DNA from: Ignavibacteriota bacterium
GTDB lineage: Bacteria > Bacteroidota > Ignavibacteria > Palsa-1295
Assembly: GCA_963787835.1 (NCBI GenBank)
Contig: CAWBEI010000002.1
Coordinates: forward strand, 544,001 to 608,000
Length of the DNA stretch: 64,000 nucleotides
Reading direction: 5' to 3'
Shown here: piece after piece, positions 1-64,000 of the stretch
Layout of the letters: every line of letters starts with the position of its first letter
Numbering within the stretch: the stretch's first letter is position 1
Notes under the pieces: model-generated
Database searches by the model: none
Seen by the model: only the letters and a program-made list of their open reading frames with translations
Told to the model about the DNA's origin: nothing
Made by a program: the position numbers and the translations under genes

Positions 1-62
1 TGGCGAGGGGGTGGTTTTTTATGATGGTCAGGAGTTCGTATGGCATAGATAATAAATATTAC

Positions 63-878
63 TTAGAAGTCAAGCGAGAGTGTAAGTGACGCATTCTCAT
101 CCCCAAATGAGGGATAAGAGTTCGTTCTATATGTCCACCAAAACTCAAAAAGAAAATGGAGCCTACAAAACTCCAGACCATTGAATGCAACTGGCCCACC
201 TGTTGATAAAAATATTATCGGCTCGGCGTAGAAAGCAAATTGGGATGAAGTTTCGTGAGCAGAGGATATTTGTGCGGAATCGTATTGTATAAATTCATAA
301 TTCGTTACATTTCGGCTCAGACTATACAACCGCTCATATCCGATGCCGAGACCGACACCGCCGCTGGCACCATCGCTACCACCAATCCCAATATTCTGCT
401 GTATACCTAAACGAAAGACATGTAATGATGTTGTGTCAGTGTACCCTGATGAGGAGGAATATGGAGAGTTATAACGCACATAACTTATCTGATCGGAGCC
501 CGTTCCAAGCCCTGCAAGTAAATAGGCTTCGTAATGTGCCCAATGAATGGTATCGTAATATCCTAGGCCGATCTCTCCAAAACGATTATTATAGTTTTGA
601 GGATTAGCCGGTGCTTCTCCAGCCCAAGCAAGACCAGAGAATCGATCAAACTGAAAAGCTGCATAAGTGGCAATGTGATCCCATGGAGCATACACTGCTT
701 CACAATCAAAACCACTCGCATATGGGAAATCAACTCCTCCGCTCATATTCAATTCACCTTGATGAGTAATCAATGGCGCGGGTGGACGATTCGGTACATA
801 AGACTGAGAAATGCATCCGCTTGAAAATGGAAGCAGAATCAAGAGAATTGCAACATTGCGTAGGTTCTCCATCTTCAA
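63..878 (-). CDS. Hypothetical lipoprotein / outer-membrane-type protein
   Basis: Signal peptide with lipobox-like FSSGC; alternating beta-strand pattern and C-terminal Phe (LTLSLDF); follows ispG on the same strand. Confidence 0.6.
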   Translation of the reverse strand: MKMENLRNVAILLILLPFSSGCISQSYVPNRPPAPLITHQGELNMSGGVDFPYASGFDCEAVYAPWDHIATYAAFQFDRFSGLAWAGEAPANPQNYNNRFGEIGLGYYDTIHWAHYEAYLLAGLGTGSDQISYVRYNSPYSSSSGYTDTTSLHVFRLGIQQNIGIGGSDGASGGVGLGIGYERLYSLSRNVTNYEFIQYDSAQISSAHETSSQFAFYAEPIIFLSTGGPVAFNGLEFCRLHFLFEFWWTYRTNSYPSFGDENASLTLSLDF

Positions 879-894
879 TCATACTTACATAATC

Positions 895-2025
895 CTACCC
901 CGCAAAATTCGTCACCTCTTCGATCAGTGTGGAAACTATATCTTCTTCCTTAATGCGGCGGATCATCACGCCTTTGCGATAAAGAATGCCAACCCCTTTA
1001 CCGGCGGCTATGCCAATATCGGCTTCGGAGGCTTCGCCGGGGCCATTTACCACGCATCCAAGCAATGCAACTTTCACCGGCTTCTTGATATGCGCGACGG
1101 CTGCTTCTAACTCTCGGGTAACTTTAAATAGATCAATCTCCAAACGCCCGCACGTTGGGCAGGCGATGATCTCGACATTCCGCGATGTTAATCCGAGCGT
1201 ACGCAGAATTTCCTTGCCGGTCTCGACTTCTTTCTCAGGCTCATCGGTAAGGGAAACGCGAATGGTATCGCCAATGCCATCTGCAAGTAGTGCACCAATT
1301 CCCACCGAAGATTTGATCGAGCCAACGCGCGTCGTGCCAGCCTCGGTCACACCAAGATGCAACGGATAATCCGTGCGCTGTGCAACGAGCCGATAGGCAT
1401 CGATCATGAGCCGCACATCCGTCGATTTTACACTGATGATGACGTCCTGAAAATCAAAATCCTCGCAAATTTTGACATGGCGCATCGCGGATTCGTACAG
1501 CGCCTCGGCAGTCGGATAGCCATGCTTATCCAAAATATCTTTTTCCAGCGAACCGGAGTTCACGCCAATGCGAATGGGAATCCTTTTCTCTTTCGCTTTA
1601 CCGAGCACTTCATGGATACGCTCGATCTTGCCAATATTGCCAGGATTGAGCCTTACTTTCGCGACATTTCCTTCAATTGCCTTTAATGCAAACACATGAT
1701 TGAAATGAATATCGGCAACAACGGGAATATTCGATTGACGAACGATCTCGCCAATGGCTTCGGCTGCTTCCCAATCGTTGACGGTCACACGCGCGATGTC
1801 GCAACCGGCTTCTTCCATGCGTGCGATCTGCGCAACGGTTGCATCGACGTCGCTCGTCTTCGTTTTCGTCATGGACTGCACGGAGATCGGCGCGCCATCG
1901 CCAACGGGAATGTTCCCGATCATCACGCGCCGCGATTTGCGGCGCTGGTGCAACGCAGCGTCCTCATGGACATTCGGGGAATGACCGTTCGTCGTTGCCG
2001 ATAGGATGGGAAGTATTGAGTCCAA
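895..2025 (-). CDS. ispG: (E)-4-hydroxy-3-methylbut-2-enyl-diphosphate synthase IspG
   Basis: Motifs PISVQSMT, VADIHF, RLNPGNIG, RIGVNSGSL, HLGVTEAG, GDTIRVSL, ACPTCGR, GCVVNGPGE. Confidence 0.97.
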   Translation of the reverse strand: MDSILPILSATTNGHSPNVHEDAALHQRRKSRRVMIGNIPVGDGAPISVQSMTKTKTSDVDATVAQIARMEEAGCDIARVTVNDWEAAEAIGEIVRQSNIPVVADIHFNHVFALKAIEGNVAKVRLNPGNIGKIERIHEVLGKAKEKRIPIRIGVNSGSLEKDILDKHGYPTAEALYESAMRHVKICEDFDFQDVIISVKSTDVRLMIDAYRLVAQRTDYPLHLGVTEAGTTRVGSIKSSVGIGALLADGIGDTIRVSLTDEPEKEVETGKEILRTLGLTSRNVEIIACPTCGRLEIDLFKVTRELEAAVAHIKKPVKVALLGCVVNGPGEASEADIGIAAGKGVGILYRKGVMIRRIKEEDIVSTLIEEVTNFAG

Positions 2026-2047
2026 TGTATTAATTCGTAATTCGTAA

Positions 2048-3013
2048 TTATTTCTTCTCTTCCATTCTCCGAGAAGCCTCGAAAAGAATATCCCGCTCGT
2101 CGTTCGTGAGGTTTTGATACCCGGTCGCGGCGATCTTATCCAAAATGCGGTCTATCTCTTCCTGCGTAATCACCCGTGCTTGCTTCACATCCTGAATTTT
2201 GGTATCTGTTGCACGGGCGCCATAACTATCGATGTCCCGGTAATCGGCATCAACCACCCCACCTGGCTTTTTTCCAAAAAAGCCACCATTCTTCGGAGCA
2301 TTCGCTGAACCATTGCCCCATTGAGATTGAAGTGGCTTCTGACGCGAGGCAAGGATCTTACCGCCCGACATGATCAACATATAGACCATGCCCGTCACTG
2401 CACCGCCCAAATGTGCGAGATGCGCTACATTGTCTGACGAATTATACGTCGAATAAATTTCGATCGCGATCAAAATGGGAACGACAAACTTAGCGCGAAT
2501 GGGAATGAAGATCGGGAAAAAAATGAGTCGCATTTCTGGGAACATCACCCCGAACGCTACAAGCACTCCGAATATCGCACCTGATGCTCCGAGCATAGGA
2601 CCACCGCCCATCCCGAAAAATCCGGATAACAGCAAATGAGCCATTGCGCCGCCTAATCCGCATACAAAATAATAGATCACGAACCGCCTTGTACCCCATG
2701 CCTGCTCCACTTGCACTCCGACCCACCAGAGCATCAGCATATTAAAGAGAATATGCGTAAAACCCTCGTGAAGAAACATGTACGTGAAAAGCTGCCACGG
2801 AAGAAAATGCCCCGAATTAAGCGGCCAAAGTGCAAAATATTCTACAATGGCATCCCGGAGTGGAAGACCACCTGCGAAATGCAAATCGCCAAAAAGCAGC
2901 TCGATCAAGAAGATAGCTACATTGCTCCCAAGCAAGAATTTTATTCCTGCCGGAAACATCGAAAAGCCCGACATACGCGGGCGTTGATACTGCTGCTGTG
3001 GATTCCAGGCCAA
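2048..3013 (-). CDS. Rhomboid family intramembrane serine protease with soluble C-terminal domain
   Basis: WQLFTYMFLH, HILFNM, catalytic GASG and AHLAHLGG; C-terminal IDRILDKI..GY..LT motif typical of Bacteroidota rhomboids. Confidence 0.92.
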   Translation of the reverse strand: MAWNPQQQYQRPRMSGFSMFPAGIKFLLGSNVAIFLIELLFGDLHFAGGLPLRDAIVEYFALWPLNSGHFLPWQLFTYMFLHEGFTHILFNMLMLWWVGVQVEQAWGTRRFVIYYFVCGLGGAMAHLLLSGFFGMGGGPMLGASGAIFGVLVAFGVMFPEMRLIFFPIFIPIRAKFVVPILIAIEIYSTYNSSDNVAHLAHLGGAVTGMVYMLIMSGGKILASRQKPLQSQWGNGSANAPKNGGFFGKKPGGVVDADYRDIDSYGARATDTKIQDVKQARVITQEEIDRILDKIAATGYQNLTNDERDILFEASRRMEEKK

Positions 3014-3190
3014 TTAAATTACGAATTTCGAATGACGAATTACGAACTGAGGATTCCGAATTTGGGCAAACACCGAACATTGAGGTTTCGCGCCATGAGA
3101 GATTACGACGATTCAGCAGATTAGTTATTGGGACTCTGAAACTGAATTCCATCTCATAAATCCCATTCATCCCATACATCCCGGTTCAGA

Positions 3191-3694
3191 TCATCCCATA
3201 AAAAGATACGGCTCCCAGTCCTTATCGACCCTGCCGATGAATTGCCGCAGGAACGTCACATGGTTCGGGCGGATGGGACGGCGGGCCAGCACCATCTGGG
3301 CTTCATCTGGCGTCTGGCTGCCTTTTACGTTATTGCACCGAATGCACGCGCTGACCAGATTTTCCCACGAATCCTCGCCACCACGGCTTTTCGGCATGAT
3401 GTGATCGACAGTGAGCGTAACGCTCGTCGCGCCGCAATATTGGCAGCGGTGACCATCCCGCCGCAGAATATTCTTCCTCGAAAGGATCACCTTCTTGAAT
3501 GGCACCCGAACATACGAGGATAGCCGGATCACGCTCGGAAAGGGCATCGTAACAGAGGTCGAGTGAACGGCCTTTCCCGTCATGCTGCTGACGAGTTCCG
3601 CCTTATCCAAATACAGCAAAATGATCGCCTTTTCGACATTTGTGATCGCTAATGGCTCGTAATTGCCATTGAGAATGAGGACCTTACCACCCAG
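3191..3694 (-). CDS. HNH endonuclease (McrA-like); true start probably the CTG at 3694, upstream of the TTG at 3619
   Basis: SRKNILRRD..CQYCG..LTVDHIMPKSRGG..WENLVSAC..CN..K; the in-frame sequence upstream of 3619 encodes the family N-terminal motif KVLILNGNYEPL. Confidence 0.85.
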   Translation of the reverse strand: MGGKVLILNGNYEPLAITNVEKAIILLYLDKAELVSSMTGKAVHSTSVTMPFPSVIRLSSYVRVPFKKVILSRKNILRRDGHRCQYCGATSVTLTVDHIMPKSRGGEDSWENLVSACIRCNNVKGSQTPDEAQMVLARRPIRPNHVTFLRQFIGRVDKDWEPYLFMG

Positions 3695-4086
3695 TTTGGA
3701 GTGCGCCTGACTAAATTCCTGATCGTCTTCGGGGGTGTCGAATAACCCCAGCGAGCGCGGCTGGGAGGAGCTAAACTTATGGCGATGCTCCGGAGATCGT
3801 GGGCGATGCTCCGCACCGGATCTCGTTCTTCGAGACCCTAACGATGCGGGTCGCTTATATTTGTGTGCTTCGAATGCGGCAGACTCCTTCTAATCACTAT
3901 TTGTAATGTTCCGAATGCGTCACCAGTTCCCCTAACCAAATTATGCTATTGTTGCCTATAAAAAAACGCATCTGAGCTTCCTGGACTTCTATCCTGCATT
4001 TCATGAATCCGAGCGTTTTCTTTCACCCCGAAACGCATGGTTCCCGTTTTTCATGCTTCATAATTCATACTTCATAATTTCCCCAG

Positions 4087-4359
4087 GAAATAGGTGCCAT
4101 TTCTTTTTCTTGTGAGTTCCCGGTTATCCACATCGCACCCATCGAAATTCGCTCATTTTTGCCATTCGTTGAAACAAGTATTCATAAAAGTCCCTTCACA
4201 CAGAACTCGTTCATAACGAAACCTACCACTAATTGTCAATGAACGACCTAAGCCCCTACTCTTAATTCGTAATTCTTAATTCTTAATTGATCAAGGTGCC
4301 TATCATCTCACCACCTAATATACGACACTTTTCTCGCCCGCCACGAAATTCCAATTTTC
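4087..4359 (-). ncRNA. Putative structured ncRNA with its promoter, copy A (homologous to 39674-39950)
   Basis: Ordered conserved blocks shared with copy B, covarying stem, terminal GGCACC hairpins, no conserved long ORF. Confidence 0.55.
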
Positions 4360-4364
4360 GGGAA

Positions 4365-4447
4365 GTCCCGTTAGGGACGGCCCGTTTGTAGAACGCGATT
4401 ATTTTTTTTGTATCAAGGTTCTACAAACGCGCCACGCCTACGACGTT
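4365..4447. repeat. REP-like palindromic element
   Basis: GTCCCGTTAGGGAC head and inverted repeat CGTTTGTAGAAC...GTTCTACAAACG. Confidence 0.6.
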
Positions 4448-4506
4448 GTCATATATGCATCCAAAACAAATCCTATCCCCAATCCCGAAAATCCTGTGAA
4501 TCGTGG

Positions 4507-6564
4507 TCAATGCGCCACCACCACGCTCCGCGACTGCACATACCCTCCCGCCGACACCCGAACAAAATAGATTCCCGATGGAACGTTCGTTACATCGACC
4601 GAAATCCCATTGTGTAGGGACGTGCTGCGCACGTCCTGCCCCCTTCCTAACGCATCATACATTTCGATAACCGGCTGAACATTCCCCGATAGCTGCATCG
4701 TGATCTCATCCTGCGCCGGATTCGGCTGAATGCCCATAATGCTGAACGGTGCTCCTGAGTTCGAGGCAGTCACTGTATTTACCCCAGCCAGCGTATCAGC
4801 CACACCGACGCCAACGGCGCGGATCGTATCGACTTGAGCGGACTCGCCATCAAACCAATAGATGAATATACTTCCCCGCTCGGTATCCGCGATCGTGGGC
4901 TTGAAGGAAAGTGTGAATGACCTTGGAATGCTGCCCGGCGTAAAGCTCGTGGTGATATTTGTAAAACTAAAATCTTTAAATTGCGTGCTATCCGGATAAA
5001 AGATCATGCTATCAACGGTAGCCTGCTCGCAGCCATGCGCGGCGACCGTAAATGTATCTCGCTTGGTAGCAGCTTCGCGTAACTTTTGCGAACCGAAATC
5101 ATAAAGCGAATTTGTAATGAGATCGAGAAGACTGGGATTTGGCTGGATGACGAGTGTTACATGAAACGTCGTGTCAGCGTCTAAATAATCATCGTCGGTA
5201 TAATGAGTATGAATGGTGAGCGGATATGTGCCTGGTTTTTTCGGAAGGAACGTGACCCATGCCGAGTTTGCCTGACCGGTACTCCACGGATAATTCATGC
5301 TCGAAACAGAGTAGGTTGCTATGCTTGAATCGATACCATCAATTGTTACGTCTGTAAGCCCACCGTAGTCGTTCTTGTCTGCTATGAATTGAAGCCAGAG
5401 CGAAAGCGAGGCAGAGTCGCATAATTTAGTTACAAGCGAATCGCCGGAAGCACCGGCCATCAGAGTATGCCCTGTCGTCACCGTGGAATGCACCACCGAA
5501 GAAAGTGTCCCATCACCACCGTCCGTGGTTTTCCAAAGATTGTTTTGGTAATCGACCGCATAAACCACCGCGCCGTGACCTGTTACAGAGAGCGTTGCGC
5601 CAAAGTTAATATTATCGGGCCCCCCGACGTTCGTCCATGTCTCGCCATAATCAGTTGAGCGTTCCAATCCAATGTTGGCAGGCACACGTGTAGGAACGCT
5701 CGGGTCTTGTATTCCGCATTGAACATAAACCACAAAGCCATCACCGCCGCCTACATTGATATTAGTTCCAGCGACACCATTTCCAGTATCACGTGACCAT
5801 ACCGTAAAAAATGAGTATCCCCCGTCGGTGGAACGTTGAATAATGCTTCCATTAGAATATGGTGCAGATGCATCAAATGAAAAAATGTAATTGGGATTGT
5901 GTGGTATTGCATAATCAGACTCTCCTGGAGTATATCTGCCGGCTGAATTTTGCCATTCGATCCACGTCTGACCTAAATCCTGAGACGTAATGTTGATCTG
6001 TGAAACAAGAGATTCACGATTACCCGTGATAATTATCGACGAATTATTAGGATGCCATACCCAGGTCTTCCCTTGGTCTGTGGAATAACCATTAGGATAA
6101 AAAATTGCCGAACCAACTGCATAAAGTTGTCCATATTCGGTATCCGTTGAAATGTGTGACCAGGTATTTCCGCTGTCCAGCGTCTCGTAGATTCCTGCCA
6201 TTTCATCCTCAGGAATGTAGCCGCTGTAGTCAATGTACGGGTATGGCGCTGCACTCATATATCCCTGAGAAGGTGAAACGAAATACATACTACTAATCAG
6301 ACCCCAATGATTTTGGAGATTTCTATCCCCGAGATTCATCTTAATCCAATTCGTGCCGCCATCTGTCGTGCAGTAAACAGCAAGTGTGTCAGTGGCCCGC
6401 CAGCTCTCTCCTTGCCCAATGGTAAAGACAAAGCCATAATTCTCATTCAAAAAGTAAGTACCAATGTTTTGTTGGAACGATGCGATTTGTGTCCACTGCG
6501 AGTCTGCCCTGGAAGTGGCAAATAAAACCAACGAAAAAAGAAGGGATTTGACGAGGGTGCGCAT
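4507..6564 (-). CDS. Secreted BNR/Asp-box (YCF48/sialidase-like propeller) protein with Ig-like domains and T9SS C-terminal sorting domain
   Basis: Signal peptide; repeated T/S-x-D-x-G-x-T/N-W; C-terminal IQPNPA...SGIYFVRV...VVVAH. Confidence 0.85.
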   Translation of the reverse strand: MRTLVKSLLFSLVLFATSRADSQWTQIASFQQNIGTYFLNENYGFVFTIGQGESWRATDTLAVYCTTDGGTNWIKMNLGDRNLQNHWGLISSMYFVSPSQGYMSAAPYPYIDYSGYIPEDEMAGIYETLDSGNTWSHISTDTEYGQLYAVGSAIFYPNGYSTDQGKTWVWHPNNSSIIITGNRESLVSQINITSQDLGQTWIEWQNSAGRYTPGESDYAIPHNPNYIFSFDASAPYSNGSIIQRSTDGGYSFFTVWSRDTGNGVAGTNINVGGGDGFVVYVQCGIQDPSVPTRVPANIGLERSTDYGETWTNVGGPDNINFGATLSVTGHGAVVYAVDYQNNLWKTTDGGDGTLSSVVHSTVTTGHTLMAGASGDSLVTKLCDSASLSLWLQFIADKNDYGGLTDVTIDGIDSSIATYSVSSMNYPWSTGQANSAWVTFLPKKPGTYPLTIHTHYTDDDYLDADTTFHVTLVIQPNPSLLDLITNSLYDFGSQKLREAATKRDTFTVAAHGCEQATVDSMIFYPDSTQFKDFSFTNITTSFTPGSIPRSFTLSFKPTIADTERGSIFIYWFDGESAQVDTIRAVGVGVADTLAGVNTVTASNSGAPFSIMGIQPNPAQDEITMQLSGNVQPVIEMYDALGRGQDVRSTSLHNGISVDVTNVPSGIYFVRVSAGGYVQSRSVVVAH

Positions 6565-6733
6565 GATACGTTTTTCCTGAGAGGATGATGGAAGCTTTCT
6601 AATGAAGAGGTTCTTCCTATTGTTTAAAACGCGCTGGGTCGCTCGGGTTACAAAAATAATTTTATTATTTTTTAGAAATGCCCTTTAAAGCCTCAGAACG
6701 CTGATACCGCCTCCATAATTATTCGATCTGGGT

Positions 6734-8032
6734 TCAATGTACCACTTCTACTTTCGCGAACTGATCTCCCATTCGCAGAAAATAGAGTCCGGCTGGTAAT
6801 CGCGAAACATCCATCACGGCTCTTATCCCGTCCATCGTGGCATTCATTCGCTCGCATCCCATTACATCGAAAAGATGGAGAATTCCGGTTACTCCACCAG
6901 TAATTTGAAGCTCACCCGTCGCCGGAGTGGGAAATACCGAAAAGACACTACCGGAATTCATAGCACTTTCCACTACACTCGCAGCCGATGTGTCCTCCTC
7001 CCAAAGACCGCCATCAAAAAGTGCGCCATTGCCATACGTCATTCCCGCAATAGTAATGCCCTTAGAACTGTAAAATCGGTCATTAGAAAAATTCGTTCTG
7101 TATGATGGGCCTCCCTCGTTTTCCCAAGTAACACCTGAGTCCATGGAAACATACATCCCTGAATCGGTTTGAATGAACAGTCGCGAAAGGTTGCCTTGGA
7201 TTATGCCTGTCCCGGACGGTGCAATAAAATTGAAATGTGAATCCTGAACGGGGCCAAAATTCTTGGTTACCCTCCACGTCTGGCCGTAATCATCGCTACG
7301 GCGAATTATGATATTTCCAAGATCCGCTTCAAAGCAGATGGAAGTACCGGGAATTGTAAGAGGTTGAGTACACCAAACTGGCGTTTCCACGGTATGCCAT
7401 GATAAACCGCCATCCGTTGTTCGCATAATTCCAGTATATCCCTTGGATGTATCACTGGTTCCGGGATAGACTGCGACAATTCCGACAGAATCCGAGAAGA
7501 ATGAAAAGCCACCTGAACTGAGAGTGGTAGCCAGTTCCCAAGTATTTCCTAAGTCTTTAGAAACCTTTATCCCTGTGTCAGACGTGCTGAGAAAAAGCAA
7601 GTTAGTAAGTTCACAGTAGTGAACCGCTAATGCTCCCGTAATCGACCCAGGTACGTCCTGTTGAGTCCACGTTTCTCCACCATCCGTAGTTCGGTAGCAC
7701 GCGTCTGTATTGCCAAACATCGAGAACCATCCTGTTAAACTGTCCTTAAAGCAAATATCAGTGACATAGTATTCGGCGAAAGACTTACCTTTGTCCCATA
7801 CGCTTCTCCATGATTTTCCTCCATCGGTCGTCTTATGCAGTTCGGATTCCGTCCCTACAAATCCAATTCGATGTGGGCCAGGCAGATCAAGAAAGTACAC
7901 ACACGTAATATATTCTCCGATCTGATTACCCATACCATCTGAGGCCTTGAAATCAGCAATTTCCCGCCACTGAGCGTTCACATCGCTACTCAAAAGCGAG
8001 AGAACGATAAAGGCTGCCGTGGCGAGTCTCAT
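6734..8032 (-). CDS. Secreted BNR/Asp-box propeller protein with T9SS C-terminal sorting domain
   Basis: Signal peptide; six TTDGG-x-S/T-W-like repeats; C-terminal VFPTPA...AGLYFLRM...KVEVVH. Confidence 0.85.
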   Translation of the reverse strand: MRLATAAFIVLSLLSSDVNAQWREIADFKASDGMGNQIGEYITCVYFLDLPGPHRIGFVGTESELHKTTDGGKSWRSVWDKGKSFAEYYVTDICFKDSLTGWFSMFGNTDACYRTTDGGETWTQQDVPGSITGALAVHYCELTNLLFLSTSDTGIKVSKDLGNTWELATTLSSGGFSFFSDSVGIVAVYPGTSDTSKGYTGIMRTTDGGLSWHTVETPVWCTQPLTIPGTSICFEADLGNIIIRRSDDYGQTWRVTKNFGPVQDSHFNFIAPSGTGIIQGNLSRLFIQTDSGMYVSMDSGVTWENEGGPSYRTNFSNDRFYSSKGITIAGMTYGNGALFDGGLWEEDTSAASVVESAMNSGSVFSVFPTPATGELQITGGVTGILHLFDVMGCERMNATMDGIRAVMDVSRLPAGLYFLRMGDQFAKVEVVH

Positions 8033-8043
8033 TTATTTTTCAT

Positions 8044-10989
8044 TTATCTCACTAACATCAACTCCTTCGAACGAATATTCTGCCCGCCGTCAAGAGCCGT
8101 GGTCGCAACGCGGAGCATGAGTGCGCCGGTGGGAAGGTTTTGCGGGAGCGCGAGGTCGCGGTCGTTGGTGCCGGAGGTGCAACTCATAGTGCCACTCCAC
8201 AGCGTGCGGCCAAGAATATCGGTAAGCGAAAGGTTTAGGGTGGCGCCTATCGGCGTTTGTATCACCAGATGCAGGTTATCTTCGTTCGTGATCTCAGCGC
8301 GCTCGATGGCAATGGGCTGGCCGAGCAGCGCAGTCCGCAGGAGCGAATCGCCGCATAGGTTCTGCCCGAGAAACAGCGTGGTTGCCTTCGGCGAAACGTA
8401 ATCGATCTGGCATCCGGCATTCGTTCCGGAAAGGGAACTGGAAACCACGATCGGCGAATAGGAGGAATCGGCAACAAAGGTCTTGAACCACAAATGTGCA
8501 AGAATTCCCGGCGTGCTCGCAAGCGCCGCCAGCGAAGTAAAATGCAGCGTGTCGGTCGCAATGCCATACGAGATCTTTGGCATCGGCCACGTGGTGGTAA
8601 GCGTTCCGTTCAGGTCGGCGTGGTCGTAGGTCAGCACGTTGTGGTCGTAGGTGAGGTACAGATCGAATTGCAGGACGTCGGAAGCAGCAGGAAGCCCCGT
8701 CAGGCCAATATCCGCCAGCGCCTGATCGCCCAATGAAACCGAGGACGTGGTGATCGTCAGCATGGTGTGCGTGGTGTCGGCATTACGAACGATCGGGAAC
8801 ACAAGCGCGTAACTGTGCGAGAGCGTATCTCCGCACCGGAGGTAATAAATAGTTACATGGATGGTATCAGCGCCGGTCACGTTCTGCGGCTCGAATTGCA
8901 AAAGCAGCAGCGAATCGCTCCCGGAAAGCGCGCCTGGGGAAGGAACTTGTAACTGATACATACCCGTCGCCTGCCCGCTTTCGGTATAAAACACATTCGT
9001 AAGCAACGCTCCGCGCGTTGAGCTGATAAAATGCTCCGTCGCGGTATCGAACGCTACCACGATCTTCGCAAGCACGAAGCCATCGCTCGCGGTAACGACA
9101 GAATCCGTGGTGATCGCAATGGTAAGCGGCTCGCAAACGGTCGCAGCGGTATGCGAGAGCAGAAATTGCCTATCGAGCGAGTCGGTGGAGGGCTCGATCG
9201 CAAACGTCACGGGCTGGATGGAAAGGGATTCCGTATCGTCACCGCAGTAGCTTGGGGTGGAATTGTTCCCAACGGTCGTTGCGGTAACGGATTTCCATCC
9301 CGAGAAGATCAACCGGAACAGATCGCTGCCGGTAATGAACGGATCGCCATAGATCGTTACCGTTGCAAACCCCGGCGTTGACGAATCCACAGAATAACTA
9401 CCATTGTTGAGAATGGCTCCCGGCTGCAAGCCTACAAGATGCAGCGTAGTGGGATCGTAGGTGATCGGGACCGTCAGCGAGATCAGGTTCTCGCCATTGG
9501 GAACGGCCGGAGCGAGCGTTGCATCGACATTGAAATCCGAGCAGGTTTGCACAGAATCAGCCGTAAGCACTACAACATGGGAGGTCGTATCCCGAATGGG
9601 CATTGTGCCGGCCGTGCAGGCCATGAAGGAATAGGCATCGCCCGCATCGAAGCCGGTGACGAGTGCGAAGAGCGGGTCCGGCGATATGATCTCATGTTCC
9701 CCCGGCGGAATCGAAGGCGTAAGCGCGCTGTAATTACCTCCGTTGATGACCGAAGAGAGAGCGCCCGTGAGCGAGAGAGGCGTGCCATCGAGCGTAGCAG
9801 TGGCAAGGTCAGCCGTCGGGCAAATGATGGGAACCCAGTGCAGGAACGTGGGAGGAAGCTCCGGCGTATTCCAGATCAGGGTATCGGTGTAATACTCGGT
9901 ATCGAGCACGGTAACGAGTGTTGGATCGCCGACGAAGGTACCTAAATTAAAGTCATAGAAATCGCTCCCGCGCGTCAATTGATGCGCTTCGACAAGGAGC
10001 GGGTTGCCTTGCAGATCGAACGTGTGGATCTCCGCAGTTCCGGAAAATTCTGCAGCGACTCGGCCATTGGTCGATGTCGCAAACCCACCGTTGAACTGCG
10101 CGTAGAAATCCCGGTCGCTCGTGAGCACCATCTGCACACCGGAATCCGAATTCCCAAGCGGCTCTACGAGAAAGTGCGAACCCCACCACTTCTTTCCGAT
10201 CAGCTCATCCATCAGTTCGTTGCAGGACTGATCCCCGACCGGTACATACCCACAGGTGAGTCCGGAAATAACGCTGACAGGCTTTGTCGATTGAATCTTC
10301 GACCCGGAAAGCGAAGGATCCGAAGGATGATCGGAAGTATCCGCTTTCACGATGTAGCATTCTCCGTGGTTGAGCGTAACGGTGACCGGCATGCCGCCCG
10401 GCAACCCGTTCAGGTTGCTGATCGAGGGAGTGATTGTCACCAGTGTGGAATCGTATGCGGCTGTGATGAGAAATTCATTGTTGTTACGCTCCGAGAATTC
10501 ATCCGCCGGGTCATCCCAAATGCCCCATCCGAAGGTTACATAACTTGTGTCGAGCGCATTATCTGGAAGTATTTGTGTGGCATCGCCGGCATCGAACACA
10601 TAATCGTGAAATACAAGATTAACCGGTTCCGTGGTATGGATAATCAGCCCCTTGTTGGTTTTGCCAAGATCGTTCAACTGCAGAAGATTGTATGGCAGAT
10701 CGATGACGGTCGCCGCGCCCGGCCCAAACGAGAAATCCTGAATATAACCGGATGGCGAAATAACCACGCCACAACCCGAAAACTGGCTCACGACCGTAAG
10801 CATAAGCGTCGATTGCTGGGCGGACGCACTGCTATCGCCAACGAGATCGTCAGCACCCTGAATGATTCCAAAGCTAAAGTTCTGTCCGGCGCGCGGAAGT
10901 ATCGTCTGGCCATTGCCAACAGACGCAGAAAATACTACCCCTGCGACGAGAAGCATAGCACAGGAATGCGACATGAACGATCGGACCAT
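8044..10989 (-). CDS. Secreted IgGFc-binding-like domain protein with cohesin-like repeats and a probable T9SS sorting domain (start approximate)
   Basis: DATQILP..LDTSY, EFLITAAYDST.VTITP, GSKIQSTKPVSVISG..C resemble the IgGFc-binding N-terminal domain; ITYDPTTL / LTYDHNVL cohesin-like strands; TDILGR...KELMLVR C-terminus. Confidence 0.75.
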   Translation of the reverse strand: MVRSFMSHSCAMLLVAGVVFSASVGNGQTILPRAGQNFSFGIIQGADDLVGDSSASAQQSTLMLTVVSQFSGCGVVISPSGYIQDFSFGPGAATVIDLPYNLLQLNDLGKTNKGLIIHTTEPVNLVFHDYVFDAGDATQILPDNALDTSYVTFGWGIWDDPADEFSERNNNEFLITAAYDSTLVTITPSISNLNGLPGGMPVTVTLNHGECYIVKADTSDHPSDPSLSGSKIQSTKPVSVISGLTCGYVPVGDQSCNELMDELIGKKWWGSHFLVEPLGNSDSGVQMVLTSDRDFYAQFNGGFATSTNGRVAAEFSGTAEIHTFDLQGNPLLVEAHQLTRGSDFYDFNLGTFVGDPTLVTVLDTEYYTDTLIWNTPELPPTFLHWVPIICPTADLATATLDGTPLSLTGALSSVINGGNYSALTPSIPPGEHEIISPDPLFALVTGFDAGDAYSFMACTAGTMPIRDTTSHVVVLTADSVQTCSDFNVDATLAPAVPNGENLISLTVPITYDPTTLHLVGLQPGAILNNGSYSVDSSTPGFATVTIYGDPFITGSDLFRLIFSGWKSVTATTVGNNSTPSYCGDDTESLSIQPVTFAIEPSTDSLDRQFLLSHTAATVCEPLTIAITTDSVVTASDGFVLAKIVVAFDTATEHFISSTRGALLTNVFYTESGQATGMYQLQVPSPGALSGSDSLLLLQFEPQNVTGADTIHVTIYYLRCGDTLSHSYALVFPIVRNADTTHTMLTITTSSVSLGDQALADIGLTGLPAASDVLQFDLYLTYDHNVLTYDHADLNGTLTTTWPMPKISYGIATDTLHFTSLAALASTPGILAHLWFKTFVADSSYSPIVVSSSLSGTNAGCQIDYVSPKATTLFLGQNLCGDSLLRTALLGQPIAIERAEITNEDNLHLVIQTPIGATLNLSLTDILGRTLWSGTMSCTSGTNDRDLALPQNLPTGALMLRVATTALDGGQNIRSKELMLVR

Positions 10990-11205
10990 GGGATGCAGCT
11001 TATTTCTTATTTCTATCGAACGTTTGAGAGCAGGAAAGTAGTGTCCGGCATGAACGACAACGACGAAGTCCGGCCACAATTTTTATTATCCTCCAAGGTT
11101 ATCTACGGATGACCTAATAACACCTAATACCATAAAAGGTAACGCAAATACATATTAAAACCGTTGCTTACTGAATTCACATCCCCAAAATGCCGTTTAA
11201 CCTAC

Positions 11206-12345
11206 ATGACCGATCATGCGCCGAGGCAGATTCAACAAAATCCCCGAATTCAGGAGGCTCTGCGCACATTGTACCGCTGGGCAAACGATCGGGATTTCCT
11301 CGGGCACGACCCGCACGATCTGCTAAATGCGCCGCTGTTGCAGCATGTTCATAATCCGACTGCCCGCCTAATCGCGTTGCAGCTTGGGCGCCGATCTGTT
11401 ATTAATTTACATACGTTGCTAAGCGTCCCACACGCGGAAAATCCGAAAGCACTCGCGCTTTTCATGATGGGCCTGCTGCGAGCACGGGAACAGATCACGC
11501 CCGATTGGAAAGTAGATGCCGCAAAAATTGGTGACCGTCTGCTCAACTCTCAGCACGCGAATGGTGGCTGGGGTTATGCCTTCCCCTGGCAATCCCGAAC
11601 GCATTTCCTTCCAGCAAACACGCCGAATATTGTGACGACATCGTTCGTTGGCACAGCCCTGCTCGAACTTCAGAAGCATTCTGCATCGCCAAGGTTATTA
11701 GACGCCATCCATCGCACGGCGCAATATATTGAGTCGCTCGAAACTGGAAGTTCTGCCTTTGGCTATGCAGAGAATGATCCGCAGATCGTGTTTAACGCAT
11801 CGCTTCTAGGTGCAGAATTTTTATTGAAGGTCGGGTTGCTATTTGCAAATCCTCAATATGTAGAACAGGCTCGTCTGGCGGCGGAATTTGTCGCGGATCA
11901 TCAACGGGCGGATGGTGGGTGGGACTACGGCCTCGAACCCTCGCAACACTGGACGGATTCGTTCCATACCGGATTTGTACTTCTCTCGATGAAATCTATT
12001 GCCGATACCATCGGAGATGGACGACTCAAAACATCGACCCAGCGTGGATTCGAATACTATCGCACCGCGTTCCTCGAACCGGATTTTTCCATTCGCTATT
12101 TCCCCGGCAAACGTTACCCGATAGATTCACATGCACTTGGGCAAGCAATGGTAACATTCGAAACCTTCGGCGATCATGAAACTGTGTCACGAATTGCGGA
12201 ATTCGCTCTCCACAATATGCGATCACCGCAGGGATATTTCTATTATCAAAAGCACCAGTTGTTCACCAACAAAATTCCGTATATGAGGTGGTCGAACGCA
12301 TGGATGTTTCTGGGACTCTCATCAGTACTGAGTAGCGAGCAATGA
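11206..12345 (+). CDS. (alpha/alpha)6-barrel protein of the family found in surface-polysaccharide loci
   Basis: GHDPHD, NPKALALF, WGYAFPWQSR, PNIVTT, DSFHTGF, YPIDSH, YMRWSNAWM motifs; ATGA-coupled to the DUF354 gene. Confidence 0.7.
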   Translation: MTDHAPRQIQQNPRIQEALRTLYRWANDRDFLGHDPHDLLNAPLLQHVHNPTARLIALQLGRRSVINLHTLLSVPHAENPKALALFMMGLLRAREQITPDWKVDAAKIGDRLLNSQHANGGWGYAFPWQSRTHFLPANTPNIVTTSFVGTALLELQKHSASPRLLDAIHRTAQYIESLETGSSAFGYAENDPQIVFNASLLGAEFLLKVGLLFANPQYVEQARLAAEFVADHQRADGGWDYGLEPSQHWTDSFHTGFVLLSMKSIADTIGDGRLKTSTQRGFEYYRTAFLEPDFSIRYFPGKRYPIDSHALGQAMVTFETFGDHETVSRIAEFALHNMRSPQGYFYYQKHQLFTNKIPYMRWSNAWMFLGLSSVLSSEQ

Positions 12346-13478
12346 GTACCGAGTTAAAAAATAATGAAGGAATACCAGACGAGCCCCACTCGGTACTCGG
12401 TACTCGCCCACTCGGTACTCAAATATGGATCGACATGGAGAATTCCCCGCATGTCCCATTCTTCCTGCCGATCATTCTGGAATTGGAACGAAATGGTTGT
12501 GAAGTGATCCTCACCGCTCGTGATTTTGCTCAAACCCGCGAGCTGGTCGAACGCGCAGGGCTGAACGCACGAATCATCGGCGGAGAATATGGAAATAATA
12601 CAGCGATAAAATCGCTGGGGCTGCTTTTTCGTGCGCTTCGTTTAGCATGGTTTATGCGGGGACGCAAAATTTCGCTCGCCGTTGGTCATGGCTCGCGTGG
12701 ATTGCTGCTTGCTTCGCGAATGCTCGGGATAACAGTTCTTGAACTTTACGATTACGAAGGTGCAAGCGTCCGGCTCTTCAATCGTCTCAGCAATTTCGTG
12801 ATGACCCCGGAAGCTATTCCATTTTCTACCCTCGAAACGCTCGGACTATCGAAAGAAAAACATCTCGTCTATCCCGGATTGAAGGAGGATGTTTATGCCA
12901 GCGATTTCAAACCGAATGGCAAAATAATTAGCGAACTTGGCCTTGATCCATCTCGTATTCTCATCACCATTCGCCCGCCTTCGAGCACGGCGCATTACCG
13001 GAGTGAGGAATCATTCCGGTTATTCGGTGGAATTATGGAGATCATTGGAGATCGTGATGATATTCAAATTGTTTTTCTTCCTCGAACAAAAAACCACCCC
13101 CCAGCCCCCTCCTACTCCGCTTCGCTTCGTAGGAGGGGGAGTATTATTACCCCTCCTTTCGCCGTCGATGGTTTGAACCTTCTCTATCATTCCGATCTTG
13201 TTATTTCCGGCGGTGGCACGATGAACCGCGAAGCTGCCGCGCTTCGCATTCCGACAGTTACCATCTTCAAAGGCCCAATGGGGGCAGTCGATCAATGGCT
13301 GATAGACTCCGGCAAAATGATCGCGATCGATAATGCAGAGGAAATCGTGCCGATGCTGCGAAAACGGCAACCGACTATTACTCGATGTTCAGACTCTGCT
13401 AAATATGTTATTCTCGATGCGATTTTGAACATTGCAAATGGTAAAGCATCCTCGTCCCGAAGGGACAGAAGGAAATAG
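12342..13478 (+). CDS. DUF354 family GT-B-fold protein (LpxB-like glycosyltransferase)
   Basis: IWIDMENSPHVPFF, ILTARD, DLVISGGGTMNREAA. Confidence 0.85.
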   Translation: MSTELKNNEGIPDEPHSVLGTRPLGTQIWIDMENSPHVPFFLPIILELERNGCEVILTARDFAQTRELVERAGLNARIIGGEYGNNTAIKSLGLLFRALRLAWFMRGRKISLAVGHGSRGLLLASRMLGITVLELYDYEGASVRLFNRLSNFVMTPEAIPFSTLETLGLSKEKHLVYPGLKEDVYASDFKPNGKIISELGLDPSRILITIRPPSSTAHYRSEESFRLFGGIMEIIGDRDDIQIVFLPRTKNHPPAPSYSASLRRRGSIITPPFAVDGLNLLYHSDLVISGGGTMNREAAALRIPTVTIFKGPMGAVDQWLIDSGKMIAIDNAEEIVPMLRKRQPTITRCSDSAKYVILDAILNIANGKASSSRRDRRK

Positions 13479-13635
13479 CCGAGGACGTAAGTCCCCGGAC
13501 GGGAAGGTAACGCGATAAAAGAGTCCCGAAGGGACTGAAGAACGGGATTTCTTTCGCCCCTTCGGGACTTTGAATAATAACCTATTTCTCCGGGGGCTAA
13601 CGCCCCCCGGCTATTTCCTTCTGTCCCTTCGGGAT
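13454..13635. repeat. REPIN/MITE-like palindromic element (GTCCCGAAGGGAC family); supplies the stop codon of the DUF354 gene
   Basis: Terminal inverted repeat TCCCGAAGGGACAGAAGGAAATAGCCG ... CGGCTATTTCCTTCTGTCCCTTCGGGA with internal paired copies. Confidence 0.85.
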
Positions 13636-13642
13636 TAACTCC

Positions 13643-14218
13643 ATGAATATTCGATTACTGATTATTGTTCTCTTCGCGCTTTCCACCGGCTGCAAAATGA
13701 AAGCCGAGCAAAGCCAAATGAACGCAACTTCCGACACAATTTTAACGAAATCCAGCATGACTATCACCTCAACCGCTTTTCATAACGATTCCACCATTCC
13801 ACAAAAGTTCACCTGTCAGGGCGAGGACATCTCCCCTGCGCTTGCTTGGACTGGCGCTCCAGCAGAAACGCAAAGCTTTGCCTTGCTCTGCGAAGACCCC
13901 GACGCTCCCGGAGGAACATACATTCATTGGGTCGCCTATAACATTCCCACGACCGAACGCGGACTTGCAGAAAATTTCCCAAAGCGCGATAAACTCCCCA
14001 ACGGCACACGCCAGGGCATTAACGATTTCAAACAAATGGGCTACGGTGGTCCGTGTCCGCCACCGGGGAAGGCGCACCGGTATTACTTCAAGCTTTACGC
14101 GCTCGATGCGATGCTCAACATTCCCGGCGAAGCAACCCGCGATCAGCTCCTGAACGCGATGCACGGCCACATCCTCGCCGAAAGCGAGACAATGGGTATG
14201 TACCAGAGGAAATTATGA
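13643..14218 (+). CDS. YbhB/YbcL (PEBP/Raf-kinase-inhibitor-like) lipoprotein
   Basis: Lipobox LSTGC; DISPAL.W, EDPDAP, HWV.YNIP, YGGPCPPPG..HRY.F.LYALD. Confidence 0.93.
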   Translation: MNIRLLIIVLFALSTGCKMKAEQSQMNATSDTILTKSSMTITSTAFHNDSTIPQKFTCQGEDISPALAWTGAPAETQSFALLCEDPDAPGGTYIHWVAYNIPTTERGLAENFPKRDKLPNGTRQGINDFKQMGYGGPCPPPGKAHRYYFKLYALDAMLNIPGEATRDQLLNAMHGHILAESETMGMYQRKL

Positions 14219-14259
14219 ATTACGAATGACAAATGACGAATTTGAGAAGGGCAAATCAA

Positions 14260-15112
14260 ATGAAGCAATTAACGCTATTAATCCTTCTTTCGACCATTAT
14301 TGGCTGTACTGTTGAGATACATGAGTCGCAGCTTCTTTCTCCAAGCAGAGCTTCTATTTTACCGAATGACTCGCTTTCTTTTGGTATTCTTAAGGGTGAA
14401 AATATTGCTGTTGTTTCAGAACCCGGTGTTACTCTTCGGGGTATAAGCCTTCAAAATCCGTCGGCGAATAAAACGATCATCTACTTCTATGGAAATGGCG
14501 GTAAGCTCATAAATAAGGATATAAGAACGACTCTGGATTCGCTTGCGATTAAGTTGGATGCTAATTTTATCTCCTTCGATTATCGAGGATACGGCTTTAG
14601 CGATGGCGACGCATCACTCTCTGCACTTTTGACAGATGCCTTTGAAGCTTTACGATACGGTAAAAGCTCGCTGGAGTTCGAACCAGCCGCTGTATGTGTT
14701 TGGAAGATCAATTGGGGCAGGGCCAGCAATGTTTGTGGCGAGCGAGCGAAAATGCGCTGGGATGATACTTCAATCTCCGCCAGCGTCAGCATCCGAAGTC
14801 ATTCCAACTTGGACAGGCATGATGCCGTGGTACGAAAGTATCTTCGTTTCGCTCAGGCCGGACAGCGCTCTGGCTAACCTCAAACCTCAGACAACCGATC
14901 TCGCAGCCAAAATTAGCGTTCCTACTCTAATTATTCATGGCTCTAAAGATGATTTTGTCTTGCCAAAATTTGGCAAAGAACTATTCGAGAAAATCGTATC
15001 TAAGAATAAGGACTTTATCGAGATTCCTGGCGTCGGCCATTGGGATTTGATCCCGTACAGGTCACCCGTCGTTGATAGCATAAGGTCATTTTTCGACCGA
15101 ATAAATAAATGA
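14260..15112 (+). pseudogene. Alpha/beta-hydrolase lipoprotein (ABHD/BEM46-like) split by a +1 frameshift at about 14641-14643
   Basis: Frame 1 has YFYGNG and DYRGYG; frame 2 has GRSIG, IIHGSKD and GH. Removing one T from GCC TTT GAAG gives continuous ...LLTDALKLYDTVK... Confidence 0.75.
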
Positions 15113-15265
15113 AAGGATATTGTTGTGGATGATGGAATTCTAAAAGGGAATCCAGTCATTCTTCATTCTTAATTAACCCTGCCACCATTTCCCTTCTAAT
15201 TACTCTTACCTATCGTGGACGCATCATCGCAAGGATGATCCCCACAACCGCGGTACACTTTACGC

Positions 15266-15985
15266 ATGAACGAAACTGACGAGGTCGGGAGTCTATCTAC
15301 TATAGATAGTCTTCCGTTTGCTGGGCACATTGGCACGAGTCCATCGGGCTTGAGCCACGCTGGCACCAAACAGCGCGAATTTCTCGCGCTGCTGATGCCT
15401 GTGCTCCCAAAACTCTCGCGTTTTTGCCAGGCGATGTGCCGCGATAAACACGGCCCCGACTGGAGCAGCAATGCTGAACGCGCGAAAGAGCTCGTAAGCG
15501 AGACGATCCTGAAAGCCTACGAACACTTCGACAAGATCCGGGAGCCAAATGCTTTTTTGAGCTATCTCTTCACGATCGCAAGCCGTACCAATCGTCACGA
15601 GCGTGTGAGAAGCAAAAGATGGCAGCCGATCTCTGATATTGAAATGGAAGCATTCGCAGACGAACGGAATGCGCCCGATGCAAACGCCGATGTCGCTCAT
15701 CTTTACGCGGCACTCGCTAAGCTTCCTAAAAAGCAGCGCGAAGCCATCATCATGAGCGAGATCACAGGATTAAAATTGGAGGAAGTGGCGAGCATTCAAT
15801 CGTCGTCGCTTTCAGCAGTGAAATCCCGCGTGTCGCGCGGACGCAAAAAGCTCGCAAAACTGCTCGGTGTGAATGAAGAATCAGTTCCCGCTCCGTCGGT
15901 CGGATTAAATCCATCGAACGGAATGGGTAACGGTGGGAGCTTCTATCACACAAAGTTCGCTTTCGAAGCCAAAGAGAAAATATGA
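15266..15985 (+). CDS. ECF RNA polymerase sigma-70 factor
   Basis: Region 2 (AKELVSETILKAY..FLSYLFTIASR) and region 4 (LAKLPKKQREAI...EEVA......AVKSRVSRGRKKL). Confidence 0.92.
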   Translation: MNETDEVGSLSTIDSLPFAGHIGTSPSGLSHAGTKQREFLALLMPVLPKLSRFCQAMCRDKHGPDWSSNAERAKELVSETILKAYEHFDKIREPNAFLSYLFTIASRTNRHERVRSKRWQPISDIEMEAFADERNAPDANADVAHLYAALAKLPKKQREAIIMSEITGLKLEEVASIQSSSLSAVKSRVSRGRKKLAKLLGVNEESVPAPSVGLNPSNGMGNGGSFYHTKFAFEAKEKI

Positions 15986-17712
15986 AGAATTCAAATACAT
16001 CTCTGAACGATCTCTTCCGCTCGGCTGGGTCCGAGGCGGAGAAGGATGTTCTCTCGCAAAGCGAAGTCGAGCGGCTGCTTCAGTCAGGCAGGCGTAGTGT
16101 ACCGGTCACACAATCCATTGGGCAGCAGCTTGCACAGCGGCTGCTTTCCACACCACTAAAAATAGGAATGACCGCCATGACTACCGCAGCATGTATTACT
16201 CTCGGACTAATCGCCTTTTGGCCGCAAACATCCTCACAGCCTGTCACTAAAACTCCCATTTCACCCAACGTGGCTTATAGTTCACCTGGGACGGATGCGG
16301 CTACACAGCATTTTGCGACACTGCCAACCAGCAAACCATCATTTGTTGTAAACCCAACAACAGTAGCCACCCTGGCGAATGCAATAATTCCCGCAACCCC
16401 CATTGTAACTGCCGACAGCCTGCAACCCGTCGAGCTTTCGCCCGACCAGCTTGCCAAGCTCGGCATTGTGCTTGAAGATAACGGAGATATTGATTTTTAT
16501 ACGAAAGTCAAGACCACAGGCGAAGTGAATAAATTCGAATTTCCTCCATCATGGGGTATGATTCTGCATCTTGGAGAAACATTCCCTGCGAATGAACTTG
16601 CCAGCATTAATATTCCGACTTATCCACCACGCCTCGTTACACAGCCTAACGGCGCAAAGCGGCTTTTCACTTTCGAAAGTTATTCTACTACGCTTACAAC
16701 TTTGGTTGGGGACCCTAAAACGAATGTACAACACTTGCGTAACGAAATAAATATCATGCCAGCGGGATATGATTCGATACAAGAGAACCCCAATGATGAG
16801 CGGGTCTTGGTCAAGATATTCAGAGACTCAAGCCTGTTAAATTTGGATTCGCTCTCTAAGATTTCGAATGCAAGTTTTAATTTGGACTCACTCTCTAAGG
16901 TTTTGAGTAAAAGTTTTAATTTGGATTCACTCTCTAAGATTTCAAGAGCAAATTTTAACTTGGACTCACTTCCTAAGTTCCCCAACGGAACAAATAATTG
17001 GAGTGCAGATATGCGCGTGTTCGTCAACCATGATCCCAATAACATTGAACATCTCGTGAATGCGATCCATACCATTGACAATGCGGACTCATTCGCTAGC
17101 AAATTAGAGCTAACGGTAGACGAGCTTCACGATTCAGCCGCCACTTCGAATATCGATGCGGATCTCCATGTTGGTAATGTTGAACAAAACCAATTTGAAA
17201 CAATTGTGAGGGCTGTAGGTAGTGCGTTGTCGGAAAAAAACATAATTCAATCCGATTCAGTGATTCGCAATAATGATTTGAATCTAAGCGATTTTTTGTC
17301 AAAATCAATTAATCTCAATCATCTCATCCCCATCCGCGTCATTAACCTAAAGAATGCGGAGCATCCAAACGAACTCATCTTCTGGTATGAGCCAACGCCG
17401 GAGCTAACGGCTGCGATGCCTGCGGCGGTGAATTCCAATCCTGTGCCGCAATCGAAACAGCTTGCGATCTCGGTCTATCCGAATCCGACACTTGGCCCTG
17501 CAACGATACACTATGAACTGGCGGATGCACCGAAAGCCTACTTCAGCGTGCGTAACCTTCTCGGCCAGGAAGTGCTGAACGGCGGCATCACCTCGGGCAC
17601 CACCGGCGATGCACAGCTCGATCTCTCGCAGCTACCGGCCGGCGTCTATCTCCTCGTAACCACCACCGACAATGGTGAGCGCGATGTGGAGCGGGTTGTG
17701 GTAACGAAATAA
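15982..17712 (+). CDS. Putative anti-sigma-like membrane-anchored protein with C-terminal T9SS-type sorting domain
   Basis: ATGA overlap with the ECF gene; N-terminal LNDLFRSA segment, one TM helix (TAACITLGLIAFW), C-terminal SVYPNPT...RNLLGQEV...AGVYLLV...ERVVVTK. Confidence 0.7.
   Translation: MKNSNTSLNDLFRSAGSEAEKDVLSQSEVERLLQSGRRSVPVTQSIGQQLAQRLLSTPLKIGMTAMTTAACITLGLIAFWPQTSSQPVTKTPISPNVAYSSPGTDAATQHFATLPTSKPSFVVNPTTVATLANAIIPATPIVTADSLQPVELSPDQLAKLGIVLEDNGDIDFYTKVKTTGEVNKFEFPPSWGMILHLGETFPANELASINIPTYPPRLVTQPNGAKRLFTFESYSTTLTTLVGDPKTNVQHLRNEINIMPAGYDSIQENPNDERVLVKIFRDSSLLNLDSLSKISNASFNLDSLSKVLSKSFNLDSLSKISRANFNLDSLPKFPNGTNNWSADMRVFVNHDPNNIEHLVNAIHTIDNADSFASKLELTVDELHDSAATSNIDADLHVGNVEQNQFETIVRAVGSALSEKNIIQSDSVIRNNDLNLSDFLSKSINLNHLIPIRVINLKNAEHPNELIFWYEPTPELTAAMPAAVNSNPVPQSKQLAISVYPNPTLGPATIHYELADAPKAYFSVRNLLGQEVLNGGITSGTTGDAQLDLSQLPAGVYLLVTTTDNGERDVERVVVTK
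16840..16977 (+). repeat. Intragenic 39-bp tandem repeat (about 3.5 units; NLDSLSK-x5-F)
   Basis: Units start at 16840, 16879, 16918 and 16957. Confidence 0.9.
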
Positions 17713-17721
17713 TTATTGAAA

Positions 17722-17822
17722 ACTGGATCCCCGCATTCGCGGGGATGACATTTGTAAGAATTCTTGGCGCGAAGCGGGACAACATCACATTCTTGTCATT
17801 CCCGCGAACGCGGGAATCCAGT
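17722..17822. repeat. Inverted REP doublet (GTCATTCCCGCG-N3-GCGGGAATCCAG family)
   Basis: CTGGATCCCCGCATTCGCGGGGATGAC ... GTCATTCCCGCGAACGCGGGAATCCAG. Confidence 0.85.
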
Positions 17823-17826
17823 AATA

Positions 17827-17870
17827 CAAATAAAAAACGAGAGGCAAGTTTGCCTCTCGTTTTTTATTTG
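17827..17870. terminator. Bidirectional intrinsic terminator
   Basis: CAAATAAAAAACGAGAGGCAA-gt-TTGCCTCTCGTTTTTTATTTG between convergent genes. Confidence 0.85.
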
Positions 17871-17892
17871 CAGTAATTAAATCAGTTTTAAT

Positions 17893-18032
17893 GTCATCCT
17901 GAGCGTAGCAAAACTCAGTCCGGCCCAAGCGGACTGAGTTTTGCGAAGTCGAAGGATCTGTTGCGGTTATAGCAGAGATCCTTCGACTCCGTTCGTCCCT
18001 CCTTCGTCGGGCCGAACTCCGCTCAGGATGAC
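17893..18032. repeat. REPIN-like element (GTCATCCTGAGC...CGAAGGATCT/AGATCCTTCG...GCTCAGGATGAC family)
   Basis: Nested inverted repeats; same family at 46861 and 49830. Confidence 0.9.
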
Positions 18033-18052
18033 AACTTAAACTGATTCCTTTT

Positions 18053-18793
18053 TCAATTCGCCATCACTTCCACCTGCCCATCGAGCGAATAGGCAAGTTT
18101 GCCGCCGGCGGAAAGCAGTTCGGCTGGAATGTTTTCGGCACAACGCGAGCCTTTACCAATTCTATGCGCGTGCCGTAAGTCGTTTCCCAGTTCGTACTCC
18201 ACTAACCGTACGATCGTATGATGAATATCTTCCATCGAATCGGCCCCGTCGATCACATGAATGCGGTCGGGATGCTTTTGTGCCATCGACATATAGCCTT
18301 GCACGACATGGCTAAAAAATAAGCGGCTTTCGGATTCCATCCGGTCATCGCCCATGCCTTTGCGTCGCTGAATAGCCATTTCGATCGGCACATCGATGAG
18401 GAACGTAATGTCGGGAATCAGTCCTCCTGTGGCAAGATCGTTCACGCTGCGAATATAAGCAAGCGGCAACCCGCGTCCGTAACCCTGATAGGCGATCGTG
18501 GAATCGGTGAAGCGGTCGCAGATGACGACAGCATTGCGTTTCAGCGCCGGTTCGATCACTTGTTCGACGAGTTGTGCGCGGCTGGCGGCAAAAAGAAGTA
18601 GTTCCGCAGCATGAGAAACGGGAGCCTTATGTTTGGCGTCGAGCAATATCGATCGTATCTGCTCCGAGAGATCGGTTCCGCCTGGTTCCCTGACCAGCAC
18701 TACTTCGATCCCTTGGTCCGTCAGGCGGTCGGCAACTAATTTCGCCTGTGACGACTTTCCGCTTCCATCAATACCTTCAAATGTTATAAGCAT
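18053..18793 (-). CDS. tmk: Thymidylate kinase with a C-terminal extension
   Basis: MLITFEGIDGSGKSSQ P-loop, REPGGT, ELLLFAASRAQ, CDRFTDSTIAYQGYGRG; ATG at 18793 preceded by GGAAGGA. Confidence 0.95.
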   Translation of the reverse strand: MLITFEGIDGSGKSSQAKLVADRLTDQGIEVVLVREPGGTDLSEQIRSILLDAKHKAPVSHAAELLLFAASRAQLVEQVIEPALKRNAVVICDRFTDSTIAYQGYGRGLPLAYIRSVNDLATGGLIPDITFLIDVPIEMAIQRRKGMGDDRMESESRLFFSHVVQGYMSMAQKHPDRIHVIDGADSMEDIHHTIVRLVEYELGNDLRHAHRIGKGSRCAENIPAELLSAGGKLAYSLDGQVEVMAN

Positions 18794-19031
18794 ATTATTT
18801 CCTTCCCTAACGCAAGGAGCGCGCATCATGGGTGATGCTCGGCGAAGAAGGAAACGAGTACCCACGCAGCAAGTGAATAGCACTGCTGCCCATTCACTCG
18901 TCACCGCCTACCCGTTGCTTGCCTCACGATATTCGTTGTTACGATATTCGTTTTTAAAACGATGATTCGTTGTTTAGTGAGAATCTACGTATTTAAGAAC
19001 GACGTTTGCCCGTCATTCACTTCCACAATAT

Positions 19032-19048
19032 AGCAATTATTTTGCCAA
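19032..19048 (-). promoter_or_regulatory. Sigma54 (-24/-12) promoter upstream of tmk
   Basis: Minus strand TTGGCAAAATAATTGCT matches TGGCA-N6-TTGC with exact GG-N10-GC spacing. Confidence 0.6.
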
Positions 19049-19153
19049 AGTCAAGCGCAAGCAAAAAGTTGAAGACCCGATAACCCTAATATTGCCTGTT
19101 GAAACAAATATCTAGCTCGTTCGTTTTTCCTTTACTAACTTAGAAATATTATT

Positions 19154-20032
19154 ATGGATATACTCACACAGACTCATACCAGAGAATTAGATCGCATCGT
19201 TAATGGCGAGATCACCATTGAAGGCGGCGGATTTCAGGTGCGCCGGCCCTTCCCGACGCGATCACTCGATCATGTCGATCCGTTCTTGCTGCTCGATGAA
19301 GCTGGGCCGATCCAACACAACCCCGGTGACGAAGATGGTCTCCCCGACCACCCCCACCGCGGCTTCGAGACGCTTACCTATATCCTCGAAGGCGAAACCC
19401 GCAGCCACGATTCTACCGGCTTCGCGGAAGACTTTTACGCCGGCGATGTCGAATGGACGACCGCCGGACGTGGCATCATCCACGGTGGCGGCCCGACCGA
19501 GTACACCAGCACGCATGGCGGCTCCATGCGCGGATTCCAGCTTTGGGTGAATCTTCCGGCAGCAAAGAAGATGATCCCGCCGCAATCGCTGCGCATTAAG
19601 GCAGAGTCTATTCCAGTCATTCAGGATGCGGAAAGCGGCTATGCCCTGAAAGTTCTTGGCGGCGATGCCGCTGGCCTGCGCGGGCCGATCAATACCACCT
19701 GGCCCATTCTTTATTTGCATTATGCAATTCAACCCGGCGGCCATGCATTGCTCGATGTACCGGCAGGGCAGAATATTATGCTTTATGTATTTCGCGGAGG
19801 TATTAGCGTCGGCAAAGATGCCTCGCAACTAAAAGCAGGCCAATTGGGAATTCTTTCCGATGGCGATCAACTTGCCATCGCGAATACGTTGGATGATGTT
19901 GCCGAACTCATCGTGCTCGGCGCAGAGCCGATCAATGAGCCCGTCGCGCGCTACGGCCCGTTCGTGATGAACACCCGCGACGAGGTCTTCCAGGCCTTCG
20001 ATGATTATAATGCGGGGAAGTTCGGATTGTAA
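19154..20032 (+). CDS. Pirin family protein
   Basis: DPFLLLDE, HPHRGFETLTY, WTTAGRGIIH, GFQLWVNLP, EPVARYGPFVMNT. Confidence 0.95.
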   Translation: MDILTQTHTRELDRIVNGEITIEGGGFQVRRPFPTRSLDHVDPFLLLDEAGPIQHNPGDEDGLPDHPHRGFETLTYILEGETRSHDSTGFAEDFYAGDVEWTTAGRGIIHGGGPTEYTSTHGGSMRGFQLWVNLPAAKKMIPPQSLRIKAESIPVIQDAESGYALKVLGGDAAGLRGPINTTWPILYLHYAIQPGGHALLDVPAGQNIMLYVFRGGISVGKDASQLKAGQLGILSDGDQLAIANTLDDVAELIVLGAEPINEPVARYGPFVMNTRDEVFQAFDDYNAGKFGL

Positions 20033-20035
20033 TTC

Positions 20036-20110
20036 GTAGGCGTACCCTTTAGGGTACGGCGAAATTAGAATATTAGAGCATATTCGCCGTGACTTAAAAG
20101 TCACGGCTAC
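20036..20110. repeat. REPIN-like doublet (GTAG-CCGTGACC-N4-GGTCACGG family, diverged)
   Basis: GTAGGCGTACCCTTTAGGGTACGG ... CCGTGACTTAAAAGTCACGGCTAC. Confidence 0.75.
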
Positions 20111-20140
20111 AAAAAAGGGCAGGCTAATCGCCTGCCCTTT
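20111..20140. terminator. Intrinsic terminator after the pirin gene
   Basis: AAAAAAGGGCAGGC-taatc-GCCTGCCCTTT. Confidence 0.7.
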
Positions 20141-20228
20141 CGTAAACTGAAGTTTGCGCTACATTTCTGTACTTCGTATTGAAACTGAGGTGAGACGAAC
20201 TGGGCAGAACAAGCGTTCTCTGTCTGTC

Positions 20229-20615
20229 ATGCAAGAGACTACTATTACACACGATACTCCATCGATCCTCAATGCGAGCGTCGTGAACGATACCTTGATA
20301 GAGAGCATTACACAGCGAATCGTCGAGGCGATACATCCAGAACGCGTGATCCTTTTTGGCAGCCATGCGCGGGGGGATTCTCAGTCCGATAGCGATCTTG
20401 ATGTCTTCGTTGAATGGGAAACCGCAGAAAGCAGGCTCGACCGGTATATGAAGGTGCTCAGCCTCTTTCACGGACGCCACTGGTCGATGGATCTGATTGT
20501 GATGACACCTAAAGAGGTTGAGGATCGGAGGAATTCGCGGCATTCGATTGTGCCCATCATCGAACGAGAAGGTAAAGTGCTTTTTGACCGATCGAAGGCG
20601 ATCTCTAATGCGTGA
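20229..20615 (+). CDS. Minimal nucleotidyltransferase (MNT) antitoxin
   Basis: VILFGSHARG....SDLDVFV, DLIVMTP, IEREGKVLF. Confidence 0.9.
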   Translation: MQETTITHDTPSILNASVVNDTLIESITQRIVEAIHPERVILFGSHARGDSQSDSDLDVFVEWETAESRLDRYMKVLSLFHGRHWSMDLIVMTPKEVEDRRNSRHSIVPIIEREGKVLFDRSKAISNA

Positions 20616-20982
20616 TCACGAATACTGGTTGCGAATCGCTGAAGAAGATCGGACTGCGATTCAACATCTTTCCGCAAGTAATGGGCCGTGGCGCATCGTA
20701 GTATTTCTCGCTCAATCTGCAGCAGAGAAATATCTGAAGGCGTTTCTTACATTCTTCGACGCCAACCCAGAACGGACGCACGATATGAATAAATTACTTG
20801 CAGAGTGCCAGGCGTTCGATCCAGAACTCCGTGAGTTCGAAACAGACTGCGCGCATTTGTCACTCTTCTCGGTCGATTCGAGATACCCGGTTTACGAAGG
20901 GGATTATGACGAGGATTCCGCAATGTTAGCCGTCGCAGCATCGGAACGAATTTGTGACGCCATTCGAACGCGGATTCGATGA
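20608..20982 (+). CDS. HEPN domain protein (partner of MNT)
   Basis: WL..AEED, FLAQSAAEKYLKA, RTHD, SRYP; overlaps the MNT stop. Confidence 0.9.
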   Translation: MRDHEYWLRIAEEDRTAIQHLSASNGPWRIVVFLAQSAAEKYLKAFLTFFDANPERTHDMNKLLAECQAFDPELREFETDCAHLSLFSVDSRYPVYEGDYDEDSAMLAVAASERICDAIRTRIR

Positions 20983-20990
20983 TACAAAAT

Positions 20991-21018
20991 AAAAAAGGGG
21001 CCGATAGCAGCCCCTTTT
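20991..21018. terminator. Bidirectional intrinsic terminator
   Basis: AAAAAAGGGGC-cgatagca-GCCCCTTTT between convergent genes. Confidence 0.7.
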
Positions 21019-21040
21019 GATCATATAGAAAAACGTTTCA

Positions 21041-23017
21041 TTACTGCCCGTTCTTCTCGATGGTAAACTCCACGCGGCGGTTAAGCTGGCGGCCTTCCGG
21101 CAGCGAGTTCGGGAACTTCGGATCGTTGACGCCATGGCCCTGCGCGGTAACGTTCGCCGGCAGCGAAGTCATCATGCGAAGCGCTGAGATCGCTCCGTTG
21201 GCGCGTGCTTCCGAGAGCGTTTGGTTGTATTCCCGCGTTCCGGTGGAATCGCAATAGCCATCGATCCTCACGCCCGTCGCACCTGCACTGATGCTTTCGC
21301 TGATGAGTTCCAGCATCTGCCGCGCACGCGGGTTGATGTCTGCTCGGTCAAAGTCGAACGAGAGCATCGCGTATTTTTCGAGATTATTCCGATCGACCGT
21401 TTTTGCTTTGATCTGGGTAAACCCATCGGCATGACCGGTCTGCCCTTTATCATCCGTGACGGTCAGCGTATAATGAACCGGCTGGTTGAGATACTGCTGT
21501 GCGTTCGGGATATCCTCGGTGGTCGTTGAGGGTGGCGCTCCGGTTCCCGAAAGCGGAGGCGCAACTTGTTCACCATCTTTATCGAGTGTGATCGTCCAGC
21601 TCTTGTAATTTCGATTCGATGGATCCGGTGTGATCGTCACATTATATTGCACCGTCGTCGCGCCGACACTGAGATTCTGCCGGTTTTCGATCTTGACCGG
21701 AGCCGTCAGCCCTGGATCGTTCGAGGTGATCTCCACACGGCGATTTTCCGACATACCGGCTTTTGTAACAGGGTTCGTCGGGATCTCCGGCAGGTTGCGC
21801 TGATCGATCGTAATACGGTTCGGGCTAATGCCCCAGGTGTTTTCCAGATAATTAGCGACCGCAGTGGCACGCGCTTTCGAAAGTTCAATATTGTTCTTTT
21901 CCTCTTTCGAGTTGGAATTACAGCCGGTAACCTTGATGGTCATATTTGGATTATTTTTCATACGCGATCCAAATACATCCAGCGCTTCGTGGTTTACTTC
22001 GAGCGCATTTTTTCCATTGAGCGCCGATTGCTCGCTAAACCCCGTCGCGCCACTCTGGCCGTATCTCGATGGAATAACGGCCGAACCTTCATCAAAGAAA
22101 ATGTAAGGCAACAGCGGCATCGAAGAGCGATTATGCAGCGCCTGTTGCGGCGATACGAGATCGTTCGTTGGCGAGCCATCCGGCATCACGCCGTGCGCGG
22201 TGATCGTTGCAGAGATCGGCTCAGGCGGCGGTGGGGGTGGTGGAGGGCCGGCAAGCGCGAACTTCAAACTTACGCCAAGGGAGATCGTAGAAGGATCCAC
22301 AACGAAGCCATCATTGCTGGCATAATTCCCAAGCGGATAATTAAAGAACGCCTCCGGACTCAGCCAGATCGTGTTGTCTGCATTCATGGGGATGTCATAT
22401 CCTGCTCCCACTTTTATCCCGGCAAGGAATTTGGAATAACTGGGAAGGTTCCCTTTCACAGATCCATTCGTGTAGGAAAGTGCCTGGATCGGAGTAGAAA
22501 GATTGAACCCTCCCATGACATGAAAATTGCTGAACGAATACTTTGCGAGCAGATCCGCGCCAATATCTGCTATGGAAAGTAACAGTAACTCGTTCGACAC
22601 GGTTGGCCCCGGTGTCGGCGTCGATTGCTGATTCCAGCTTAAGCTCCTATTGTTGTAAGCGATTCGCGGTACGAACATCCAGTTCGTCGCGAATGGAATT
22701 TCAGCAAGGATATGGAACTCCGGATTGATCTGAGTCGAACCGGTGGTATATCCATAGTGAGAATATAACGGATCGCCAACCGAGTCGCCGGTACCGGCTG
22801 TGCCGGAGAGCTGCGAATTGATGTTCAACGCCCCGCCGAAACCGAGCGTAAGCGTATGGGGCCACGTGACATTCGTGCCATCCGACGACGTTCCGCCCGT
22901 TTGCGCACACGCATTCCGTGTGGAGAAAAAAACGGTGAAGAACGCGAGCGCTACGATAGACGAAGCAAGGCGCGACGTCCAGCGGCGAGGGATAATACGA
23001 AGTCTATAAGGTTCCAT
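21041..23017 (-). CDS. OmpA-family outer membrane protein: N-terminal beta-barrel, poly-Pro linker, two OmpA-like peptidoglycan-binding domains
   Basis: YIFFDEGS..., LSKARA.AV.NYL, NRRVEI; FDFDRADI, DGYCDSTG..YNQTLSEARA, NRRVEF. Confidence 0.9.
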   Translation of the reverse strand: MEPYRLRIIPRRWTSRLASSIVALAFFTVFFSTRNACAQTGGTSSDGTNVTWPHTLTLGFGGALNINSQLSGTAGTGDSVGDPLYSHYGYTTGSTQINPEFHILAEIPFATNWMFVPRIAYNNRSLSWNQQSTPTPGPTVSNELLLLSIADIGADLLAKYSFSNFHVMGGFNLSTPIQALSYTNGSVKGNLPSYSKFLAGIKVGAGYDIPMNADNTIWLSPEAFFNYPLGNYASNDGFVVDPSTISLGVSLKFALAGPPPPPPPPEPISATITAHGVMPDGSPTNDLVSPQQALHNRSSMPLLPYIFFDEGSAVIPSRYGQSGATGFSEQSALNGKNALEVNHEALDVFGSRMKNNPNMTIKVTGCNSNSKEEKNNIELSKARATAVANYLENTWGISPNRITIDQRNLPEIPTNPVTKAGMSENRRVEITSNDPGLTAPVKIENRQNLSVGATTVQYNVTITPDPSNRNYKSWTITLDKDGEQVAPPLSGTGAPPSTTTEDIPNAQQYLNQPVHYTLTVTDDKGQTGHADGFTQIKAKTVDRNNLEKYAMLSFDFDRADINPRARQMLELISESISAGATGVRIDGYCDSTGTREYNQTLSEARANGAISALRMMTSLPANVTAQGHGVNDPKFPNSLPEGRQLNRRVEFTIEKNGQ

Positions 23018-23669
23018 ACTGCTTAGGTCCTGCGATTAGTTATATGAAAACCCAGCGGACGATCCTCGGAAGCGTCGAACCTCTTCATTCAAGAGGCTCG
23101 ATGCAACTCCTATTTTGCCACAGCCCCCAAAAGCAGGGTGCGCAAAAAATGCCCGATGAGTGTAAATTATCAAAATCTTGTTTCAAGCAATCGGCGCCCG
23201 AACATCGGTGATCGATGTAAAGCGCGGTTAAAATGAAGGCCATCCATTGAAGGATCGGATTGAGATCATACTCCATATTTTTTCAAAACATGGGAAGTAG
23301 AATCGAAGCATCCGATCGCGTAACGATCACGATCGAAATTGCATAATGCCATTCCAACCGCCGCGCGAAGGATGGGCAACGCGAAATCGCACACTTGCCA
23401 TAGGGACTTATCTCTACGAATAGTATCAGAAACTGTTTCTTGATAATGCATCCGGCTTTAATGAACAAATACTCAAGTATAAGGGTCACATGAGCGAGCG
23501 ACTACCGGAATGGAACTATAATTCTCGAGGCTACCCATCGAAGATCATCATTCATCCCACGAAGTAAGGATCTAGCGCGTCCGATTCCATCTGCTGGATC
23601 ACGCTCGGACATCTTCTGAAAAAAACCCTTTTCCAACACTGTACAATAGCTGTACAAAGATGAAAATAT

Positions 23670-23766
23670 TGTCTCAAAATGAGACGCGATCAAATTGGGT
23701 GTCTTGAAATAAGAATGCTTCGATTTTTATTGTCCCGTTCTGGTACAGGTGTGTTTTTTTGAGACG
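23670..23766. promoter_or_regulatory. Cluster of four related 17-bp dyad sites (best copy TGTCTCAAAATGAGACG)
   Basis: Sites start at 23670, 23700, 23731 and 23750 in the divergent region upstream of the ompA-like gene. Confidence 0.4.
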
Positions 23767-23942
23767 AAAAAAAAGTGAAAATATTACGATTCTAGCCGAT
23801 TTCCGCCAATTTCGTGAATTACTCTACCGAGGTTTTCGTCTAATTGTGTGAAGAAATAAAATTGATTTCGCGTGATCATTTTAAGCCCAGATCACCATAC
23901 TTGAAGTGAGAATTATAGTGAAGTATTGCAGCAAATAATCCG

Positions 23943-24521
23943 ATGAAGATCCTTCTATCATTATTAGCCATATCGATGGTTCTCGCAGGACGAGCGGGAG
24001 CCCAGACTTCGGCTGATAATCATCCTGGGAACCTTGCCTCCCTTGGTGGATTGCCATCGTATATCTCGACCGTTGAGGACCCAAGCGGCATCAACGCTCC
24101 GAAGATCGATGCTAGATCTTCGGCGATCCCATCGGAATCGAAAACCTATAAAAGAGGCATTATCCCCGATAGTTTGGTACAGGCTACCGAACGGCTTGTT
24201 TCCAATCAATCCAATGGCTCTACCGAATTGCTGCGTTCCGGGAAAGTCCTGGACCTTAGCACAACGATGAGCGGAGGAAGTGGCCTTTTTGACAGGGAGT
24301 CGATCAACGTTCATGTGGCCTATAATGCTCGCCCGGTGGGCGGCATTCTGAACATCCGTGTAGAACTCGTGCCCGTCTTCGGAGGAATCGGTTCAGCGGT
24401 GCGCCCGACGATAAGCCGGGATTTTGCCCAGGCCGTCGATGATTTTGATGATGATTTCATTACCCAGACGATCCTGAAACTTACGGTCGATCTGGCTTCG
24501 GAGTTGGGTACCAACCAGTAA
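23943..24521 (+). CDS. Hypothetical secreted protein
   Basis: 192-aa ORF with signal peptide (MKILLSLLAISMVLAGRAGA-Q). Confidence 0.7.
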   Translation: MKILLSLLAISMVLAGRAGAQTSADNHPGNLASLGGLPSYISTVEDPSGINAPKIDARSSAIPSESKTYKRGIIPDSLVQATERLVSNQSNGSTELLRSGKVLDLSTTMSGGSGLFDRESINVHVAYNARPVGGILNIRVELVPVFGGIGSAVRPTISRDFAQAVDDFDDDFITQTILKLTVDLASELGTNQ

Positions 24522-24751
24522 GTGTTAGATATCTTTCCGGTCTTTGAGATAGACATCGCAGTAATAAATTAAAATGCGCCTGGAAATCCAGGCGTTTTTT
24601 TCGCCCAAGATCGATACCGCAGGTCTCGCGTTCGTTCAGTACTTTTGGAAATCGCATTCGAACGAAATCGAAACAAGGAAACAATTCGACGGTCTCTTTG
24701 GTAGTGTTGCTGACAAAAGTAAGAATACCAGTGCACTTAAAGAGACTCACG

Positions 24752-25543
24752 ATGAAGAGCCCACGATATCTCCGGTCGGTAACGCACGCGCTGCTTGTAG
24801 TTCTGTCTATTGTTAGTTTTTCAACAACCAGTCTCTCGCAAACTCGAAAGGATTTCCTCCAGCCTGGCGAAGAACTTGTCTATAAGGTAAAGTATGGCTT
24901 TGTCAAGCTCGGCACTGTCGTCATGCAGACCGGCAACGTTTCCTCCGATGGCCTGGTCAGCACGCACCTGCATTTCTGGACCGCCGATATTCCGTTCCTG
25001 AATGCCAAAACGACGGATAACGAGCAGTACTATGCGGACGATCTTTGCGTGCGTTCCTTCGAGGAACATAGCATCAATGGAGATGATAAATTAGATGTGT
25101 TCTCCACCTACGACCGTGCAACAAAAACGCTTCAGTATGCCGATGACAAGCGGAAGAACGTGATCAAGCAAAATGTCGAGCCGTATGACGATGCGCTCGG
25201 CGTGCTGTTTAACATGCGAGCCTGGAGCGGAGCAGCAGGGCACAAATACATCTTCCTCATTCACGAGGTTACTGACGTAAAACCTATTACCGTCGATTTT
25301 TCGAATGAAATATCAGAAGAGGAAGTACCGGCGTTGAATGATAAAAAAGTTCGAACCCGTGTGCTGCACGGAACCATGGATTTAGGCGGTTCCGCGCCGC
25401 TCGGCGCCGATGGCTCCTTCACCGCGTATGTTTCCGATGACAATGCGGCGGTGCCGGTGCGAATCGAAATGAAGATCGCGATCGGCTCCATCACGCTCTC
25501 ACTCGATAAGATCAAACGCACCGGCTGGGTAGCGGAGAAATAA
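24752..25543 (+). CDS. DUF3108-like secreted protein
   Basis: Signal peptide; GEELVYKVKYGFVKLG; C-terminal YVSDD..AVPVRIEMKIAIGSI. Confidence 0.8.
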   Translation: MKSPRYLRSVTHALLVVLSIVSFSTTSLSQTRKDFLQPGEELVYKVKYGFVKLGTVVMQTGNVSSDGLVSTHLHFWTADIPFLNAKTTDNEQYYADDLCVRSFEEHSINGDDKLDVFSTYDRATKTLQYADDKRKNVIKQNVEPYDDALGVLFNMRAWSGAAGHKYIFLIHEVTDVKPITVDFSNEISEEEVPALNDKKVRTRVLHGTMDLGGSAPLGADGSFTAYVSDDNAAVPVRIEMKIAIGSITLSLDKIKRTGWVAEK

Positions 25544-25545
25544 TT

Positions 25546-26316
25546 ATGAAACATTTCGACCACATCACGATCATTGGCAAAAGCCGAACCGGAACATCCC
25601 TTGCAATGGCGATCAAAAGAAGCGCGGGAATAAAACTTTCGGCGCAGATCCCCGCGCGTCAGGCGAAATATCCTCGGATCAACTCCGAAATAATCATCAT
25701 TGCAACCAAGGATGATCAGATCGCCGGCGTTTCGGAAAAAGCGATCGCCGCTGCATCGAAAAAACTTCGGCTTATCGTGCATCTTGCCGGGTCACTTCCG
25801 AGCACAACATTATCTACCCGCCCAGGCGTGGCTCGGCTGACGCTTCATCCCATACAAACATTCACCGAACCAAGCGGACATCTCTTCCGCGACATTTACT
25901 GGATGGCATCCTCCAGCAACCGCGAATCGCTCAAATGGGCCAATGAGTTTGTAAAGGGCCTTGGCGGAGTCGGTATCATTCCACTGAAAAGTGAAGATTT
26001 GCCGCTCTATCATGCCATGACCGTTTTGGGGTCGAATTTTATCACACTTCTGTTTTCCGGCATTGAACGAATCTCCAATGAACTTGGGGTACCCGCGAAA
26101 CGGATGAAAGCAGCTTTGCGTCCCTTGGCAAAACAATCACTCGAAAATGCGATAGCAAAACCCGCAAGTTCGGTTCTTTCCGGACCCATCGTCCGTAAGG
26201 ATTCGACCACCATTCGTAAGCACCAGAAGGCGTTAAATGCGCTCGACCCTCAAATCATGGCCATTTATGATGCTTTTCTGGACTACGGCGTAACACTCGG
26301 AACTCCGAAACGTTAA
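25546..26316 (+). CDS. Rossmann-like / DUF2520 oxidoreductase
   Basis: [25 protein letters not shown]....[16 protein letters not shown]. Confidence 0.88.
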
Positions 26317-26404
26317 CAATAGACTGGCTGTTAAGCACGGCCAATTCACAAAGCAATCAATATTAATCGGGTACGGCAACATCCGTCAGCCCAAAGGAGC
26401 ACAC

Positions 26405-26653
26405 ATGAAACAAGGAATCCATCCAAATTACCACACGGTCACGGTCCATTGCGCAGGCTGTGGAAACGAGTTTGATACTCGCTCAACTACCCCGAACGAT
26501 ACACTTCGCGTCGAAATTTGCGCAAATTGCCATCCGTTCTTCACTGGCAAGCAAAAGCTGGTCGATACCGCAGGACGCGTCGAGCGCTTCCAAAAGAAGT
26601 TCGCAAAGCAAATTGCCGAGCGAAAAGAGAAGCAAGCCGCTGTGCCAGCATAA
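26405..26653 (+). CDS. rpmE: 50S ribosomal protein L31 (zinc-binding type)
   Basis: [38 protein letters not shown]; AAGGAG ribosome-binding site. Confidence 0.97.
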
Positions 26654-26683
26654 TTACGAATTAAAAATTACGAATTAAAAATT

Positions 26684-26709
26684 GGGGACGGAAATCGTCC
26701 CCTTTTTTT
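26684..26709 (+). terminator. Intrinsic terminator after rpmE
   Basis: GGGGACG-gaaat-CGTCCCC-TTTTTTT. Confidence 0.85.
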
Positions 26710-26770
26710 ATCCGCTTTTTTCGGGGGATGATTCTGGCGTATTTCCCATTAATTCTTATTTGATAACAAC

Positions 26771-26904
26771 GTCATTGCGAGAGGAACATTCGGAGCGAAG
26801 CGGAGAATGTTCGACGAAGCAATCCCTTCATATTCAGCGCAACCTTCGGGGATTGCTTCGTCAAATCGAACTCCCTTCGGTCGTTCGATTTTCCTCGCTA
26901 TGAC
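26771..26904. repeat. REPIN-like element (GTCATTGCGAG...CGAAGCAATC/GATTGCTTCG...CTCGCAATGAC family)
   Basis: Nested inverted repeats; same family at 51231 and 53217. Confidence 0.88.
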
Positions 26905-26924
26905 AGCATGAAAATTTTTGTATA

Positions 26925-28088
26925 GTGGCTCAAACCTTTTCTAACATCCTCATTTATGAGGACGCTATCGCTCGAAGCCGGAAATTCCTTCCGCTGACGT
27001 ACACGCGCTGTGTTGCTGAACTTCGTTCCGGCACATTCACTGGCATCGAGCGCATGCAGACGCAGTTTCCCGACGCGCGCATCTATCTTCACGCTCTTCC
27101 TGAACTAATGGATGTTATTTCCGGGCGTTACTCGCTTCCTGTGAATGAGGTTCCCAAAGGCAGCACACTTCTCGTCAATGCTCGTGAGTCGTTAATTTTC
27201 AACACCAATGATGGAAATGTTCATGACACGTTGCCGCCGGAATTATCCAATAAAATAATGTCCGGCGAGCCGATCGATGTCCAAGGTAACAATGCCCCCG
27301 AATCGCTTTGGGATATTATTCATTCAAATACTGAGACGATCGAAGCTGATGTTGAATTGTGGGCGAAAACTCACTCAATACTTGAAAGCCCCTCACTTCC
27401 GAACTGCACTATTATCAATCCCGAAAATCTTTTCGTACATCCAACAGCGCGCATCGATAGCGGTGTTGTGCTTGATTGCTCCGAAGGCCCAATTATTATC
27501 GAGGATGGCGTGCGTATCATGCCACACACAACGATCATGGGTCCTGTATTCATAGGCAAAAATGCTATTGTAAAAATTGGCGCAAAAATTTATGGCGGAA
27601 CTTCCATCGGCCCGGTTTCGAAAGTTGGAGGGGAAATTGAGAATTCGATTATTCAGGGATTTTCGAACAAGCAGCACGATGGGTATCTTGGCCACAGCTA
27701 TCTGGGGTTGTGGGTTAATTTAGGCGCCGGAACGAATACCAGCGACCTAAAAAATGATTATTCACCCGTCCGCGTCACGATAGAAGGTGAAGAATTCAAC
27801 ACAAATTCTCTCTTCGTCGGGCTTTTGATGGGCGATCATTCGAAAAGTGCGATAGGTACACAATTCAATACAGGAACAGCTATTGGTGTAAGTTGCAATA
27901 TTTTTAGTTCAGGCTTTCCTCCTAAATGGATCCCAAATTTTTCGTGGGTTGGAGAGAATGGAGTTGAACCCTATCGCTATGAAAAAGCCATCGAGGTTGC
28001 AAAAACTGTCATGCACCGCCGAGATCAGGAACTCCCCGCCGAAGCAGAAGCGATGCTAAGAGATCTCTTTAATAAAAGAAATCTTTAA
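26925..28088 (+). CDS. GlmU-like putative sugar nucleotidyltransferase with hexapeptide repeats
   Basis: FLPLTYTR.VAELRSG, left-handed beta-helix repeats, SNKQHDGYLGHSYLG.WVNLGAGTNTSDLKN. Confidence 0.88.
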   Translation: MAQTFSNILIYEDAIARSRKFLPLTYTRCVAELRSGTFTGIERMQTQFPDARIYLHALPELMDVISGRYSLPVNEVPKGSTLLVNARESLIFNTNDGNVHDTLPPELSNKIMSGEPIDVQGNNAPESLWDIIHSNTETIEADVELWAKTHSILESPSLPNCTIINPENLFVHPTARIDSGVVLDCSEGPIIIEDGVRIMPHTTIMGPVFIGKNAIVKIGAKIYGGTSIGPVSKVGGEIENSIIQGFSNKQHDGYLGHSYLGLWVNLGAGTNTSDLKNDYSPVRVTIEGEEFNTNSLFVGLLMGDHSKSAIGTQFNTGTAIGVSCNIFSSGFPPKWIPNFSWVGENGVEPYRYEKAIEVAKTVMHRRDQELPAEAEAMLRDLFNKRNL

Positions 28089-29002
28089 TTGTCATACTCC
28101 TTCACTTCTTCCAACATTACTGTTCCAAGCCTGGCTAACACTTCCCTGATCTTCTTTTTGCTCTCGTATTTCACCGGCACGAGCGGCAGCCGGTAATATT
28201 CCTGAATGATGCCGCGCATGGCAAGCGCGCACTTCACTGGCCCCGGATTCGATTCGACAAAATTCACCTTCATCAATTCGAGCAGTTCATAATGGATCGC
28301 CCGGGCTTCCTCGAACTTTCCTTCCAGCGCAAAACGAACCATCCGCGAAAATTCACCAGGCATCACGTTCGATGTTACACTGATAACGCCCTTCGCACCC
28401 AGCGAAATAAGCGGAACGGTCAAATTATCCTCGCCGGAAAGCAGATTAAACCCAACCGGCGCATTGCGGATGATCTCCATGCACTGCGCAAGATCGGCGC
28501 TCGCCTCTTTTACCGCAACAACGTTCTCAATGTCCGCACAGCGAAGCGTAGTCTCCGCTGTCATATTCAATCCAGTGCGGCCGGGAACGTTATACATCAC
28601 CACAGGCAGTCCCACTTCCGCAACGGCGCTGAAATGTGCAAAGAGACCGTTCGGAGTGGGCTTGTTGTAATACGGGGTAACAACGAGCGCCGCGTCCGCG
28701 CCGAGTTCCATAGCCTCTCGCGTATTGTGGATCGAACTGCGAGTGTCGTTCGTGCCGGTTCCTGCAATGATGACCGCGCGATGATCCACATATTCTACGA
28801 TCCATCGAATGATCTCCCGCCGCTCCGAGGCGGTGATCGTCGGATTCTCGCCCGTCGATCCTAGCGGCACAAGCATCTCAACGCCGCCATCCAATTGATG
28901 ATCTACAAGCCGCGCCAGCGATTCGAAATCGACCGAGCCATCTTCATTAAATGGCGTAACGATCGCGGTTCCCGTACCTCGGAGTTTGTGGTGCATGTTC
29001 AT
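28085..29002 (-). CDS. dapA: 4-hydroxy-tetrahydrodipicolinate synthase
   Basis: TAIVTPF, GSTGE, TPYYNKP, MYNVPGRTG, VKEAS, ESNPGPVK; start coupled to the dapB stop. Confidence 0.96.
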   Translation of the reverse strand: MNMHHKLRGTGTAIVTPFNEDGSVDFESLARLVDHQLDGGVEMLVPLGSTGENPTITASERREIIRWIVEYVDHRAVIIAGTGTNDTRSSIHNTREAMELGADAALVVTPYYNKPTPNGLFAHFSAVAEVGLPVVMYNVPGRTGLNMTAETTLRCADIENVVAVKEASADLAQCMEIIRNAPVGFNLLSGEDNLTVPLISLGAKGVISVTSNVMPGEFSRMVRFALEGKFEEARAIHYELLELMKVNFVESNPGPVKCALAMRGIIQEYYRLPLVPVKYESKKKIREVLARLGTVMLEEVKEYDN

Positions 29003-29739
29003 GTGCGTTCTAATATTTGTTTGATGTTTTCCTCGAATCGATATAGTCCCGAACGCCCTACGATCCATTCGGCAGCTCGCACTGCTCCCGAGGCAAACCC
29101 TCGACGATTCTTGGCCTGATGTGTTAGCTCGATTGAATCTTCCTCAGAATCGAAGCCTACCGTATGCGTGCCGGTGATAGCCCCAGCGCGAATGGAACTA
29201 ATATAAAGCGTGTCGGGCGAAATTGCTTCCGCTCTTGGCAATTCCGACGCTACTTTCGTTTTGGATGGTAAACCTGAAAGCACTGCTTCGCTGATGCGTA
29301 ATGCAGTCCCACTTGGAAAATCCTTTTTGCCGCGATGGTGTGCTTCCACAATATACGCATCGTATCCGGCATCGTTTATCATCCTCGATGCATCCCGTAC
29401 GATCTGCAAAAAAAGATTTACCCCCACGGAAAAATTCGAACCGATCACGCAGCCAATTTCAGCATCATCGACCATTTTGCGGACCTTCTCTAATGCGTCA
29501 TCCCATCCGGTTGTACCGATAACGATGGACAACCCGGCATCCGCGCAAAGTTTCACATTTGCCTGGACGGCATTCGGCTGACTGAAATCGATCGCTACAT
29601 TCGCACCGGATTTGCGAAGTGCATCTGCATTGGCATGGTGATCAATATCGAATGTAGCAGCAATGCGGTGTCCGGCAGCCAACGCAGCGGCTTCGATCTC
29701 GCGGCCCATCTTGCCATAACCGAGTAAGGCGATGTTCAT
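28999..29739 (-). CDS. dapB: 4-hydroxy-tetrahydrodipicolinate reductase
   Basis: GYGKMG, IDFS, VIGTTG, NFSVGVN, EAHHRGKKDFPSGTA, H.A.NR.GFA.GA. Confidence 0.96.
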   Translation of the reverse strand: MNIALLGYGKMGREIEAAALAAGHRIAATFDIDHHANADALRKSGANVAIDFSQPNAVQANVKLCADAGLSIVIGTTGWDDALEKVRKMVDDAEIGCVIGSNFSVGVNLFLQIVRDASRMINDAGYDAYIVEAHHRGKKDFPSGTALRISEAVLSGLPSKTKVASELPRAEAISPDTLYISSIRAGAITGTHTVGFDSEEDSIELTHQAKNRRGFASGAVRAAEWIVGRSGLYRFEENIKQILERT

Positions 29740-29743
29740 AATG

Positions 29744-29757
29744 CAAAAATACGACAA
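29744..29757 (-). promoter_or_regulatory. Bacteroidota-type -7 promoter (TGTCG-TATTTTTG) just before the dapB ATG, implying a near-leaderless mRNA
   Basis: Matches the TAnnTTTG consensus, 4 nt from the start codon. Confidence 0.55.
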
Positions 29758-29774
29758 TCGCCAATGAGGGACAA

Positions 29775-30005
29775 TTATCTTCTGTCAAGCCCAATGGTAA
29801 AACCAACCGCCATCCCGCTGCTTGTGTGATTATTACGTTGAGTAAGCTCAAATGTATTCGAGAGAAGTTCCTGGGCAAGCTGCTGGGCAAGACGAGAGTC
29901 GGGAACGTAAGAGGCAAGCTCCGGGCCGCTGTGCGCAGGAGAAAGCGCCGGCGTAAGCGCCGGGGAATCGGAGTAAGAATCGCGGGGTAGGTCGTGACCG
30001 TTCAT
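29775..30005 (-). CDS. Small hypothetical protein (76 aa)
   Basis: ATG at 30005 with a GGAG ribosome-binding site; fills the gap between the NRAMP gene and dapB on the same strand. Confidence 0.5.
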   Translation of the reverse strand: MNGHDLPRDSYSDSPALTPALSPAHSGPELASYVPDSRLAQQLAQELLSNTFELTQRNNHTSSGMAVGFTIGLDRR

Positions 30006-30085
30006 TGGTTCTCCAATAAGATTTATTACCGGATTGCAACCCTCAGCGAGGCGGGAAAAGTTCGCGGTTTTTGGCCTATCCTGCC

Positions 30086-31369
30086 TTATAGTGTCACGAA
30101 GAACAGTACTACCGCGATCAACATGACCGCCGTTGCTGCCCACCCCAGCCATCGCCATATTCGTGAGATCGTAAACGCACCCATGATCTTCGGGCGCGAG
30201 GCCATCAACATAATAACTACCATGATCGGCGCGGAGATAATGCCATTGATCACCGCCGACCAGAAAAGTGCACGAATAGGATTTAAGCCAATATAGATAA
30301 GACCCATCCCAAGCAAGGTGGCAAAAATAAGCACGCCATAAAACCGTTTTGCATGGGAAGGTTTATCTTCCAAACTCCCATGAAAATTTAATGCTTCACC
30401 CACAGCAAATGCCGCAGAGCCTGCCAGCACCGGCACAGCAAGCAATCCCGTACCGATAATTCCTACGGAAAAAAGTAGAAAACAGAACGATCCTGCAAGC
30501 GGGCGCAATGCTTCGGCGGCTTGCGATGCCGTTTCAATTTGTGTAATTCCGTGTGCGTGCAGCGTTGCTGCCGTGGCAAGAATAATAAAGTAAGCAATGA
30601 GATTCGAAAAACCCATTCCGAGCAGCGTATCGCGTCGGATCCATCGAAGCGCTGCCGGCGCTTCTTCCGGATGCTGTAGAAGTGCGTTTTGATCTTTGTG
30701 CGTCCGGATGTCCTCGACCACTTGCGAAGATTGCCAAAAAAAGAGGTACGGACTGATCGTGGTTCCCAATAATGCAACGAATGTTGCCATGTAGCCTTTA
30801 TTCCAAGACATCGTGGGAATTAATGTCGCCTTGAGCACATCGCCCCATTGCACATGCGCGAAGAATACAACCCCAATGTACGCCAGAAGCACGAACGTCA
30901 ACCATTTCAACACGTTCGAATATTTGCGATACGGAACGAATACCTGAAGGACGATCGAAAGCAGGGTAAATCCAACAGCGTAGATATGCTCGCTTCCACC
31001 GAAGAGCAATGTTGCTGCAGAACCCATCGCGCCAATATCGGCGCCGAGATTGAACACATTCGAGATGAGCAGCAGCAATACTAACGGAAGCGCAACTTTT
31101 TGCCCATAGAATTTCCGCATGTTTGCGGCAACACCGCGCCCGGTCACACGCCCGATCTGACCGCAGATCATTTGGATCGCAGACATCAGCGGCCAGGTGA
31201 AAACCATCGTCCATAGTATCGGATGCCCAAGCTGTGCGCCAGCTTGCGAATAGGTAGCAATGCCGCTTGGGTCATCATCGGCAGCGCCGGTGACCATCCC
31301 TGGCCCCATCCATTCCAAGAGCGAGGTTCCTTTGCGCAAAAGGGAGTTGGGACCTGTTTTCTTTGCCAT
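30086..31369 (-). CDS. NRAMP-family divalent metal transporter
   Basis: GPG.VTGAADDDPSGIATYSQAGA, LGTTISPYLFFWQ, about 11 TM helices. Confidence 0.92.
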   Translation of the reverse strand: MAKKTGPNSLLRKGTSLLEWMGPGMVTGAADDDPSGIATYSQAGAQLGHPILWTMVFTWPLMSAIQMICGQIGRVTGRGVAANMRKFYGQKVALPLVLLLLISNVFNLGADIGAMGSAATLLFGGSEHIYAVGFTLLSIVLQVFVPYRKYSNVLKWLTFVLLAYIGVVFFAHVQWGDVLKATLIPTMSWNKGYMATFVALLGTTISPYLFFWQSSQVVEDIRTHKDQNALLQHPEEAPAALRWIRRDTLLGMGFSNLIAYFIILATAATLHAHGITQIETASQAAEALRPLAGSFCFLLFSVGIIGTGLLAVPVLAGSAAFAVGEALNFHGSLEDKPSHAKRFYGVLIFATLLGMGLIYIGLNPIRALFWSAVINGIISAPIMVVIMLMASRPKIMGAFTISRIWRWLGWAATAVMLIAVVLFFVTL

Positions 31370-31393
31370 TATCGAGAGCTTAACACATTTAGC

Positions 31394-32389
31394 TCAAAGA
31401 TATTGCTTAATTGCGCTTATCGAATTCGAAGTAATGTCATAAAGGATATTTTTCCCTTTCGTCTCATCGCTCGCGGCGGCAAGTTGGAATCCGGGACGAA
31501 GCGATCGAGCAGCCCACTCGCCATCTGCGCGAATGACCATCAGTCCAGCTTGCATATCATCGGTGAGATGTTTATCAAGCAAAATGCGAGCAATCGCGCG
31601 CTCGCAGGCTTCCTCTGGCTCGACCCCCTGTCGGATCATTTCGACAATATGAAATGCCGAGCACGCTCGCATCATGAGTTCGCCATTTCCGGTGGCGACG
31701 GCAGCAGCAATTCCTCCGGCGACATAAAGTCCAGCGCCGATTATGGGTGAATCCCCCACGCGGCCTTGCATTTTGAAGGCAAGCCCGCTCGTTGTGCAAG
31801 CTCCTGCAAGGTGTCCAGCGTTATCCATCGCCAGAATGCCGATAGTATCATGGGATTCATTTTGCTTTCGCCCAACTCCGTCACGGCTGATCTCAGATTC
31901 AGTTCCCTTTTCATCCACACTGACAAAAACATATTCATGGTCACCTTCTTCGGCGCGGCGAAGTCGAACATGCAGTTTATCCGGCTGGGCGCTCCATTGT
32001 TCCCAAAGCGCTTTCGCTTTGTCTGTAAGAAGATTTGATTTAACAAATCCCTCTGCTTCTGCAAATCGCTCGGCGCCTTCGCCAACAAGCATAACATGCG
32101 GCGTTTTTTCCATCACGCGCCGCGCGATGGATGCAACATGCTCGTAATTTCGCACGAAAGCTACAGCCCCGCAATTACCTTCGTGATCCATGATGGAGGC
32201 ATCGAGCGTTACCTCTCCAATCGCATCCGGCAAACCGCCGCGACCCACTGACATGCAGGTCAGGTCGGCTTCGCAAAAACGCGCGCCAAGTTCCACAGCA
32301 TCGAGCGCGCTTTTGCCGTTCAGGATGGCATCGTAGGTAATTTGGTTTGGTTTGAAGCCATGCTTCCATGTTGAGAGGGAAAGAATCAA
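31394..32389 (-). CDS. N4-(beta-N-acetylglucosaminyl)-L-asparaginase / isoaspartyl peptidase (Ntn hydrolase)
   Basis: SALDAVE, SVG.GGLPD..GEVTLDASIM, autocleavage site HDTIG, GRVGDSPIIGAG, TGNGE. Confidence 0.93.
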   Translation of the reverse strand: MILSLSTWKHGFKPNQITYDAILNGKSALDAVELGARFCEADLTCMSVGRGGLPDAIGEVTLDASIMDHEGNCGAVAFVRNYEHVASIARRVMEKTPHVMLVGEGAERFAEAEGFVKSNLLTDKAKALWEQWSAQPDKLHVRLRRAEEGDHEYVFVSVDEKGTESEISRDGVGRKQNESHDTIGILAMDNAGHLAGACTTSGLAFKMQGRVGDSPIIGAGLYVAGGIAAAVATGNGELMMRACSAFHIVEMIRQGVEPEEACERAIARILLDKHLTDDMQAGLMVIRADGEWAARSLRPGFQLAAASDETKGKNILYDITSNSISAIKQYL

Positions 32390-32393
32390 ATTT

Positions 32394-33008
32394 TTAATAG
32401 AAATTAATTGGCGCTTTGTAGATGATTCCGCTATCGATGTGCACTGTATCAGCCATAGAACTTCCTTGTGACGTGTCGATCGCCAAAAAGCTAAACTTGC
32501 CGCTGATCAGATTGTTAACGGTATCAAGATCCGTTATCGTTAATATTCCAGTGTGCTTCATATCCGTGAACCATGTATAATCTGTCAAAACACCAACGGT
32601 ATCGGGCCATAGTGCCACACTGGCACTGCCTTGCAAAAGTGGGCAGTTTATTTTTATTAAAGAGTTTGAAGGCGCCTGGAGTGTCAAGTCTAAGGAGAAA
32701 GTACCAGTGTCAGGTAAATCGTAAACAAATTTTGATATATAAGGGAGACTTCGAACCACAAACGAAATTTGAGCACTACTACCTGCGCCATCACCGCCTT
32801 CTCCAGAAATCATAAAAAGTGAATCGGAGGACCAATACCCAACTTGCATAGTCGAAAGAGCTTCACCTTCGTAATCATAAATAACGTAGTGATGACCCTG
32901 AGCAGAAAAAGTGATTTGTGCATCACCTACTTTCCCGCCTACAAATGAAATTGGCGGAGCACATCCTACCAAAACCACAAGAAAAATTGCGTACTTAGCA
33001 TTTCGCAT
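32394..33008 (-). CDS. Hypothetical lipoprotein
   Basis: Lipobox VLVGC after MRNAK; C-terminal G.LTIT.LDT.NNLISGKFSF, typical of small Bacteroidota lipoproteins. Confidence 0.7.
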   Translation of the reverse strand: MRNAKYAIFLVVLVGCAPPISFVGGKVGDAQITFSAQGHHYVIYDYEGEALSTMQVGYWSSDSLFMISGEGGDGAGSSAQISFVVRSLPYISKFVYDLPDTGTFSLDLTLQAPSNSLIKINCPLLQGSASVALWPDTVGVLTDYTWFTDMKHTGILTITDLDTVNNLISGKFSFLAIDTSQGSSMADTVHIDSGIIYKAPINFY

Positions 33009-33126
33009 GTCGCAACAACAATGAGCGAGTACGAGTGTGTTCACTTAAAGAATCATAAATGAAAGAGCCAGAAGATTTGTTAAGGTATCAATTCCATAAA
33101 TCTTTTTCTCATTTTTAATAACAATT

Positions 33127-33549
33127 ATGCCAGATCTCAAGAACAGCAAGACATTTCATAATCTCAAAGAAGGCTTTGCGGGCGAGTCCCAGGCAAATCG
33201 CCGTTATCTTTATTTCGCGCGTCAGGCGGATATCGAAGGCCAGCCCGATGTAGCCGGCGTGTTCCGCGATACCGCCGAAGGCGAAACGGGACATGCGTTC
33301 GGCCACATGGAGTATCTCGCCGAAGTCGGCGATCCCGCCACCGGGCTTCCCGTCGGCGATACCAAAACGAATCTGCAAGCCGCGATCGCAGGCGAGACCT
33401 ACGAATACACCGAGATGTATCCCGGCTTTTCTAAAACCGCTCGCGAAGAAGGTTTCGACGAAATTGCCGAATGGTTCGAAACCCTCGCGCGCGCTGAGAA
33501 ATCCCACGCGGGAAGGTTCCAGAAAGCATCCGACTCTATAGTGGCCTAA
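33127..33549 (+). CDS. rbr: Rubrerythrin (short form, no rubredoxin domain)
   Basis: [44 protein letters not shown]. Confidence 0.95.
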
Positions 33550-33613
33550 TCACAGTGGACGGAGTGGACAACATGGACGAATTGTCCAATTCGTCCGTGT
33601 TGTCCATTAAAAA

Positions 33614-34936
33614 ATGATGGTCTTTGATACCCACGATCCACTCTATTGGAACTCGGCCGATCTCCAGGCAGAGTTCACGCGTGTGCTCGATGTGTGCAAC
33701 GGCTGCAGGCTGTGCGATGGGCTATGCCCATCGTTCAATGATGTCTTCGACCGTATCGAAGAGGAAGACGATAAACTTTCTGCAGCCGGACAAGCCAAAG
33801 AGAATCCCGTTCATCAACTGAAGAAAGCAGATTATGACAAGGTCGTAGATTTTTGCTATCAGTGCAAACTCTGCTACCCGAAGTGCCCGTACACCCCGCC
33901 GCATGAGTACATGCTGGATTTCCCTCGACTTCTCCTGCGCGCCGATGCGATAAAAACCAAAGAGCGTGGCAAGAGCCTCCAGCAAAAACTTCGCGATGAA
34001 ATAACCGGCGATACCGACCGCTCCGGAAAAATCGCCGCCGCAATCCCCGGCGTTATGAATTGGGCTGCGAATAACAAGCTCGGGCGCAAGACGCTGGAAG
34101 TTGTTGCCGGGATCGATCACAGGAAAAAGCTTCCCATTTATCAGAAGGAAACATTCCAAGCTTGGTGGAAACATCAAAAGAAATCTGCTCCTTCAACACC
34201 AATTGACAAAGTGGCTCTCTTCTACACTTGCATGGTCGATCAGAATAAGCCCTGGATCGGCGAGCAGTATGTGAAGATGTTGGAGAAATTCGGCATTGAA
34301 GTGACGGTTCCAGAACAGGAATGTTGCGGAATGCCCGAACTTGGCACCGGAAATATCGGGAAACTAACGAAGACCGCTGATCGCAACATTGCGCGGCTTA
34401 TGCCTTACGTCGATGCGGGAATGAAAATTATCGCGATGAGCCCCAGTTGCTCCATGATGCTGCGGCAGGACTATGCCCATTACGCGTCGGACAAATCCGC
34501 CGCAGAGCGGGTGATGGCCACAGTAATGGATCCTCTTGAATATCTTATGAGGCTGCACCGCGAAAAGAAGATCACCCTCGAATTTCCGGTCAGCGTGGGC
34601 GAAACCATCACCTATCATCTTCCATGCCATTTGCGCGTGCAGAACGTGGGATTTAATTCCCGCGACCTGATGAAGATGATTCCTGGACTAAAGGTTAACA
34701 TGGTTCAGCAATGCTCCGGGCATGATGGATCGTGGTCCTCGAAGAAAGAATATTACGAGATCTCGCTCGATGTTGGTAAAAAGCTTTTCAAGGCCATCGA
34801 CAAGGAAAAACCCGCTCAGGCGATCGCGCCCACGGTCGCCAGCGATTGTTCGCTTGCGCATCTGCATATTGAAGAAGGAACCGGCGAACACGCAAAGCAT
34901 CCGATCGAGATACTTTATAAAGCAATGGGATTATGA
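33614..34936 (+). CDS. Fe-S oxidoreductase (GlpC/HdrD-like, CCG domains) associated with rubrerythrin
   Basis: CNGCRLCDGLC, CYQCKLCYPKCPY.PPH, ECCGMP, YHLPCH, CSGHDG. Confidence 0.92.
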   Translation: MMVFDTHDPLYWNSADLQAEFTRVLDVCNGCRLCDGLCPSFNDVFDRIEEEDDKLSAAGQAKENPVHQLKKADYDKVVDFCYQCKLCYPKCPYTPPHEYMLDFPRLLLRADAIKTKERGKSLQQKLRDEITGDTDRSGKIAAAIPGVMNWAANNKLGRKTLEVVAGIDHRKKLPIYQKETFQAWWKHQKKSAPSTPIDKVALFYTCMVDQNKPWIGEQYVKMLEKFGIEVTVPEQECCGMPELGTGNIGKLTKTADRNIARLMPYVDAGMKIIAMSPSCSMMLRQDYAHYASDKSAAERVMATVMDPLEYLMRLHREKKITLEFPVSVGETITYHLPCHLRVQNVGFNSRDLMKMIPGLKVNMVQQCSGHDGSWSSKKEYYEISLDVGKKLFKAIDKEKPAQAIAPTVASDCSLAHLHIEEGTGEHAKHPIEILYKAMGL

Positions 34937-35508
34937 TCACCCTCTCCGACATTCTTAACATCGCCGAATACGAAAAGCAACGCCCCGAATACCGTAAACG
35001 TATGATCGAGGCGAAGAAGAATCGCCGCATTTCGGTTGGGCCGTTCATGACATTCGTATTTGAGAACCGTGATACCGTTCTTTTCCAAATTCAGGAAATG
35101 GTCCGAACCGAACGGATGGTCTATGATAAAGACATCCAGCATGAGATCGATACCTACAGCCAACTTTTGCCATCGCACGATGAACTTTCTGCTACACTTC
35201 TCATCGAGATCACCGAGAAAGAGCAGATCAAACCAACGCTCGATTCGCTTGTAGGCCTGACGAAAGATTCCATCTATCTCATGATCGGCGATAAAGAGAT
35301 CGACACCATTTTCGATGAAGAACAATCCGAAGAAGGGCGAATTTCGGCAGTGCAATATGTCCGATGGAAATTGAGCACAGAAGATATAGAACGTCTTCGA
35401 GCCGGCGATTCAGAAGTGGGAATTCTCATCCGTCATCCGAATTATCACCACTTCACTCGGCTGACAAACGATCAGCGCGCAGCAATAGCAAAAGATTTGA
35501 GCGAGTAA
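34933..35508 (+). CDS. DUF3501 family protein
   Basis: YEK.RPEYR...I..KK.RR, FENRDTVLFQIQEMVRTER, SAVQYVRW; canonical third gene of the rbr cluster. Confidence 0.9.
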   Translation: MITLSDILNIAEYEKQRPEYRKRMIEAKKNRRISVGPFMTFVFENRDTVLFQIQEMVRTERMVYDKDIQHEIDTYSQLLPSHDELSATLLIEITEKEQIKPTLDSLVGLTKDSIYLMIGDKEIDTIFDEEQSEEGRISAVQYVRWKLSTEDIERLRAGDSEVGILIRHPNYHHFTRLTNDQRAAIAKDLSE

Positions 35509-35510
35509 AA

Positions 35511-36590
35511 TTACAGCACCCGAAGTTCTTTCGGAGATGTCGTTAGGACTTCGCAGCCTTCGCGGCGGATAACAATATCATCCTCGATACGAACGCCACC
35601 CAACCCATCCAGGTAAATTCCAGGCTCGATGGTCACGACCATATTCGGTTCGAGCTTATAGCGCTCGCCCCGCTGCGATACCTTCGGAAGCTCATGAACT
35701 TCGATCCCTAATCCATGTCCCGTCGAATGGCCGAACTTTGAGCCATAGCCATGCAGCGTGATGTAATCTCTGGCAACAGAATCGAGATCCCTCGCGCTCA
35801 TCCCTGCAGCAACCTTATCGATAGCCCGCTGCTGCGCGGCATGAACGATCTCATAGATCTTTTGCAATTCCACATTGACCTTCCCTACCGCAACGGTGCG
35901 AGTCATGTCAGAATTAAATCCCTTGTGGACGCATCCGAAATCCAACGTGACCAACTCCCCCTTGCGTATCTTTTTATCGGTGGCGGCGCCATGCGGAAGT
36001 GCGGATCGTTCGCCGCTTGCTACGATGATGTTAAATGCTTCACGTTCTCCGCCACATATTCTTGTTTGGTACGCGATCTCGGCAGCGATCTCTCGTTCGG
36101 TTACGCCTGGCTTTATTTCGGGTATTACTTTATCATAGACCGCATCGCCGATCTGGGCTGCTTTACGGATCGCGTCGATCTCATCCTCGGATTTGATCAT
36201 GATAAGCTTTTCCACAACCTCCGTTTGCGGATCGAGCTTCACATGCCTGAATTTCGTACGCAGGAAATCATACATCGAGTAGCTGATGTGATTTTTCTCG
36301 AACCCAAGGTGATCGTAATCGGAAAAAAGCTGCTTTTCTACAAGGGTATCTGGAATGGTGCGGTCCCGATCGACGATAGAGATCTTGGCGCCTACTACTT
36401 CCGTCTTAACCTGCGCTTTATACCGGAAATCGGTAAAAAAATGGGGCTTGCCCTGCGCCGGGACGATCAAGAGGCCGTTCGAGCCTGAATAATTAATGAG
36501 GTACTGAATATGGGGAAGATGGGTAACGAGCAGTGCATCGAGCCCTATGTCCTTAACCGTCTTTTGTAATTTTGCTAATCGAGCCATCAT
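35511..36590 (-). CDS. Xaa-Pro aminopeptidase (M24B)
   Basis: TDFRY, IVASG.RSALPHG, DFG....FNSDMTRT, HSTGHGLGIEVHE, TIEPGIY...GGVRIEDD. Confidence 0.95.
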   Translation of the reverse strand: MMARLAKLQKTVKDIGLDALLVTHLPHIQYLINYSGSNGLLIVPAQGKPHFFTDFRYKAQVKTEVVGAKISIVDRDRTIPDTLVEKQLFSDYDHLGFEKNHISYSMYDFLRTKFRHVKLDPQTEVVEKLIMIKSEDEIDAIRKAAQIGDAVYDKVIPEIKPGVTEREIAAEIAYQTRICGGEREAFNIIVASGERSALPHGAATDKKIRKGELVTLDFGCVHKGFNSDMTRTVAVGKVNVELQKIYEIVHAAQQRAIDKVAAGMSARDLDSVARDYITLHGYGSKFGHSTGHGLGIEVHELPKVSQRGERYKLEPNMVVTIEPGIYLDGLGGVRIEDDIVIRREGCEVLTTSPKELRVL

Positions 36591-36707
36591 AACCTAATAG
36601 AATATATGGGGAGACTGCGGCCAGGCGGGTGATACAGCGCCGTGGCTCACGCTGCGGCCTTAACGCACGGGAAGGCAGTAAAGCTTCTGGAAAAATCCCG
36701 TAAATTA

Positions 36708-37910
36708 CTATTTCATTACCGAGCCGGAGCTCCCTGGAGAGGTGCTGGGGGATCCGGCATCGCAGAGCCAAGACCATTCCTTTCTAAGGCGACCAGCGAG
36801 ATCAGATGGAACTTCATGCGACATCCCAGGGACATTTTCGAAGACAAATGGAAGCTTCCCTGCTTCGCAGGATCGTTTGGCTTCCATCATGCTATGGAGA
36901 AAACCGGGGGTTTCGAACTCGCCGCTCATCGCGTAAATTCGGAGTCCGGCGCTAGCAGAATTAGCAACCATTTCTCGAGATAAGGGCTGATCGAACACGC
37001 CAGCAATAGCGATCACCCCGCGCACCCTATCCGAATGAACGAACCCATATTTCATCCCTGTATTCGCACCCTGGGAGAAACCTGCAATATAAATGTCGGG
37101 TGAATAGCCGCACTGCGCAGTGTAGCGATCGAGCAAACCCGAAAGAAATTCATCAGAATTATAATAGGTATCGTCCCAACTATTATCATTCTCGGAATCT
37201 CGAATGCATCCGGCAGGAATGAGAACGGCAACATTAAGTGAATCCGCAACGGCTCGCCAATGCAAAGCAAATTCGCGGTACGATGCATTACCACCATGCA
37301 AAGCCAGTATAAGTGGCCGGTGTACCGAGAGCGAATCCTTTATCGTCGGCGTAAGGGAATCAAAGGATAAGAGTCGCCTGAGCTTTCCACTTGGGGTCAA
37401 TGAGCTGGAGTCGTTATCAAAGCAACGCGGTAAAACAAGGATTGGTGGTTGTTTATGCCAGGACGCTGCAGATAGTTGACGAAGTGTTTCGTAGCATTTT
37501 GTGAGGGAATCAAGCCAGGATGGACCGACAACGTGTCTGAGAATTTCATCGCTGCTTATTACATCGGTGCTCCAGTAATCGCTTTGAAGCGAAGCTAAGA
37601 TCGCGGAGCGGGCTTGAACGGTATCGGCAAGCCTCGCGGATGTACTTGCGATCCCGTATTCCGCAAATCCGGAATACCACCGGGTCATCGGGGTATTCAG
37701 AGTGTTGCAAAATTCAACAATTGTTTTGAACGTGGAGCGGGCGCTTCGAAGGTCGTGATGGCCATACGCCAGACCTACTTCATGTAGAAGCTTCGAAAGC
37801 TCCTGAAACCGATTTGCTGCCGATGGCGTGGTACCGTTGGGATTTGACCCCAAAAACGGCATAAATATTGACGATATCAGAAAAAGCAAGACCATAGGTG
37901 TAACTCCCAA
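36708..37910 (-). CDS. Secreted protein with N-terminal helical region and C-terminal esterase/phospholipase-like alpha/beta-hydrolase domain
   Basis: LILALHGG, nucleophile GFSQG, GMSH; hydrophobic N-terminus. Confidence 0.75.
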   Translation of the reverse strand: MGVTPMVLLFLISSIFMPFLGSNPNGTTPSAANRFQELSKLLHEVGLAYGHHDLRSARSTFKTIVEFCNTLNTPMTRWYSGFAEYGIASTSARLADTVQARSAILASLQSDYWSTDVISSDEILRHVVGPSWLDSLTKCYETLRQLSAASWHKQPPILVLPRCFDNDSSSLTPSGKLRRLLSFDSLTPTIKDSLSVHRPLILALHGGNASYREFALHWRAVADSLNVAVLIPAGCIRDSENDNSWDDTYYNSDEFLSGLLDRYTAQCGYSPDIYIAGFSQGANTGMKYGFVHSDRVRGVIAIAGVFDQPLSREMVANSASAGLRIYAMSGEFETPGFLHSMMEAKRSCEAGKLPFVFENVPGMSHEVPSDLAGRLRKEWSWLCDAGSPSTSPGSSGSVMK

Positions 37911-38042
37911 ATATACAACCCCGATAAAATCCCTTTATCACAAACTGTAGTCTTTTCTTTTCCAATCGAATTCGATCCGTGATTCCAATTTAACCATTCC
38001 TTCTGGGCACTATAATGTTCCTCTCGCTTTTCATAGCACTTC

Positions 38043-39668
38043 ATGTTACGGCTTCGGCTCATTTTGTGGTACTCGTTGCTCGTCGTGCTCACGATCGGGG
38101 CGATCGGGCTATTTCAATATTTCAAGATACAGCAATCCCTGTTCAGCGCGCTGGATACTTCGCTCATCGAGGATGCCCGTATCACGCTGACGCTCATATC
38201 CACGCTGCCAGCAACCTCGAATCCTCACGAGATGATCCAGCATGGCGAGGCCCATTCCGCCAACTCCCTTCGCGACCTTATCGACCGCGCACTTACTGAA
38301 GTGCCGGATACGCTCAAAGGCACCGCCCTTGCCGATCGCGTCGTCAGTGAGATCATCGATCAGGTGCTGACCGAACTCTCCTTTCAGGATTCTACTGGCA
38401 GAACCGCCGATCCGCTGGATGCCATCGTGGAGCGAACGGTTTCGAGCCGCAGAAATAATTTCGTCGAAATTTATGCCATCACGAAAGATTCTGCCGGCGT
38501 TCACCATGATGCGCAGTTCTTCCGAACGCCAAATCTTGGCATCGATACCATGATGCGGCTCGTCCGAGGGGCGCGTGTGCGAGCGGAGTCCGACACAACC
38601 TCCGCCTACCACACCATCCGCATCAAAAATGAACCTGTGCGGGTAGCCCGTGCCCGTAACGAGCGCTTCGATGTCTATGTCGGCTATCCCGTTACCGACA
38701 TCGAGGAAAGCCTGACGCGCGTGCGATCCTCCTTCTACATCGGCCTCCCGCTTGCGCTCGCGATCTCGATCTTCGGCGGCTTGTGGCTTGCCCGCAAAGC
38801 CCTCCGCCCGATGGAACAGATCGCCGATACCGCTCGCGAGATCGGCGCGAAAAATCTTTCACAGCGCATCGAACTGCCCGACAAGACCGACCGCGAAATG
38901 GCCACGCTCATCGAAACGCTGAACTCCATGTTCGCGCGTCTGGAAAGTTCCTTCCAGCAAGTGACCCAGTTCACCTCCGATGCCTCCCATGAACTCAAAA
39001 CTCCGCTCTCCATCATGAAGGGCGAGATCGAGCAAGCTGCGCGCCACTTAGAGGCTGCCGATACGCTCGACCCCGAAGAAGCGCGACAGGTACTCGCCAG
39101 CGCGATGGAAGAGGTCGATCGCATGCAGCGCATCGTCGAAGGCCTGCTCTTGCTCTCCCGCGCCGACGACCGACAGCTTCCGCTGGAACTCCAAAGCATC
39201 GAGATCTATCGGTATCTCGATGGTCTCCTCGAAGATGGCGAGATCCTTGCCGAAGAGCGCGGCTTGCAGCTCGTCAAGCAGTTCGATGAAGCAGCCCGAA
39301 CCAAGAAGATCAAGGCCGACCCCACCCGCCTCTATCAGGTCGTCATGAACTTGCTCGATAACGCGCTGAAATACACTCCCGCCGGCGGAAAAGTTACCTT
39401 GTTCCTAACCAGCATCGACCACCAGATCCGGTTTGGAGTTGCCGATACCGGTATTGGAATCGCAAAAGAAGATCTGCAGAAAGTCTTTCGCAGGTTCTAC
39501 CGTACCGACGAAGCCCGCACCGGCCCCCACGAAGATGCCGAACGCTCGCTTGGCCTTGGCCTCGCCATCGTTAAATCCATCGTCGAAGCGCATGGCGGCA
39601 CCATTGCCGTCGAAAGCGAAGTCGGCAAAGGCGCCCGGTTCACGATTACGATGCCAGTGGTGGATTAG
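38043..39668 (+). CDS. HAMP-domain sensor histidine kinase (no adjacent response regulator)
   Basis: Two TM helices, HAMP, H-box [14 protein letters not shown]-box [27 protein letters not shown]. Confidence 0.95.
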
Positions 39669-39673
39669 CTGTC

Positions 39674-39950
39674 AAAAAGAAATAGGTGCCATTTCTTTTT
39701 CTTGCTGAGTTCCCGACCACCCTCGTTTTCAAGCTGTTTTCGCCATTTTCTGAATAAGTTATCCACAAAATGCTTTCATGGAGAACACGTTCATAACGAA
39801 ACCCACCGCCGGCTGCCAGATTGTCAATGAACATGACACCAACACTCATCTTTTATCTTTCATATTTCATCTTTTCCCCGGATAGGTGCCTATAGTTTCA
39901 CTTTCAATATACGACACTTTTTGTGGGACATTGCGAAATCCGAAATTCTC
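39674..39950 (-). ncRNA. Putative structured ncRNA with its promoter, copy B (homologous to 4087-4359)
   Basis: Same ordered blocks as copy A; 3' hairpin AAAAAGAAAU-GGCACCU-AUUUCUUUUU; lies antisense to both neighbouring genes. Confidence 0.55.
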
Positions 39951-39984
39951 TTAACCGTGCAACAACTTATGCGACCGTGCGGTT

Positions 39985-40200
39985 ATGATAATCATGGAGA
40001 CCAGAACCAAACCAAACATGCGCACGAGGAGCCCAAAACCCTCCACCACGCGAAGCAAAAAATCTTCACTCGAAGGGGTGCTTGACCGTATTGCTGAAAT
40101 GGGCCAAAAAATACCCTCCGATGAACGCGCGCTGATTCCACGCGACGCCGCAATGAATGTGGAGCACTATCTCTACGGAGCGCCCAAAGAACGATCTTGA
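39985..40200 (+). CDS. Putative antitoxin (VapB-like)
   Basis: 71 aa with C-terminal P.D.A.N.EHYLYG motif common in PIN-associated antitoxins; overlaps the toxin start. Confidence 0.8.
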   Translation: MIIMETRTKPNMRTRSPKPSTTRSKKSSLEGVLDRIAEMGQKIPSDERALIPRDAAMNVEHYLYGAPKERS

Positions 40201-40607
40201 ATATTGTTTTTGCCGACACTGGGTTTTGGGTTGCCCAGCTTTTACCGGATGACGCACTCCATCCGATCGCACGTGAGTGGTCGCGGACCTACGCGAAGAA
40301 GAGCACGATCGTAACCTCCGATCTTGTGCTCACAGAGTTCCTGAATTTTGTGAGCAGATTCGGCACATATTCCCGCGAACAGGCTGTCATGGCATGTCAG
40401 AACCTCTATGACGCCGAAGAGATCATGATCGTACCCGCGCACCGAGCCCTTATTAGGGAGGCCATGGAAATGTACCGCGATTTTTCCGACAAGCGTTGGA
40501 GCTTTACCGATTGCTCCTCCTTTATCATCATGCGAGAGAGGAAAATTACCGACGCTCTAACCCACGATCATCATTTCGTGCAAGCCGGCTTCAAGAGATT
40601 GTTGTGA
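40197..40607 (+). CDS. vapC: PIN-domain toxin (VapC)
   Basis: VFADTG, D.LH, VLTE, SFTDC.SF..M, ALTHD.HF.QAGF. Confidence 0.93.
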   Translation: MNIVFADTGFWVAQLLPDDALHPIAREWSRTYAKKSTIVTSDLVLTEFLNFVSRFGTYSREQAVMACQNLYDAEEIMIVPAHRALIREAMEMYRDFSDKRWSFTDCSSFIIMRERKITDALTHDHHFVQAGFKRLL

Positions 40608-40652
40608 CCAGCATCCACCTCTTACTTCTTAACTCTTACTTCTTACTTTCCC

Positions 40653-43073
40653 CTACTCCCCCCACAACCCCGCAACCCGCCCCTTTATCTTCCCCTCCAA
40701 ACGCGAAATAAGCCCCTTCAGCATCTCCATCTCTGCCCGCTCCCGTTCGAGGCGCGCGACGATGGTTTGCTGCTCGGCGAGAGGGGGAATGGGAATTTTT
40801 AGGGATGACATAAATGTGAAATTTGTACGAGGAAGCTGTGAGCCGCTAATGCCTTTTAGAATTTCATGATTCATTTCTGGCAAACGGAGCTGAATGGCAA
40901 GGAAAGTTGGGTCGACAACTTTCTTCGGACGGAGCACAAGAATATCTGTGCTACAAATCCCATCGAACCGCGCAATCCACACTTTATTTAAATTTGGACG
41001 GAGTTTGCCATAAAGTACGTCGTTTATCTTAAAAGCAGACTTATTGCTTTTGATCGTGTTCGCGGGGACGTCATATTCCCCTATTAATTCGCCCGTGTCC
41101 GACTCGATATTTTCCAGTCCTACATAATTTACGTTCCCTTTGATTGTGTTCGGAATTATCTGGGCGGACACATTATCACACACTTCCCCCAACTCCCGCA
41201 TCTCCCACTTCGGATCGATCTCGATCTCCGGCTTGTAGTTCGCGAGAATGGCGCGCGCGCCTTCGATCATCTTCCGGAACCGCTCCAATTCGGCAACTAA
41301 TGCTTCCTGAACGGGGAGCGGAGGGAGGGGGATTTGGAATTCGGCAAGGTCCTCCAACTTCATATTTACGTTTGCAGCACCCTTCATGAGACCTGCCATT
41401 CTATCCTTCTTCCCATCAAGAACATAGTAAAGATATTTGGGAATAAGAACTTCTTCATTTTTTGGCTGAAGCACCGCCAAAAGGTTTGCCACCGCAAATT
41501 TGCCGGAGGCGTAATGGATACGAGACAAGGTGGCGCGCCCATGTCCAGTTGACGAGATTAAAGGGACGCACACGGCATCGCCATCAATTTCGAATGTTGA
41601 GGCCGTAAGCGGTGATTTTGCCGTAACAATGAGCGGATATTGGCCGGGCTCGGTCTGTGTGCTAGAATAGTGGCCCTTTGCAAGTGTGCATACCTCCTCA
41701 AGTGTGACCAGAAGAGTTCCCCCCTTGGCCAGCGCGGGACGGTATGGTTCCGAACTTAGGATAGACCCATTGGCAAGAATAGTACTTCTGTCTACGAGCC
41801 ATGAATGCAAAGATACGGGCTTATCTTCATAATAGGCTTTGAAATCCAAAAGGACGTGAGGCAGGTCGTTGCGCTCAACTATTGCCTGCTTGATACCTAG
41901 ACTCACCCCGATAGCCTTAACCTCAGAGAACATTATCTTAGGGTTGCTTCTAGCCTTATTTTTATCAAGTATAAGGACTGAAGTTTTAACCCCGGAGTAT
42001 GGCTGAAAAACGCCGGAAGGTAAAGAGATCACGCCAATAAGCGCTTCCTTTATAAGGGCCTCTCTCAATAGTCGATACGCGGACCCATCTTGGAAAATAA
42101 TTCCTTCCGGAACGATAATACCGGCTTTGCCTTGCGGCGTGAGATGTTCGAGCATGTAATCCACGAAGAGTACTTCGCTGCGCTTCGCGGAAATGCGAAA
42201 ATTACCGTGAGGGCGGATGCCACCCTTTGGCGACATGAATGGCGGATTGGCCAAAATAACATCGGCCTTGTCATCCCACCGTTCTTCGCTCGTAAGCGTG
42301 TCGTATTCGTGAATGGATGGATTGGAAAACCCATGCAAATACATATTGACAAGCGACATCCGCACCATGTCCGGCGAAATATCGTAGCCAACAAGATTAT
42401 TGCCAAGTTCTTTGCGGTCCTTCGTGGTGAGCAGGTCGCCTTCACGGGTTTTGGTATTCGTCTTAAGGATATATTTGAACGCAGCGATCAGGAATCCAGC
42501 CGTTCCGCAAGCCGGGTCGAGAATGCGGTCGGTTTTCGTCGGTCCTACAACTTCGACGATAAAATCAATGATATGGCGCGGCGTCCGGAATTGCCCGGCA
42601 TCACCCTGCGACCCTAAGACGGAAAGCAGATATTCATAAGCATCCCCCAGCATTTCGCTGTGGTCGTAACTAAACTCATTGATGACCGATAGGAAAAGCC
42701 GAAGCGTTTCGGGGTCGCGGTAGGGAAGGAATGCATTCTTAAAAATATCGCGAAAGAGCGGTGGCAAATTCGGATTGAGAGACATTTGCGCCAGCGCATC
42801 GCCATACAACCCGATGAGTTCGTGCCCGCCGATCTTCGTGGAATACACGCTCGTCCACGCATACTTTTTATATTTCCCGACAAAGAACGTAGCTTTACCG
42901 CCGAGACGCTCGGCTTGTTGATCCATATCGTGCATGAACTTGTAGATCAGCGCAAGCGTGATCTGCTCGACCTGCGATTTCGGGTCAGGCACCTTGCCGA
43001 CAAGGACATCGCGGGCTTTATCGATTCGTTGTTTTGTTGCGCTATCGAGCATTGGTTGTTGTGTAGAAAACAT
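40653..43073 (-). CDS. Type I RM fused N6-adenine methyltransferase and specificity subunit (HsdM-HsdS); start may be 43052
   Basis: GQFRTPRHII, DPACGTAGF, NPPF; two TRDs each followed by IP(L/I)PPL..Q...VA.LER. Confidence 0.92.
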   Translation of the reverse strand: MFSTQQPMLDSATKQRIDKARDVLVGKVPDPKSQVEQITLALIYKFMHDMDQQAERLGGKATFFVGKYKKYAWTSVYSTKIGGHELIGLYGDALAQMSLNPNLPPLFRDIFKNAFLPYRDPETLRLFLSVINEFSYDHSEMLGDAYEYLLSVLGSQGDAGQFRTPRHIIDFIVEVVGPTKTDRILDPACGTAGFLIAAFKYILKTNTKTREGDLLTTKDRKELGNNLVGYDISPDMVRMSLVNMYLHGFSNPSIHEYDTLTSEERWDDKADVILANPPFMSPKGGIRPHGNFRISAKRSEVLFVDYMLEHLTPQGKAGIIVPEGIIFQDGSAYRLLREALIKEALIGVISLPSGVFQPYSGVKTSVLILDKNKARSNPKIMFSEVKAIGVSLGIKQAIVERNDLPHVLLDFKAYYEDKPVSLHSWLVDRSTILANGSILSSEPYRPALAKGGTLLVTLEEVCTLAKGHYSSTQTEPGQYPLIVTAKSPLTASTFEIDGDAVCVPLISSTGHGRATLSRIHYASGKFAVANLLAVLQPKNEEVLIPKYLYYVLDGKKDRMAGLMKGAANVNMKLEDLAEFQIPLPPLPVQEALVAELERFRKMIEGARAILANYKPEIEIDPKWEMRELGEVCDNVSAQIIPNTIKGNVNYVGLENIESDTGELIGEYDVPANTIKSNKSAFKINDVLYGKLRPNLNKVWIARFDGICSTDILVLRPKKVVDPTFLAIQLRLPEMNHEILKGISGSQLPRTNFTFMSSLKIPIPPLAEQQTIVARLERERAEMEMLKGLISRLEGKIKGRVAGLWGE

Positions 43074-43296
43074 CGCCCTTTCAGGGCTAACATTTATTTA
43101 ACGTTATCATACCCAGGGTTCCGCTTCGCATCGTGGGCGATGCTTGCTTCACCCTGGGCTGCGGGTACTTCGGCGCTCCGCGGCTAAAATCCCCAGTGCC
43201 GGAGGCACGTTGTACTTGCAGCCCAGGGTGCAGGCCGAAGGCCGGAACCCTGGGTTACGCAACCCTCCAACAGATCCCAGCCCTGAAAGGGCGATG
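43071..43296. repeat. MITE/REPIN-like element between hsdR and hsdMS
   Basis: 18-bp terminal inverted repeat CATCGCCCTTTCAGGGCT / AGCCCTGAAAGGGCGATG; internal CCCAGGGT...ACCCTGGG hairpins. Confidence 0.85.
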
Positions 43297-43302
43297 TAAT
43301 AC

Positions 43303-45816
43303 TCAGGCATTCGGTAAAAAATTATTCAGGGACACATAGGTGTCAATGTATTCAGGTATCACGTCGCGGTATCCGTTCAAGGATTCCAAATCTTTCAGGT
43401 TTAGCATTGGGTTCGTCGCAAGCCTGCCATATTCCTTGTTCCGCATGACTTCCTGCACTTCGGAATCGCTTAAATATGCTTTGAACGCCTTACTGATAAA
43501 CGGATAATATTTTGCATCCGGTTTATTTACCTGAATAAAACTTTCAAGCTCCAGATCGAGTAATTGTTCGCGTGAAGAAATTGGTTTTTTCTGGAAGATT
43601 TGATCGAGCACTTCCTCGATGGATGGTTTTCGGTCAAGCCCGAGCGCCTTTCGTATTTTTTCGAGATTGAAATATTCTTCCGGCTTTTCGAAAATTTCAC
43701 GGCGAATGTAATCGCTTGCTTCGCGTAGATTCCCACTTTCGTATTTTTCCGTCACGTTCGGGTCGCTTTTTATCACATCTTCAAATTTTTGGAAAAGCAT
43801 TCGGTCCGGCTTCAGTCCTTCCAAGCCAACTTGAGTCTCTTTCAAATCTTTGAGTGGATCAATCCTCTCGCTTACATACGCGCCCTCTGGGATGAGAGGC
43901 CCTGGCGGACTCGGCGGGCTGGCACTGCTTCCTAAAGGCAATTGCAACCGTTGGTCGTAGTCGAATTTGTGTTCGAAGAATTCAACATTTCCGAAAAAAT
44001 CGAAAAGCCGGAATGTGGTTTTGGGCTCGATAATCGTCTCACGCTCGCCGTTAGCAAGTTTAGTCTCAAACTTGAAGTTCTTCTTTCTCGTACCTCGTCC
44101 CTTCATTTGTACGAATTCCGTGGGCGAGAAGATCGGACGCATAAAACAAAGATTCAGCAAATCCTCGCAATCGTATCCCGTAGTCATCATCCCGACGGTT
44201 ACGCAAACGCGTGTCTTGGATGTCTTATATCCCTCCAACACATCGGAATTCCCATTCAAATTATTATTCGCAAATTTCTTTGTCATTTGCTGTGCGCCCG
44301 TTATTCGCGACGTCACTTGCAGCGCAAAATCCGAATGGTATCGCCCTGGCCACATTATTTCGACAATATCATTGAGAACAGATACAATGCGTTCCGCGTG
44401 ATTCTGACTCACGCAAAAGATAATGGTCTTGCCAATCTCCTTCGTTATTGGGTCGCGCAGCGCATGTTGTAAAAAGGTCTCGCAAAAAACTTGGTTGGTC
44501 TTATCGCTAAAAAACTTCTTTTCGAAGTCTTTATTTACGAAATACTCGCTCGCTTCATCACCATTATCGGCCTCATAAACTACTGCGTATCCTTCATCAG
44601 AAAGAAGTTGTGTAGTAATCTCGGTTCGTGCATCCAGCACATAGGGATTCACGAGGTATCCTTCTGTTACACCGTCAAGTAAGGTGTAGCGAAATGTTGG
44701 GTCGCCGCTTTCGCATCCGAAAGTCTTATACGTGTCAAGCAGTTGCCTCCGTTCAAGTTCAATCGGTGAATTTTTGACAAGCTCATCAGAATCCGTCCTC
44801 TTGATGTAATCTTTTGGCGTTGCCGTAAGCCCAAGTTTATATCCAACAAAATGTTCAAACACTGCACGTGCATTTCCACCGATAGAGCGGTGTGCTTCGT
44901 CAGAAATCACAAGGTCGAAATCCAGCGGCGAAATATCGCGAAATCGGTTACTTGCCAGCAAACTCTGCACCGTCGTCACCACGATTTGTGCATCTTGCCA
45001 ATCTGCGCGGTCACGGTTCTGCTTCCATATTTTCGTGGTGTAATCGTTCTTGAGATAGTCTTTGAAATTCTTCTCTGCCTGATCTTCCAATTCTAATCTA
45101 TCAACCAGGAACAGAACACGGCTTGCATTTCCCGTTCTCAAAAATAGTTTTATGATCGCAGCAGCGGTAAGCGTTTTACCCGTTCCGGTCGCCATCTCAA
45201 AAAGAAATCGGTCGCTTCCTTTCTTTACAGCATCCTGTAGCGCCTTGATTGCCTTTACCTGATATGGGCGCAGCAAACGCAGATTCTTTTCCTCGATAAA
45301 ACCTTTTCTCGTCTTTGTATCAATATAAGAAGGGTTGTTCGCAAAAGTTGGGTCTTGGGTGATTGCGATATAGTCATCATGCACGTCTTCTCGAATCAGA
45401 GCATGGCGGTCGGGCTTAAACTGTTCCTTTACAAAGAAATCACTTTGATTCGGGAATTTTGAAATAATCTGTGGGTTCCCGGCCTGGATATCCCAGAGAT
45501 AATGGATGTTTCCGTTTGTCAGAATGATATATCTCGCATTCTTCCCTTTTGCATAGGCTCGCGCTTGTTCTTTTCCATCTAGGGGATTTTTCTCTTCACG
45601 TTTCGCCTCAACCACACAAAGCGCGTCGCCGCGTTTATCGAGCAACAAGTAATCGATATATCCATTTTTCGTGTGCTCGAAGTCATCGCCCAATGCTTCG
45701 AGCTTCACATTGGCTTCGAGCAGGATGTTGGCCTTCCCTTCCGACGTATCGAAGAACTTCCATCCTGCCTTATCAAGCAGCTGATTAACTTTTATCCTGG
45801 CGCGGGCTTCTGACAT
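43303..45816 (-). CDS. hsdR: Type I restriction enzyme R subunit (EcoAI/EcoEI-like)
   Basis: YIDYLL..VVEAKR nuclease motif, MATGTGKT, DEAHRS, GLTATP, MMTTGYD, QMKGRGTR. Confidence 0.93.
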   Translation of the reverse strand: MSEARARIKVNQLLDKAGWKFFDTSEGKANILLEANVKLEALGDDFEHTKNGYIDYLLLDKRGDALCVVEAKREEKNPLDGKEQARAYAKGKNARYIILTNGNIHYLWDIQAGNPQIISKFPNQSDFFVKEQFKPDRHALIREDVHDDYIAITQDPTFANNPSYIDTKTRKGFIEEKNLRLLRPYQVKAIKALQDAVKKGSDRFLFEMATGTGKTLTAAAIIKLFLRTGNASRVLFLVDRLELEDQAEKNFKDYLKNDYTTKIWKQNRDRADWQDAQIVVTTVQSLLASNRFRDISPLDFDLVISDEAHRSIGGNARAVFEHFVGYKLGLTATPKDYIKRTDSDELVKNSPIELERRQLLDTYKTFGCESGDPTFRYTLLDGVTEGYLVNPYVLDARTEITTQLLSDEGYAVVYEADNGDEASEYFVNKDFEKKFFSDKTNQVFCETFLQHALRDPITKEIGKTIIFCVSQNHAERIVSVLNDIVEIMWPGRYHSDFALQVTSRITGAQQMTKKFANNNLNGNSDVLEGYKTSKTRVCVTVGMMTTGYDCEDLLNLCFMRPIFSPTEFVQMKGRGTRKKNFKFETKLANGERETIIEPKTTFRLFDFFGNVEFFEHKFDYDQRLQLPLGSSASPPSPPGPLIPEGAYVSERIDPLKDLKETQVGLEGLKPDRMLFQKFEDVIKSDPNVTEKYESGNLREASDYIRREIFEKPEEYFNLEKIRKALGLDRKPSIEEVLDQIFQKKPISSREQLLDLELESFIQVNKPDAKYYPFISKAFKAYLSDSEVQEVMRNKEYGRLATNPMLNLKDLESLNGYRDVIPEYIDTYVSLNNFLPNA

Positions 45817-46059
45817 AAATTTGTTTATTTTCGAATGGGGCGTAGAACATGCAAACGCCCACAAAAATACCACGAAAATATCACCCATTCTCCCCACCCC
45901 GCCCCTATTAATTCGCATTCAGAATCCCGGAAAACCGGAATTGTTGAAATGGTGGGCAGGTTAATCAAGCAGATCAACTTCTTTCTCTCTTTCTTACGGG
46001 GCTTACCTTCGTCATTCCTTTGGATCGTATCCAGGAATGACCATTTATAGAATAGTACA

Positions 46060-46539
46060 GTGTTACACCGGGCGTTCGTTTTCCGTGCAGCGTTTATCCT
46101 CTTGTTGGGCATAGCCCTTCATGGGATGGGTACTGCTGTGTTCGAACGGACGGCCCATGCTCAGTTCAGAGAACCCTCCGTGGCGCCATCGATAGCGCCG
46201 GCAGTGCCATCTACGGTTATCCCCTCCGCTACCGATCAATTCCCGGCCAGTACGCAACCATTGGTACCGGAAATTCCGGATCAGCACCGGCGGCAAACAC
46301 CGGAAGTAATAAAGCCGGTGCAGCCGGTCACGCCCTCGAAATTGGAGAGCTCCCCGTTAGTCGCGCCGGTCGATCCAAGAGTCGATCCGATCTCACCGAA
46401 GATCGACCAGAGTATTCGCAGCCAAGTGCTGGAGCGCCATTCGGAGCAACTGAACAACCCGAAGTTTTGCCGGAAATTGGAACAACGCAGGCAAGCCTTG
46501 CGTATGGCAAGGAGTGCCGGCCCGCGGAGCCAGCGATAA
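46060..46539 (+). CDS. Hypothetical Pro-rich exported protein (possibly truncated)
   Basis: Signal-peptide-like N-terminus ending AHA-Q, then a Pro/Val-rich low-complexity region. Confidence 0.5.
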   Translation: MLHRAFVFRAAFILLLGIALHGMGTAVFERTAHAQFREPSVAPSIAPAVPSTVIPSATDQFPASTQPLVPEIPDQHRRQTPEVIKPVQPVTPSKLESSPLVAPVDPRVDPISPKIDQSIRSQVLERHSEQLNNPKFCRKLEQRRQALRMARSAGPRSQR

Positions 46540-46860
46540 TTAGTATCGCAGATCCCGGAATTAGGGCATTATTTGCGCCCTGAAATTTAATACCGGCAGA
46601 CGGAACTTCGAATATTATTTTCCGGTTAGCTTTATCAGAAGACACAAAGTGTGAGACTTATAGATGCAGGAGGGTTCCATTTAGGCCTTTTGTATCTAAA
46701 GTCAAGGTGAGAGAAAAGACACTGTTGGCCTTATAGGAGCAATCCTGTAAGGCCGCAGTGTATTTTAAAGGGTTCGGTTGGGTAAAACACTGCTGCGATT
46801 AGGGTGAATGTTTTGTGTTTTAGGTGTTCTTCCTCCAGGAATTACTATTTCAATTATCAT

Positions 46861-47007
46861 GTCATCCTGAGCAGAGTTCGTTCGACCGTAGGGAGAACGA
46901 ACGGAGTCGAAGGATCTTGTGCAGGTCTGACACAGATTCTTCGACTGCGCAAGACTCCGCCGCATCGTCGCCGATGCTTCGCTGCGTCTTGCTACGCTCA
47001 GAATGAC
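46861..47007. repeat. REPIN-like element (GTCATCCTGAGC family)
   Basis: GTCATCCTGAGC...GTCGAAGGATCT...AGATTCTTCGAC...GCTCAGAATGAC. Confidence 0.85.
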
Positions 47008-47045
47008 ATGCTAATGCAATCAGAGTTTCAGAAAAAATTATCGCT

Positions 47046-49109
47046 ATGAAGTATTCTCTACTGTTCCTCCTCCTATTCGCTACATCAGCCCACGCCAAAA
47101 CCTGGCTCGTCGGCCCCACGCGGCAATACACCGTTCCCAGCGCCGTGATGAATCTCGTCGCCGATGGCGATACCGTCCTCATCGATTCCGGACTTTACGT
47201 TGGTGATGTCGGCGTGTGGAATAATAACAACCTCGTCATCCGCTGCCCGAACGGCATGGCACGCTTCAATGCCAACGGAAATATCGCGCAGGATAAAGGA
47301 ATTTGGGTGCTCGCGGGAAATAATACTTATGTGGAGGGTTTCGAGTTTTACGGTGCAGCCATCGACTCCGCCGATGGCGATAACGGCGCAGGCATACGTG
47401 TCGGTGGTAATGGATTAACCTGCAGAAGATGTTATTTCCACGATAATCAGGAGGGAATTCTTACCGCCAACGATACCGCCAACAACAACATCTGGATCGA
47501 AGCCTGCGAGTTCGATCATAATGGCGTGGAAACCGGCGGCGCAGCGGGATACGAACACAACATCTACGTCGGACACAGCACCAGTTGCACGATAAAGTTC
47601 TGCTATTTTCACCGCGCGATCGTGGGACATGAAATAAAGACCCGCGCGAACGTTAATTATATTCTCTACAACAAGATCGTCGATGGGCCAACGGGCGATG
47701 GCAGCTATTCCATAGACATGCCCAACGGCGGACTCTCCTTCGTGATCGGGAACTCCATCGAAAAGGGACCCATGACCGCAAACTCCACCGTCATCAGTTA
47801 TGGCGAAGAAGGCATTATCAATCCCGACTCTGAGTTTTATTTCGTCAACAACACAGTTGTGACCGACCGCAACCCAACCACATTCCTCAATATCCAGCCC
47901 GGTACAAAACCCGCACTAATTGCCAATAATATCTTCGCAGGGCCGGGGCATCCGCTTACTGCAACGGATACGATGGCAAATGTGGAATCGACAGATACTT
48001 CGTTCTTCCACTTTGCCGATCCAGCGAATTACGATTATCACATTACGCAAAATTTTCCTGGATATCAAACGGCTGTTTTCCCAGCAGGTCCTGATGAGTT
48101 ACGGTCCTTTTATTCAAATTGGCAGCAATATGTTGATCCAATGGATAGCGCATCTACACCATTTATCGATGAAGTAGGAGCATTCCAATTTTATGATTTT
48201 TCCGATTCTATTGTTATTGCGAAGCAATTCGATTCTATAACTTGCATCGGAGAATCCGATACGATGATTCTTGTGGTTTATGATACTAAAAGTCCTTTCC
48301 ACGAAGTTAGTATTCTGCTGTTGTTGGATTCGAACTATGACGGCGATTTCACTATACCATCATCAGCACCATACCTCAGCCCTGGGAATTTTGACACTAT
48401 TAAAGTGCTCTTTACTCCGACTACCAATCTGACAGAAATTGCGACATTAGTTCTTGATGGTCAGCCTTCGGAAACGATTACACTTCGGGCAACCGGCGGG
48501 GCTGCAATTATCGCTGGCCACGATACCATTTCTGCAGCTGTTGGTCAAACATCCGCAAAATTTCTTGTGACAATTTGCAATACCGGCACCTGCCCGTGGA
48601 CGCCCGGCGTTCCAATCATTGTTGATCCACAGTTTACTTATTCTACGCTCACAAATGGTGAACTTCCAACCATTGTTCCGGGCGACTGCATCCAGATTTA
48701 TTTTACATTTACACCGACACAAAGCGGGACTTCTACCTACCCTGTAGCCTTCCCAAACGCAGCAGGTACTTCCATTCCTCAGCCGAATGTTACTATTACT
48801 GGCATAGGAACTTCAGATGCTGTTTCACAGCCAAGCACTAACGGTGTTCACGTGATTGAGCAGAATTACCCAAATCCATTTGACCAAACCACGCAAATTG
48901 CGTTGCCATCCGGATTCGCGGGCGGTCAAGGAGTAAGCCTTAGCCTATATGGTATAACCGGCGCGCTTGTCATTCACAAAGATTATCCTAACACAACTTC
49001 AAGCATAGAATTTAGCCGGGAAGATCTTGCATCAGGCGTATATTATTATCGCATCGTTTCGCAAGATGGGAAATTGGAATGCTCGGGAAGTGTTGTTATC
49101 TCTCCGTGA
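47046..49109 (+). CDS. Secreted right-handed beta-helix protein with Ig-like domains and T9SS sorting domain
   Basis: Signal peptide; DGDTVLIDSG.Y, NGAGIR, FHDNQEGIL, HNIYVG, GHEIKTRA; C-terminal QNYPNPF...SGVYYYRI. Confidence 0.88.
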   Translation: MKYSLLFLLLFATSAHAKTWLVGPTRQYTVPSAVMNLVADGDTVLIDSGLYVGDVGVWNNNNLVIRCPNGMARFNANGNIAQDKGIWVLAGNNTYVEGFEFYGAAIDSADGDNGAGIRVGGNGLTCRRCYFHDNQEGILTANDTANNNIWIEACEFDHNGVETGGAAGYEHNIYVGHSTSCTIKFCYFHRAIVGHEIKTRANVNYILYNKIVDGPTGDGSYSIDMPNGGLSFVIGNSIEKGPMTANSTVISYGEEGIINPDSEFYFVNNTVVTDRNPTTFLNIQPGTKPALIANNIFAGPGHPLTATDTMANVESTDTSFFHFADPANYDYHITQNFPGYQTAVFPAGPDELRSFYSNWQQYVDPMDSASTPFIDEVGAFQFYDFSDSIVIAKQFDSITCIGESDTMILVVYDTKSPFHEVSILLLLDSNYDGDFTIPSSAPYLSPGNFDTIKVLFTPTTNLTEIATLVLDGQPSETITLRATGGAAIIAGHDTISAAVGQTSAKFLVTICNTGTCPWTPGVPIIVDPQFTYSTLTNGELPTIVPGDCIQIYFTFTPTQSGTSTYPVAFPNAAGTSIPQPNVTITGIGTSDAVSQPSTNGVHVIEQNYPNPFDQTTQIALPSGFAGGQGVSLSLYGITGALVIHKDYPNTTSSIEFSREDLASGVYYYRIVSQDGKLECSGSVVISP

Positions 49110-49120
49110 GAGATGATAGT

Positions 49121-49807
49121 ATGCGAAAGAAATTTAAAGCCCCGCTAAAAAAGCTCGATGACGCCGGCAGCGCCAACTTGGGATGGCGCGTGCTCGATAT
49201 TCCCTTCGATGTAAAGAAAACCTTCGGCAAGGGGGGCCGGCTTCCCGTAAAAGGCGAAGTGAACGGATTTGCATTTCGTACCTCGCTCTTTCCGCGCAAG
49301 GACGGGAAGCATTTTCTGCTCATGAACAAGCAAATGCAAAAGGAGGCAAACGCAACATCGCTCGGAGATAACGTTGAAGTTTGGATCGAACTCGATGAAG
49401 AAACGCGAACGGTCGGCATTCCCCTGCTTCTCAAAAAAGAGATCGAAGAAGATGAGAAGCTATTATCATATTTCAAATCCTTCAGCTATTCGATGCGCAA
49501 GTATTTTGCCGACCTTATCACTTCAGCAAAAAGCAAGCAAGTCCAAAAAAAGCGCGCGGAGGAACTCGCTGTCATCCTGATGCACATGCATGATGGCGAG
49601 GAGAACCCACCTCCCATCCTTGAAGCGGAATTTGCGCGCAACCCGAAAGCAAAGCGCGGCTGGGAACTGATGCCTGCTTCACACCGAAGAAGCCATCTGT
49701 GGGGCATCTTTTATTACAAAAATCCCGATTCGCGGGCGCGAAGAATGGCAAAAGCCATCGAGCAAATGGTGGAGTATGGGAATAAAAAAAAGAAAATATC
49801 TTCTTAA
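49121..49807 (+). CDS. DUF1905 / YdeI-OmpD-associated family protein
   Basis: IPFDV..TFG..GRLPVKGEVNG..FRTSLFP; duplicated C-terminal OmdA-like modules. Confidence 0.85.
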   Translation: MRKKFKAPLKKLDDAGSANLGWRVLDIPFDVKKTFGKGGRLPVKGEVNGFAFRTSLFPRKDGKHFLLMNKQMQKEANATSLGDNVEVWIELDEETRTVGIPLLLKKEIEEDEKLLSYFKSFSYSMRKYFADLITSAKSKQVQKKRAEELAVILMHMHDGEENPPPILEAEFARNPKAKRGWELMPASHRRSHLWGIFYYKNPDSRARRMAKAIEQMVEYGNKKKKISS

Positions 49808-49829
49808 TACTCTACCCTTAAATTAGCAT

Positions 49830-49995
49830 GTCATTCTGAGCGAAGCAACTCTTCGTCCGCCCCTCGGACGAAGAGTTGCGAAGTCGAAGAATCTCTGGTC
49901 GTTTACCAGTGAGCCAAACTACACGAGATCCTTCGACTCCGCAATTCTCCCAGCATCGTCGGCGATGCGGGTCGAATTGCTCCGCTCAGGATGAC
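49830..49995. repeat. REPIN-like element (GTCATCCTGAGC family)
   Basis: GTCATTCTGAGCG...GTCGAAGAATCTC...GAGATCCTTCGAC...CGCTCAGGATGAC. Confidence 0.85.
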
Positions 49996-50068
49996 AAGAA
50001 AGGATACGCATTTCTAACGGAACGGATGAAATAATCCGTAAATTTGAACCTCATAATCAAATACATCT

Positions 50069-50503
50069 ATGAAACGCAAACATTTTCTTCTCATCAGCGG
50101 CCTCGTCGCCTGGATCTTCAGCGTCGGAATGATGCTGATGCCATCGGGATTCACTTCCGGCATTTCCACCGTGCCGCCTACGCCGACCGTGGATGCATGG
50201 GCGCAATTCCTCGGCACCAACCTTTTTGCGATCGGCTTCATTAACATCTTTGCAAGCCGAAGTCCGTGGTCCGGCGCGGTTCGCGCCATCATGTGGGGCA
50301 ATATCGTTCTGCATGTGCTCGCCATCGCCGCGGACGCGAATGCCTACATGAACAACATCATCAATTTGCAGGGAATTATGCAGAGCACCGTCGTGCATCT
50401 GGTATTTATTATTGGGTTCTGCTACTACACGTTCGTGAAATCGACGCATGATATGAATGCAGCAAAACAAAACGTGGATTCGAAATTGCCGGATGCTGCG
50501 TAA
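50069..50503 (+). CDS. Hypothetical 4-TM membrane protein
   Basis: 144 aa with four hydrophobic segments. Confidence 0.7.
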   Translation: MKRKHFLLISGLVAWIFSVGMMLMPSGFTSGISTVPPTPTVDAWAQFLGTNLFAIGFINIFASRSPWSGAVRAIMWGNIVLHVLAIAADANAYMNNIINLQGIMQSTVVHLVFIIGFCYYTFVKSTHDMNAAKQNVDSKLPDAA

Positions 50504-51224
50504 GATATTATCTAAACTGGCGCTCGTTCAGCGCCAGATCCTGCACCGGTTCTACATCGGCCCTGCAAAAGAGCGGGAACTCATTCAGGAGTTCCATAAG
50601 CTCTATTATTATTCCAACATCGCGGGCAAAACGTGGGGCGATACCTGGTGGATGGGCACACCGGTGCTAAAATGCCCGCTTGATCTCTGGATCTATCAGG
50701 AAATAATTTTTCGCGTCAAACCCGATCTTATCATCGAAACAGGAACCTACAAAGGCGGCACCGCGCATTTCTTTGCTTCGATGTGTGACATAGCCCCCTC
50801 GCCCAGCAGGGAGAGGGGGTTGGGGGGTGAGGTAATAACCATTGACATCGAAGAATATCCCGATCGCCCAACGCATCCACGAATCACCTATCTGCACGGC
50901 TCATCCACAAGCCCTTCTATTATTGAAGCTGTTAGAAAACGAGCCGAATCCAAACAATCTGTTCTCATCATTCTCGACTCCGATCACAGCATGGCGCATG
51001 TCCGGAAGGAGATGGAGTTATATACACCGCTCGTTACAAGCGGCAGCTATCTTATCGTCGAAGATACCAACATCAACGGGAACCCTGTTCTGCCCGAATC
51101 CAGCCCCGGCCCGAAAGAAGCGATTGACGATTATTTAAGAACGCACTCGGATTTTTCCATAGACCGCTCCATGGAAAAGTTCTTGATGACGTTCAATCCG
51201 GGCGGGTATTTAAGAAAGCTATAA
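50493..51224 (+). CDS. CmcI family (cephalosporin hydroxylase / rhamnosyl O-methyltransferase-like)
   Basis: TWWMG.P.LKCPLDLWIYQEII...KPDLIIETGT..GG, ILDSDHS..HV, YLIVEDT. Confidence 0.92.
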   Translation: MLRKILSKLALVQRQILHRFYIGPAKERELIQEFHKLYYYSNIAGKTWGDTWWMGTPVLKCPLDLWIYQEIIFRVKPDLIIETGTYKGGTAHFFASMCDIAPSPSRERGLGGEVITIDIEEYPDRPTHPRITYLHGSSTSPSIIEAVRKRAESKQSVLIILDSDHSMAHVRKEMELYTPLVTSGSYLIVEDTNINGNPVLPESSPGPKEAIDDYLRTHSDFSIDRSMEKFLMTFNPGGYLRKL

Positions 51225-51230
51225 TTACAC

Positions 51231-51357
51231 GTCATTGCGAGGAGAATCGAACGACCAACGGGAGTTCGATTCGACGAAGCAATCTCTTCGCTTCGGGACG
51301 GAGATTGCTTCGTCGAGAATAAAAGGCTGTCGCCTTTTATTCTCTCCTCGCAATGAC
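51231..51357. repeat. REPIN-like element (GTCATTGCGAG family)
   Basis: GTCATTGCGAGGAG...GACGAAGCAATCTC...GAGATTGCTTCGTC...CTCCTCGCAATGAC. Confidence 0.88.
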
Positions 51358-51368
51358 ATGCAAATACA

Positions 51369-53198
51369 TCAGGCCTGCTCCAGCGACTCCTCCAACAACT
51401 GCCGCTTATAGAGGTCGTAATATTCCCCTTCAGCAGCAAGCAATTCCTGGTGCGTCCCCCGCTCGATGATGCGTCCGCGATCGAGAACTATTATCATATC
51501 CGCCTCACGCGCCGTTGACGTGCGATGACTGATAAGAATGGTCGTTCTTGGCTTCGCATCGTTTCGCAGATTCGAGAGGATCCGATCTTCTGTCGCCGTA
51601 TCTACGGCGGACATCGCATCATCCAGCACGAGAATTCTCGGATTACGAGCCAGTGCGCGAGCAATAGCCGTTCGTTGTTTCTGCCCACCGGAGAGCGTAA
51701 TGCCACGCTCCCCGATCATGGTCTCGAATTTTTCCGGGAATTCGTTCACGTTATCGTAAATATCGGCAGCGCGGGCCGCTTCTTCAGTTCCCAATGGCGA
51801 GGGTGGCGCGAGCTTCGGAAAGCCGCTTGTCATCGGCAGTTCATTGTATCCCAGAATCCGATTCTCCGACGGAATTCGTGACACTTCCTGGGTTCCAAAA
51901 GCAATATTTCCCGCGATCGTCTCGGAAAATAGGAACGGCTCCTGTGTGACAAATCCAATATTCATCCGCAGCACATCGAGCGGAATGGTGCGCAGGTCGT
52001 GGCCATCGACCGTAATATTTCCCTCCGTCGGATCGAATAATCGCGCGATCAGATTAACCAGCGAAGTCTTCCCCGAACCTGTGCGGCCAATGATGGCAAG
52101 CGTGGTTCCTTGTTCGATGCGAAGTGAAATATCTTGCAGCACTGGCTCCAGTTCCGGTCGGTACCGGAATGAAACATCATGAAATTCGATCTCCCCGCGG
52201 ATCGAAGCGATCTGCCAATTGGTGCGCTCGGAGTTCTCGATCTCCGGCTGGGTCTCGAATAATTTCGTAAGCCGCGCCATGCTGGCCGCGCCGCGCTGGA
52301 TCATGCCCGTCACAAACCCGATCGCAACGAATGGCCAGGTCAGCATTCCCAGATAAATGAAAAATTGCGAAAGCTCGCCAATGGATAAATGTTTGGACAT
52401 GATGAGATACCCACCTACAAGGAGCAGGATCACAGACGAAATTCCCATGAATCCAAAAATGATCGGCTGCATGAGGCCCTGCGTTCGCGCAAGCCGCATA
52501 TTTTTATCGAAGTATCCTTTCGCGAGTCCGTTGAACACCGAGGTCTCATACGCCTCTCTGACATAAGCGCGCACCACGCGGATTCCTGAAATACTTTCGG
52601 TCGTCCGGCCCGTCATCGTCGCAAAATGTGCCTGCACGGCATCGAAGAGCGGATGCACTTTCCGTCCAACGAGATACACTGCAAACGACATCAACGGCAG
52701 CGGCAGCACAACCGCAAGCGTGAGAGTCGGTGAGACAGCGATCATGAAGGCCAATACCGAGAGGAACGTCGCGAGCGTATCGGCCATGTACATGATGGAG
52801 GGACCGACAACGAAGCGCACGGCGTCGATGTCGTTCGTGGCATAGGCCATGAGTTCCCCTTGCGGTGTGTTCTGGAAAAATCGCATCGAAAGGCGCTCGA
52901 TGTGCGCCAGCAGATCGTTCCGAAGATCGTACTCGATCAAACGGCTCGCCACAATGATGTTTTGGCGAACGCGATAATACAGGAATCCGCTGATGAACGA
53001 AAGCACCACGATGATCCCTGCTTGTTCGAGGAGTGTCTGAATCGTTGCCGTTCCGCGCGTGATGGCATCGATCCCATTCCCAAAAAATCGAGGCCAAAAT
53101 GCCTGCGCCACACTCGAAAAAACCACGAGTATCAACCCGCGAATGAACATCTTTTTGTATCGCGCAAAATAGGGCCAGAGGCTGAGGAGTGATTTCAT
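51369..53198 (-). CDS. ABC transporter, fused permease/ATPase (MdlA-like exporter)
   Basis: Six-TM domain, GRTGSGKT, LSGGQKQR, ILVLDD, ISHR. Confidence 0.95.
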   Translation of the reverse strand: MKSLLSLWPYFARYKKMFIRGLILVVFSSVAQAFWPRFFGNGIDAITRGTATIQTLLEQAGIIVVLSFISGFLYYRVRQNIIVASRLIEYDLRNDLLAHIERLSMRFFQNTPQGELMAYATNDIDAVRFVVGPSIMYMADTLATFLSVLAFMIAVSPTLTLAVVLPLPLMSFAVYLVGRKVHPLFDAVQAHFATMTGRTTESISGIRVVRAYVREAYETSVFNGLAKGYFDKNMRLARTQGLMQPIIFGFMGISSVILLLVGGYLIMSKHLSIGELSQFFIYLGMLTWPFVAIGFVTGMIQRGAASMARLTKLFETQPEIENSERTNWQIASIRGEIEFHDVSFRYRPELEPVLQDISLRIEQGTTLAIIGRTGSGKTSLVNLIARLFDPTEGNITVDGHDLRTIPLDVLRMNIGFVTQEPFLFSETIAGNIAFGTQEVSRIPSENRILGYNELPMTSGFPKLAPPSPLGTEEAARAADIYDNVNEFPEKFETMIGERGITLSGGQKQRTAIARALARNPRILVLDDAMSAVDTATEDRILSNLRNDAKPRTTILISHRTSTAREADMIIVLDRGRIIERGTHQELLAAEGEYYDLYKRQLLEESLEQA

Positions 53199-53216
53199 GG
53201 AAAATTAGTCGCGTAT

Positions 53217-53343
53217 GTCATTGCGAGGAGAACGAATCGACCGAAGGGAGATTTGTTCGACGAAGCAATCTCAGACCCGAAGTGTGGAGATTGCTTCGTC
53301 GGTATCACTCCGCTGACGCTACGTGATTCCTCCTCGCAATGAC
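53217..53343. repeat. REPIN-like element (GTCATTGCGAG family)
   Basis: GTCATTGCGAGGAG...GACGAAGCAATCTC...GAGATTGCTTCGTC...CTCCTCGCAATGAC. Confidence 0.88.
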
Positions 53344-53439
53344 TAAACAACAAAAGCTCGAGCCTACAAACTCCTCAATAGCGGGACGAAACTCGCATCC
53401 CAAACTGTTATCCCTACCGTTTTCATAATAATCATTAAC

Positions 53440-54624
53440 ATGTCGTCTGATATAAAACATAGGATCAATGCCCTCGCCGAGAAATATTATCCTGAGATGG
53501 TTCGGCTGCGGCGCACCATTCATGAGAATCCCGAACTCGCCTTTGCGGAATTTGCCACGAGCGCGCTCGTCGCCGATACGCTCGAAAAAACCGGACTCTC
53601 CGTTAAACGCGGCATAGCAAGGACGGGCGTACTTGCATCCATTCATGGCAAAAAAACTGGAAAAGCGGTTGCACTGAGAAGCGATATGGATGCCCTGCCG
53701 ATTCAGGAAGCGACCGGACTCCCCTTCGCCTCGAAAAATCCCGGCAAGATGCACGCCTGCGGACATGATTCCCATACTGCCATCGGCCTCGGCGCAGCGA
53801 TGATCCTTTCGGAATTAAAAGATGAGCTTTCCGGCGAAGTGCGCTTTCTGTTCCAACCCAGCGAAGAACTTGTTCCAGGAGGCGCGCCCTATATGATCGA
53901 AGAAGGCGCGCTCGATGGTGTGTCGAAAATATTCGGCTTGCATGTCCTTTCGCAAGCCGATGCGGGAACCGTTGGTTTCTGCCCCGGCGAGATGATGGCA
54001 AGCGCGGACGAGCTTTATATCACGATCAAAGGCAAATCGGGCCACGGCGCAAGGCCGCATCTTACGGTCGATCCCGTTGTAGTCACAGCACAAGTAATTC
54101 TTGCATTGCAGACGCTAATCTCACGCAATCTCGATCCATTCGCTCATGGCGTGATCTCTATTTGCAGTATTCACGGCGGGTTCGCGCCGAATATCGTTCC
54201 GCCAGAGATAAAGCTCATCGGCACGCTGCGCTCGATGTCCAGAGAGTGGCGCCGGTTCGCACATGAACGCATTCATGAGATCGTAAATGGAATTTGTTAT
54301 TCCGCGCGCGCCGAAGCGGAGATAAACATTGCATCTGGCTACCCGGTATTGATCAATGACCCGGCCGAAACTGCGTTCGCCGATTCCTGCGCAAGGGAAT
54401 TATTTGGTGAAGACCGCGTCTTCCGAGCCGAGCGCCTGATGGCCTCGGAGGATTTTGCCTATTACCTCGAAAAAGTACCCGGCACATTCTACCGCCTCGG
54501 CATCCGCAATGAAGCCCAGGGCATCACCGCCGATATCCACAACGACCACTTCACCATCGACGAATCCTCCATGAAAGCCGGTGCCGCCATGCAGGCCTAT
54601 TTGGCGATCAGGGGTTTGCAATAG
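53440..54624 (+). CDS. M20 family amidohydrolase
   Basis: RR.IHENPEL, LRSDMDALP, MHACGHDSH, FQPSEE, GHGARPH, SEDFAYY. Confidence 0.95.
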   Translation: MSSDIKHRINALAEKYYPEMVRLRRTIHENPELAFAEFATSALVADTLEKTGLSVKRGIARTGVLASIHGKKTGKAVALRSDMDALPIQEATGLPFASKNPGKMHACGHDSHTAIGLGAAMILSELKDELSGEVRFLFQPSEELVPGGAPYMIEEGALDGVSKIFGLHVLSQADAGTVGFCPGEMMASADELYITIKGKSGHGARPHLTVDPVVVTAQVILALQTLISRNLDPFAHGVISICSIHGGFAPNIVPPEIKLIGTLRSMSREWRRFAHERIHEIVNGICYSARAEAEINIASGYPVLINDPAETAFADSCARELFGEDRVFRAERLMASEDFAYYLEKVPGTFYRLGIRNEAQGITADIHNDHFTIDESSMKAGAAMQAYLAIRGLQ

Positions 54625-54659
54625 GAACCTAATCCACGTCTTATCTCTTATGATACATC

Positions 54660-54884
54660 ATGTCAAAGAGCCTTTCATTAAATATTGAAGATGACGTTCT
54701 TCGGGAAGTGGATAAAGCTGCTCACGAGCTCCATCTTCCGCGCGAGACCTTTCTTCAGCAGGCGATTCGGAACTACGTCCAGCAGATCGGTCATCGCCGG
54801 CTTCGTTCGCAGCTTCGGAAAGAATCGGCACTTACGGCGTCGGAGTCCATGCGCGTTCTGAAAGAATTCGAAGCTGTTTCCTAA
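54660..54884 (+). CDS. Ribbon-helix-helix antitoxin (MazE-like partner)
   Basis: 74 aa with RHH-like N-terminus (SLSLNIEDDVLREVD...R..FLQQAIRNY); directly upstream of a MazF-like ORF. Confidence 0.8.
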   Translation: MSKSLSLNIEDDVLREVDKAAHELHLPRETFLQQAIRNYVQQIGHRRLRSQLRKESALTASESMRVLKEFEAVS

Positions 54885-54890
54885 TTCGGC

Positions 54891-55139
54891 ATGACCCACC
54901 GTCATGGTGAGATCTGGCTTGCCAATCTAAATCCAGGAAAAGGCACGGAACCGGGCAAGATCCGCCCCGTTATTATTCTTCAAACCGACGATCTCAATTC
55001 TACCCACCCCTCGACCGTCATCTGTCCGATTACCACAAATGTGATCGAAGAAGCAGACTTGCTTCGTGTTCATCTCGATCCAGGGCCAACAGGTTTAGAG
55101 CAAATCAAGACAAACATTCAAATTCTCCTTGCGATGTAA
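54891..55139 (+). pseudogene. mazF: MazF/PemK toxin, shortened by an apparent internal deletion
   Basis: GEIWLANLNP..G.EPGKIRPVII.Q..., STVICPITT; only 82 aa, lacking the S...DQIRxID.xR segment. Confidence 0.7.
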
Positions 55140-55189
55140 AGCCATTTTCGACGGGACGAAATATTAAGTGGTGCTGTTCAAAATCCTCC

Positions 55190-57292
55190 ATGTTCCAGCG
55201 CATACTTTCTCGTCCTTTCTATCTCGCATCGATCGTCGCGGTGACTGCGTTCGTGGTGTATATGCAAACGCTTGCGCCGAGCGCGGATTTTATCGACGCC
55301 GGCGAGCTTGCGACGGTCTGCACCACGCTCGGCATCGCACACCCGACGGGTTACCCGCTCTTTACGCTCATCGGCTGGGTCTTCGCGCATCTGCCGATCG
55401 GCGGCACGGCGATCTATCGGCTGAATATCATGGCTGCGTTCTTCACGGCTATGGGTGCTGGTGGGGTGGTCTTGCTTGCGAATGAGCTTTTTAGTTACTG
55501 GATGCCGGAACGGATAGCGAGGGTAAAGGGTAAAGGGCAAAGGGTAAAGGAAAAGGGACAAAATTCAAAAAATAAAAATCGTAAAAATGTAGCGCAGGCG
55601 TCCTCGCCTGTCCCCGCTCCCGATGCTTGGGAACCGGCGAGGACGCCGGCGCTACTTGCTGCGGGAACCGGCCTTATCACAGCATTCAGCGCGACATGGT
55701 GGGCACAATCCTGTTCGATCGAGGTGTATCCGCTGCATCTTTTCATGGTGCCGTTGGTGCTGGTGTTCTTTTTAAGAATGCTGAGAAATGATGAGAGTGA
55801 CAAGGTTGGACGCGATGGACGGCTCTTTGCACTTTTGCTCGGTCTCGGTTTTGCCAATCACATGACGACGGTGTTGCTTGCTCCGGCATGTCTGTATATG
55901 TTCTTTGCTCGATACAGGTTTTCAAAACTTGCATGGAGGCGCATTCTCCGCCTTGCGCCATTTTTTATTGCAGGATTGCTTGTCTATATTTATATGCCTA
56001 TTCGTTCGGCCCAGTTCCCACCGATGGACTGGGGGCACACCGCAACCTTCGATGCGTTCCGGCGGCATGTTACGGCCAAGCAATTCCAGATATGGATGTT
56101 TACAGGCACCGGCGCGGCGGCAAAACAATGGGCCTATTTCTGGCACCGGGTTCCGCAGGAGTTCACTATTGTAGGCGCACTACTTGCACTTGCGGGATTA
56201 TGGAAGATGTTCAACGCCGCAAGTGTTCGCCGGACCCATATTCTTGCATTCACGCTTCTGCTATTTTTCGGATGCCTGTTCTATTCGATCAATTACGATA
56301 TTCACGATATAGATTCGTATTTTCTGCTTGCCTTTCTTGCGGTTGCCCTTTGGATCGGGGCGGGGATGCAGTCCGTTGTGCGATGGGTAGCCGTGACCTT
56401 TAGGTCACGGCCTGAAGAGCAATCTCCTGGTGTTGCACACCATGACCTGAAGGTCACGGCTACAATTGTGATTGCACTTCTGCTTGGTGTCATCGAGATC
56501 GGCGCGAATTTTTCAGACAATAACGAGAGCGGGAATTATATGGTCGAGGATTACACGATGAATATGCTCCGGAATCTTCCACCGAACGCAATCATCTTCT
56601 CGACCCAATGGGATTTTTGGGTAAGCGGAGATTTTTATTATCAATTGGTTGAGCATGTGCGCCCGGACGTGCTGGTGATCGATAAAGCCATGCTGCGTGA
56701 CCGCCCCTGGTATTATGCGGAACTCGAGAAACGCGCTCCGGAAGTATTTCGGCGCGTAAAACCGGAAGAACAAGCGTTCCTGAAATTACTGTGGGCGTTC
56801 GACAAAGGTGATCCTCTTAATCAGGATGCTCTTGCCCCAGCATACGAACGTTTTATATCTACATTGGTCGAACGCAACCTCGACCGGCCTATCTTCGTGA
56901 CGCAGGAAATGCTTGACGAGAATGATGATTTCTTGCAAGCCGCCAAGATGAAGATCATTCCTGCCGGCATTGCTTATCAACTCTGCCCACACGATACAAC
57001 CATTACTGCTACACAGCCAAAACTTACCTGGCGCGACAAGGGCTACCGTCTGCGTAATTATTATACCGACGATTCACGCCTCCTTCAAGCAATGCCGATG
57101 GCAACCTACGCAGAGCGGCGATTGCAGATGGGTGATACTGCAAGCGCAAGACGTTTCTTCGACAATGCGCTCCTGTTCACCCCCGATCTTTCTGCAAAAT
57201 TAGATGGCCTGAGCGACCGCGACCGCGAAATTGCAGAAGCGGCAAATGATAAATTTACGCAGATTCAAACGCTGCGAAATCAATTACACTAA
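55190..57292 (+). CDS. DUF2723 (TMEM260-like, GT-C-type) membrane glycosyltransferase
   Basis: TLAPS..FIDAGEL....LGIAHPTGYPLF, WAQS..IEVY, L..LPPNAIIF, VRPDV. Confidence 0.9.
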   Translation: MFQRILSRPFYLASIVAVTAFVVYMQTLAPSADFIDAGELATVCTTLGIAHPTGYPLFTLIGWVFAHLPIGGTAIYRLNIMAAFFTAMGAGGVVLLANELFSYWMPERIARVKGKGQRVKEKGQNSKNKNRKNVAQASSPVPAPDAWEPARTPALLAAGTGLITAFSATWWAQSCSIEVYPLHLFMVPLVLVFFLRMLRNDESDKVGRDGRLFALLLGLGFANHMTTVLLAPACLYMFFARYRFSKLAWRRILRLAPFFIAGLLVYIYMPIRSAQFPPMDWGHTATFDAFRRHVTAKQFQIWMFTGTGAAAKQWAYFWHRVPQEFTIVGALLALAGLWKMFNAASVRRTHILAFTLLLFFGCLFYSINYDIHDIDSYFLLAFLAVALWIGAGMQSVVRWVAVTFRSRPEEQSPGVAHHDLKVTATIVIALLLGVIEIGANFSDNNESGNYMVEDYTMNMLRNLPPNAIIFSTQWDFWVSGDFYYQLVEHVRPDVLVIDKAMLRDRPWYYAELEKRAPEVFRRVKPEEQAFLKLLWAFDKGDPLNQDALAPAYERFISTLVERNLDRPIFVTQEMLDENDDFLQAAKMKIIPAGIAYQLCPHDTTITATQPKLTWRDKGYRLRNYYTDDSRLLQAMPMATYAERRLQMGDTASARRFFDNALLFTPDLSAKLDGLSDRDREIAEAANDKFTQIQTLRNQLH

Positions 57293-57337
57293 TGAGCTTT
57301 ACTCACCTATGAGCTTTACTCACCTATGAGCTTTACA
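57292..57337 (+). repeat. 17-bp tandem repeat ATGAGCTTTACTCACCT (two full units plus the gene start)
   Basis: Units start at 57292, 57309 and 57326. Confidence 0.95.
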
Positions 57338-58387
57338 CATCGAATTAGCCCCGACGATCTTCACCACATCGATAAAAGCGATATGGCGGGTCATATTTCG
57401 CGTATGGGAATGCATATTCGCGAGGCAGTGCAGTTATGTGGCACATTAACACTCCCGATTAGCGGGAGTGAATGCACTGGAATTATTGCGCTTGGGATGG
57501 GTGGCTCGGCGATCGGTGGCGATCTGGTTCGTGCATATCTCTTTTCATCGTTGAAAGTCCCGTTCGTCGTTAACCGCTCGTACACACTGCCGTCATGGGC
57601 AAATGAAAGAACCCTCGTTATTGCATCGAGTTATTCGGGCAATACCGAAGAAACACTTTCGGCATTCGAGCAAGCGGCAGCAAAAAAGCTACCGATCCTT
57701 TGCATAACAACGGGCGGCACACTGGCGCGGCGCGCGAAAGAACTAAACCTCCCGGCAATTATTGTTCCTGCCGAAATGCAGCCGCGAGCCGCATTAGCAT
57801 ATTCTTTTGTCCCGATCCTGCTTGCATTTGAAAAGTTGGGAATGAGTTCGGGAGAAGAACAAAATCTGGAACGCGTCGCGTCACTTCTCGAAACACTTTC
57901 TGAGCGATATGGTATTACGCATCTTGATGACAACAATCCCGCATTCAAACTTGCCGGTGAAATTGTGCATCGCGTTCCGGTCATGTATGCATCCTCGAGC
58001 GAGGAAGCCATTGCGCTCCGGTGGCACGGACAAATTAATGAGAATGGAAAACATCTCGCATTCCATAATCTGGTTTCTGAAATGAATCATAATGAGCTGG
58101 AGTCCTGGTCACACCCGATCGATCTTGTTCAGCGGTTTTCCATTGTCTTGCTTCGCATGAGCGAGGAACATCCACGCATCACTAAGCGCTTTGAAGTCAT
58201 GAAGGACATGTTCCACAGCAAGCAAGTGGATGTGTTCGAAGTCAAACCAGAGGGCCAAACCCGCCTCGATCAACTATTCAGCCTTATCGCGCTTGGGGAC
58301 TGGGCCAGCTACTACATGGCGCTCTTCGCCGGCAGCGACCCCACCGCCATTGATGCCATTGAGGAATTCAAGCAGAAAATGCTATAA
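57326..58387 (+). CDS. Bifunctional phosphoglucose/phosphomannose isomerase (SIS domains)
   Basis: GMGGSAIGGD, SSYSGNTEET, ITTGG.L, QPRAA, RW..QINENGK, EMNHNE. Confidence 0.93.
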   Translation: MSFTHRISPDDLHHIDKSDMAGHISRMGMHIREAVQLCGTLTLPISGSECTGIIALGMGGSAIGGDLVRAYLFSSLKVPFVVNRSYTLPSWANERTLVIASSYSGNTEETLSAFEQAAAKKLPILCITTGGTLARRAKELNLPAIIVPAEMQPRAALAYSFVPILLAFEKLGMSSGEEQNLERVASLLETLSERYGITHLDDNNPAFKLAGEIVHRVPVMYASSSEEAIALRWHGQINENGKHLAFHNLVSEMNHNELESWSHPIDLVQRFSIVLLRMSEEHPRITKRFEVMKDMFHSKQVDVFEVKPEGQTRLDQLFSLIALGDWASYYMALFAGSDPTAIDAIEEFKQKML

Positions 58388-58509
58388 TACGTTACAAAAC
58401 AAAATTCAATGGAAGTACGTAATAATTTCGTATTTTCGCAATGGGATGTGCGGGCATTAAGGCCGGCAGAGCATAGAAATCCCCGTCATACTACCTCATT
58501 TTTTCGATT

Positions 58510-59844
58510 ATGAAGATCAAACTCTCTCTTATAGTCCTTCTTTTTACCGTTGTTGCGCTTAAATCCCAGGCCCAAACGTATGGCTCCTGGCAGGTAATTG
58601 ATGGCGCGGGTAACTTCAACGAACAGCTTTCATCAATGGCGTGGCCTACTATGGATTCGGGTTTCTTCCTCGGAAACACGCTGCAAATTACTCGCACGAT
58701 AGACACTGGAGTTGATTTTACGGTGCAGCCATTTCCCGATCCCATCGATACGATCCATGCAGGCGGCAACACCTACTACAACCATCATTCCGCAATCCAA
58801 ACGGTAGCCGATATGGCATGGCCCAGCAATAATACTGGCTTCGTAGTCGGTATCTCCGGCAGCGATACGTTCGGCCATACAGCGGTTCCGACCGTCCTTG
58901 CAACGCAAGATGGCGGCAACACCTGGAACCAATATTATCCGGCCGATACCTTGGAGCTATTTAGCAACATCTATTTCCCGAGCGCAACCGTCGGGTATGG
59001 CTCTGCCTCATTAAGTGATGGTTCCGAAGCCTTTATCACCAAAACGACCGATGGTGGAAAGACATGGGCGAACGTGTTTCAGTCCGATAGCCTCCTCTTT
59101 AGAAATCTGCATTTTATCAATGCGAATAACGGAATATTTTTCGCACTAGGGATTTCGCTCCATCTTGGATACACCACCGACGGCGGCACATCGTTCCATT
59201 TGGTCTCCATGGGTACGGACTCCGCGCCGTATTTTCTACATTGGAATAATGACAGCTCCTGGCTCGTCGGCTCGGATAGCGTGTATCGCTCGATCGATTC
59301 CGGAAAGACCTGGAAAAGCGTTGTACCCTATGACACCGCCAATGGCTCTGCAGTGGTCGGGACCTTCTATGACGATTCCGGCTTTGTGTTCCGCGCAAAC
59401 AACCTGACGGTGCTCATGACCACAAATTCTGGTATATCCTGGAGTTCCAGCGTCATCTCCAACCCGGATTCTCTCACGCCACTCGCAGCATCGATGGTAT
59501 CACCCTATCTTGCATACTTGCTTGCCTTCGATAATACGCAAACGGGCAATGCGCTGTTAAAGATAGAATTCGAAAAATCATCGGGACCTCCCATGGGAGT
59601 TAACGAAGGTCCATCCGGCTCGACCCCATTTGCTGCTATTTATGGTAACAACGAGATCACCTTTACGATGTCCCCGGCCTCCGAAGCGCGTTCTATTCAA
59701 GTCATGGATGTCTTAGGGAGAACCTGTGCGTCACTCGCGCTTGCACCGAATGCAGGGAGTTCCCAACTTGGAATTACATCATTACGGCCCGGAACCTACT
59801 TTGCTGAACTCAGCGGATCGACCGTAACGTTTGTGATCCCATAA
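58510..59844 (+). CDS. Secreted YCF48/BNR-repeat protein with probable T9SS sorting domain
   Basis: Signal peptide; repeated TxDGGxTW; C-terminal MDVLGR...PGTYFAEL. Confidence 0.82.
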   Translation: MKIKLSLIVLLFTVVALKSQAQTYGSWQVIDGAGNFNEQLSSMAWPTMDSGFFLGNTLQITRTIDTGVDFTVQPFPDPIDTIHAGGNTYYNHHSAIQTVADMAWPSNNTGFVVGISGSDTFGHTAVPTVLATQDGGNTWNQYYPADTLELFSNIYFPSATVGYGSASLSDGSEAFITKTTDGGKTWANVFQSDSLLFRNLHFINANNGIFFALGISLHLGYTTDGGTSFHLVSMGTDSAPYFLHWNNDSSWLVGSDSVYRSIDSGKTWKSVVPYDTANGSAVVGTFYDDSGFVFRANNLTVLMTTNSGISWSSSVISNPDSLTPLAASMVSPYLAYLLAFDNTQTGNALLKIEFEKSSGPPMGVNEGPSGSTPFAAIYGNNEITFTMSPASEARSIQVMDVLGRTCASLALAPNAGSSQLGITSLRPGTYFAELSGSTVTFVIP

Positions 59845-59850
59845 GTCCGA

Positions 59851-60816
59851 TCAGTGAGAGCGAAGTTTAGTTATTTCTTCAGTCAACGTTGGTAATATCT
59901 CGAATGCATCGCCGATGATCCCGTAATCGGCGATGCTGAAGATCGGGGCGTTCTCGTCCTTATTGATCGCCACGATCGTTTTGGAACTGGACATTCCTGC
60001 CAGATGCTGCACCGCGCCAGAGATACCAACCGCAACATAAAGGGTTGGAGAAACCGTTTTTCCTGTCTGCCCAACCTGTTCCGAATGCGGCCGCCAACCT
60101 GCATCGACCACAGCCCGCGATGCACCTGTAGCACCACCGAATGCCGCAGCAAGATTCTCGATCAATGCCCAGTTTTCGGGGCCGCGCATTCCCCGGCCAC
60201 CGGAAACGATAATATCTGCTTCAGCAACATCGATCTTACCCTGCGAAAGCACGAGGGTCTTCGTCTGCTCCGCAAAATCCGAATCCTCGAACCCAACTGT
60301 GATAGAATTAACGGATGGTTCGCTTGCAGGAGCTTCAACCGGAGCCTTCCATAAATTTGGACGGGTCGAATAAATTTTCACGGGAGTGGTAACCCGAACG
60401 CCTACTTGTGCCTTCCCTGCATATACCGGATGCGTTGCGACGATCTCACCCGCTTCCAATGAAAACGCTGTAACATCTGGCACGTAACCCGCTTCCAGGC
60501 GAACAGCCACGCGCGGGGCGAGATCTTTACCGCGTCCGGTCTCGCCGATAAGAACTACATCGGCCGAAGCCTGTCTTGCGATCTCTGCAAGCGCTTTGCT
60601 GCTGGCGTGGGAAGAATAATTGGCAAGTCGTACATCACTCACGGAATAAATGGCACTAACGTTCAACAGCTTGGACTGCTCGATCAGTGTGGATGAATCC
60701 GCGCCAACGATGGCGGCGATCACATTTCCTCCAAGTGCTTGTGCAGCCCCAATGGCTTCGAGGGATGGTTTACGAATTTGCCCGTTACGTTCTTCGAGAT
60801 AAACGAGGATGTTCAT
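59851..60816 (-). CDS. etfA: Electron transfer flavoprotein alpha subunit
   Basis: IIVSGGRG, GASRAVVDAGW, QVGQTGKTV.P.LYVAVGISGA.QHLAGM, AINKD..APIF. Confidence 0.96.
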   Translation of the reverse strand: MNILVYLEERNGQIRKPSLEAIGAAQALGGNVIAAIVGADSSTLIEQSKLLNVSAIYSVSDVRLANYSSHASSKALAEIARQASADVVLIGETGRGKDLAPRVAVRLEAGYVPDVTAFSLEAGEIVATHPVYAGKAQVGVRVTTPVKIYSTRPNLWKAPVEAPASEPSVNSITVGFEDSDFAEQTKTLVLSQGKIDVAEADIIVSGGRGMRGPENWALIENLAAAFGGATGASRAVVDAGWRPHSEQVGQTGKTVSPTLYVAVGISGAVQHLAGMSSSKTIVAINKDENAPIFSIADYGIIGDAFEILPTLTEEITKLRSH

Positions 60817-60823
60817 TGGTCGT

Positions 60824-60895
60824 GTAGCCGTGACCTTCAGGTCACGGTGTGATTTGGTTTCAATTTTTACACCGTGACCTGAAGGTCACGGCTAC
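60824..60895. repeat. REPIN doublet GTAGCCGTGACCTTCAGGTCACGG ... CCGTGACCTGAAGGTCACGGCTAC
   Basis: Perfect inverted repeat between etfB and etfA; same family at 20036 and 56387. Confidence 0.92.
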
Positions 60896-60899
60896 GAGG

Positions 60900-61652
60900 T
60901 TAAATTACTTTTGCTTCTTCGTGCAATAACCGCACAAGTTCCTGCGCTGCTCCAACGGCGTTGCCATCGGATTTCAGTATTTTATTTGCGCGCTTCTTTT
61001 CCGGTTTCGTCATCAGAACGATCTCCGTTCGAGTTGCGCCGGAGGTGCCATTCGTTTCCTGAATGGGTTTCTGTTTCGCTTTCATAATATTCGGAAGCGA
61101 AGGATACCTCGGGTCGTTCAAGCCTTTCTGTGCGGCAACAATGCACGGCATCGTAAGTTCGATCACTTCGCGCCCGCCTTCAACTTCCTTTTCGGCGGTC
61201 GCCGTGTTGCCTTCGATAGTAAGGCTCACGACTACGGTTGCAGCAGGAAGATTCAAGAGTTCGGATAGCATCGGCGCGATCTCCATCCCATCGAAATCAA
61301 TGGATTGTTTGCCAAGCAAAATAAGATCGGCGTTCAGCGGCCTTATTGCGTCGGCGAGCATCGAAGCGACCTGAAAAGAATCTTTTTTCTCGCCTTTGAT
61401 GAGAATGCCCTTATCCGCGCCCATTGCAAGCGCTTGCCGTATGGCTTCCTTCGCATTATCGGCGCCAACGGAGATCGCCGTTACTTCGCCTTTATGTTTA
61501 TCCCGAAGCCGGAGTGCTTCCTCGACTGCGAATTCATCATAAGGATTGAGAATAAACTTCACCCCCGCTGGATCCATGGACTTGCCGTCGGTGGCAACAT
61601 TGATCTTCGTAGTAGTATCGGGTACGTGGCTAACGCAAACGAGAATGTTCAT
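60900..61652 (-). CDS. etfB: Electron transfer flavoprotein beta subunit
   Basis: VPDT, NPYDEFAVEEALRL, ALAMGAD, GKQSID, N.PRYPSL..IMKAK.KP. Confidence 0.96.
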   Translation of the reverse strand: MNILVCVSHVPDTTTKINVATDGKSMDPAGVKFILNPYDEFAVEEALRLRDKHKGEVTAISVGADNAKEAIRQALAMGADKGILIKGEKKDSFQVASMLADAIRPLNADLILLGKQSIDFDGMEIAPMLSELLNLPAATVVVSLTIEGNTATAEKEVEGGREVIELTMPCIVAAQKGLNDPRYPSLPNIMKAKQKPIQETNGTSGATRTEIVLMTKPEKKRANKILKSDGNAVGAAQELVRLLHEEAKVI

Positions 61653-61783
61653 TGGCTAACGCAGTGGATAGTGTACAGTGGAAAGTTGATAGTAGGGGTT
61701 CGGATAGGAATTACCAAAAATCAGGCACAAGGGGTACCAGTTCATTTTCAAATATTCGCTATCCACTATCCACTTTTCCACTA

Positions 61784-62086
61784 TCAACTAATTATGAATG
61801 ACATCGACTCTTCGAGGCTCTCCTCCATCTCCTCTACTTCGAGATTGCCGTAGGGCGTAATGAAATGGGGTAAGTCCTTGTGAGCGGCGGTCTTGAACAC
61901 CAGCCTTCGATTCAAAATTTCAAAAAGATCTCTGGAAAGAAACAACCTCGCGAACGGTCTTCCTTTTTCATGCAGATCACGAGCCTGCGCATAGATCGCG
62001 TTCTTGATCGTGTCGTAAGAAAGATCGTCTTCAGAGAGCTTTACTCGAACGAGGTCAGCAGCAAGGGAGGGTGGGTCTGTCGCCAT
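61784..62086 (-). CDS. Hypothetical protein (100 aa)
   Basis: ORF co-oriented between the methyltransferase gene and etfB; globular composition. Confidence 0.6.
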   Translation of the reverse strand: MATDPPSLAADLVRVKLSEDDLSYDTIKNAIYAQARDLHEKGRPFARLFLSRDLFEILNRRLVFKTAAHKDLPHFITPYGNLEVEEMEESLEESMSFIIS

Positions 62087-62112
62087 GAATGATTGAACAG
62101 CCGAAATGCAGA

Positions 62113-62928
62113 TCAGGTGCGTTCGGAAGGTAATTGTCCTGCGTAAAGGAGTGTCTGGTATCGCATGTCTATCTGGCCGCCGGCATTGTATCTATTGAAA
62201 ATAAGTTGAAGCGCCGCGATCATTTCCTGGTACTGTTCATCACCTTCGGCGGGAACGTAGGAGGATGATACTAAGCGCCCTTTCAGCCCATCGAAATCCA
62301 TCGAGATATTATTTTCGAATTGCAATTCGATAACAGGATACCCGTGGAAAAACTCGAGTACTCTGGACGAATTCGATGTATGGATATTCGCGTCCGGTGC
62401 ACTCTTCGTATGAACATTCCGATGATTTATCTCGGTGTAGTCTGTTCCAAAATCCAATAAAAGTTGTTCGTAGGCAATGAGAAAGGGTGTCGTATCCGTC
62501 TCACGGTCATTCCAGAGAATAACAACCCATCCACCCGGCTTCAAGATGCGTTTGAACTCTGCATAGGCGCGCTCGAAATCGAACCAATGAAATGCCTGCC
62601 CTGCAATAATGTAATCCACGCTACTATCAGGAAGAGTTGTCGCCTCAGCAGTGGCATCGAGGCTCTTAAAATTCTTGTATGTTGCAAGGTAGTGCTCTCC
62701 GGCTTCCCGCATGGGGCCGTTAGGTTCGATGGCATAGACAAAATTTCCATTTTCAAGAAAAAGCTCGGTCGAAAATCCGGTGCCGGATCCAATATCGGCA
62801 ACGATGTGGTTTGGGCGGAGGCCTGTATGCTCGCGGAGCGCATAAACCACCTCTTTGGGATAATGCGGCCGGTACTTCAGATAGGCTTCCACGCGGGAAG
62901 AGAATCGCTCGGTAGAGAGAGTTGACAT
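62113..62928 (-). CDS. Class I SAM-dependent methyltransferase
   Basis: RFS.RV..Y.KYRP.YP, VADIGSGTG, AIEPN..M, AGQAFHWFD, RILKPGG. Confidence 0.92.
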   Translation of the reverse strand: MSTLSTERFSSRVEAYLKYRPHYPKEVVYALREHTGLRPNHIVADIGSGTGFSTELFLENGNFVYAIEPNGPMREAGEHYLATYKNFKSLDATAEATTLPDSSVDYIIAGQAFHWFDFERAYAEFKRILKPGGWVVILWNDRETDTTPFLIAYEQLLLDFGTDYTEINHRNVHTKSAPDANIHTSNSSRVLEFFHGYPVIELQFENNISMDFDGLKGRLVSSSYVPAEGDEQYQEMIAALQLIFNRYNAGGQIDMRYQTLLYAGQLPSERT

Positions 62929-62987
62929 GTCAAAATTCTACGGGTAAATGCTTATGTGGTTCCGTGATTTTGGCGTCAAGCCATTCT

Positions 62988-63003
62988 GTGTCGTAACTTT
63001 GCA
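62988..63003 (+). promoter_or_regulatory. Bacteroidota-type -7 promoter (TGTCG-TAACTTTG) for the DUF47-pit operon
   Basis: Matches TAnnTTTG about 45 nt upstream of the ATG at 63048. Confidence 0.6.
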
Positions 63004-63047
63004 CGAAGTTTATTGATTGGCCTCTTAGACGACATTATCAATTACGT

Positions 63048-63695
63048 ATGGGTTTTTCATCTTTCCTCCGCCGGTTGCTTCCAAAGGAGAATCAGTATTT
63101 TAGGCTTTTTACTGCTAATATTGCCAATATTCAAGAAGCAGCAACTGACCTGCGAAAACTGCTTGATGCCAAAACAACCTCCGACCGGAAAATCCTCGTT
63201 GCTCGTATCGAAGATGCGGAGCATCGCGGCGATGAGATAACGCACGATATTTTTGCCGATCTTTCGAAAACATTTGTAACCCCGATCGACCGAGAGGATA
63301 TCCATGCCCTTGCCGGGGAGATCGATGATATTCTCGATCTGATGGAAGATGTTGCCCTGCGCACCATCCTCTACGACGTAACAGAATTTCCACCGGAATT
63401 CCGCGACTTGACAGACATCCTTGTGAAAGCCGTCGAAAATCTTGTAGTGGCAGTGCCGTTGCTCGGCGATATGAAGAACGTTGAGATCATTCTGCGATCC
63501 TGTGAGCATGTCAATACATGTGAGAATGCTGGAGACGATATCTATCATAACGCGATCGCACGTCTGTTCCGTGATATCAAAGATCCCATCGAACTCATCA
63601 AGCTGAAGGAGATCATTTCAGATATTGAAGAAGCGATCGATAAGTGCGAACATGTCGCTAATCTTGTCGAGGGTGTGGTAGTAAAATATGCATAA
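63048..63695 (+). CDS. DUF47 / PhoU-like phosphate transport regulator
   Basis: EHRGDEITH...L.KTFVTPIDREDI..LA..IDDILD, EN.GD, E.AIDKCE.VAN. Confidence 0.93.
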   Translation: MGFSSFLRRLLPKENQYFRLFTANIANIQEAATDLRKLLDAKTTSDRKILVARIEDAEHRGDEITHDIFADLSKTFVTPIDREDIHALAGEIDDILDLMEDVALRTILYDVTEFPPEFRDLTDILVKAVENLVVAVPLLGDMKNVEIILRSCEHVNTCENAGDDIYHNAIARLFRDIKDPIELIKLKEIISDIEEAIDKCEHVANLVEGVVVKYA

Positions 63696-64000
63696 GTGCC
63701 TGTGACCCTAATTATCGTCGTCATTTGTATCGCGTTCGTCTTTGATTATTTCAATGGCTTCCATGATGCGGCCAATTCCATCGCCACCATTGTCTCGACT
63801 CGCGTCCTCACCCCCGGTCAGGCAGTGCTTTGGGCTGCATTCTTTAATTTTGTAGCCGTCTTTGGTTTTGGAACCGCAGTGGCAAAAACGGTTGGCTCCG
63901 GGATGGTGGATATCAGTGTTGTCACCACCTATGTGGTGCTTGCTGCACTGATCGGAGCGATCGTATGGGACATCATTACGTGGTGGCTCGGGCTTCCGAC
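63696..64000 (+). CDS. pitA: Inorganic phosphate transporter (PiT family), 5' part; runs off the window end
   Basis: GTG start; reading gives FDYFNGFHDAANSIATIVSTRVL, VAKTVG.G, W.IITWWLGLP. Confidence 0.9.
   Translation, partial: MPVTLIIVVICIAFVFDYFNGFHDAANSIATIVSTRVLTPGQAVLWAAFFNFVAVFGFGTAVAKTVGSGMVDISVVTTYVVLAALIGAIVWDIITWWLGLP

Follow-up and report, generated by a model that had tools for sequence, protein, structure and literature searches.

A dispersed DNA cassette with a likely LexA box and a gene of RecA-type fold in an Ignavibacteriota genome, and its possible role as a one-sided recombination anchor

The window analysed here, a stretch of 64,000 nucleotides from an Ignavibacteriota genome, contains two copies (A and B) of a non-coding unit on the minus strand, each set between a core gene and a group of accessory genes (Table 1). 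The original prediction had described two non-coding segments with ordered blocks in common. Every listed block is indeed found, in order, in both of them, and the distance from GAAAT to CGAAAT is 257 and 255 bp, as claimed. The proposed minus-strand promoter is likewise supported by a predicted sigma70-type promoter. Not included in that description was a perfect DnaA box in each of the two copies (TTATCCACA in copy A). The TGTCGTA context, said to link the unit to the promoters of dapB and DUF47, is present at 29750 (dapB start) and at 62989 (upstream of DUF47), but its frequency is at chance level, with seven matches in the window and the same count reached by 21 of 100 shuffles.

Table 1. 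Features of the two window copies (positions in the window; a dot marks features without strand).
Feature	Position	Strand	Remark
Copy A, whole unit, promoter to sharp end	4078-4355	-	promoter-side limit approximate
Copy A, predicted sigma70-type promoter with extended -10 TGTCGTATATT	4317-4349, core 4317-4324	-	
Copy A, putative LexA box GTG(A)-N8-GCAC	4296-4311	.	spans the predicted start site
Copy A, variable insert	4260-4289	.	tandem heptamer repeats
Copy A, body: GTTCATTGACAAT block and two TTC-N5-GAA dyads	4195-4244	.	15-bp period
Copy A, body dyads TTC-N5-GAA	4195-4205 and 4210-4220		
Copy A, perfect DnaA box TTATCCACA	4124-4132	+	
Copy A, conserved end block	4078-4122	-	terminates in composite site GGCACC-N2-TTTC-N5-GAAA
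Copy A, core side: HNH gene, then rhomboid and ispG	3191-3619	-	
Copy A, accessory side: three secreted-protein genes	4507-11079	-	T9SS tail on two
Copy B, whole unit	39669-39945	-	
Copy B, -10 element (39906-39913) and putative LexA box (39886-39901)	39886-39913	-	
Copy B, body: DnaA box (39759-39767), dyads, GTTCATTGACAAT block	39759-39832	.	
Copy B, TTC-N5-GAA dyads	39775-39785 and 39790-39800		
Copy B, conserved end block with composite site	39670-39715	-	
Copy B, core side: histidine kinase gene	38043-39668	+	80-88% identity in 5/5 relatives
Copy B, accessory side: PIN toxin gene and restriction-modification genes	40197-45918	.	

The HNH gene beside copy A is 92-97% identical in all five relatives compared, and the DNA upstream of it is different in each of the five. 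At copy B, 11 bp separate the end block from the stop of the convergent kinase gene. The copy B site holds a full counterpart of the element in G006 and a variant in G002; at the copy A site, G002 has half an element and G006 a diverged piece. No element is present at either site in G009, G005 and G014. Both sites are variable in these element-free relatives too, so hotspots can exist without the element. Between the promoter of copy A and the T9SS gene lies a cluster of REP-like palindromes (window 4360-4720), and many other copies are flanked by similar repeats. Elsewhere in the window, at the end of a gene, there is an Rfam match to Acido-Lenti-1 (13453-13498, minus strand), a two-hairpin repeat that also occurs in relatives.

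The unit is far more than a pair. A nhmmer search of this Kapabacteria-like genome of 3.57 Mb returned 50 full-length and 25 partial matches, and about 81 merged loci are obtained once variant bodies are added. Copies share 58-94% identity (median 71%) and have a mosaic structure: the identities of their two halves hardly correlate (rho 0.11), and only 6 of 50 copies have the same nearest neighbour for both halves. No pair among the 50 exceeds 94% identity, so a recent spread of the whole unit is not apparent. Read in the orientation of the window's minus strand, the layout is promoter, box over the predicted start, variable stretch, body and sharp end. A TTG at -35 or an extended -10 is kept in 44 of 47 copies, and the variable stretch frequently carries heptamer or REP-like inserts. 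Within the bodies, TTC-N5-GAA reaches 262 strand counts in 49 of 50 copies, compared with 15 in shuffled sequence and with 2, 32 and 4 for the spacings N4, N6 and N7; tandems with a 15-bp period occur at 42 places inside elements and nowhere outside. Ten of the 50 copies have a perfect DnaA box, at one of two positions (0.79/kb vs 0.04/kb in other intergenic DNA), and one further copy has a near-consensus box in opposite orientation. The composite end GGCACC-N2-TKKC-N5-GA(A/C), which is without the left half of the GTGC-N8-GCAC dyad discussed below, has 80 matches in the genome at one spacing and 2-11 at neighbouring spacings. Since the copies are related by descent and not independent, these enrichments overstate significance. 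Spacers of fixed length and free content are the signature of protein sites on DNA.

By eye, the ends of the 50 copies show neither terminal inverted repeats nor a target duplication; the repeated end words are direct and the flanking sequences unrelated. The end itself is precise and lies 11 bp from a convergent stop codon in 4 of 17 cases. Several other candidate explanations were rejected. In a supposed conserved small ORF, one-nucleotide indels segregate among the copies (by eye). A replication-strand bias is not seen, orientations being mixed on either side of the skew minimum. GGTGCC resembles the XerC/dif motif but lacks an XerD-like arm at 6 bp, and the elements showed no convincing site of dif type. 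For a likeness to oriC, there are few DnaA boxes near dnaA and no element is located there.

The unit had been proposed to encode a structured RNA of no known family that displays two GGCACC loops. The Rfam search, run at two thresholds, agrees that no known family is involved: none matched either copy at gathering score, and the best weak match was PhrS with 13 bits vs a cut-off of 37. The structure itself is not supported. Single-strand folding z-scores of copies A and B on both strands (+0.95, -0.22, -0.26 and +1.17) are not better than those of shuffles, and RNAalifold found no consensus pair in an alignment of 35 of the 50 copies from this one genome (15 are absent, seven of them for long inserts or odd heads). 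We also scored the three helices of the original prediction together with an added GAGTTC/GAACTC helix. In these four, 90.8% of the cells pair, but the covariation is reached by 345 of 500 shuffles, a double change occurs in only one cell, and in 11 copies one pair of the central stem is lost. At the base of this stem the change is compensatory between A and B but not over the whole alignment of 35 copies. The pairing can be traced to inverted words that are conserved. The 5′ GGCACC loop turned out to be the right half of a 16-bp DNA dyad, GTGC-N8-GCAC, whose left half is present with at most one mismatch at the exact spacing in 45 of 50 copies, compared with 0-3 at shifted spacings. That the unit is repeated and undescribed is supported, and so is the fallback reading of the earlier work, a DNA-level site or a non-autonomous element. 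The unit may be transcribed.

A multicopy, SOS-induced non-coding RNA under LexA control, which would act through sequence words or weak local hairpins, appears very unlikely to us on these grounds. The high proportion of pairing cells would agree with it, as would the variation in the 5′ hairpin, which falls into G-U pairs on the transcribed strand, the persistence of the inverted pair GAGTTC/GAACTC in variant bodies and the retention of promoters in several distinct sequence forms. Against an RNA function speak not only the missing consensus structure, the covariation at the level of shuffles and the z-scores near zero, but also spacers fixed in length and free in content, the lack of a conserved terminator, and bodies that are wholly different between genera.

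As a DNA site, the dyad has a wider distribution. RGCACC is located within 300 bp upstream of 30/30 lexA loci of the bacterial family, including this genome (57 sites vs 7 in coding controls), and upstream of 25/30 recA loci (28 sites vs 0). In the genus, two or three dyads stand in tandem with a 16-bp period in several lexA leaders. Outside the elements of this genome, GGCACC follows the promoters of lexA, two dinB genes, DUF72, ssb, recQ and the PA0069 radical SAM gene, and the word also heads some BRO, SIR2 and methylase genes. The combined pattern of -10 and box occurs in 34 of 35 genomes of the family with 1-57 matches each (reversed control 0), and beyond the family in 5 of 134 other genomes of the class with one match each. 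With its conservation at lexA and recA promoters, its tandem arrangement at lexA and its occurrence at repair genes, the dyad has the sequence properties of a LexA operator. The position of its right half upstream of lexA and recA throughout the family makes GTGC-N8-GCAC the likely LexA box of this lineage. In a weight-matrix test, elements hold 31 of the 38 strongest sites predicted for the genome; the test is circular in part, as lexA leaders look like the element. The lexA leader of this genome (G000:C6:58240-58560, L011) contains three tandem 16-bp dyads and element-type blocks, and is thus itself a member of the element family in this subclade. At recA, an IS200-type transposase gene (L012:692-1159 = G000:C2:353291-353758) is arranged divergently and shares the dyad region.

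LexA boxes have been described for Bacteroidetes (PMC8565304) and for Balneolaeota, where the box is the direct repeat TTACACATATTTTWTACATA (PMC7739468). As far as these reports describe them, the genes are comparable, the box lying upstream of lexA, recA, translesion polymerases, a helicase and a radical SAM gene, whereas the sequence here, GTGC-N8-GCAC, differs from both. The main text of the former does not contain GGCAC, Ignavi- or Kapabact-, and that of the latter does not contain GTGC. In the open-access literature we found no description of the element or the box, and none of LexA in Kapabacteria.

The genome contains three distinct genes of an unnamed family (255-270 residues). A fourth copy belongs to a 15-kb inverted repeat at a contig end and was counted once with its duplicate; this duplication (G000:C2:1-15231, 98.5% identity), with which the contig begins and which doubles typA and one cassette gene, is probably an artefact of long-read assembly. 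All three paralogs are preceded by a GGCACC head and followed, at most about 100 bp past the stop codon, by an element body, and the body of one is 89% identical to gene-less copies. Since all three genes sit between head and body, the gene-less copies are likely derivatives of a cassette built around this gene. Family matches were obtained in 29 of 35 genomes of the bacterial family, several paralogs in most, with 144 representatives at 50% clustering; one homologue is labelled Candidatus Kapabacteria by its source. In relatives, the head word precedes 18/25 and 17/20 homologues vs a background of 61/2011 (3%), and bodies were detected after 2/25 and 6/20 (controls 0/59). Body models are genome-specific, hence the link of gene and body is firm here and only partly shown elsewhere. 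In G006 and G002 (L263, L264) an apparent CRISPR array directly follows the cassette gene.

The cassette protein has no match in Pfam, NCBIfam or PHROG, and a PDB sequence search gave nothing below E 0.7. The structure model (pLDDT 83) predicts a RecA-type fold for which DnaB, KaiC and RAD51 match about equally. An intact Walker A motif (GxxxxGKT/S) is absent in all 27 aligned family sequences, in which the protein differs from SF4 (DnaB) helicases of the same fold. Inactive RecA-fold proteins with a link to the SOS response are exemplified by ImuA/SulA-type proteins. The cassette protein is comparable to these and to the C-terminal domain of DnaB in its fold, the lost Walker A and its SOS-type control, but it matches no Pfam, NCBIfam or PHROG family and is embedded in a repeat cassette. 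That the unit is a DNA cassette with an SOS box, tied to a gene of RecA-type fold, we hold with good confidence.

A polarity is evident in the surroundings of the copies. In a survey of 40 of the 50 copies with 76 neighbours, the end side adjoins core genes (rpsL, rplM, rplJ, thrS, dxr, mdh, sdhA, trmD and others) and the promoter side faces T9SS cargo, PIN toxins, restriction systems, SIR2 and Cas9; the Cas9-like gene is found on the promoter side of one element in this genome (G000). In 47 of 49 copies (p 2.5e-9) the promoter side has the lower GC content, over about 3-4 kb, and this applies to 16/16 copies facing a convergent gene. Around gene-bearing cassettes the polarity is weak (15/22, p 0.05). 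Close homologues in this genome were found for 62 of 81 end-side flanks vs 18 of 81 promoter-side flanks. Promoter-side flanks are common to different sites in 11 pairs (9 copies), with matches of 90-96% out to 2.6 kb; no end-side pair is shared. At the far end of the islets a conserved partner site was not identified, and only homology of cargo is seen.

The same polarity is observed in relatives, where heads directly followed by an ORF were excluded: GC is lower on the promoter side in 22/24 copies of G020, 21/25 of G009, 9/10 of G045, 8/10 of G002 and 4/4 of G006. G020 and G045, which represent two other genera, have the same head with unrelated bodies. Sites are partly common to different species (G009 9/22 and G002 5/9 vs a background of 7%). 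An element is located upstream of rpsL in three genera (L102, L154, L230), again with unrelated bodies. In the genera g7 and g2 (L152-L181, L212-L232) the bodies consist of a repeated unit of about 45 bp with a GTGCACA start and a GTTACAG end; IHF sites, judged by the consensus, are exact in 0/31 and have one mismatch in 3/31, and are not claimed. Four of the 16 fully shown G020 loci have a perfect DnaA box at the end or in the body region. In G045 (L232) an SOS-type head precedes a gene that by eye resembles a ParB-like phage protein. Each of G000, G002, G009 and G020 encodes two or three tyrosine recombinases (two each in G002 and G020), none of them among the 76 neighbours, and a recombinase partner of the element was not found. 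A leader of phage pac or gene-transfer-agent type was rejected: Terminase_6N has no match in the high-copy genomes G000, G002, G006, G014 and G020, and one each in G009 and G045.

We tentatively prefer to regard the unit as a dispersed DNA cassette that serves as a damage-switched, one-sided recombination anchor for islets of 3-4 kb beside core genes; taken as a whole, this explanation falls somewhat short of being probable. Three DNA-level alternatives were weighed against it. A selfish non-autonomous element with one-ended mobilisation like that of IS91/ISCR, in which the sharp end is the origin, an enzyme in trans (e.g. RAYT or an IS200-type transposase) does the copying and the variable upstream DNA is a passenger, would account for the order of cargo, promoter, gene and fixed end, for the precise end close to convergent stops, for one-sided cargo sharing and for presence or absence at orthologous sites. 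A transposase of IS200/REP type is encoded in the genome, and REP-like repeats lie beside many promoters. We nevertheless rate this alternative as unlikely: near-identical copies are missing (maximum 94%), no terminal inverted repeats or target duplications are seen, the cassette gene has a P-loop fold and is not an HUH enzyme, and sites are often common across species.

Alternatively, the copies might be regulatory DNA, i.e. portable SOS promoters together with a sink that titrates LexA and DnaA and sharpens the SOS threshold, with the polarity as a by-product. Such a role would suit the concentration of predicted operators inside elements, the element-like leaders of lexA and the radical SAM gene, and the orientation of the copies, since 33 of 49 point at a same-strand gene and the gap holds a promoter word of the gene's own for only 8. 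Effects of decoy sites have also been described, in yeast (PMC3322331). It is clearly unlikely, however, as the polarity is equally present in the 16/16 convergent copies, where no promoter is supplied, as rpsL, rplM, rplJ and thrS are improbable SOS targets, and as a sink needs no intact promoter, yet 44/47 copies keep one. Most improbable to us are neutral relics: copies of an SOS cassette that have decayed, accumulate together with REP and heptamer repeats where intergenic hotspots tolerate them, and are kept alike by gene conversion. Mosaic copies of 58-94% identity, their invasion by heptamers and REPs and the hotspots without an element are what one would expect of relics; the strict orientation (47/49), the intact promoters and boxes and the spacings conserved in several genera are not.

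The comparison with known systems reveals only partial correspondence. Correia elements of Neisseria are promoter-bearing dispersed repeats or MITEs (PMC5039591). Such repeats resemble our element in the tens of non-coding, intergenic, modular copies with a promoter able to read into neighbours. In contrast to them, our element has no visible terminal inverted repeats or target duplication, carries an SOS-type box at the start site and keeps a fixed polarity towards accessory islets, and unlike in MITEs the putative parent gene, situated between head and body, is of RecA-type fold and not a transposase. Further dispersed repeats of bacteria are BOX, RUP and ERIC. IS91/ISCR are rolling-circle elements with a Y2 HUH transposase. 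The fixed end downstream of a gene, the variable cargo upstream and the lack of target duplication are common to them and the cassette, whereas the cassette contains no HUH transposase and recent identical copies are missing; a search for the IS91 family gave no match in five genomes, but the controls gave none either. An integron has a platform of attI and Pc and a LexA-controlled integrase. Here, the likeness consists in SOS control, a fixed chromosomal platform and accessory genes changing on one side. However, there are about 80 platforms instead of one, the element promoter is directed away from the cargo, an integron integrase was not seen in G000, G002, G009 and G020 or among the 76 neighbours, and no attC array was noticed. 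We place the element with the promoter-bearing dispersed repeats, and there is a real chance that it represents a new platform for gene exchange.

For the preferred reading as an anchor, the following course of events is conceivable. LexA would bind the box and repress the cassette promoter. DNA damage would lift this repression, and the promoter would fire through the array, to which the cassette protein or a factor of the host, in some copies DnaA, may bind. Through the repeated cassette, homology is available at some 80 fixed slots, and the opened repeated DNA could give RecA a homology arm. Cargo on the promoter side would then be replaced from another site or strain, and the end would stay fixed at the core gene. 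The absence of a recombinase partner, of a site at the far end and of recent identical copies among our results counts against an anchor, as do variable sites without an element, and we regard the anchor function, considered on its own, as a possibility that we would not yet call probable. A bolder version is rather doubtful. According to it, the host runs an SOS-switched gene exchange with some 80 polar docking sites that go back to a single cassette. Each site would be pinned to a core gene and read by a family of inactive RecA/DnaB-fold proteins, so that secreted-protein and defence genes are reshuffled among fixed slots after damage. This would amount to a distributed, integron-like platform that lacks an integrase and has expanded anew, with other bodies, in three or more genera.

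The clustering of accessory genes at fixed chromosomal hotspots still awaits an explanation. In this organism a defined sequence of 280 bp marks one side of such hotspots in a fixed orientation and with a likely damage switch, so the problem becomes addressable through a single site and a single family of proteins. Should the anchor function not hold, our analysis still points to a likely new LexA box and to an unnamed, SOS-linked family of RecA-fold proteins, in a genome whose strong predicted operators mostly lie in repeats and not in the regulon.
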